DNA from: Podarcis muralis
Taxonomy: Eukaryota
Assembly (NCBI RefSeq): GCF_964188315.1
Contig: NC_135656.1
Coordinates: forward strand, 15,004,001-15,068,000
Length of the DNA stretch: 64,000 nucleotides
Direction of reading: 5' to 3'
The translations under genes were made by a program, and so were the position numbers. This document shows, one piece after another, positions 1-64,000 of this stretch. The first letter of the stretch is position 1. Each line of letters begins with the position of its first letter. The notes beneath the pieces are model-generated. The model did not search any database, was not told the origin of the DNA, and saw nothing but the letters and a program-made list of their open reading frames with translations.

Positions 1-917
1 CCGGGGATCCCTTCCTAGGGGATTGTTTTTGTCGAAGACCCTCCCCCTACATCATTTAGTAAAGTGCTAAGGTAACCTCTCTGAGGAATCATCAGTAGCT
101 TGAGAAGCCAATGGCGGCCTAGGAAACACCATCGGCATAATTAAGTTCACATGCTGCGGCCTGAGAGAGATCTGTTCCGAAGCGAGAGTCCGACAAGGTG
201 CTCTCAGTGCTAGGCTGCGGCTGCAGCCAGGAAGAAAGCTCAGCGTTGAAAGTCTTTGGAGCTTTAAGCCGGATGGTTAAAGTGCACATCTTCAAATTTG
301 TAAAAGCCAGCATCAGATATTTTAGGCAAAAGAGCTACCGCATTTCATTTTTATTTTGGAAATATACAAAATGTAAACAAACCAAATGCAGTGGGACCTC
401 GGGTTACAGATGCTTCAGGTTACAGACTCTGCTAACCCAGAAATATTACCTCGGGTTAAGAACTTTGCTTCAGGATGAGAACAGAAATTGTGCAGCGGTG
501 GCGCGGTGGCAGTGGGAGGCCCCATTAGCTAACGTGGTGCTTCAGGTTAAGAACAGTTTCAGGTAAAGAACGGACCTCCGGGACGAATTAAGTTCTTAAC
601 CCGAGGTACCACTGTACATCTCCATATATAGAGATTCTCTGAATCTCACTACATCCCCTTCGTGGGTCTTGTTCTCAACTTTTATAACTGCATATTATTC
701 CATAATCTATATTTTATATCAGTCCATATTCTCCATAGTATTATCCATAGTGAAATTAAAATCGTGCTAATGTTTCCATCTGCTTGCATTGTCTCCTAAA
801 TAAATTTCCCCCATAAGCTACCGCATTTCAGATCCCATGTCATTGGAATCCATTTCCTAAATGGATGTGTTTCTGAGCACAATTCAGAATGTTGGTGCTC
901 AGCTTTAAAGCCTAAAT

Positions 918-1053
918 CAGGCATAGGCAACCTTCGACCCTCCAGATGTTTTTGCCTACAACTCCCATGATCCCTAGCTAATAGGACCAGTGGTCAGGGA
1001 TGGTGGGAATTGTAGTCCAAAACATCTGGAGGCCCGAAGGTTGCCTATGCCTG
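918..1053. mobile_element. hAT-like MITE inserted in an L2 fragment
   Basis: TIR CAGGCATAGGCAACCTTCG; imperfect 8-bp TSD GCCTAAAT/CCCTAAAC. Confidence 0.75.
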
Positions 1054-1445
1054 CCCTAAACGGCCTCAGCCCAGTATACCTGAAGGAGCGTCTCCACCCC
1101 CATTGTTCTGCCCAGACACTGAGGTCCAGCTCCGAGGGCCTTCTGGTGGTTCCCTCACTGCGAGAAGTGAGGTTACAGGGAACCAGGCAGAGGGCCTTCT
1201 CGGTAGTGGCACCCACCCTGTGGAATGCCCTCCCACTAGATGTCAAGGAAATAAGCAACTATCTGACTTTTAGAAGACAACTGACGGCAGCCCTGTTTAG
1301 GGATGCTTTCAACATTTGACCCTCGTAGTGGTGCCACAATAAAACTACTAGCACATTTGCAAAGCTAAGCAGGGACCAGTATGGTTTCAAGTTGGATGGG
1401 AGACTCCATGGTGAGATTCCTGCATTGCAGGGAGCTGGACTAGAT

Positions 1446-1644
1446 CAGGGTGCCCAAACTTTTTCCAAAGAGGGCCAGATTTGATGAAGTGAACATGCGT
1501 GAGGGCCAACCAAAGTCGTTGTGCTTTTTTTTAGGGTTGAAATTGCTGAGCTTTTTTATCCCAGGACATATACTGCCATGGGGACAGGTTTAAATTGACT
1601 GGCAGACCGGATTAGGCCTCCAAAACAGACTTTGGACATTCCTG
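1446..1644. mobile_element. hAT MITE
   Basis: CAGG...CCTG ends, exact 8-bp TSD GACTAGAT. Confidence 0.82.
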
Positions 1645-3903
1645 GACTAGATGACCCTTGGGGTCCCTTCCAAGTCTTCAGTTATATGATTTTTAATATT
1701 TTTGTAAGTGTTGGAAGCCACCCAGAATGGCTGGGGCAACCCAGCAAAATGGGCAGAGTATAAATATAGTGGTACCTCGGGATGCGAACGGGATCCGTTC
1801 TGGAGCCCCGTTCGCATCCTGAATAGAACGTAAGATGCGACTGCGTGGGATGCGGTTTGCTGCTTCCGTGCATGCGCGTGATGTCAATTTGCGCGTCTGC
1901 GCATGCGCGAGTGGTGAAACCTGGAAGTAACACACTCGGTTACTTCTGGGTTGCCGCGGAGCGTAACTTGAAAACGCTCAACCTGAAGCACATTCAACCC
2001 GAGGTATGACTGTAACAGCATCATCATCATCATCATTAGCCCAGGGCATCCAGGCAGCTGGGATTTTATAGCCTTGGTTGAGACTTGGCTTGCTTTCAGT
2101 AGGGACCAGTCAAGTGGGAGAAGTTATGGATCACTGTTTTTAACTACGCTTCCTTTTCTTGGTGTAAACAGCAACGCTTTTTTAAAGAACCGACCACAAC
2201 TTTGGATCGCGTGGTGCAAAGGAAAAAGGGACCTGGTTCATGTATTGCAGCTACCAAGCATATGTATACAGTGGTACCTCGGGTTACATACGCTTCAGGT
2301 TAGACTCCGCTAACCCAGAAATAGTACCTCAGGTTAAGAACTTTGCTTCAGGATGAGAACAGAAATCGTGCGACGGCGGCGGGAGGCCCCATTAGCTAAA
2401 GTGGTACCTCGGGTTAAGAACAGTTTCAGGTTAAGAATGGACCTCAGGAACAAATTAAGTTCCTAACCCGAGGTACCACTGTACTATGCTTGGAATTGCG
2501 TGTCCAAAGTGAGCGTTTTATTGGAAGGCTCCCATTGTCTTCATTTTTCCAAAGCTCCCCCCCCCCCGAGTCCCATTTATTTGTTTACCCACCCGCCCAT
2601 TTTAATTTATTTATTTACTCGGCCGGGAGTGGGGTGGGGGTAGCGATGAGAGCACCCTCTCTGCGGACCTTTCGCCTAATTGTGGCACTTTTTAATATAT
2701 AATGGGGAGTAAATGAAGGCAGGCGGTCGGAGAAAGCCCGGTTAAAGCTGCCATTTAAATCCTCCTGTGTAAGTTTTGATATCCAGAGTGAAAGTACAAA
2801 TGCCGTATAAGTCAATTAAAGCATTAGGTAATCTAATTGTACTGCGGCCACAAAGTGGCTTAGAGGCTGAATGGCAATGCTAAACCACAACCCACACTTC
2901 AGCATTCTGCCCCCCTCACCCCTCCCAGGGCCCTTTGTGAATGAGCAGAGAAAGGGGGGACCCTGGAGAAGGAGGGGGGCTGGGGTAGTGGATCTGGTGA
3001 GCGAATGCACACACACAAACACAACCCACACACGCCAACAATGCTAAGGAAGGGATCTGGAAATGAAAAAACTAGAAAATTTCCCAGAGAGTGGGATATA
3101 TGCAGAGTTTATGTAAAAGAACATTGTCAAGAGATCAGTCCGTTGGCAGGTTTTGGTTGTGCTTCGGTGTGCAAATAGGATAATTATATAAAACAAAATT
3201 CCTAGTAAGTCAAATAATATGGAGAAAGTAAATTTTAAGCGCGTGTTCAAGGAATTTTAATCGGGAAAGGCAAGGGGAAGATCGGAGCTCTTGACAAATT
3301 TAATCACAAAGCGTGTACAAAGCAAGCATTGGTTAACGAATGAATAACTGTCCATTTTTTATTTCTCATGTTGCCTATAATATCTGTTATAAAGTTTTCA
3401 ATCCATAACGCATTCAAAACACACATACACACAGGAAATGAAAAACTAAGATTGCAAGGTCTCTCTTTTTTTGCAAGGATCCTGCCAATCTCTATAATGC
3501 GATACGTGCTTCTGCTTCTTCGTTCTGTTTATCCTCCCCTCCTCCTCCTCCGCTTCTCTCGCGCTCCCTTTCTCTGGAGCCTCGAGGTTTTGGAATTTGC
3601 TCGGCCCCACAGCAAGACTCCTGAAATGTCTCTCCTCATTAGATCAGGAGGGCCAGAGGAAGCCACGGGGCAGGGGCAGAAACACCCCAGCACAATTAAA
3701 GTTACTTAGGTCGGGGGAAACTGGTGATGCATTCCTCCAGCTCTGCCCTTGATTGCTTCATTGTGTGCATTCCGGCCGCCTGCTTGCTATGAAGCAGCTG
3801 AGACCAGGAGGGAGGAGGAGGAGGAGGAGGAGGAGGAAGGGGGCTTTGAGTCCCCCTGCAAGCGTTTCAAGCCGGCATGGCTGCCTTCTGTGTCTAAAGC
3901 AGG

Positions 3904-4059
3904 CAGTGGCGTAGCGTGGGTTGTCAGCACCCGGGGCAAGGCAAGTAATTTGCGCCCCCTAACCCGTGGATTTGCGCCCCTAACCCGTGGATTTGCCCTA
4001 ACCCCAGATGTTGCGCCCGGTGCGGCCGGCCCCCCTGCACCCCCCACGCTACGCCACTG
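3904..4059. mobile_element. hAT MITE
   Basis: 17-bp TIR CAGTGGCGTAGCGTGGG; exact 8-bp TSD AAAGCAGG (3896-3903, 4060-4067); internal ~20-bp repeats with a CCCTAA core. Confidence 0.88.
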
Positions 4060-4146
4060 AAAGCAGGCCCCCACTTTGTGTAGGAACATGGTTGCCTGAT
4101 CGAGTAACTCAGGTTAACAATAATACTAATACTAATAATAATAATA

Positions 4147-4388
4147 CAGTGGTACCTTGGGTTACATACGCTTCAGGTTACATACGCTTCAGGTTACAGA
4201 CTCCGCTAACCCAGAAATAGTACCTCGGGTTAAGAACTTTGCTTCAGGATGAGAACAGAAATCGTGTGGCGGTGGCGTGGCGGCAGCAGGAGGCCCCATT
4301 AGCTAAAGTGGTGCTTCAGGTTAAGAACAGTTTCAGGTTAAGAACGGACCTCCAGAACGAATTAAGTTCTTAACCCGAGGTACCACTG
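4147..4388. mobile_element. Tigger/pogo-like MITE with CAGTGGTACCTC TIR (related copies 389-614, 1769-2012, 2269-2481, 4612-4834, 15413-15643, 15644-15884, 28860-29099, 31382-31595, 32206-32794, 43880-44121, 49861-50091, 53116-53570)
   Basis: TA|CAGTGGTACC...GGTACCACTG|TA termini and high mutual similarity. Confidence 0.88.
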
Positions 4389-6819
4389 TAATAATAATAA
4401 TAATAATTTTCAAGTTTTTAATTTGTGCCAGGCATATATCTTTCAGGAAGCGGAAAAATGCCCTAGCATAACGCCGTACACCAGTGGCTCTCAAAGGATG
4501 ACAATTGTGGCGGGAAGATTCAAGGACAATCAATGTTATATTTTGGGAAGACTTTGTGTTCTTATGTAGCTGCATTGCTTTATATTTCCCGGATATCCCA
4601 CAATTATATTATAGTGGTACCTTGGGTTAAGTACTTAATTCGTTCTGGAGGTCCGTTCTTAACCTGAAACTGTTCTTAATCTGAAGCACCACTTTAGCTA
4701 ATGGGGCCTCCTGCTGCTGCCACACCACCAGAGCACGATTTCTGTTCTTAACCCGAGGTACTATTTCTGGGTTAGTGGAGTCTGTAACCTGAAGCGTATG
4801 TAACCTGAAGCGTATGTAACCTGAGGTACCACTGTATATCTTTCAGGAAGCGGAAAAATACCCGATCATAACGCCGTACACCAGTGGTTCTCAAAGGATG
4901 ACAATTATAGCGGGAAGATTCAAGGACAATCAATATTATAATTTGGGAAGAATTCATTTTCTTATGTAGCTGCGTTGCTGGATATCCCACAATTATATTA
5001 TAATGTAGCTGGGTTATGTGTTACAAATCAAGCACTGCTAGGAGTTGTATCTCTCTCTTCCTCCCGCCACAAAATGTATTTCTTATCAATTAAAAAAGAA
5101 CAACAGTGTTGCACAAGCAAATTTTTATTCTGAAAGTGTGGCTCCGAGGGAAAACAATGGTGCCTGCATGTGTGCAAATAGTAAAAAAAATCCAAAATAA
5201 TAATAATAACCACCCTCTTTGATAGTGATAGATTTTAAGAATAGCAGAAACAATCCTGAAGAAATTGGTCCAGTTGCCAAGACAGGCAGTTCCCTGGGGA
5301 GTTTGATCCGGGGAGCTGCAATGAGAAGGCTGGTAATGAGGGTGTCAGGAGCTTCCCTTGAAAGACAGCTTGGTTGTTACTGCTGATTTCCCCCTGTAGC
5401 CAGTAGCTGCAGGGAGGAGATCTGGTGTCGCCACACTGTTAGGAGCAATCCTAAATCTTTACCCCTTCCTTTAAAGTCTTTCCCCCTCCCAACACTTCTG
5501 TGTTAGGCAGATGGGTCTGGGGCCGCCATTTTAACTCCCCACAATTCCCCCTAGTGGGACATTGTTCCGGAGCACCCTGGGAAATTAAAACGATGTCCGC
5601 CTCCCAGTAGAGATCTGGCAGCTGCCATTTTGATTCCTCACAATTCCCCGCCAGTGTCGCATCATTTATTTATACTTTTCAAGTTTATACATTTCCTTAG
5701 TTTTACAGTCAATTTGACATTTCTAAGTTTGACTTCCTTCCCCCTCTTTCTGCGGTTCCTTAAATTAATTTTCTGCATATCCAAATTAACTTAATTTGCT
5801 CATTTAATTATCTACTTTAAATATATACTCTTATGAAACTGCAGGTTATTACCATAATCCTGCCAATGTTTTTATCTGTAAATATTCAGTAAACCATTTC
5901 CATTCTTTTATAAAAAGAATTTCTTATTCTTCCGGTAAGTTTCGCCATTTCTGCATATTCCGTAAGTTTTTGTATCCATTCTTCCTTTGCTGGGACTTCT
6001 GCTTCTTTCCATTTTGGGGGCAAGTAGCATTCTTGCTGTTGTAGTAGCATACATAAATAAATTCCTATACAATTTAGGTAGTTCTGATCCTATTATTCCC
6101 AAAAGACAAAATCTTTTTATATATATTAGTTTTTATTAGTTTTACATATAATCACATTACACAGTAATATATCTTCTTCTTATAACTCTTTGGGCTCAAC
6201 TGAGCCTATCAACTTCCTTCCCTCCCGCCTAATAAAATTAAATTTTGCATCTTTACCTTTCACTTTATTTCCTATCCTTGTTACCTAAAATATTAAATTA
6301 CTCAACCTGAATAGGTAGCAATTTCATCTTACACATCTTCAGCTACCGTATTTTTCCGTCTATAAGACGCCCCCATGTGCAAGATGCCCCCTATTTTGGG
6401 GGACTCCAGTTTAAGAAAATGGGGGGAAGATGGCCTCCGTGCATAAGACGCCCCCACATTTTTGACATTATTTTTAATGGAAAAAAACCTAGTCTTACAC
6501 ATGGAAAAATACGGTAACCCTGCTAGTGATGTTAATTTCTTACAGTTGTCTTTCAAATGTAATATAGATTTATTCCAGTCTTTTTGGAATGCTTGGTATC
6601 GCTGCTTCTGGATTCTTCCCGTCAGTTTTGCCAGTTCTGCAAAGTCCATCATTTTCATCTGCCACTCATTGGTAACTCCTGTTGTTTCCATTTTGGGGCT
6701 AACAAAATTCTTGCTGCAGTTGTTGCATATAATATTTTTTTTTATCTTGTCTATACCCAATTAAAAAAGCTTCTGGTTTTTTAACAAAAGTGTTTTTAAA
6801 CATTTTCTTTAACTCATTA

Positions 6820-7072
6820 CCGTGTTTTTCGCTCGATAAGACACACTTTTTCCCTCCTAAAAAGTAAGGGGAAATGTGTGTGCGTCTTATAGAGCGAATG
6901 CAGGCTTCGCATGGCTATCCCAGAAGCCAGAACAGCAAGAGGGATCACTGTGCAGCGATCCCTCTTGCTGTTCTGGCTTCTGGGATTCAGAATATTTTTT
7001 TTCTTGTTTTCCTCCTCCCAAAAACTAGGTGCGTCTTATGGTCTGGTGTGTCTTATAGAGCAAAAAATACGG
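6820..7072. mobile_element. CCGTATTT-TIR MITE family (other copies 6346-6514, 11897-12155, 19102-19360)
   Basis: Shared TIRs, TA flanks and near-identical internal sequence. Confidence 0.85.
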
Positions 7073-7145
7073 TATATATCACCCCAAAGGAAAAAAACTA
7101 ATCCTGGTTTTCTTTGCTGCTTTTTCCCTAGCTCTTTTGTCAAAC

Positions 7146-9299
7146 ATGCACTGGACACCCGAGCATGCTCAGCCCCTGAACCAGTGGCCGGAGCAGCACC
7201 TTGATGTCTCCTCCACAACCTCATCGCCTGCCCACAAGTCGGACCTCTACCACAGCAGCCGGCAGCGCTTCAACTACGCCTGGGCCAACGATGACATCTC
7301 TGCCCTGACCGCCTCCAACCTGCTGAAGAGGTATGCCGAGAAGTACTCCGGAGTACTGGACTCCCCTTATGACAGGCCGCCGGGGCTCAACACCTACGGG
7401 GATGGCGCCTTTGGGCCCCTCAACGGCCAGAAGGGAGAGATGGAGCCTTGGCCGATGGCGCACAGCTCAGAGGGGGCTTACCCTTTGACCCCGATGCACG
7501 ATGGGTTGCCCACCTCCAAGGGGATCATCCCTCCTGCCGTCACCCCAGGGAACAGCCTCGGGACCTCCCCGGTGGTCTCCAGCAATCTGTCGGACTCCAT
7601 TTACCCCAGTAACACATGCGGGGGACCCCCAACTTCTGGCAGTCTTGGTCCATCTCAGGAGTACCCTTCAGGCTACAGTGGGGCCTACCTGCCATCGGGC
7701 TACTGCAGCCAACCTGCCTCGGCGCTTCCGCCTCCACACCCGTCCACCTTGCATAGCTCAGGCCTCCTTCAACCCAGCCACCCTTCCACGGCGCTCGTCC
7801 CCAGCTACAGCTCCTCAGGACCCATGTACAATTACACCTCAGGCAGCTACCCACCCCAGCCTGGCTATGGCACCATTCACCCTCCCCACCCGTCAGCCTC
7901 GTATTTGCCCTCGGGCATTGCTGCCCCCACCCCCATCCCTCCCTCCTCTCGGCCCCCTGTCGTCCCTGGGTACAGCTACCAGAGCCCCCTCGCTGTGCCA
8001 CCCCTCAGCGGTGAGTCGGGGAGCTCTCTGAAAAGGAAGGCCTTTGATCTCGCCGGCGGTGAGGATGACGGCGAAGGCCGGTATCGCAAATACAGCTATG
8101 AGCAACCAAAGTCTCCATATCAGATGTCTGACAGTGGTGAATGTAGAGGAAATGGGTTCAGCCACAGCTCTGAGGTGCCTTTCAAAGGGGGGAAGAGGCC
8201 TGCAGGCGTGGCAGCCACCACCGTGGCTTCCGAGGAGCCTGTGGGGAAGTACAACAGCCAGCCCATGAAAGGCCTGGTGTCTACAGCTTACAGCGTGGGT
8301 GAAGCCCCGCTGAGGCCTAGCGAGACCTTTGAGAAGTTCACCCCTCCGGCTGCCAATGGGGAACATGGAGGAGAGTCCTTTGCCCTCAGGATGCAGCCCA
8401 AGCCGCCACCCTTCAGCAGCGACAACAGCAGCCAGACTGTGGAAGAACAGCTGAAAGCCATGGACCCGTTTGTTCTGGAGCTTGTGAACAACAAGATCAT
8501 TGATTGCGGTCCTCCAGTTCAGTGGACAGACATCGCAGGGCAAGTCTCTGTCAAAGCTGCCATCGAGGAAGAGCTGGTGTGGCCCATCTTGAGGCCAGGG
8601 GCTTACACGGGGGCAAGCCGGCCACCCAAAACCATCCTTCTCTTTGGACCTCGCGGTGTCGGGAAGACCCTGTTGAGCAGGTGCGTTTGCACCCAGCTGG
8701 GGTCCACCCTGATGAAGCTCAGTGGGACAGCCTTGGTCTCCAAGTGGAAGGCAGAAGCCGAGAAGATCCTGCAGGCCACCTTCTTCGTGTCCAACTGCCG
8801 GCAGCCGGCGGTCGTTCTCCTCACCGACGTGGAATCCCTCCTGGAAGACGCCGCTGTCCTGAAGTCCCAGCTCCTTTCCTACCTGGATAACCTTGCTACC
8901 TCAGGCGAGCAGAACGTCGTGGTCATAGCAACCACCACCAGGCCTGGCAACCTGGACGAAGCCACCCAGAGGAGGTTTGCCAAGCGCTTCTACATCTCCC
9001 CGCCAGACAGCGTTGCCAGGCGTCAGATCCTGCAGCATGCTTTAGCCCAGCAAAACTACTGCCTCAGCGAGAGGGAGATGGCCTCCATTGTCCAACTCAC
9101 CAAGAGCTATTCCGGCAGCGAGCTCCTCCACCTCTGCCAGCAGGTTGCGTCCAGCAAGCTGCAGAGCTTGCCGGGGCAGCTTCAGCCCACCTCCTACAAG
9201 GATTTCGAAAGCGTTTTCTGCAAAATCCACCCTGCCGTCTCTCAGAAGGAGCTGGACTTGTACGTGGAGTGGGATAAAATGTATGGGTCGCAGCACTAG
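7146..9299 (+). CDS. FIGNL2: Fidgetin-like protein 2 (AAA+ microtubule-severing family), single large coding exon
   Basis: N-terminus MHWTPEHAQPLNQWPEQHLDVSSTT and DDISALTASNLLKRYAEKYSGVLDSPY are FIGNL2-type; Pro/Ser/Tyr-rich linker; AAA module with Walker A GPRGVGKT (8646-8669) and Vps4_C-like tail DFESVFCKIHPAVSQKELDLYVEWDKMYG. Acceptor: CTAAT branch point 7098-7102, pyrimidine tract, AG 7130-7131. I use ATG 7146 rather than the TTG 7137 of the ORF track. Confidence 0.96.
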   Translation: MHWTPEHAQPLNQWPEQHLDVSSTTSSPAHKSDLYHSSRQRFNYAWANDDISALTASNLLKRYAEKYSGVLDSPYDRPPGLNTYGDGAFGPLNGQKGEMEPWPMAHSSEGAYPLTPMHDGLPTSKGIIPPAVTPGNSLGTSPVVSSNLSDSIYPSNTCGGPPTSGSLGPSQEYPSGYSGAYLPSGYCSQPASALPPPHPSTLHSSGLLQPSHPSTALVPSYSSSGPMYNYTSGSYPPQPGYGTIHPPHPSASYLPSGIAAPTPIPPSSRPPVVPGYSYQSPLAVPPLSGESGSSLKRKAFDLAGGEDDGEGRYRKYSYEQPKSPYQMSDSGECRGNGFSHSSEVPFKGGKRPAGVAATTVASEEPVGKYNSQPMKGLVSTAYSVGEAPLRPSETFEKFTPPAANGEHGGESFALRMQPKPPPFSSDNSSQTVEEQLKAMDPFVLELVNNKIIDCGPPVQWTDIAGQVSVKAAIEEELVWPILRPGAYTGASRPPKTILLFGPRGVGKTLLSRCVCTQLGSTLMKLSGTALVSKWKAEAEKILQATFFVSNCRQPAVVLLTDVESLLEDAAVLKSQLLSYLDNLATSGEQNVVVIATTTRPGNLDEATQRRFAKRFYISPPDSVARRQILQHALAQQNYCLSEREMASIVQLTKSYSGSELLHLCQQVASSKLQSLPGQLQPTSYKDFESVFCKIHPAVSQKELDLYVEWDKMYGSQH

Positions 9300-10560
9300 C
9301 GGAGAGTGACCGGCTTTTTCTTTTTCGATGGTCTCGGGTCTCTCTGAGTGGAAGCTGTCGGGAGATTCAATTTGTTTCTCTTTCTTTTGCTGTTAAAAGC
9401 TTTGTCGCTCTGCCTGCCTGCCTATGAAAAGCAGGCGATGGGTGAGGAGTCGTCTGTTAGAAAGTCACACCTAATTTTGGATGCAAGGACTTCCCCTAGA
9501 TTGATTTGCGTACATTTCCCCCCCCCCCTAAAAAATGTCTGAAATTTTGACTGTGTGGTGGTTGTTGGGTCTCTATGTTTATGAAAAGTAGTTGCTGAAT
9601 GAACTCAGGATAACCTATTTATTATTAATCTGTTCCCCCAGTCATCCCTTTCTGTACCAGCATTGTAAAGTATTCAGCCAGGTATTGTCCCCTTCCCAAC
9701 TCTTTTTAACACTGTACCTCCTGGTTATTTCTGTAGAGTTCTTAACTTCCATGGAAATGGCACGATGCTGTCATTCACTGCTTTATACTCTGATACAAAC
9801 TCATTTCCAGGGGCATAATTTAGCCCTTGATGTCCTTCAAAGCCATCAAGAGCATCGTTGCTAAAGCAGATGGCATCAATGGGTTTTAAGGGAAGGCTTT
9901 TGGGATATTTTTTTTTTAATGTAGATTGTTTATTAAACTAGCATCCTTTTTATTTTTGTAATGTATGTAGTGGGTTCTCTTTTCCTTTTTTAACTACTCA
10001 GGAAAAATAATTTACCTCAAAACAAGAAGAAGAAAAAAAAAGAATGTTTTTTTTGTTGTTTTTTTAAACTCAAGGAAAATAAAATATGACCTGGAGGGAT
10101 TTCAAATGTGTTTTAACACACACTTGATTCCCGTTTTAAAAGCAAAAGGTAAGGAGAGGGAAAAAAAGAACAAGAATAAACTTGAAGTCGTTACAAAGAT
10201 GAAAGTTGAATGTATTTCAGGGGCGTTTCACAATATATTATGTCATAACTTTATTTTTATTTTTTAAAGAAAACATTTTTACCATAGCGTTTTGGTGGAG
10301 TAAATGTCTTCAAAGGATAAGTATTAGTGCTGTAGTTTTGAAGCCATGGCTAGTACCACCTTTTGAAGGAATGTTTCTATTCATTTCCAAATTCTAGGTT
10401 GCCAATCCATTTCCCTTTGGTTGTGGCCTCTGATAGGACCTCTCGAGCTTTGTCACAGCAAGAAAAAAGCCCCCAAACCACTAGTTCTCAAACTTCTCCA
10501 AGTATAATTTATGGGGAAGCAAATAAAACAGGTGCAATTGCATTATTACAATTACATTTT
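9300..10560 (+). other. FIGNL2: Probable FIGNL2 3' UTR with candidate poly(A) signals
   Basis: Transposon-free, U-rich stretch after the stop codon; AATAAA at 10078-10083, 10175-10180 and 10522-10527. Confidence 0.55.
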
Positions 10561-10967
10561 TAAAGTCTGTGTGTATGTGAAGAGAGGAAAGCAAACGTAC
10601 ATTTCAGCATTCGATGTAGGGCTTCCCAGACTTGGGTCTCCAGCTGTTTTGGACAATAATTCCCTTTGTCCCTGATCATTGGTCTTGCCAGCTAGGGATG
10701 ATGGGAGTTGTAGTCCCAAGTCTGGGAAACACTGGTTTTTAATGGATGAGCCTAAAGACATTCATCTCATGGAGCTTAGTTTGCCCTGTGAAGGCGCCGC
10801 TCAGCCTTGACTGCCTGTAATACACAGCAGAATACACTTTTGTTCACCTGTGGACGCATTGTCCTCATTTACTTTGTCATAGCCTACAATAAGTTGCCAT
10901 CTTGGTGTGTTCAAAGGGAGCTTCACCAGTTGCAACATGTGAACTGGCAGTCTAGGCTTTAACATTC

Positions 10968-10970
<3 letters not shown>

Positions 10971-11013
<43 letters not shown>
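10971..11013. repeat. (GT)n microsatellite; others include (GAAA)n 11607-11648, (AAC)n 13185-13226, (AAT)n 18066-18115, 28605-28640 and 29709-29760, (GT)n 19392-19433, (ATT)n 31200-31257, (AT)n 56918-56953 and 59924-59966, (CT)n(CA)n 60649-60734
   Basis: Seen directly. Confidence 0.97.
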
Positions 11014-11016
<3 letters not shown>

Positions 11017-11604
11017 AACTCAAGGTGCATCCATTCATAAATTACTTCATAAAGGTGCAACCATTAATAAATTACTTCATATGGATATTGAGAGGGCTTT
11101 AGGCCCAACCTAGCACCCCAAATTCAGTACTAACCAATGGTTATAACTAACGTCCCATTTGCTTTCTGAAAACATGTCTTTATCGAGTCACTCTTGGTCT
11201 TCTGCATTCTTCTCTGTTTCTGTTCTCCATCCTTTCTCCCGCCTCCTATTTACCTGCTTCCCTTAGAAACCAACTGTTGACCCCATTTTAAGTGTCCATA
11301 GTTCACAGGTTTAGGCTTTGACCCGAAAGATACAGTCCTATGCATGGTGTGGATTTATTTCAGAGTCCAAAAACTCTGAAATATACCAGAAAATATACCA
11401 GAAAAGGAAGTATACCAGAGTATACTCACTTCCTTTTAAAGGCCAATAATAATAATAATTGTATGTGGTTTCCCTTTTAAGGATTTCTCACTTGAATATA
11501 TTACAAGTGTGTAAGGAAAGTCTGCAAGCTGTTTTCGGGATAAGCTGGTGAAATATTAAGTTGAATGGTATGTCCATAATTTTTGCAGAGTAAGCTTGAG
11601 GGAG

Positions 11605-11649
<45 letters not shown>

Positions 11650-23765: not shown

Positions 23766-25904
23766 CACAACTACCAATCAAAACAATAAAGGTATTTGCT
23801 TATACCAACCTCTGTAGTTCCTAGACAGAAAAGTACAGTCACACCTCGGGTTACAGACGCTTCAGGTTGCGTTTTTTTCGGGTTGCGGACCTGCCGTAAC
23901 CCGGAAGTACCAGAACGGGTTGCGAACGTGCATCCCGCATGGATCACATTTGCAACCCGAGCATCCACTGTATGCAAAAACAAGCCTCTCAAATCCTGTC
24001 ACCTTGTTGGTGAGTGCTGAAATTTGGAGGATTGTTCCAAAGTTGTTCCAAAGGGTGTGGCTCCCAGTGGAAATAGGCCCAGTTTCTCTATCTAGTCCCT
24101 ACTAAGGAGTTTTGGTTTTGCTGCTACTGCAAATGTTGGCAGCATTGTCAACTGACTGCGTCCTCTGAACAAAGCCTCAGACCTCGTACCATGCAGTGCT
24201 GGATTTAAGTAATGGGCCCCGCCTGCTAACCTGCTCCCTAAAATATCACTGTTTTGCTCTTTTCTATATATAGGGTAAAAGGGAGGCGGGTGGCGCTGTG
24301 GGTTAAACCACAGAGCCTAGGACTTGCCGATCAGAAGGCTGGCGGTTCGAATCCCCGCGACGGGGTGAGCTCCTGTTGCTCAGTCCCTGCTCCTGCCAAC
24401 CTAGCAGTTCGAAAGCACATCAAAGTGCAAGTAGATAAATAGGTACCGCTCCGGCGGGAATGTCCTGTTGTGACCGACTCTGGGGTTGCGGCGCTCATCT
24501 CGCTTTATTGGCTGAGGGAGCCGGTGTACAGCTTCCAGGTCATGTGGCCAGCATGACTAAGCTGCTTCTGGCAAACCAGAGCAGCGCAGGGAAACGCCAT
24601 TTACCTTCCCGCCGGAGCGGTACCTATTTATCTACTTGCACACTGACGTGCTTTCGAACTGCTAGGTTGGCAGGAGCAGGGACCGAGCAATGCGGGGATT
24701 TGAACTGCCGAACTTCTGATCGGCAAGTCCTAGGCTCTGTGGTTTAACCCACAGCGCCACCCATAGCTTAGGGCCTCATCAAACCTAAATCCGACCCTGG
24801 TACCATGGTGTGTGTGTGGGTTGGGGAACAACACCTGCACTTAAAAATAAAACAAGGGACTATTTCGAGAAATTCCTCTACAAAGTGGCCTTTCTCTCTG
24901 GGGCCGAGGGAAAGCGAGGCAGAGAAAAATGGCTGGACTTCTTCAGAAAAACGGATTCTGCAAAATGTCTCCGCTCCAGGTCCTTCCAGAGCTGCTCTCT
25001 TCTCATCTGTACTTCGGTTATTTCATGTGACACCTGAATTGGATCCTTTGTTCTCCTTGGGAACCTCACGGCGTGCGCACTGAGCTCACACAGAAAAGAT
25101 CGGAGAGGATCAGGGCATTTACCACACGTCCTATTCGTTGAGCAGGGGGAACATGGGCTTGCTGACAGCCTGTGTCTTCCCTATGCATCTCCTGACCAAA
25201 CAACTGTCTGTGTGATGGCCGAATCGTGCTCCACCAACCTCGGTGTGACAGTGCTGGCAACCAGTTGGTGTCCAGGCCCCATTTAAAGTGCTGGCCTTAT
25301 GGGGCTCAGGAACCCACTACCTCAAGGACAGCCTCTCCCCACACAAACCAGTCCAGACCATCGGACCCCTTTCTCCGTGCGCCCCTCTGAGGGAAGCGCC
25401 GAGAGTGGTGACTTGAGAACAGGCCTTCTCAGTGGTGGCTCCCATTTATGGAAGGCTCTCTTCAGGGAGGCACTTGTGACACCATCGCGCTCTGTTTTTA
25501 GCCAGCAGGCAAACTAATTCTTTTTCTCCCAGGCTTTTGGATCTTCCTGTTTAATTTTAGTGAAGAGGGGTTGAGTTGGATTTGGGTGTGGGTGTGTGTG
25601 ATATCTCTTGATTGTTTTATTCTTGTTCCTTTTTTACCCTTGCTTCTTTTTTCTGAGGAAAAAATGCCTAATAAATATTATTTTCCTTAATCTACCTGTG
25701 CTAATTATTACATACCGGCAGTAGATTATTATTATTTCTTACATTTACATACCAACCTGTATTTTAGGTTGTTTAATTCTTGTTTTTACCCTTGTTTACT
25801 CCCCCCCCCCCCGTGAAACAGTGCCTAATAAATATTATTATTACTCTACCTGTGCTAATTTATTACATGCAGGCAGTAGATTATTATTATTTCTTAATAA
25901 TGTA

Positions 25905-26058
25905 CATACACCTTATCCTCACAACAGCCCTGTGAGGTAGGTTAGGCTGCGAGGGAACGACTGGCCCAAGTTCACCCAGTGAACGTTATGGCTGAGTGGG
26001 GCCTCAAACAGTGGCCTCCCAGGTCCTAGTCCAGTGCTCTAACCATTACACACCACAG
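25905..26058 (-). mobile_element. CORE/MIR-like SINE (Squam3-type; fragments also ~33050-33170, 42230-42390)
   Basis: Minus strand GTGGTGTGTAATGGTTAGAGCACTGGACTAGG head and CTACCTCACAGGGCTGTTGTGAGGATAA core. Confidence 0.75.
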
Positions 26059-26199
26059 TTTATGTGAAAGAACACAAAAAAATGACACCCCACTTGTTGT
26101 CCGGAGAGGTAAAGTCCAGCACTCTGCTGCCTCACTCATTGTAAGGCGGTGATCAGTTATTATGTGTCCTTGCTGTCATTTCCCAATACCTTTTCCCAT

Positions 26200-26325
26200 T
26201 GCTGGGTTGGTTAGAGTATAATGCTGATAAACGCCAAGGTTGCAGGTTCAATTCCCGTATGGGGCAGCTGTTCCTGCTTTGCAGAGGGTTGGACTAGATG
26301 ACCCTCAGGGTACCTTCCAACTCTG
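26200..26325 (+). mobile_element. tRNA-Ile-derived SINE with CR1-like tail
   Basis: Degenerate GTTGGTTAGAG...ACGCCAAGGTTGCAGGTTCAATTCCCGTATGGG head joined to GGTTGGACTAGATGACCC. Confidence 0.7.
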
Positions 26326-27129
26326 TGCCATCCAGATACACAGTTCTTTCAACACTCCTCCTTTCAGTGCTCTAAAGGACAGGTTTCCAAATGCCTTGAA
26401 ATCAGCCGGCGGACATGAATCGAGGGAACCAGGAGAATGGACCAGTTGTGAGCTTTTGATAATTAAAAAACCTTTTGCTAGCTTGGGGGAGAGATCTGCT
26501 TCTGGCCCCTGACGCAACGGCCAATGAATGCCAGATGTGCAAAGGCCACAATTTTGCCTCAACAGAGGCCTCTTGTCTCTCCGCCACACCATCCAAGCTA
26601 CAAACTCGCTGGCGGAAGAATGTGCGATCGAACCCCCTGCGATGTGCAAAATTCTGGGCCGCGGCATTTCGTCTGCAAGTATCGCATCCAATGAACTATT
26701 TCTCCCGGGGAAAAGGAAGGCCCAGAGGGATCGCCTTAATTGCAACTCAATTAAATAGCATTTTTCGAACTTCAGCCCAGCTTGAAGAGAGAAGTGTTTC
26801 AAAAGGGCTTCTCTGCCCTTTGGAATCTATGAATGAAATTCAAGGAGGGGAACCTTCGTGGGCCTCTTTGCTCAGTCACAAACCCTGGATTATTTGTTTT
26901 CATTCCACAGCAAGGCAGTAACTTTCTTTTTCTTTCTTTTTTTAAGTGTGTGTGGGGTGGTGGGGGAGATTCTTTGCAGGGAACAATGAAAGCACTGTGC
27001 TTTTCTAAGAGGCGCTCTGGCAGATTTACAGGAAAGCGCTCTCCTACAGCTAGTAGAAGTTCTCGATAGATCAGACACACACAGATATATATATACACAA
27101 ATCCAAGGCTGCAATTAGAAAGATGTGAG

Positions 27130-28148
27130 AAACATGAACTTCTTAAAAGATGACAACAGCAAACATCTTCCAAGACAATAATGCCCATCTACACCACAAA
27201 GAAAGGGACACGGGTGGAGCTGTGGGTTAAACCACAGAGCCTAGGACTTGCCGGTCAGAAGGTCGGTGGTTCGAATTCCCATGAAGGGGTGAGCTCCCGT
27301 TGCTCAGTCCCTGCTCCTGCCAACCTAGCAGTTCGAAAGCACACCAGTGCAAGTAGATAAATAGGTACCACTCCGGTGGGAAGGTAAATGGCATTTCTGT
27401 GTACTGCTCTGGTTCGCCAGAAGCGGCATAGTCATGCTGGGACCCGGAAGCTGTACGCCGGCTCCCTCGGCCAGTAAAGCGAGATGAGCGCCGCAACCCC
27501 AGAGTCGGTCACGACTGGACCTAATGGTCAGGGGTCCCCTTTACCTTTACACCACAAAGAACTCATAACCCACCTACTTTCAGCAGCCAGAAACATCATA
27601 ACCAGACACTGGAGAGACCTGTCAGGAGTAAGCATGGACCAATGGCACCAAATAGTATGGGAAACAGCCTTACTAGAAAAACTAAGTAATAAACTGAAAC
27701 TGACGGGGACAAATAGAAGAAGACGCCTTCACCCCTTTATCACACACACAGCCCAACAAGACAATGACAAAAATCCACCAACAGCATACAAATCAGTATG
27801 GCTAACCTGATCCAAAACACCCACCCACCCCACTCACATCACACATGAAAACAAAGACCACCACAGCCAACCACAAATGAACAGCCACACTCTAGGCCAA
27901 CCCCAACCTCTCTCACACCAAAGGAACACAAGTAACAGCAAGGCTGACACAAAACCCCACATATATTAAGTAAAATAGAAACATCGTTACCCGCCCCCCC
28001 ACCTCTTCCCCCCTTTTCTTCCTAATGTCTCAACAAATAATACTGATTTGTAAAAATGTTACATGGGGGGGGGGGACTAGAGAGAGATATTGCACATACT
28101 TTTGTAAATCAGGAAAATCTTTAATAAAAATACATTTAAAACAAAAAA
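27130..28148 (+). mobile_element. L1/Tx1-like LINE 3' end interrupted by a Sauria SINE (related pieces ~5640-6810, 29150-29580, 51760-52360)
   Basis: ELITHLLSAARNIITRHW...WHQIVWETALLEK resembles the L1-clade ORF2 C-terminus; AATAAA and A-rich tail near 28125-28148. Confidence 0.65.
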
Positions 28149-28609
28149 GATCACAACAGCGAAATAGTGGCTGAAAGTGGTCATAGGAGAATACTGTGCC
28201 TGCCCATGCAGAAATACAAGAATTTGGGAGGCCAAATACTACACCTCCCCTTGCACCTTCTATTTTCAACTCTTGAATTTGGATTCTCTTCTCCCTTCGT
28301 GCTGAGACCGTCACCCTATAGACACAGACCTCCAAGTCTCCCTGTTTTCCAGCGACTGTCCTGGATTTACCGCTTTTCCTTAGGAATGTCCCGCTTTTCC
28401 TTAGGACGTCCCTCTTTTCACTGGAGAAATGTTGGCAGGTATGTGACTCCCGAGCCAACAAAATAAGGAACTATACAACCTTCAGAAGACCCCTGGAGGC
28501 AGCCCTGCATAGGGAAGTTTTCCTAAAATGTTTTATTATGTTTTTATATATGTTGGGAGCTGCCCAGAGTGGCTGGGGCATACCCAGTCAGATGGGTGGG
28601 GTATTAATA

Positions 28610-28644
<35 letters not shown>

Positions 28645-29708
28645 AGCAGAACCACTACTTGCCACCGCCTTTATTTGGGCCTGATCCAAGTTGCGACCAC
28701 GGCAAACTAGGAAGTAAATACCGAGCTTGTCATGATTCGCGCATGCGCAGAAGCGGCTGCCGCCGTCTGCACATGTGCAGAAGTGCGCTGCCGCCAAATG
28801 CACCGGCACACAACAGCACTTCTACCAGCGACTTATGGACGGACCTCCGGAACTGATTACAGTGGTATCTCAGGTTACATACGCTTCAGGTTACATACGC
28901 TTCAGGTTACAGACTCCGCCAACCCAGAAATAGTGCTTCAGGTTAAGAACTTTGCTTCAGGATGAGAACAGAAATCGGGCTCTGGCGGCGCGGCGGCAGC
29001 AGGAGGCCCCATTAGCTAAAGGTGCTTCAGGTTAAGAACAGTTTCAGGTTAAGAACGGATCTCCGGAACGAATTAAGTACTTAACCTGAGGTACCACTGT
29101 ACGTCCGTAAGTAGAAGTTCCACTGTAATATAAAAATAAAAATGGAATACAAGAATCCACCAACAGCATATGAATTAATATGGCTAACTTGATTCAAACA
29201 CACACACACACACACACCTCTCACTCACACACAAAAACAAAGTTCAACACAGCCAATCACAAACATGCAACCGCACCCTAGGCCAGCCACAATTTCTCTC
29301 ACCGCCAAAGGAACACAAGCAAATAGCAAAGAGAACGTGACACAAAAACCCACACATACATTAAGCAAAATAGAAATATCGCCTCCTGGCCCCACCCCCC
29401 TCGCCTTCCCCCCCTCCACCTCTTCCCCCCTTTCTTCTTCCCAATGTAACCCTAACGTCTCAACAAATGAAACAGACCTATGCAAAAAGGTCACTTGAAA
29501 AAAGAGACATTGCGCATACCTTTGTAAACCAAGAAAACCTTAATAAAATATTTTTTAAAAATAATAACAAATAAAAAATAAAAATGGAATGGGGTGTCCC
29601 TATTTTCATCAGAGAAATGTTGGAGGGTATGTGATTCTGCCCCTGGTATGGTGACCAGGTATGTACACAGCATTTTACCTGCGGCTTACCTCGATGGGCA
29701 GTGTATAA

Positions 29709-29761
<53 letters not shown>

Positions 29762-30236
29762 TAGTAGCTGATGTGCATCTTGGTGCGTGAGCATCTCCTC
29801 TTGGGTTTTCATTTCTTTCTGCGGCAGAGTTTTTTTACACAAACGTTTTCCTCCATCTTTTACTTCTTTCAGCAGCAGCATTCCAGCTATCTCTTAGTGA
29901 AATTCCCATTACAGGAATAAACACCATTTGGTTCTATTTCTCAGAGCCTTTATTATTTACAAAACTTTACACTGGTCTTTAGTAAATAAATAAAAAACAA
30001 ATAAAGCAACATAAATCTTTTTCTCTTTCAGCCATCCGGCCAGAGACCTAATGCTGACTCATTCACGTGCTTAGTGTCATCAGCAATCCTGGTCACCTTA
30101 CCTGAATCCATGGCATCATGACCAACAGCCAACCCACCTCGAGAGTCTTGAACTGGAGAGAAGATCATTTATAAATAACCAATAAATAATAAAATTATCA
30201 ACTTTTCTCTAGGTAGGAGAAATCTTCGGCAGAGTA

Positions 30237-30250
30237 CTGCCACCTGCTGG
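30237..30250 (-). promoter_or_regulatory. CTCF-binding motif
   Basis: Minus strand CCAGCAGGTGGCAG, full match to the core consensus. Confidence 0.65.
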
Positions 30251-31199
30251 TGGATAAAAATGACAAGGTTGAAAACAGTCAATCTCACCCAGGCTTCCTC
30301 ATCCTCAGCCCTCCAGATGTTTTGAGACTACAGTTCCCATCATCCCTGACCACTGGTCCTGCTAGCTAGGGATCATGGGAGTTGTAGTCCCAAAACATCT
30401 GGCGGGCTGGCACTGCCTTATATCAAGTGGTTCAATTACCTCAGTGTTGTCAGCACTGACTGGCAACAACTACCCCAGTTTCCTTCAGGGCCGAGGAATC
30501 TCCAACAACTGCTGAACTACAATTCCCATCAGCACCAGTTAGCGTGGCCAATGGTGTTGGGAGTTGTAGCTGAGCTCAGCCACAAGCTCCTCTCCCCGTA
30601 GGCAGAATGGAAGTGGACTTCCGCCTCCGTTTATGACATCAGATACTCAAGGAGATTTAAAATTCCACAGCAATTGCTCTGCGATATTCCAAGAGAGACG
30701 TCCCCTGTTCTGGGAGTTAAGCCAGGTAACCCTCTCTCTTTGTCCCCAACTTAAAATCGCTTCACAGCCAGCCTTCCCTCAGATCCGAACCTTATATGTA
30801 GAGAAAGAAGACAAGATCTCATGATGTTTTATTTATTCATTTCACTGCATTTCTAGCTCTCCTTTTCCTCCAAGGATCTCAAAGTAGCATAAATGGGTTC
30901 CAGACCCTCACAGTGTCCCTATTTTCCTGGGACAATCCCAGGTTTACAGAAGCTGTCCTGGTTTCTGATTTGATCCTGGAATGTCCCACTTTTCCTTAGG
31001 ACATCATCCCTCTTTCCATCAGAGAAATGTTGGAGGGTGTGGAGTTCAGTAACTAGACAACCTTGAGAGGACATCTGAAGACAGTCCTGTGTGGGGAAGT
31101 TTTTTTTAATGCTTAATGTTTTATTATGTTTTTATATATGTTGGAAGCTGCCCAGAGTGGAGGGCAGCCCAATCAGATGGGTGGGGTATAAATAAGTAA

Positions 31200-31256
<57 letters not shown>

Positions 31257-31594
31257 TTGAAGCTACCAGCATGAGTTTGACCAAACTGCGGGAGGCAGTG
31301 GAAGACAGGAGTGCTCTGGTCCATGGGGTCACGAAGAGTTGGACACGACTAAATGACTAAACAACAACAACAACATTATTACAGTGGTACCTCGGGTTAG
31401 AGACGCTTCAGGTTATAGATTCTGCTAACCCAGAAATAGTACCTCGGGTTAAGAACTTTGGTTCAAGATGAGAACAGAAATCGCACAGCAGCAGCGCGGT
31501 ACCCATTAGCTAAAGTGGTACCTCAGGTTAAGAACAGTTTCAGGTTAAGAATGGACCCCTGGAACAAATTAAGTTCTTAACCGGAGGTACCACT

Positions 31595-31639
<45 letters not shown>

Positions 31640-33629
31640 CATCTCAACTACTACGTCATATCCCAGAAAGATTTCAGGCAATCACGATGGCCAGTAATTA
31701 TTGTAGTCCTGTTTATTCCATGGACACCCCAGTTCCTGCCATTCTGCAAAATTCACACACTCCACAAACACAGTTGTAAAGGCACTCGGCTGCCAATTTC
31801 CCCTTCCTAAATAGGACACCTTTGCAGTAGAGAAACAGTGGGTGTTTTGTGTGTGCTGCTACAGCACTGCAGAAACACAGAGAAACTAGAAGATGAGGCA
31901 CTGAATACAGAATTCTGCTTCCAGAGAATGGTAGCCGATCCTCATTTGAAGAACGAAAACATCTGCATGTCTGCGGTTTAGAAAAGGATCAGAGGTGGTG
32001 GTGGTGGTGATGATGATGATAACAACAACAACAACAGAATAGGATGTCCTTGGGACGCGGGTGGCGCGGTGGGTTAAACCACAGAGCCTAGGGCTTGCCG
32101 ATCAGAAGGTTGGCGGTTCAAATCCCCACGACGGGGTGAGCTCCCGTTGCTCGGTCCCTGCTCCTGCCAACCTAGCAGTTCGAAAGCACGAAGTGCAAGT
32201 AGATACAGTGGTACCTCGGGTTACAGACACTTCAGATTACAGACTCCACTAACCCAGAAATAGTACCTCGGGTTAAGAACTTTGCTTCAAGATGAGAACA
32301 GAAATTGCACAGCAGCGGGAGGCCCCATTAGCTAAAGTGGTAAAGGTAAAGGTAAAGGTACCCCTGCCCATACGGGCCAGTCTTGCCAGACTCTAGGGTT
32401 GTGCGCTCATCTCACTCAAGAGGCCGGGAGCCAGTGCTGTCCGCAGACACTTCCGGGTCACGTGGCCAGCGTGACATCGCTGCTCTGGCAAGCCAGGGCA
32501 GCACACGGAACACCGTTTACCTTCCCGCTAGAAAGCGGTCCCTATTTATCTACTTGCTCCCGAAGGTGCTTTCGAACTGCTAGGTTGGCAGGCGCTGGGA
32601 CCGAACGACAGGAGCGCACCCCGCCGCAGGGATTCGAACCGCCGACCTTTCGATCGGCAAGTCCTAGGTGCTGAGGCTTTAACCCACAGCGCCACCTGCG
32701 TCCCATAGCTAAAGTGGTACCTCAGGTTAAGAACAGTTTCAGGTTAAGAACGGACCTCCAGAATGAATTAAGTTCTTAACCCAAGGTACCACTGTAAATA
32801 GGTACAGCTCCTGCGGGAAGGTAAACGGCGTTTCTGTGCGCTGCTCTGGTTCGCCAGAAGCAGCTTAGTCATGCTGGCCACATGACCCGGAAGCTGTACG
32901 CCGGCTCCCTCGGCCAATAAAGCGAGATGAGCGCCGCAACCCCAGAGTCGGTCACAACTGGACCTAATGGCCAGAGGTCCCTTTACCTTTACATAGGATG
33001 TCCTTATTTTCATCAGAGAAATGTTGGGGGGGTATGTGTTTCTGCCCCTCTGATTTAATTCTCACAGTAACCCTTTGATGTAGGTCAGTCTGAGAAGCAG
33101 TGACTGGCCCAAGATAAGCCAGTGGGCTTCAGGGTTGAGTGGGGATTTGAACACTAGTCCAACCCTCTAAGCAGTATTCTTTGCTCCCTACTCCAAACAG
33201 ATACACATCTCTTTCCTCTCCTGGCTACTCTCAACATAGCTTTCAGATTTGAAAATAAGGGATCCGCAGCCTCAAAAATAAGGGATCAGCAGCCTCACCT
33301 GTCCCAAGCCCTCCTGTCTTCCACTGCCTCCCACAGTTTGGTCAAACTCATGCTGGTAGCTTCGAGAACACTGTCCAACCATCTCGTCCTCATGGTTTGA
33401 TGTTACTAGTGAGCAAAGTTACCCAGTCAGGATTTGAATCTTGGTCCTAACTTTTGGGGTTAAGTTTCTATTTAGCTGTCCATTAATACTGACAAACCTT
33501 ATCTCCCATTCATCTCTCAGATCCCCTTGTAAATCTAAAATAATGACCTCACCACATCCTGCTGTAAAATATTTGCCCAAGTTAATTACACATTGTGTGA
33601 AGGTAGGTGTGTGAAGCTACAACATTCCT

Positions 33630-33773
33630 NNNNNNNNNNNNNNNNNNNNNNNNNNNNNNNNNNNNNNNNNNNNNNNNNNNNNNNNNNNNNNNNNNNNNNN
33701 NNNNNNNNNNNNNNNNNNNNNNNNNNNNNNNNNNNNNNNNNNNNNNNNNNNNNNNNNNNNNNNNNNNNNNNNN
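33630..33773. other. Assembly gap (N run); second gap 52965-53107
   Basis: N runs. Confidence 1.
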
Positions 33774-34193
33774 GAAGGCAGAAAGCCCAGCCAGCAGCCA
33801 AACGAAGCCTCAAGCGGTGGTTCCCACAGTGCAGCAACCCGGCAAAGGGGATGCAGCAAGGAAAACCACTGTCACCTCTCCGCTGGGAAGCGCTGAGCAA
33901 ATGCGAGTCCCCAGGCAATGCGGCCGATTTGATCAGCACAAGGCATGCAAGCTCCACCCCCCAGTCGTTCTTAGACTCCTTATTGGGCAGCCGAGCAACG
34001 CAGTTGAGGAGCCTCCCTGGCCGGCGGGGAGCCGGGAGGGGGAGGAGCTGCTTCCTTTGAAATCCGGGAAATTTACGAGGTAGCAACAATCTGGGATAGC
34101 AGCGGGAAACGGCGCTGGAATAAGCGAGTTTCCCGCCAAATATGGGTAGGTTGACAGCTATGCTCTCTTCTCTCAGGCTCCAGGACTTCCTCA

Positions 34194-35096
34194 ATGCTGA
34201 TTCTCATCGGAACAGCCCTTTTCCTCCTGGTGCGTCCTGCCTTGCCCGACGACACGGTGGCCGACGACATTGGCAGCCACATGATGGGCCGCATCTCGGA
34301 GCTCCTGTCCCCCGAGGAATGCCAGGCCTTCTACGCCAAGCTCATTGGGCCCGAGGAGAACGTGAATGAAGAGCTCCAACGCCTCTCGGCAGAGAGGAAC
34401 CCCATCCGCAGGCGGCGGGAAATCGCCACCACCGAGGCCTGCAAAGCCACCCTCAACGGCTGGCTGGAGACGGAAGGAGACGCCATGTATTGGGACCGCC
34501 TGTCGAGGGCTCTCCAAGCCGTCGGGCGTCCCGACGTCTCCCTGGAACTGGGCAAGAACCTCAACCAAGACAAGAGTCTGGAGATCAAGAAGAACGTGGA
34601 GGGATATCACAAGACGGTCCAACGCTTGACCTCTTCGCTGCTCCTGGAAGAGAACGAGATGGGTGGGAGCGAGGGGCCAGGAGGCCGGCTGCGGAGAGAG
34701 GGATCTCAGGCCCAGCTGGAAGAGGGGGATTGGGACAAATTGGAGCTGATTATAGAGAGGAGGCCCCTGCCACCATACAACAGGAGTATCTTTCAGTGGG
34801 TCACTCCACTGGTGACGGGGGTCGTCGGGGGATTCCTCACATCCTTCGTCGTGGTGGCTCTAGCCGTCTATTCTTTCTTCTGGATCCTGAAGCAAGACAG
34901 TCCCACCCCCATGATGCCCAACTGGGACTCTGTGCCCGATATGATTTTCCGCTCCCCTTCGCCCAAGCGTGGGGCCATCTACTACTCATTTCAGCAATTT
35001 GATGATCTGGGGAAGCGCGGTGGTGAAACGGAAGATTACGGCGATGACGACGATAATGAGGAAGACTGGGAGAAAGAACCCATTGTTAGGTCTTAA
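34194..35096 (+). CDS. TMDD1: Transmembrane and death domain protein 1 (C12orf81 orthologue)
   Basis: Hydrophobic signal peptide; RISELLSPEEC, YWDRLSRALQAVGRPDVSLELGKNLNQ, DWDKLELIIERRPLPPYNRS and a single TM helix match my recall of human TMDD1; downstream of FIGNL2 on the same strand as in human; acceptor AG 34175-34176. Confidence 0.88.
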   Translation: MLILIGTALFLLVRPALPDDTVADDIGSHMMGRISELLSPEECQAFYAKLIGPEENVNEELQRLSAERNPIRRRREIATTEACKATLNGWLETEGDAMYWDRLSRALQAVGRPDVSLELGKNLNQDKSLEIKKNVEGYHKTVQRLTSSLLLEENEMGGSEGPGGRLRREGSQAQLEEGDWDKLELIIERRPLPPYNRSIFQWVTPLVTGVVGGFLTSFVVVALAVYSFFWILKQDSPTPMMPNWDSVPDMIFRSPSPKRGAIYYSFQQFDDLGKRGGETEDYGDDDDNEEDWEKEPIVRS

Positions 35097-35144
35097 GTAA
35101 AGCCAGCCTTACTGCAACTTGTATTATGGAGAATGTAGATTAAC

Positions 35145-35150
35145 AATAAA
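35145..35150 (+). terminator. Poly(A) signal of TMDD1
   Basis: AATAAA 48 nt after the stop codon, followed by a TGTTTG GU-rich element. Confidence 0.65.
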
Positions 35151-35213
35151 ACATGTTTGCTTAAGAGGTCCAAAATGTGAGCTTGTTTTACAGTAGCATA
35201 ACAATTGCCATGC

Positions 35214-35567
35214 GGGACACGGGTGGCGCTGTGGGTTAAACCACAGAGCCTAGGACTTGCCGATCAGAAGGTTGGCGGTTCGAATCCCCGCAACGGGGTG
35301 AGCTCCCATTGCTCAGTCCCTGCTCCTGCCAACCTAGCAGTTTGAAAACATGTCAAAGTGCAAGTAGATAAATAGGTACCACTCCAGCGGGAAGGTAAAT
35401 GGCGTTTCCGTGTGCTGCTCTGGTTCGCCAGAAGTGGCTTAGTCATGCTGGCCTCATGACCCGGAAGCTGTACGCCGGCTCCCTCAGCCAATAAAGCGAG
35501 ATGAGCGCCGCAACCCCACAGTCAGCCACGACTGGACCTAATGGTCAGGGGTCCCTTTACCTTTACC
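35214..35567 (+). mobile_element. Sauria SINE (copies also at 21558-21968, 22157-22530, 24281-24762, 27205-27549, 32052-32992, 41295-41646, 44499-45553, 49370-49715, 56979-57245, 58515-58745, 63775-64000)
   Basis: tRNA-like head GGGACGCGGGTGGCGCTGTGG, (ACCTTT)n tail, 12-14-bp TSDs (here TAACAATTGCCATG). Confidence 0.9.
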
Positions 35568-49700: not shown

Positions 49701-52373
49701 GTGCCACCCGTGTCCCTCTGTCCCACTGTATATAGAAATAAGAAACCAGTGGTATTTTAGGGAGCAGGCTAGCAGGCCATTACTTACATCAAAGGAGCCA
49801 ATACAACCCAAAACACTGTTGCTGTATGTAGGTTTTATTTTATTTGTTTTTTATCTTATACAGTGGTACTTTGGGTTAAGTACTTAATTCGTTCCAGAGG
49901 TCCGTTCTTAACCTGAAACTGTTCTTGACCTGAAGCACCACTTTAGCTAATGAGGCCTCCCGCTGCCACCACACGATTTCTGTTCTCATCCTGAAGCAAA
50001 GTTCTTAACCCGAGATACTATTTCTGGGTTAGCAGAGTCTGTAACCTGAAGCATATGTAACCTGAAGCGTATGTAACCCAAGGTACCACGGTATTTAGGA
50101 AATGTACATCCAGGTTTTTCCCTTCTAATTTTTTTGGGGGTCCCAAGAGAGTAGGACCCTAAGCTATAGCTTGTTTAGCTTATACGTAAATCTGGCACTG
50201 GTCATGGTTCCCAAACTGTGGTCCTCAACAGACCACCAGTGGTCTGTGAGCTTCATTTGGGTGATTTGCCGTGCCATAGAACACTTACCATAGAACTCAC
50301 ATTGCAAGCCAATAAAATCCAATAGAAGAAAAGGAAGAGGCAATGAAAATGCAATTAAAAAGCATACAGCATCTACAATTGCTACAGCAGGTACAGCAAA
50401 ATGGTCTGCTGTGACCCTCAGCGATTTTCAAGTGGTCCACACATGGGAAAATTTGGGAACCATAGGAGCCAACTCCTAGGGGCCAAGGTCCCTTTGGCCC
50501 CCAAAATAATATTTGAGATGGCTGGAACCTCCCCCCCCCAAGTTGATGGACACTGCCATTCAAATGGTGTGGGTGCACTGTGTCATGTGATCTGTTATGC
50601 CAGGTGGGGCTTACCTGCCCCCTCCCCTTTTATTCAAGTTGGCACCCCTGTTGGGAACCATTGGGTTGTTGTGCTTCTCAAACCCCTAGGTAGACAAAGC
50701 TCCCTTAGCAATTTTGTAGAAGAAGAAATTTCATCAAGGGTAGTTTTAAATTATTATAGTATCATATCATAGAATGTTTTGTTGTTTAGTCGTTTAGTCA
50801 TGTCCGACTCTTCGTGACCCCATGGACCAGAGCACGCCAGGCACTCCTGTCTTCCACTGCCTCCCTCAGTTTGGTCAAACTCATGCTGGTAGCTTCGAGA
50901 ACACAATCCAACCATCTCGTCCTCCGTCATCCCCTTCTCCTTATGCCCTCCATTTCCCCCAACATCAGGGTCTTTTCCAGGGAGTCTTCTCTTCTCATGA
51001 GGTGGCCAAAGTATTGGAGCCTCAGCTTCAGGATCTGTCCTTCCAGTGAGCACTCAGGGCTGATTTCCTTCAGAATGGATAGGTTTGATCTTCTTGCAGT
51101 CCATGGGAGTCTCAGGAGTCTCCTCCAGCATCATAATTCAAAAGCATCAATTCTTCGGCAATCAGCCTTCTTTATGGTCCAGCTCTCACTTCCATACATC
51201 ACCACTGGGAAAACCATAGCTTTAACTATACGGATCTTTGTCGGCAAGGTGATGTCTCTGCTTTTTAAGATGTACAAAAGGTAAAATACCTTACCTTTAT
51301 AATATAATATCATACAAAGGCAGCCATGCAGATCTATAAGAAGCTACAAACCCCATAGATGGGCAATATCTTTTATGAGGGTCAACCAAAATATGGCGAA
51401 TTATTGCAAAAGCTTTTGAGTTAAATATGCAGACTGAGCACATTCACATTTTCAAACGATTATTTAAAACATCCTTTAGCTATTTAAATCAAACTCACGA
51501 TGAGAAAAAATTCACATAAAATGTATAATATTTGATGTCTCACACTGTTCTGTAGGTCCTTTCCTAAAACCCAGACATTTCCCTCACCATTTCAACCCAT
51601 TTTCTCTATCTGACGGCATGTGTACAGCTGCTGTGTTCATTATTTGAAAATAATATGGGATATTGGATGCTGACGTTCTGTGTCAGGACTCAGCAGCATT
51701 AGATTTTTTCCAGTTTGGGGCAAAAACGCTCTTTTCAGCTGTGAGCATACTTTCAATCATCATATATATGTATATATATAGAAGTATTGCTCTTGGAGAA
51801 AAAACAGATTTATCTTCTGTAACATTTTGTCAGTAATTCTCATTCCAAATGGTTTTGCAACTTTCCAGCTCCACGAAATACGGTGGAGAAAATCAGCCTC
51901 TTTCATCTTTTCCCTACATCTCAAACATACATTACATTTGTGTCTGTACATTTCATTCAACCTTTGCCGGCTCGCAGTACCCACTGTGAGATTATCTTAC
52001 AGAAGCTTTCTTTAAATGCCACATTCAATGTATCCATTAATCCCGCTTTATAAATATATTTCCATATTTTTTTTTCCAATCTGAGAAACTGATTTTAATA
52101 TCTTTCCCCATTGCATCTTGAATTTATTACGCTTAGATTCCACTTCCATCAGTATTTCATAAATGCATGCCAACACACCTCTGCAACACATCTAAAATGG
52201 CCTAATATGCCTTTGCATCTCATCATTTAATATCTAACATAGTTCGGTAACGTAAATGTCAAATGTTTATGCGCATGTACTGAAAGTTTGGGGAACTCAT
52301 TCTGGACTTCTGCAAACCTTCCCCCATCCCCCCAAATATTGCATCTTTTATGCACATCTCAAACAGTTCCTAA

Positions 52374-52727
52374 GGGACGCGGGTGGCGCTGTGGGTAAAA
52401 GCCTCAGCGCCTAGGGCTTGCCGATCGAAAGGTCAGCGGTTCGGATCCCCGCGGCGGGGTGCGCTCCCGTTGTTCGGTCCCAGCGCCTGCCAACCTAGCA
52501 GTTCGAAAGCACCCCCGGGTGCAAGTAGATAAATAGGGACCGCTTACTAGCGGGAAGGTAAACGGTGTTTCCATGTGCGGCTCTGGCTTGCCAGAGCAGT
52601 GATGTCACGCTGGCCACGTGACCTGGAAGTGTCTCCGGACAGCGCTGGCCCCCGGCCTCTTGAGTGAGATGGGCGCACAACCCTAGAGTCTGTCAAGACT
52701 GGCCCGTACGGGCAGGGGTACCCTTTA
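52374..52727 (+). mobile_element. Sauria SINE, second subfamily (also 32342-32705, minus strand)
   Basis: Diagnostic 3' half (GTGACATCGCTGCTCTGG / CCCTAGAGTCTG); TSD CAAACAGTTCCTA. Confidence 0.85.
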
Positions 52728-55558
52728 CAAACAGTTCCTAGGGAGAAGCAGAGACAAGATTGCACCTGATTGCCTACCCACTGATGCTTGCCAAAGTGGA
52801 AGGTGGGGCGAATTTTTTTCCTTGGTGAGGTGCAGACAGAGGCATACCTAGGTCTAGGCTGGTGCCTGCCTAGGGTGCAGGCTCAGGGTGTGCCTCTTGC
52901 ACTCTGGCTTGGAGTGGCTAGGAGCCAACCCACCCTAACCCTAGGGTGCTCCTCTGGGCTGTCTNNNNNNNNNNNNNNNNNNNNNNNNNNNNNNNNNNNN
53001 NNNNNNNNNNNNNNNNNNNNNNNNNNNNNNNNNNNNNNNNNNNNNNNNNNNNNNNNNNNNNNNNNNNNNNNNNNNNNNNNNNNNNNNNNNNNNNNNNNNN
53101 NNNNNNNAGGGGTTACAGTGGTACCTTGGTTCTCGAACATAATCTGTTCTGGAAGTCCATTCGACTTCCAAAACATTCGAAAACCAAGGTACGGCTTCTG
53201 ATTGGCGCAGGCGCCCCGGAAACAATAGCCGACAGCCACATCAGACGTTCGGCTTCCAAAAAACGTTCAAAAACCAGAACACTTACTTCCGTGTTTTCAG
53301 TGTTCAGGAGCCGGAATTTTTGAGTACCAAGGCGTTTGAGAACCGAGGTTCCACTATACGGGTTACAAACGCTTCGGGTTACAAACTCCACTAACCTGGA
53401 AGTAGTACCTCGGGTTGAGAACTTTGCTTCAGGATGAGAACAGAAATCACATGGCGGTGGCTGCGGCAGCGGGAGGCCCCATTGGCGAAAGCGCTCCTCA
53501 GGTTAAGAACGGTTTTGGGTTAAGAATGGACCTCTGGAATGAATTAAGTTCATAACCCAAGGTACCACTGTATTAGTGATGAGGCGATAACTATCTAACA
53601 CCATACCCGTCAACATTTCTCCGAAGAAAATAAGGACGTCCTATTCCATCATCACCATTGACTGAATAGACTCGAAATTAGTTGTGGAAGGCAAACCATG
53701 TTAAACCAAAATTGAGCTACCAGCTCTGGCCATTGTCTGTTAGAATCTTGCCGGCAAAATATATTTACATTTAGCTTTGTAATTTATTTGCATAAGGATT
53801 CCAGCATATTTCTAGGAACTCATGTTTATAACCAATTAAAATCCATCACAGTGCTAAGGTGAACGTTCCGATTGCTCCTTGTGAAATGGAATTCTCCCCT
53901 TTTCCTGCTGCCCTAAATCTGTTCTCCCTCAACCCTGTGGAGCAGATCTGGGGGGTGGCAAGGGGCACTCACTGCGGGAGAAAAGGGGGAAAGCCCTGTT
54001 GCACCAGCAGTAATCCTTGCACCTGCAACTCGAAGCACATCAGCCCCCCTAAAGATGATCAGCAAAGGAAACCGGTGGTCCTTCTGTTTATGTTATAATC
54101 CCTGCCCCAGTGGGTTGCTAATGTGCAAATTCAAACCTTGATTAGGTGACCAAATAAGCAGCACACAACCTTATAATCAGCTCCCCATTCCAATTTAGGT
54201 CACCTCCAGACCGTCCGTATTTAGTGGGCGGGATTCAATCACACACCAGAAATTTAGATTAAATTAAATTAAAGCGGGTCAAAGCACTCGGTCACGACAA
54301 ATCCACTTTTTTAAAAAGTGTGTGTGGGGGGGGGGGGTGTAGTTAGGAAAGGGCTACTGTAGACAACCTAGTTATTCAACATTCGTTCTGATTTGCTAGC
54401 ACAAAGCTGACTATAAAAGTTAGACTATAACCCCATCTACATTTTACATGTAAAGCAGTATCCTGCCAATTAAACAGTCATTGCTTGCCCTAAAGAATTC
54501 TGGGAAGTGTAGCTTGTTAAGGGCTCTGAGAGTTCCCAGAACTGTATCAATCAATTAATTAATTATCAATTAATCCTTCTTCCCAGGGAACACTGGCAGC
54601 TGTAGCACTGTGAGGGGACATTATAGTGATGTTCTTGCCAGTTGCTGGTCCCTCAGCCTTCTTGATGAACATTCATATCCCCAAAGGGGCTGTTTTAGGA
54701 TTTGAAATGGGAAGGACCTGTTCAGAATTACGGCTATCTTTGATGTGGTATTTCCCTGGGCAAGAAAGTGATGCCCAGATTACCCCCTTTTCACCAGTCT
54801 GTCCTCCTTAATAACATGGAACATTTCTTGTAAGAAACAGGTCCTCACTTGGTTAGGCCTAGGACACCCAACTGGATAGGAAAGCAAAAGTAGCCACAAG
54901 AACTAGTTAAAGGCAGAGGTGTGGTGGTCTGGGGTCACAGGGGGTTGAAGACCCATTACTGTAACAGGGTCCCCGTCTCCAGCATCCTAGAGCCCACATC
55001 ATCATCATCATCATCATTTATACCCCGCCCATCTGGCTGGGTTTCCTCAGCTGCTCTGGGCGGCTTCCAACAAAGATTAAAAATACATTAAAACACCAGT
55101 CATTAAAAACTTCCCTAAAGAGGGCTGCCTTCAGACGTCTTCTATATGTCAGGTAGTTGTTTATCTCTATGACATCGGATGGGAGGGTGTTCCACAGGGC
55201 GGGTGCCACTACAGAGAAGGCCCTCTGCCTGGTTCAGCATGAAAGGGAACCTTTTCATCACTGAGCAGTCTTCTCACTCTTTGTGCTGAATGGACTCAAT
55301 CAAAGTGGGCAGGAAACTGAGGATTGGCTCCTAGGGTCACTCTGGAGAAGGCACTTTTGGAGTAGATGTGCAGAGTTGCCCCTTTAGCATTAAAAAACAA
55401 ACAAAACCCAAGTTATGTAATTTCTTCCTGTTGTTGTTCTCTGGGTCTGAGGGTGACAGGCTGCACAACTGAAATGTTGGATAGTTGCCTCCATAGGTAG
55501 TCCAACTTGGTGATGGTGATTATTGATTATTGACAGTGATATGGAGAAGGGCCATAGC

Positions 55559-56058
55559 CATAGCCGTCAACCGTCCCTTATTTGGTGGGAAAGTCCCTTA
55601 TCCCAGCGCCGTGTCCCGCTGCTGTCCCTTATTGATGATGTCTCTTAAATTTCCCGGGTTTCAAAAGAAGCAGCTCCTCTTCCTCCCTCCCTGCTGGCCA
55701 GGGAGGAGGGAGGCTCAAACTGTGTTGCTTGACTGTGTTGCTCACCCAATAAGGAGTCTAAGAACGACTGGGGGGGTGGAGCTTGCATGCTTTGTGCCGA
55801 TCAAATTGGCTGTGTTGCCTGGGGACTTGCCTTTGCTCAGCGCTTCCCAGCAGAGAGGTGACGGTGGTTTTCCTTGCTGCATCCCCTTTGCCGGGTTGCT
55901 GCGCTGTGGGAACCACCACTTGAGGCTTCATTTGGCTGCTGGCTGGGCTTTCTGCCTTTGGCGTGGAGGGGCTCAGAAGTTGAACATACCTGTGCTTGGA
56001 AAATCCCTTATTTTGGCTGCTGATCCCTTATTTTCAAATCTGTAAGTTGACAACTATG
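55559..56058. mobile_element. hAT MITE with CATAGCYGTCAAC TIR, inserted in a tRNA-derived SINE head; second copy 33774-34162 with left end at 33235-33300
   Basis: Exact 8-bp TSD GCCATAGC (55551-55558, 56059-56066); internal sequence matches 33774-34162 in reverse. Confidence 0.85.
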
Positions 56059-56409
56059 GCCATAGCTCAGTGGTAGAGCATCTGTGTTGGATGCAGAAGG
56101 TGCTAAGTCTGGCTTAGAGAGAGATAGTCCCTGCCATAAATCGTGGAGAGCTGCCATGTTTGTCATTGCATGCAACACTGAGCCAGGTGAGCCAAAGGTA
56201 TGACTCACTAGAAAGCAACTTCTAACGCTTCCACGGAGCAGGTCCTCTTCTGTTAGCTGCTTAGGTTCTGGTGTCGAATAACCTTGTTCTGTAAAAACTT
56301 TGCAGCCCTGGAATGTCATCTCTCAGTTTCACATCCTGGCTCATTAAGCCCTGTGTGTTTGCGTTTCTCACACTGCGGGTTTGTAAATTGACTTTGTCAC
56401 GTTGCATGG

Positions 56410-56780
56410 AGAGGTGACATTCCTTCTACATCCTGTCTCTGCGCAAGGACTGAGGCTGCACTGTACACCATAGTCTTGCACACCACCTCAATCTCTGAGT
56501 GGTGCAAGATTCCAGGGGTTCCTGGCACTTACCCGAAGTTTGTAAGGTCCCGACCTTGAAGGACCAGGTGCACAGCCTGGGAGTCATTTTGGACTCCCAG
56601 CTGTCCATGGAGGCACAGGTCAAATCTATGTCCAGGGCAGCTGTCTACCAGCTCCATCTGGTACGCAGACCAAGACCCTACCTGCCCGCAGACTGTCTCG
56701 CCAGAGTGGTGCATGCTCTGGTTATCTCCCGCTTGGACTACTGCAACGCGCTCTACGTGGGGCTACCTTTGAAGGTGACC
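56410..56780 (+). mobile_element. L2-clade LINE fragment (others ~880-1320, 25250-25545, 55018-55235)
   Basis: SLGVILDSQLS...HALVISRLDYCNALY and RAFSVVAPTLWNALP motifs. Confidence 0.82.
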
Positions 56781-56914
56781 ACTCATTTTTTAAAAATATT
56801 TTATTTTAATTTTTTAACAGTGTTTTTATACATTCATATCATTTTCAATTGTTACACGCCTGGGATTACTTAGAACCCTTGGACTCCCCCCCCCCCCCCC
56901 GGTTTCTAATTTTT

Positions 56915-56958
<44 letters not shown>

Positions 56959-59922
56959 ATCTAATTACATTTTTCTGTGGGACACGGGTGGCGCTGTCGT
57001 CTAAACCACTGAGCCTTGGGCTTGCCGATCAAAAGGTCGCGTTTGAATCCCCACAATGGGGTGAGCTCCCATTGCTCGGTCCCTGCTCCTGCCAACCTAG
57101 CAGTTTGAAAGCACGCCAGTGCAAGTAGATGAATAGGTACCACTCCGGCGGGAAGGTAAACGGCATTTCCGTGCGCTGCTCTGGTGTCGGTGTTCTGTTG
57201 CGCCAGAAGCGGCTTAGTCATGACCCGGAAAAACTGTCTGCGGAGTGGACAAACTGCCTGATATACGTTTTTAAAATGCTGTAGGTGGAAGTGAGACAAC
57301 CTTGATAGTCAATGTGCATCCCAACTCTGTGCTGGAGTAATTAAATAAGCTGCTAGATCGTTTGCATATGGAGGATGCAAAACTCAGAATGGCTTTTTGT
57401 TACCCTAAGGAAGGGTGGTAAGGGGGAGAGAGGCTTATGTCAGCAGGTATTTGCTCTCACATCTTAAACTGTTCTTACTGAGATTGTTTAAGCCTGCTGC
57501 TCTCCAGTAGGTTTCCTGCTGTATAAATCAGCTAAGCCCTTTGTGGGGTGAGAGGTGTTCCCAATATATGGGAATGGCTAATTCTGCACAACAAAGTTAC
57601 AAACTGTATCGGTGCAACAATATCTCATACAAATGAGCTGGTGTGGTAGCTGAGCTGCTAAGATGGGGGATATAGAGGGCATATTAGTCGACATCATGGG
57701 TAGGAAAACTAAGGCCCGGGGACCGGATCCAGCCCAATTGCCTTCTAAATCCAGCCCGCAGATGGTCCGGGAATCAGCGTTGTTTTTACATGAGTAGAAT
57801 GTGTCCTTTTATTTCAAATGCATCTCTGGGTTATTTGTGGGGCCTGCCTGGTGTTTTGACATGAGTAGAATGAGTGCTTTTGTTTAAAATGCATCTCTGG
57901 GTTATTTGTGGGGCATAGGAATTTGTTCACCCCCCCAAAAAAAAATATAGTCCGGCCCCCCCAAGGTCTGAGGGACAGTGGACCGGCCCCCTGCTGAAAA
58001 GGTTTGCTGACCCCTGGTCTACACCAAAGATGGAGTAATTGTGGACCTTCAGATGTTAGATTCCTAACCCACATCAGCCCAGCATGGCCTGCAGTCAACA
58101 ATTTTTGGAATTGGGTTAACCATTCCTTCTTTGCAAGGTTGTTTGCGTTCCTAAGCAAGCACTAAAGGTATTTCAGCTAGGTGGCCCAACTTTGGTCAAA
58201 GTTGGATTTGTTCTGTATCTCCCATTGCATCCACAAATGAATTTGTGGAATAAATTCAATGTGTAAAACACGCGGAGTTTCAACAATAGTGGCCACCCAC
58301 CCAACTTTACTATCTAACCATCAAGTTAGGAAGAAGGGCTCTCTTTGTTCAACTCTTGCCAACATTACAGATCTCGACAGCAAAGAATTAGAGGTCAGAT
58401 GGAAGAGAAAAATATGGGCTATAACGATAATAAACAAAATGAACTATGAACAACACGGTGAGATATAAGCCACTTGGAGATGGCAGGAGACATTCCATAG
58501 AGGTATTTAGAAAAAGTAAAAGGTAAAGGACCCCTGGACGGTGAAGTCCAGTCAAAGGCGACTATGGGGTTGCAGCACTCATCTTGCTTTCAGGTCGAGG
58601 GAGCTGGCGTTTGTCCACAGACAGCTTTCTGGGTCATGTGGCCAGCGTGACTAAACCACTTCTGGTGCAATTCAACACTGTGACGGAAACCAGAGCGCAC
58701 AGAAGCGCTGTTTACCTTCCTGACACAGCGGTACCTATTTATCTAGATAGATAGATAATTTATTACGGTCAAAGACCAGCTCACATAACATAACACAGTA
58801 AAAACAGCGTTCATAAAGTTAAAATATACAATCGGAGCAGATTGCAGCAATAGCTCATGAGTTAAAATTGAGATATATACATACACCCGTACAACTGAGA
58901 TTTGGGCTACCATAAAAAATTGACCCTGAGGCGCCCCGAAGGACAACTTCAGCATTTCCCTGGTAAGTTATTTTATTCTAGAGGATGATCTGTGCCTACA
59001 AATCTGGGTGCAGAATCTGGCTACCAGCCATCTTGTCTTATGATCTTTGCCTAAGAGGAGAGAATTAAGTTTGTTGTGTTGTTGTTTAGTCGTTTAGTCA
59101 TGTCCGACTCTTCGTGACCCCATGGACCAGAGCACGCCAGGCACTCTTGTCTTAAACTGCCTCCCACAGTTTGGTCAAACTCATGCTGGTAGCTTCGAGA
59201 ACACTATCCAACCATCTCGTCCTCTGTCATCCCCTTCTCCTTGTGCCCTCCATCTTTCCCAACATCTTTTCCAGACCTCTCATGAGGTGGCCAAAGTATT
59301 GGAGCCTCAGCTTCAGGATCTGTCCTTCCAGTGAGCACTCAGGGCTGATTTCCTTCAGAATGGATAGGTTTGATCTTCTTGCAGTCCATGGGACTCTCAA
59401 GAGTCTCCTCCAGCACCATAATTCAAAAGCATCAATTCTTTGGCGATCAGCCTTCTTTATGGTCCAGCTCTCACTTCCATACCTTAGAGGTATTTATATC
59501 AAGCTAGGCACACAGGGGTCTCCTAACAACTCTTAGCACCTTTAGCAAAACTACAGTTCCCAGAATTCTTGGGGGGCCATGACTGTTTAAAGTGGTATGA
59601 TAACTGCTTTAAATATATAGTGCATTGCTTTGAGTAAACTCAAAGCAAAAATTTGCAGAAAAATGGGATGGTTATAGAAGATATGTTCAAAAATACAATA
59701 ATAGTTTTGACTCCGTGCTAGCATTCAAGTGATAAAGGAACTAAAAGGAGGTGGACAACAATTAAGGATTTATTATGTTTTCAGAATGTATTGAAAAAAT
59801 TATATAGAAAGGTTTATTGTTTTGTGTACATTTGATATGTACATATTGATGTATGTAATTTTTATTTCTTAATTATATTTAGTGGTAGTATGGTTGTATT
59901 GTTTTTTGTAGAATAAAATCAT

Positions 59923-59969
<47 letters not shown>

Positions 59970-60645
59970 CAGATGTGACCTGCAGGAACACAAGATGGCC
60001 TCTTCGGCTGACCTGAGTAGACAGGCAGACTCCTCTGTGAAAGAGGTAGCAGCCACGGGTGTCTATTTTTTTGCCATGGGGCAGGGCAGGGAGACTGCCT
60101 CTCTCCCCTCTCACACTGTGCTAATCTCTAGCAAGGGCAGGCTGCCTTGCCAGTAGCAGGTACATTCTCTGCAGCCATAAAACCTCTTCTTTATGACGCA
60201 GCCCACCAGCCATTCAATGACATGACTGTAATGGCTCTTTTATCAAAACTGGAGACGTGTGTGACCTTCAATTTTTCTTTCTTTTCCTTTTTTTTAAAAA
60301 AACCTTTTTCGAACAGGCGCTGTATCTGTTGTGCTGTCTTCAGTATCGCCAAGCATTTATTTCTGGTGCGTTGAAAGCGCCAGGGATGGGGCCCCGGAGT
60401 GTGTCAGATGGAAAATGAATCAAAAAGCAGAGCATTCTTCACAATGGCGGCTATTTTGACAAGTGTGAGAAAGACAATGTTTGCTTCGTGATTGCTCTGT
60501 GCAGCCCTTAATGTTTCCATGGTTCTATATTCCTGTATACTAGCACAGCGATATTTTATGAGACAGCAGCATATAAATCCTTTTATAATTATAAGAAAAA
60601 CATATATGCTGAGGTGAGATTTGGAGACTTCCTGGTTCTCATCAA

Positions 60646-60737
<92 letters not shown>

Positions 60738-61146
60738 GATGCTCACACACAGACCTATCTGTTTAGGCGAGTCTCTCAGCAATCCACCCTGCTGTTTCCT
60801 CTCCAGGAAAAGCTTTCTTTTCTTTATTCCGCAAAAAATTATATCTGCAATAAAACCTCCCTGTGGTTTACAAGGAGAATGAATCATTTAAATTATCAAT
60901 AAGCGGCAGCTGAAGACAGGGTGTTTAAAACATTAGAAGCGGAACTGAAATCGATAGTCAGCTAAAACGAAATTAAAACCCGTGTGAACTTTTTGGCACG
61001 TCTGGATTGGCTTTTGCCTAAACGGAAGGATTTGAAGGAGGTGCCGAGTTCAGATAGTGCCTACTGGCTGTCAATAGGCAGGGAGTTTCCAAGTAGGAAC
61101 TGCCACCCTAATAGTTTGATTCCTTACGAGTACAGAATGATTATTA

Positions 61147-62004
61147 CCGTATTTTTCGCCCCATAGGACGCACCGGCCCATAGGACGCACCTAGTTTTGG
61201 GGGGGGGGAATAAAGGGGGGAAATTTTTATTTCCCCCCCAGGTGCGCTGTGCTAAGCCCGAAGCTTGGGGCGTGCGGAGCTCAGCGCGCCCCAAGCTTCT
61301 GGGTGCCGGCAAGGTCTCCGCTAGCCATGGGAGAGCCGCGCGGCTCTCCCAGGGCTAGCGGAGCACTGCGCTAATCCCGAAGCTTGGGGCATGCGGAGCT
61401 CAGCGCACCCCAAGCATCTGGGTGCCGGCAAGGTCTCCGCTAGCCATGGGAGAGCCGCGCGGCTCTCCCAGGGCTAGCGGAGCACTGCGCTAATCCCGAA
61501 GCTTGGGGCATGCGGAGCTCAGCGCGCCCCAAGCTTCTGGGTGCCGGCAAGGTCTCTGCTAGCCGTGGGAGAGCCGCGCGGCTCTCCCAGGGCTAGCGGA
61601 GCACTGCGCTAATCCCGAAGCTTGGGGCATGCGGAGCTCAGCGCGCCCCAAGCTTCTGGGTGCTAGCAAGGTCTCCGCTAGCTGTGGGAGAGCCACGTGA
61701 CTTCGCGCGGCTCTCCCACAGCTAGCGGACCACTGCGCTAATCCCGAAGCTTGGGGCCTGCGGAGCTCAGCGTGCCCCAAGCTTCTGGGTGCAGGCAAGC
61801 TCTCCGCTAGCCCTGGGAGAGCTGGGTCTCCCATGGCTAGCGGATAGCTTCCTGAAGCCTGGAGAGCGAGAGGGGTCGGTGCGCACCGACCCCTCTCGCT
61901 CTCCAGGCTTCAGCGAAAGCCTGCATTCACCCCATAGGACGCGCACACATTTCCCCTTCATTTTTGGAGGGGAAAAAGTGCGTCTTATAGGGCGAAAAAT
62001 ACGG
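61147..62004. mobile_element. Tc1/mariner (Tc2/pogo-like) MITE with internal 119-bp palindromic tandem array
   Basis: TIRs CCGTATTTTTCGCCC/GGGCGAAAAATACGG, TA on both sides; about 4.5 units of 119 bp at ~61250-61845. Confidence 0.85.
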
Positions 62005-62137
62005 TATATATGTTGTGTTGCCTCTCCCCGTGTTTCCAAAGGAGGAGCCAGCAGCCCACAAATTTCCCAACATCTCCATCCCTTCAGGACTGTGGGCGGT
62101 GCCATACAGAGAGGTGGAAAAATAAAGGCTGCTGTGA

Positions 62138-62143
62138 TATAAA
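62138..62143 (+). promoter_or_regulatory. TATA box of the aquaporin gene
   Basis: TATAAA 137 nt upstream of the ATG. Confidence 0.6.
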
Positions 62144-62274
62144 GCTGAAGTTTCCTGGTCCAGCCCAGTATGTTGTAAACACTCGCTTGTTTCCTTAGTG
62201 CTTGAGCATCAGGGAAGGAATCAAGAGGCGAGGCAGAATCCACACACAGAGCTGTCTTCCAACCTCTTTTCAGG

Positions 62275-62634
62275 ATGTGGAGGGAACTGCGGATGGTGGC
62301 TTTCTACCGGGCTGTCTTTGCAGAAATCCTGGCCACAGCCATCTTTGTCTTCTTCGGCCTGGGCTCGGAGTTGAATTGGCCAGAGAAGCCCTCTGTCCTG
62401 CAGACTGCCATCACCTTCAACTTGGCCGCAGCCACCGCTGTCCAGATCGCCTGGCATGCCAGCGGATCCCACCTCAACCCAGCAGTGACCTTGGCCTTCC
62501 TGCTTGGCTCTCGCATATCGTTGGCGAGGGCAGCCTGCTATATACTTGCCCAGATGGTCGGAGGCATTGTCGGAGCAGCCGTCCTTTACGAGGTGACTCC
62601 TGAGGACATACGAGGAACTTTAGGCACCAGTACG
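62275..62634 (+). CDS. AQP6: Aquaporin, AQP6-like, exon 1 (120 codons)
   Basis: MIP-family TM1-3 with first NPA (62476-62484); PSVLQTAITFNL carries the AQP6-diagnostic Asn; 360-nt coding exon ending ACG|GTACGT. Aquaporin identity is near certain, AQP6 orthology less so. Confidence 0.8.
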
Positions 62635-63394
62635 GTACGTCTGTCTCCTTTTCTGTCTTCTGAATGTTTGCCGTCGTCAGGAAAGGCGAGGATGAGGCAA
62701 GGCCTGTCTAAAACAGCCAGTCTGTACCTGGGATGTTTCTGTTACTTAAAAAAAATAATAATATTTCATTAGAAGAATGTCATTCATAAAAAGAGAAGAA
62801 AGGTGAGAAAAGGAAGGAAGAAAAAGAAAGAATATAGTTACATCACCATACCTTAATATACAGATGTGTGTATTTATGGTCCAGCTCTCACTTCCATACA
62901 TCACTACTGGGAAAACCAAAGCTTTAGCTATACGGACCTTTGTTGGCAAGGTGATGTCTCTGCTTTTTAAGATGCTGTCTAGGTTTGTCATTGCTTTTCT
63001 CCCAAGAAGCAGGCGTCTTTTCATTTCATGGCTGCTGTCACCATCTGCAGTGATCATGGAGCCCAAGAAAGTAAAATCTCTCACTGCCTCCATTTCTTCC
63101 CCTTCTATTTGCCAGGAGGTGATGGGACCAGCGGCCATGATCTTCGTTTTTTTGATGTTGAGCTTCAAACCATATTTTGCACTCTCCTCTTTCACCCTCA
63201 TTAAACCCTCATTAAAGGGTTCTTTAATTCCTCCTCACTTTCTGCCATCAATGTTGTCTCATCTGCATATCTGAGGTTGTTGATATTTCTTCTGGCAATC
63301 TTAATTCCATAAATCTAAGAGATTGGCAGCTTTGGTGATGGTATACCGTGGCCCCACGAAAGCTCTTTCACTATTTCCTCCTCCTCCTCCCCAG

Positions 63395-63553
63395 GTGAGG
63401 GTCAACGTCTCATCCGGACAAGCTGTGTCCATCGAGCTCATTTTGACATTGCAGCTGGTTCTAAGCTATCTTGTGTCCACCGATAGCAGCCGAAACAAAG
63501 GTTCTCCAGCTATCTTGATCGGTGTCTCCGTTGCCCTGGGACACTTAATTGGG
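63395..63553 (+). CDS. AQP6: Aquaporin, AQP6-like, exon 2 (53 codons)
   Basis: Pyrimidine tract CAG|GTG ... GGG|GTAAGT; [23 protein letters not shown]...[18 protein letters not shown]; 159 nt as I recall for mammalian AQP6 (165 nt in AQP2). Exons 3-4 lie beyond the window. Confidence 0.82.
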
Positions 63554-64000
63554 GTAAGTGGAGGACCTGGGGCAGTTTAAAAACTACAGGGGATCTGATG
63601 AGCAAAGGAAGAAGTAGCTCTTGCTGATGACCAATTAATCTGTAGAATGCTCGAAGGAGATGCTCAAATTACACAGAGTACTCCTGTCCAATGCAAAATA
63701 AAAATCAGAAGGGAAAGTTATGTTTACCTAGGTGCTCATTAAAGAGCTGAATGCTCTTTAGAAGCAAGGTGTTAGGTAAAGGTAAAGGGACCCCTGATCA
63801 TTAGGCCCAGTCGTGGCCGACTCTTGGGTTGTGGCGCTCATCTCGCTTTATTGGGCGAGGGAGCCGGCGTACAGCTTCTGGGTCATGTGGCCAGCAGGAC
63901 TAAGCCGCTTCTGGCGAACCAGAGCAGCGCACGGAAACGCTGTTTACCTTCCCGCCGGAGCAGTACCTATTTATCTACTTGCACTTTGATGTGCTTTCGA

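What the first reader, a model, noticed from the sequence alone, without database searches (positions are those of the whole stretch)
62275..63553. Reptile AQP6-like channel with a mosaic of anion-channel residues
Seen: ITFNL with Asn49 (codon 62419-62421), Ala at +3, His61 (62455-62457) in WHASG, Ser in LQLVLS, and a short MWRELR N-terminus. Established for rat AQP6: Asn60 confers anion permeability (N60G gives a water-selective channel), Thr63 and Lys72 shape anion selectivity, Cys155 is one of the Hg-activation sites, and the extended N-terminus promotes intracellular retention. Inference: this protein keeps N60 but has T63A, K72H and C155S and an AQP2/MIP-like N-terminus. It could be a plasma-membrane anion or water channel whose charge selectivity depends on His protonation, a combination not present in mammalian AQP6.
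Basis: partly seen in the sequence, partly recalled or inferred. Interest (0 to 1): 0.72.

Follow-up and report, generated by a model that had tools for sequence, protein, structure and literature searches.

The report
Wall lizard aquaporin-6 gene start
These are the first two exons of the common wall lizard's aquaporin-6 gene, which is already annotated and is transcribed, and most of its "unusual" residues are the normal state for reptile aquaporin-6.

Summary
The window is 100% identical to Podarcis muralis chromosome OZ076955.1. The gene is already annotated there as XP_028566432.2, "aquaporin-6-like".

A maximum-likelihood tree places it inside the amniote AQP6 clade (support 100/100), apart from AQP2 and AQP5.

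The "mosaic" is mostly ordinary:
- Asn at rat position 60 is found in all 24 amniote AQP6 sequences; all 59 other sequences have Gly.
- Ala at position 63 and the short N-terminus are shared by all sauropsid AQP6.
- His at position 72 is the ancestral His of the loop-B motif just before the first NPA box. It is present in AQP0, AQP2 and AQP5, and it becomes Gln or Arg in other squamates.
- Only Cys155-to-Ser is specific to lacertids, and that codon reads Cys in one public transcript assembly.

Transcript contigs confirm both splice junctions. dN/dS against Lacerta agilis is 0.28.

The most unusual feature lies outside the window, in exon 3: the selectivity-filter Arg is Lys in lacertids and in Rhineura. 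No reptile AQP6 has been assayed. The scan had not noted this gene before.

The parts
62138..62144 (+). TATAAAG box, the likely core promoter of the gene
   Evidence: Read from the sequence. The longest transcript contig begins at 62177, about 35 nt downstream. Promoter function is inferred.
62177..62274 (+). 5' untranslated part of exon 1 (minimum extent)
   Evidence: Contigs of runs X1 and X2 cover 62177-62636 and 62215-62636. The upstream reading frame holds stops and no start codon.
62275..62634 (+). Coding exon 1 (120 aa): N-terminus, TM1, TM2, loop B with the first NPA box (Asn68 at 62476-62478) and TM3. Includes Phe48, Asn49 (62419-62421), Ala52 and His61 (62455-62457).
   Evidence: Pfam MIP E = 2e-33. 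Human AQP2 in the PDB matches at E = 5e-40. Identical to residues 1-120 of XP_028566432.2. Donor GTACGT. The splice junction is seen in transcripts.
62635..63394 (+). Intron 1 (760 nt, GT..AG), which carries a high-copy retroelement fragment at about 62746-63340 on the minus strand
   Evidence: The joint 62633 to 63394 skips 760 nt with GT..AG ends and is shifted by +1. Depth at 62871-63339 runs to thousands, as expected for a repeat. The minus-strand ORF 62746-63201 has no Pfam match. From memory it resembles the tail of a BovB-type LINE ORF2.
63395..63553 (+). Coding exon 2 (53 aa): loop C end, TM4, TM5. Includes Ser144 (63464-63466, the rat Cys155 position), Gly163 (the TM5 crossing glycine) and the filter His170 (63542-63544).
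   Evidence: Pfam MIP E = 8e-8. Identical to residues 121-173 of XP_028566432.2. Both junctions are seen in transcripts. 63464 A>T (Ser to Cys) in run X2 and 63515 T>A (Leu161 to Met) in both contig runs.
63554..64000 (+). Start of intron 2. Exons 3 and 4 lie beyond the window, 2.4 kb and 3.0 kb downstream of exon 2.
   Evidence: Donor GTAAGT. Locus L005 is identical to the window over 4726 nt and has exon 3 at 6705-6788 and exon 4 at 7329-7529. A high-copy repeat lies at 63742-64000.

Best explanation
This is the 5' half of the single AQP6 orthologue of Podarcis muralis, a four-exon gene that is already annotated as 'aquaporin-6-like'. It is transcribed, correctly spliced and under purifying selection. 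The product is a classical six-helix aquaporin protomer. It has both NPA boxes, the TM5 crossing glycine, and filter residues Phe, His and Cys; the fourth filter residue, normally Arg, is Lys and is encoded in exon 3 outside the window. The asparagine at the TM2/TM5 crossing point makes rat AQP6 a gated anion channel with poor water permeability, and it is invariant in all amniote AQP6 sampled. I therefore infer that the lizard protein most likely works in the same basic way, as a gated nitrate/halide-conducting pore with low constitutive water flow. It lacks the eutherian N-terminal retention extension, so it may reach the plasma membrane more readily. The other 'mosaic' residues are the shared sauropsid or ancestral states and not a special adaptation. 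The identity of the gene is shown here. The transport properties and the location in the cell are inferred.
For: Identity:
- The window is 100% identical over 4726 nt to P. muralis OZ076955.1.
- The 173 aa are identical to XP_028566432.2, 'aquaporin-6-like'.

Orthology:
- In the careful ML tree of 83 rows, amniote AQP6 including the window forms a clade with 100/100 support. Its sister is an amphibian clade that appears to correspond to the AQP6ub/vs-type channels of PMC4245216; that match is my inference. AQP2 and AQP5 branch elsewhere.
- Median identity to the window is 62% for mammalian AQP6 and 56-57% for AQP2 and AQP5.
- Turtle AQP6 lies tail-to-tail with a RhoGAP/C1-domain gene that I take to be RACGAP1, as in mammals. 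In Lacerta agilis, AQP6 is next to another MIP gene. This fits the AQP5L-6 pair reported for the green anole (PMC4245216).

Activity of the gene:
- Transcript contigs cover only the exons and show the 62634|63395 junction and an exon 2 to exon 3 continuation.
- dN/dS is 0.28 against L. agilis, and the splice sites are conserved.

Mechanism:
- Asn at rat position 60 occurs in 24 of 24 amniote AQP6 rows and Gly in 59 of 59 others. The TM5 Gly is retained.
- N60G abolishes anion permeability and raises water permeability in rat AQP6 (PMC4150397, PMC6262540).
- The retention signal lies in the AQP6 N-terminus (PMC8825993), and the extension is described for eutherian groups (PMC4245216).
Against: - No sauropsid AQP6 has been assayed, so anion conduction is extrapolated from rat.
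- Thr63, needed for full nitrate permeability in rat, is Ala here.
- Lys72, linked to anion over cation selectivity, is His here.
- The filter Arg is Lys in lacertids, which could change conductance in either direction.
- The closest outgroup in my tree is an amphibian clade that I take to be the AQP6-type channels PMC4245216 describes as mediating vasotocin-responsive water uptake. If so, a water-channel role is the ancestral state.
- Two bulk RNA-seq runs of unknown tissue show almost no reads on the exons, so expression is restricted.
- The kind of library in the two runs that do show transcripts is only guessed to be RNA. The intron-skipping contigs argue that it is.
Confidence: 0.6

Rival explanations
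1. The lizard protein is essentially a constitutive or hormonally trafficked water channel, like the amphibian AQP6-type channels and AQP2. On this view Asn49 is tolerated in the sauropsid background and does not open an anion path.
For: It has the short AQP2/MIP-like N-terminus and the ancestral His at position 72. It lacks Thr63. The sister clade in the tree is an amphibian clade that I take to be the AQP6ub/vs-type channels; PMC4245216 argues that the ancestral AQP6 role was water conservation.
Against: Asn at the helix-crossing point is invariant in all 24 amniote AQP6 rows, across the whole mammal-sauropsid split, while every other clade keeps Gly. That points to a shared derived property. 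In rat this Asn is what lowers water permeability (PMC4150397).
Confidence: 0.27
2. One reading: a plasma-membrane channel whose charge selectivity is set by protonation of His61, a lizard-specific combination.
For: His61 occupies the position of rat Lys72 at the cytoplasmic pore mouth. Changing Lys72 alters ion selectivity in rat AQP6 (PMC6262540). The N-terminal retention extension is absent.
Against: This His is the ancestral residue of the conserved loop-B motif in water-selective AQP0, AQP2 and AQP5: 57 of 59 non-AQP6 rows have it, and so does human AQP2. In other squamate AQP6 it is Gln (elapids, agamids, a cordylid) or Arg (Crotalus, Sceloporus), so titratability is not conserved. One review states that K72E hardly affected anion conductance (PMC4150397).
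Confidence: 0.08
3. The lacertid gene is under relaxed constraint and is losing channel function.
For: Lacertids have the longest root-to-tip paths among squamate AQP6, 0.37-0.40 against 0.13-0.34. They carry changes at almost invariant sites: Cys155 to Ser, filter Arg to Lys, and Pro to Arg after the second NPA box. Archosaurs lost AQP6 altogether (PMC4245216).
Against: The 266-268 aa reading frame is intact in five lacertid species, and the changes are the same in all of them. dN/dS is 0.28. Spliced transcripts are seen.
Confidence: 0.05

Closest known systems
Mammalian AQP6 (rat, mouse, human): an intracellular, acid- and Hg-gated anion channel
   Same: Same orthology group (100/100 clade). 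Asn at the TM2/TM5 crossing with Gly retained in TM5, Phe and His of the selectivity filter, the first NPA box, and Cys at the rat 190 position (exon 3, L005).
   Different: No extended N-terminus. Ala for Thr63, His for Lys72, Ser for Cys155 (polymorphic) and Lys for the filter Arg. Identity over the 173 aa is only 61-64%.
Sauropsid AQP6 as catalogued by Finn et al. 2014 (PMC4245216) and in RefSeq/Ensembl annotations
   Same: It is one of these. Ala63, the short MW(R/K)EL start and the four-exon structure are shared with squamates, turtles and tuatara.
   Different: That paper lists the sauropsid AQP6 filter as F-H-C-R. Lacertids and Rhineura have Lys at the last position, and iguanians have Gln at the His position. 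Ser144 is found only in lacertids.
Amphibian AQP6-type channels (AQP6ub/vs, formerly AQP-h2/h3, a2-type)
   Same: The sister group in the tree is an amphibian clade that I take to be these channels. Short N-terminus and His at position 72.
   Different: The amphibian proteins keep Gly at the crossing point and Ile or Val at position 63. They are described as mediating vasotocin-responsive water uptake (PMC4245216).
Human AQP2 (PDB 4NEF, 4OJ2, 8GCL)
   Same: The best solved-structure match for exon 1, E = 5e-40, aligned residue for residue with an MW..ELR start and His61.
   Different: AQP2 has Gly, not Asn, at the crossing point. The lizard's own AQP2 lineage is a separate clade that includes the lacertid Zootoca.

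Membership tests
MIP / classical aquaporin family | Pfam MIP domain above the gathering score | tested here: met
   Exon 1 scores 116.5 bits and exon 2 scores 32.7 bits against a cut-off of 25.
MIP / classical aquaporin family | Two NPA boxes | tested here: met
   The first NPA box is at residues 68-70 in the window. The second is in exon 3 of the same genome, L005 6705-6788.
MIP / classical aquaporin family | Aromatic/arginine filter F-H-C-R of water-selective aquaporins | tested here: not met
   Phe48 and His170 are in the window and Cys179 is in exon 3. The Arg position is Lys185 (codon AAA in L. agilis) in five lacertids and Rhineura.
AQP6 orthology group | Falls in the AQP6 clade and not with AQP2, AQP5 or AQP0 | tested here: met
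   The clade of 24 amniote AQP6 rows has 100/100 support.
AQP6 orthology group | Conserved linkage to the AQP cluster or RACGAP1 | tested here: inconclusive
   L. agilis has a second MIP gene tail-to-tail 8 kb downstream. Turtle AQP6 abuts a RhoGAP/C1-domain gene that I take to be RACGAP1. In this window the 62 kb upstream holds histone genes and a fidgetin-family ORF but no aquaporin. The downstream side of this genome was not examined beyond 3 kb.
AQP6-type anion channel (as defined in rat) | Asn at the TM2/TM5 crossing point (rat Asn60) | tested here: met
   Asn49 is AAC at 62419-62421. The residue is invariant in 24 of 24 amniote AQP6 rows.
AQP6-type anion channel (as defined in rat) | Thr63 and Lys72 | tested here: not met
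   Ala52 and His61, as in the other sauropsids.
AQP6-type anion channel (as defined in rat) | Hg-activation cysteines 155 and 190 | tested here: inconclusive
   The 190 equivalent is Cys. The 155 equivalent is Ser in the reference but Cys in run X2.
AQP6-type anion channel (as defined in rat) | Extended N-terminal retention segment | tested here: not met
   No residues precede the MWRELR start and there is no upstream in-frame start codon. The extension is described for eutherian groups (PMC4245216).
AQP6-type anion channel (as defined in rat) | Acid- or Hg-gated anion conductance with low water permeability | not testable with these tools
   This needs oocyte or bilayer assays. The searched literature holds no such assay for any reptile AQP6.

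The most novel reading that the evidence does not exclude
The Gly-to-Asn change that makes AQP6 an anion channel arose in the amniote ancestor and not in mammals. Squamates then remodelled the selectivity filter on top of it: Arg to Lys in lacertids and Rhineura, His to Gln in iguanians. On this reading the wall lizard protein is a plasma-membrane anion channel whose selectivity is unlike any characterised aquaporin.
Probability: 0.18. Interest if true: 0.55.

Novelty: already known. Interest (0 to 1): 0.24.

Why it matters
As a gene it is ordinary. It is a correctly predicted and already annotated orthologue, so the scan gains little from it. There are two modest points of interest. First, the residue that turns AQP6 from a water channel into an anion channel is shared by all reptile and mammal AQP6 sequences sampled. 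That dates the change to the amniote stem and qualifies the published view that AQP6 took on its new function in mammals. Second, lacertids carry a natural Arg-to-Lys change at the nearly invariant filter arginine. This would be a convenient natural variant for testing how that residue controls ion permeation.

Tried and rejected
- AQP2 or AQP5 identity: rejected by the tree and by identity ranges.
- A hidden longer N-terminus: rejected. The upstream frame has stops and no start codon, and transcripts start near 62177.
- A second aquaporin gene in the window: none found by tblastn of the 173 aa against both strands.
- A pseudogene: rejected by the intact frame in five lacertids, dN/dS of 0.28 and spliced transcripts.
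- Strand or level of expression from raw RNA-seq: runs X21 and X22 gave almost no reads on the exons, so nothing can be said about tissue or level.
- Pfam on the intron ORF (62746-63201, minus strand) and on five other long ORFs found nothing.
- The primary papers Liu 2005 (PMC548568) and Nagase 2007 (PMC2504719) are not held. The rat mutagenesis facts are therefore cited from reviews (PMC4150397, PMC6262540, PMC8825993).
- A search of the scan's notes for "aquaporin" in this genome found nothing.
- Structure prediction was not run, because the tools return no coordinates for measuring residue geometry.
- No N run was filled. L005 was fetched with a 3 kb flank so that it does not reach the N runs.

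Full report
**What is there**

The stretch 62275-63553 holds two coding exons on the + strand.
- Exon 1 runs from the ATG at 62275 to 62634 (360 nt, 120 aa) and is followed by GTACGT.
- Exon 2 runs from 63395, after AG at 63393-63394, to 63553 (159 nt, 53 aa) and is followed by GTAAGT.
- Both pieces match Pfam MIP, with E = 2e-33 and 8e-8.
- Exon 1 matches solved human AQP2 at E = 5e-40, then AQP0 and AQP5.
- The frame upstream of the ATG has stops and no alternative start codon, so the short MWRELR start is real.

**Source and annotation**

A word search gave "aquaporin-6-like" of Podarcis muralis (98%) and Lacerta agilis (93%) as best hits. These were followed by AQP6 of other squamates, turtles and tuatara, and then by mammalian AQP6.

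The members of the Podarcis cluster include XP_028566432.2 (P. muralis), which is identical to the window's 173 residues. The locus that encodes it is OZ076955.1, 15,063,275-15,073,803, in assembly GCA_964188315.1. It is identical to the window at all 4726 overlapping bases. So the window is P. muralis and the gene is already annotated. Exons 3 and 4 lie 2.4 and 3.0 kb beyond exon 2, outside the window.

**Is it expressed?**

Contigs of two public runs with the same species label cover only 62177/62215-62636 and 63394-63553.
- They join 62634 to 63395 across a GT..AG intron.
- One contig continues from 63553 into sequence encoding HYYTTCSMNP, the start of exon 3.
- The library type of these runs is only guessed to be RNA, but intron-skipping contigs are what mRNA gives.
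- A TATAAAG box sits at 62138, about 35 nt before the first transcribed base seen.
- Two bulk RNA-seq runs of unknown tissue gave almost no reads on the exons.
- Against L. agilis, exons 1-2 have dS 0.104, dN 0.029 and dN/dS 0.28, and the splice sites are the same.

**Orthology**

I built a tree of 83 rows: the window, 23 amniote AQP6, 15 AQP2, 9 AQP5, 29 amphibian paralogues and 6 rows named MIP/AQP0.
- The careful IQ-TREE run gives amniote AQP6 plus the window as one clade with 100/100 support.
- Sauropsid AQP6 has 97/84 support, squamate AQP6 100/98 and lacertids 100/100.
- The sister group is a 17-row amphibian clade. It appears to correspond to the AQP6ub/vs (a2-type) channels of Finn et al. 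2014 (PMC4245216); that match is my inference.
- AQP2 and AQP5 branch elsewhere.
- Median identity of the window's 173 aa is 70% to other sauropsid AQP6, 62% to mammalian AQP6 and 56-57% to AQP2 and AQP5.

Synteny is partly informative.
- Turtle AQP6 is tail-to-tail with a RhoGAP/C1-domain gene that I take to be RACGAP1, as in mammals.
- L. agilis AQP6 is tail-to-tail with another MIP gene whose last exon has an AQP5-like C-terminus (my judgement from memory of AQP5). This fits the AQP5L-6 pair described for the green anole (PMC4245216).
- The 62 kb upstream in this window has no aquaporin. It holds a histone cluster and a fidgetin-family ORF.

**The "mosaic"**

Rat numbering was transferred through a squirrel AQP6 that has Asn60, Lys72, Cys155, Cys190 and Arg196 at those numbers. 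The columns read as follows.

| Rat position | Amniote AQP6 | Other clades | Window |
|---|---|---|---|
| 60 | Asn in all 24 rows | Gly in all 59 rows | Asn49 |
| 63 | Thr in mammals, Ala in all 18 sauropsid rows | mostly Ile or Val | Ala52 |
| 72 | Lys in mammals; His, Gln or Arg in sauropsids | His in 57 of 59 rows, Pro in two | His61 |
| 155 | Cys, except Ser in lacertids | Cys in all rows | Ser144 |
| N-terminus | extended in mammals, short in sauropsids | short | short |

- **Position 60.** The substitution that Liu et al. showed to be decisive in rat maps to the amniote stem. I cite that work through reviews (PMC4150397, PMC6262540).
- **Position 72.** The His belongs to the conserved loop-B motif just before the first NPA box. 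Human AQP2 has His at the aligned residue 61. In sauropsid AQP6 it is His in turtles, tuatara, geckos, lacertids, anguimorphs, boas and one cobra. It is Gln in most elapids, agamids and a cordylid, and Arg in Crotalus and Sceloporus. His is therefore ancestral and is not conserved as a titratable residue.
- **Position 155.** Ser occurs only in the three lacertid rows of the tree set (the window, P. muralis, L. agilis). Outside that set, P. lilfordi, P. raffonei and Zootoca also have Ser. Lacertids use AGC where other reptiles use TGC or TGT. In run X2 the contig reads TGC at 63464, at depth 287. The site thus varies within what is labelled the same species.
- **N-terminus.** All sauropsid rows start like AQP2/AQP0. 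The few longer rows are alternative gene models. The extension is described for eutherian groups (PMC4245216), and the retention signal lies in it (PMC8825993).

**Outside the window**

Exon 3 of this genome (L005) and of L. agilis (L001) encodes NPAKSFGRS where other aquaporins have NPARSFGPA.
- The filter arginine is Lys (AAA, against AGA or CGG in other reptiles).
- The change is found in P. muralis, P. lilfordi, P. raffonei, L. agilis, Zootoca vivipara and the amphisbaenian Rhineura.
- Iguanian AQP6 (Anolis, Sceloporus, Pogona, Phrynocephalus) has Gln for the filter His, checked as CAG in Pogona DNA.
- Finn et al. list the sauropsid AQP6 filter as F-H-C-R (PMC4245216), so these variants appear not to have been described.
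- Lacertids also have the longest paths within squamate AQP6.

**Mechanism**

Shown here: a transcribed, conserved AQP6 orthologue with the anion-channel Asn and an intact pore scaffold.

Inferred: a gated, anion-conducting pore with poor water permeability, as in rat AQP6, and less intracellular retention because the eutherian extension is missing.

Several points weaken the extrapolation.
- Thr63 and Lys72 are absent.
- The filter Arg is Lys.
- The sister clade is amphibian; if it is the AQP6ub/vs type, the ancestral role was water uptake (PMC4245216).
- No reptile AQP6 has been assayed. One study reports AQP6 expression in an agamid lizard (PMC12731239).

I put the identity at about 0.98. 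For function I put about 0.5 on rat-like anion conduction, about 0.27 on a plain water channel, about 0.08 on the His-switch idea and about 0.05 on decay.

**Verdict**

The gene is already known and annotated, so interest is low to modest. The interest lies mainly in the amniote-wide Asn and in the filter changes that sit outside the window.

Noticed in passing
L005:6705-6788 (same genome, exon 3, outside the window); L001:13718: The selectivity-filter arginine after the second NPA box is Lys (NPAKSF), and the following Pro is Arg. This holds in five lacertid species, and the Lys also in Rhineura. Other reptiles have Arg.
   Followed up: partly
L002:21780 (Pogona AQP6); proteins P0012, P0021, P0022, P0024: Iguanian AQP6 has Gln in place of the selectivity-filter His (CAG in Pogona DNA).
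   Followed up: partly
window 63464: Contigs of run X2 read T where the reference has A, turning Ser144 (AGC) into Cys (TGC). Run X1 keeps A. Both runs also show 62525 C>T (Ala84 to Val) and 63515 T>A (Leu161 to Met).
   Followed up: partly
window 36887-37198 (+), 38015-38611 (-), 39856-40245 (-), 42599-42910 (-): A histone gene cluster (H4, H3, H2A, H4 by Pfam) lies 20-25 kb upstream of the aquaporin gene. In mammals AQP5 sits upstream of AQP6.
   Followed up: partly
window 7137-9299 (+): An uninterrupted 720-aa ORF with an AAA ATPase domain. The closest solved structure is fidgetin-like protein 1 (E = 6e-80). It is possibly the single-exon fidgetin-like 2 gene.
   Followed up: partly
window 62746-63340 and 63742-64000: High-copy repeats inside introns 1 and 2, with very deep coverage in all four runs. 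The first has a 151-aa minus-strand ORF with no Pfam match that, from memory, looks like the tail of a BovB-type LINE.
   Followed up: partly
window 61853-61910: A perfect inverted repeat of about 29 nt per arm (GAAGCCTGGAGAGCGAGAGGGGTCGGTGC and its complement). It lies within a repetitive stretch just upstream of the promoter.
   Followed up: no
L001:22547-24529 (-), Lacerta agilis: A second MIP gene (268 aa) lies tail-to-tail 8 kb downstream of AQP6. From memory its last exon has an AQP5-like C-terminus, probably the AQP5L gene of Finn et al. Turtle AQP6 (L004) instead abuts a RhoGAP/C1-domain gene that I take to be RACGAP1.
   Followed up: partly
tree: The two mammalian rows named AQP5 (Ursus, Loxodonta) group with mammalian AQP2 and not with sauropsid AQP5.
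   Followed up: no
window 33630-33773 and 52965-53107: Two runs of N (144 and 143 nt). They were left as they are.
   Followed up: no
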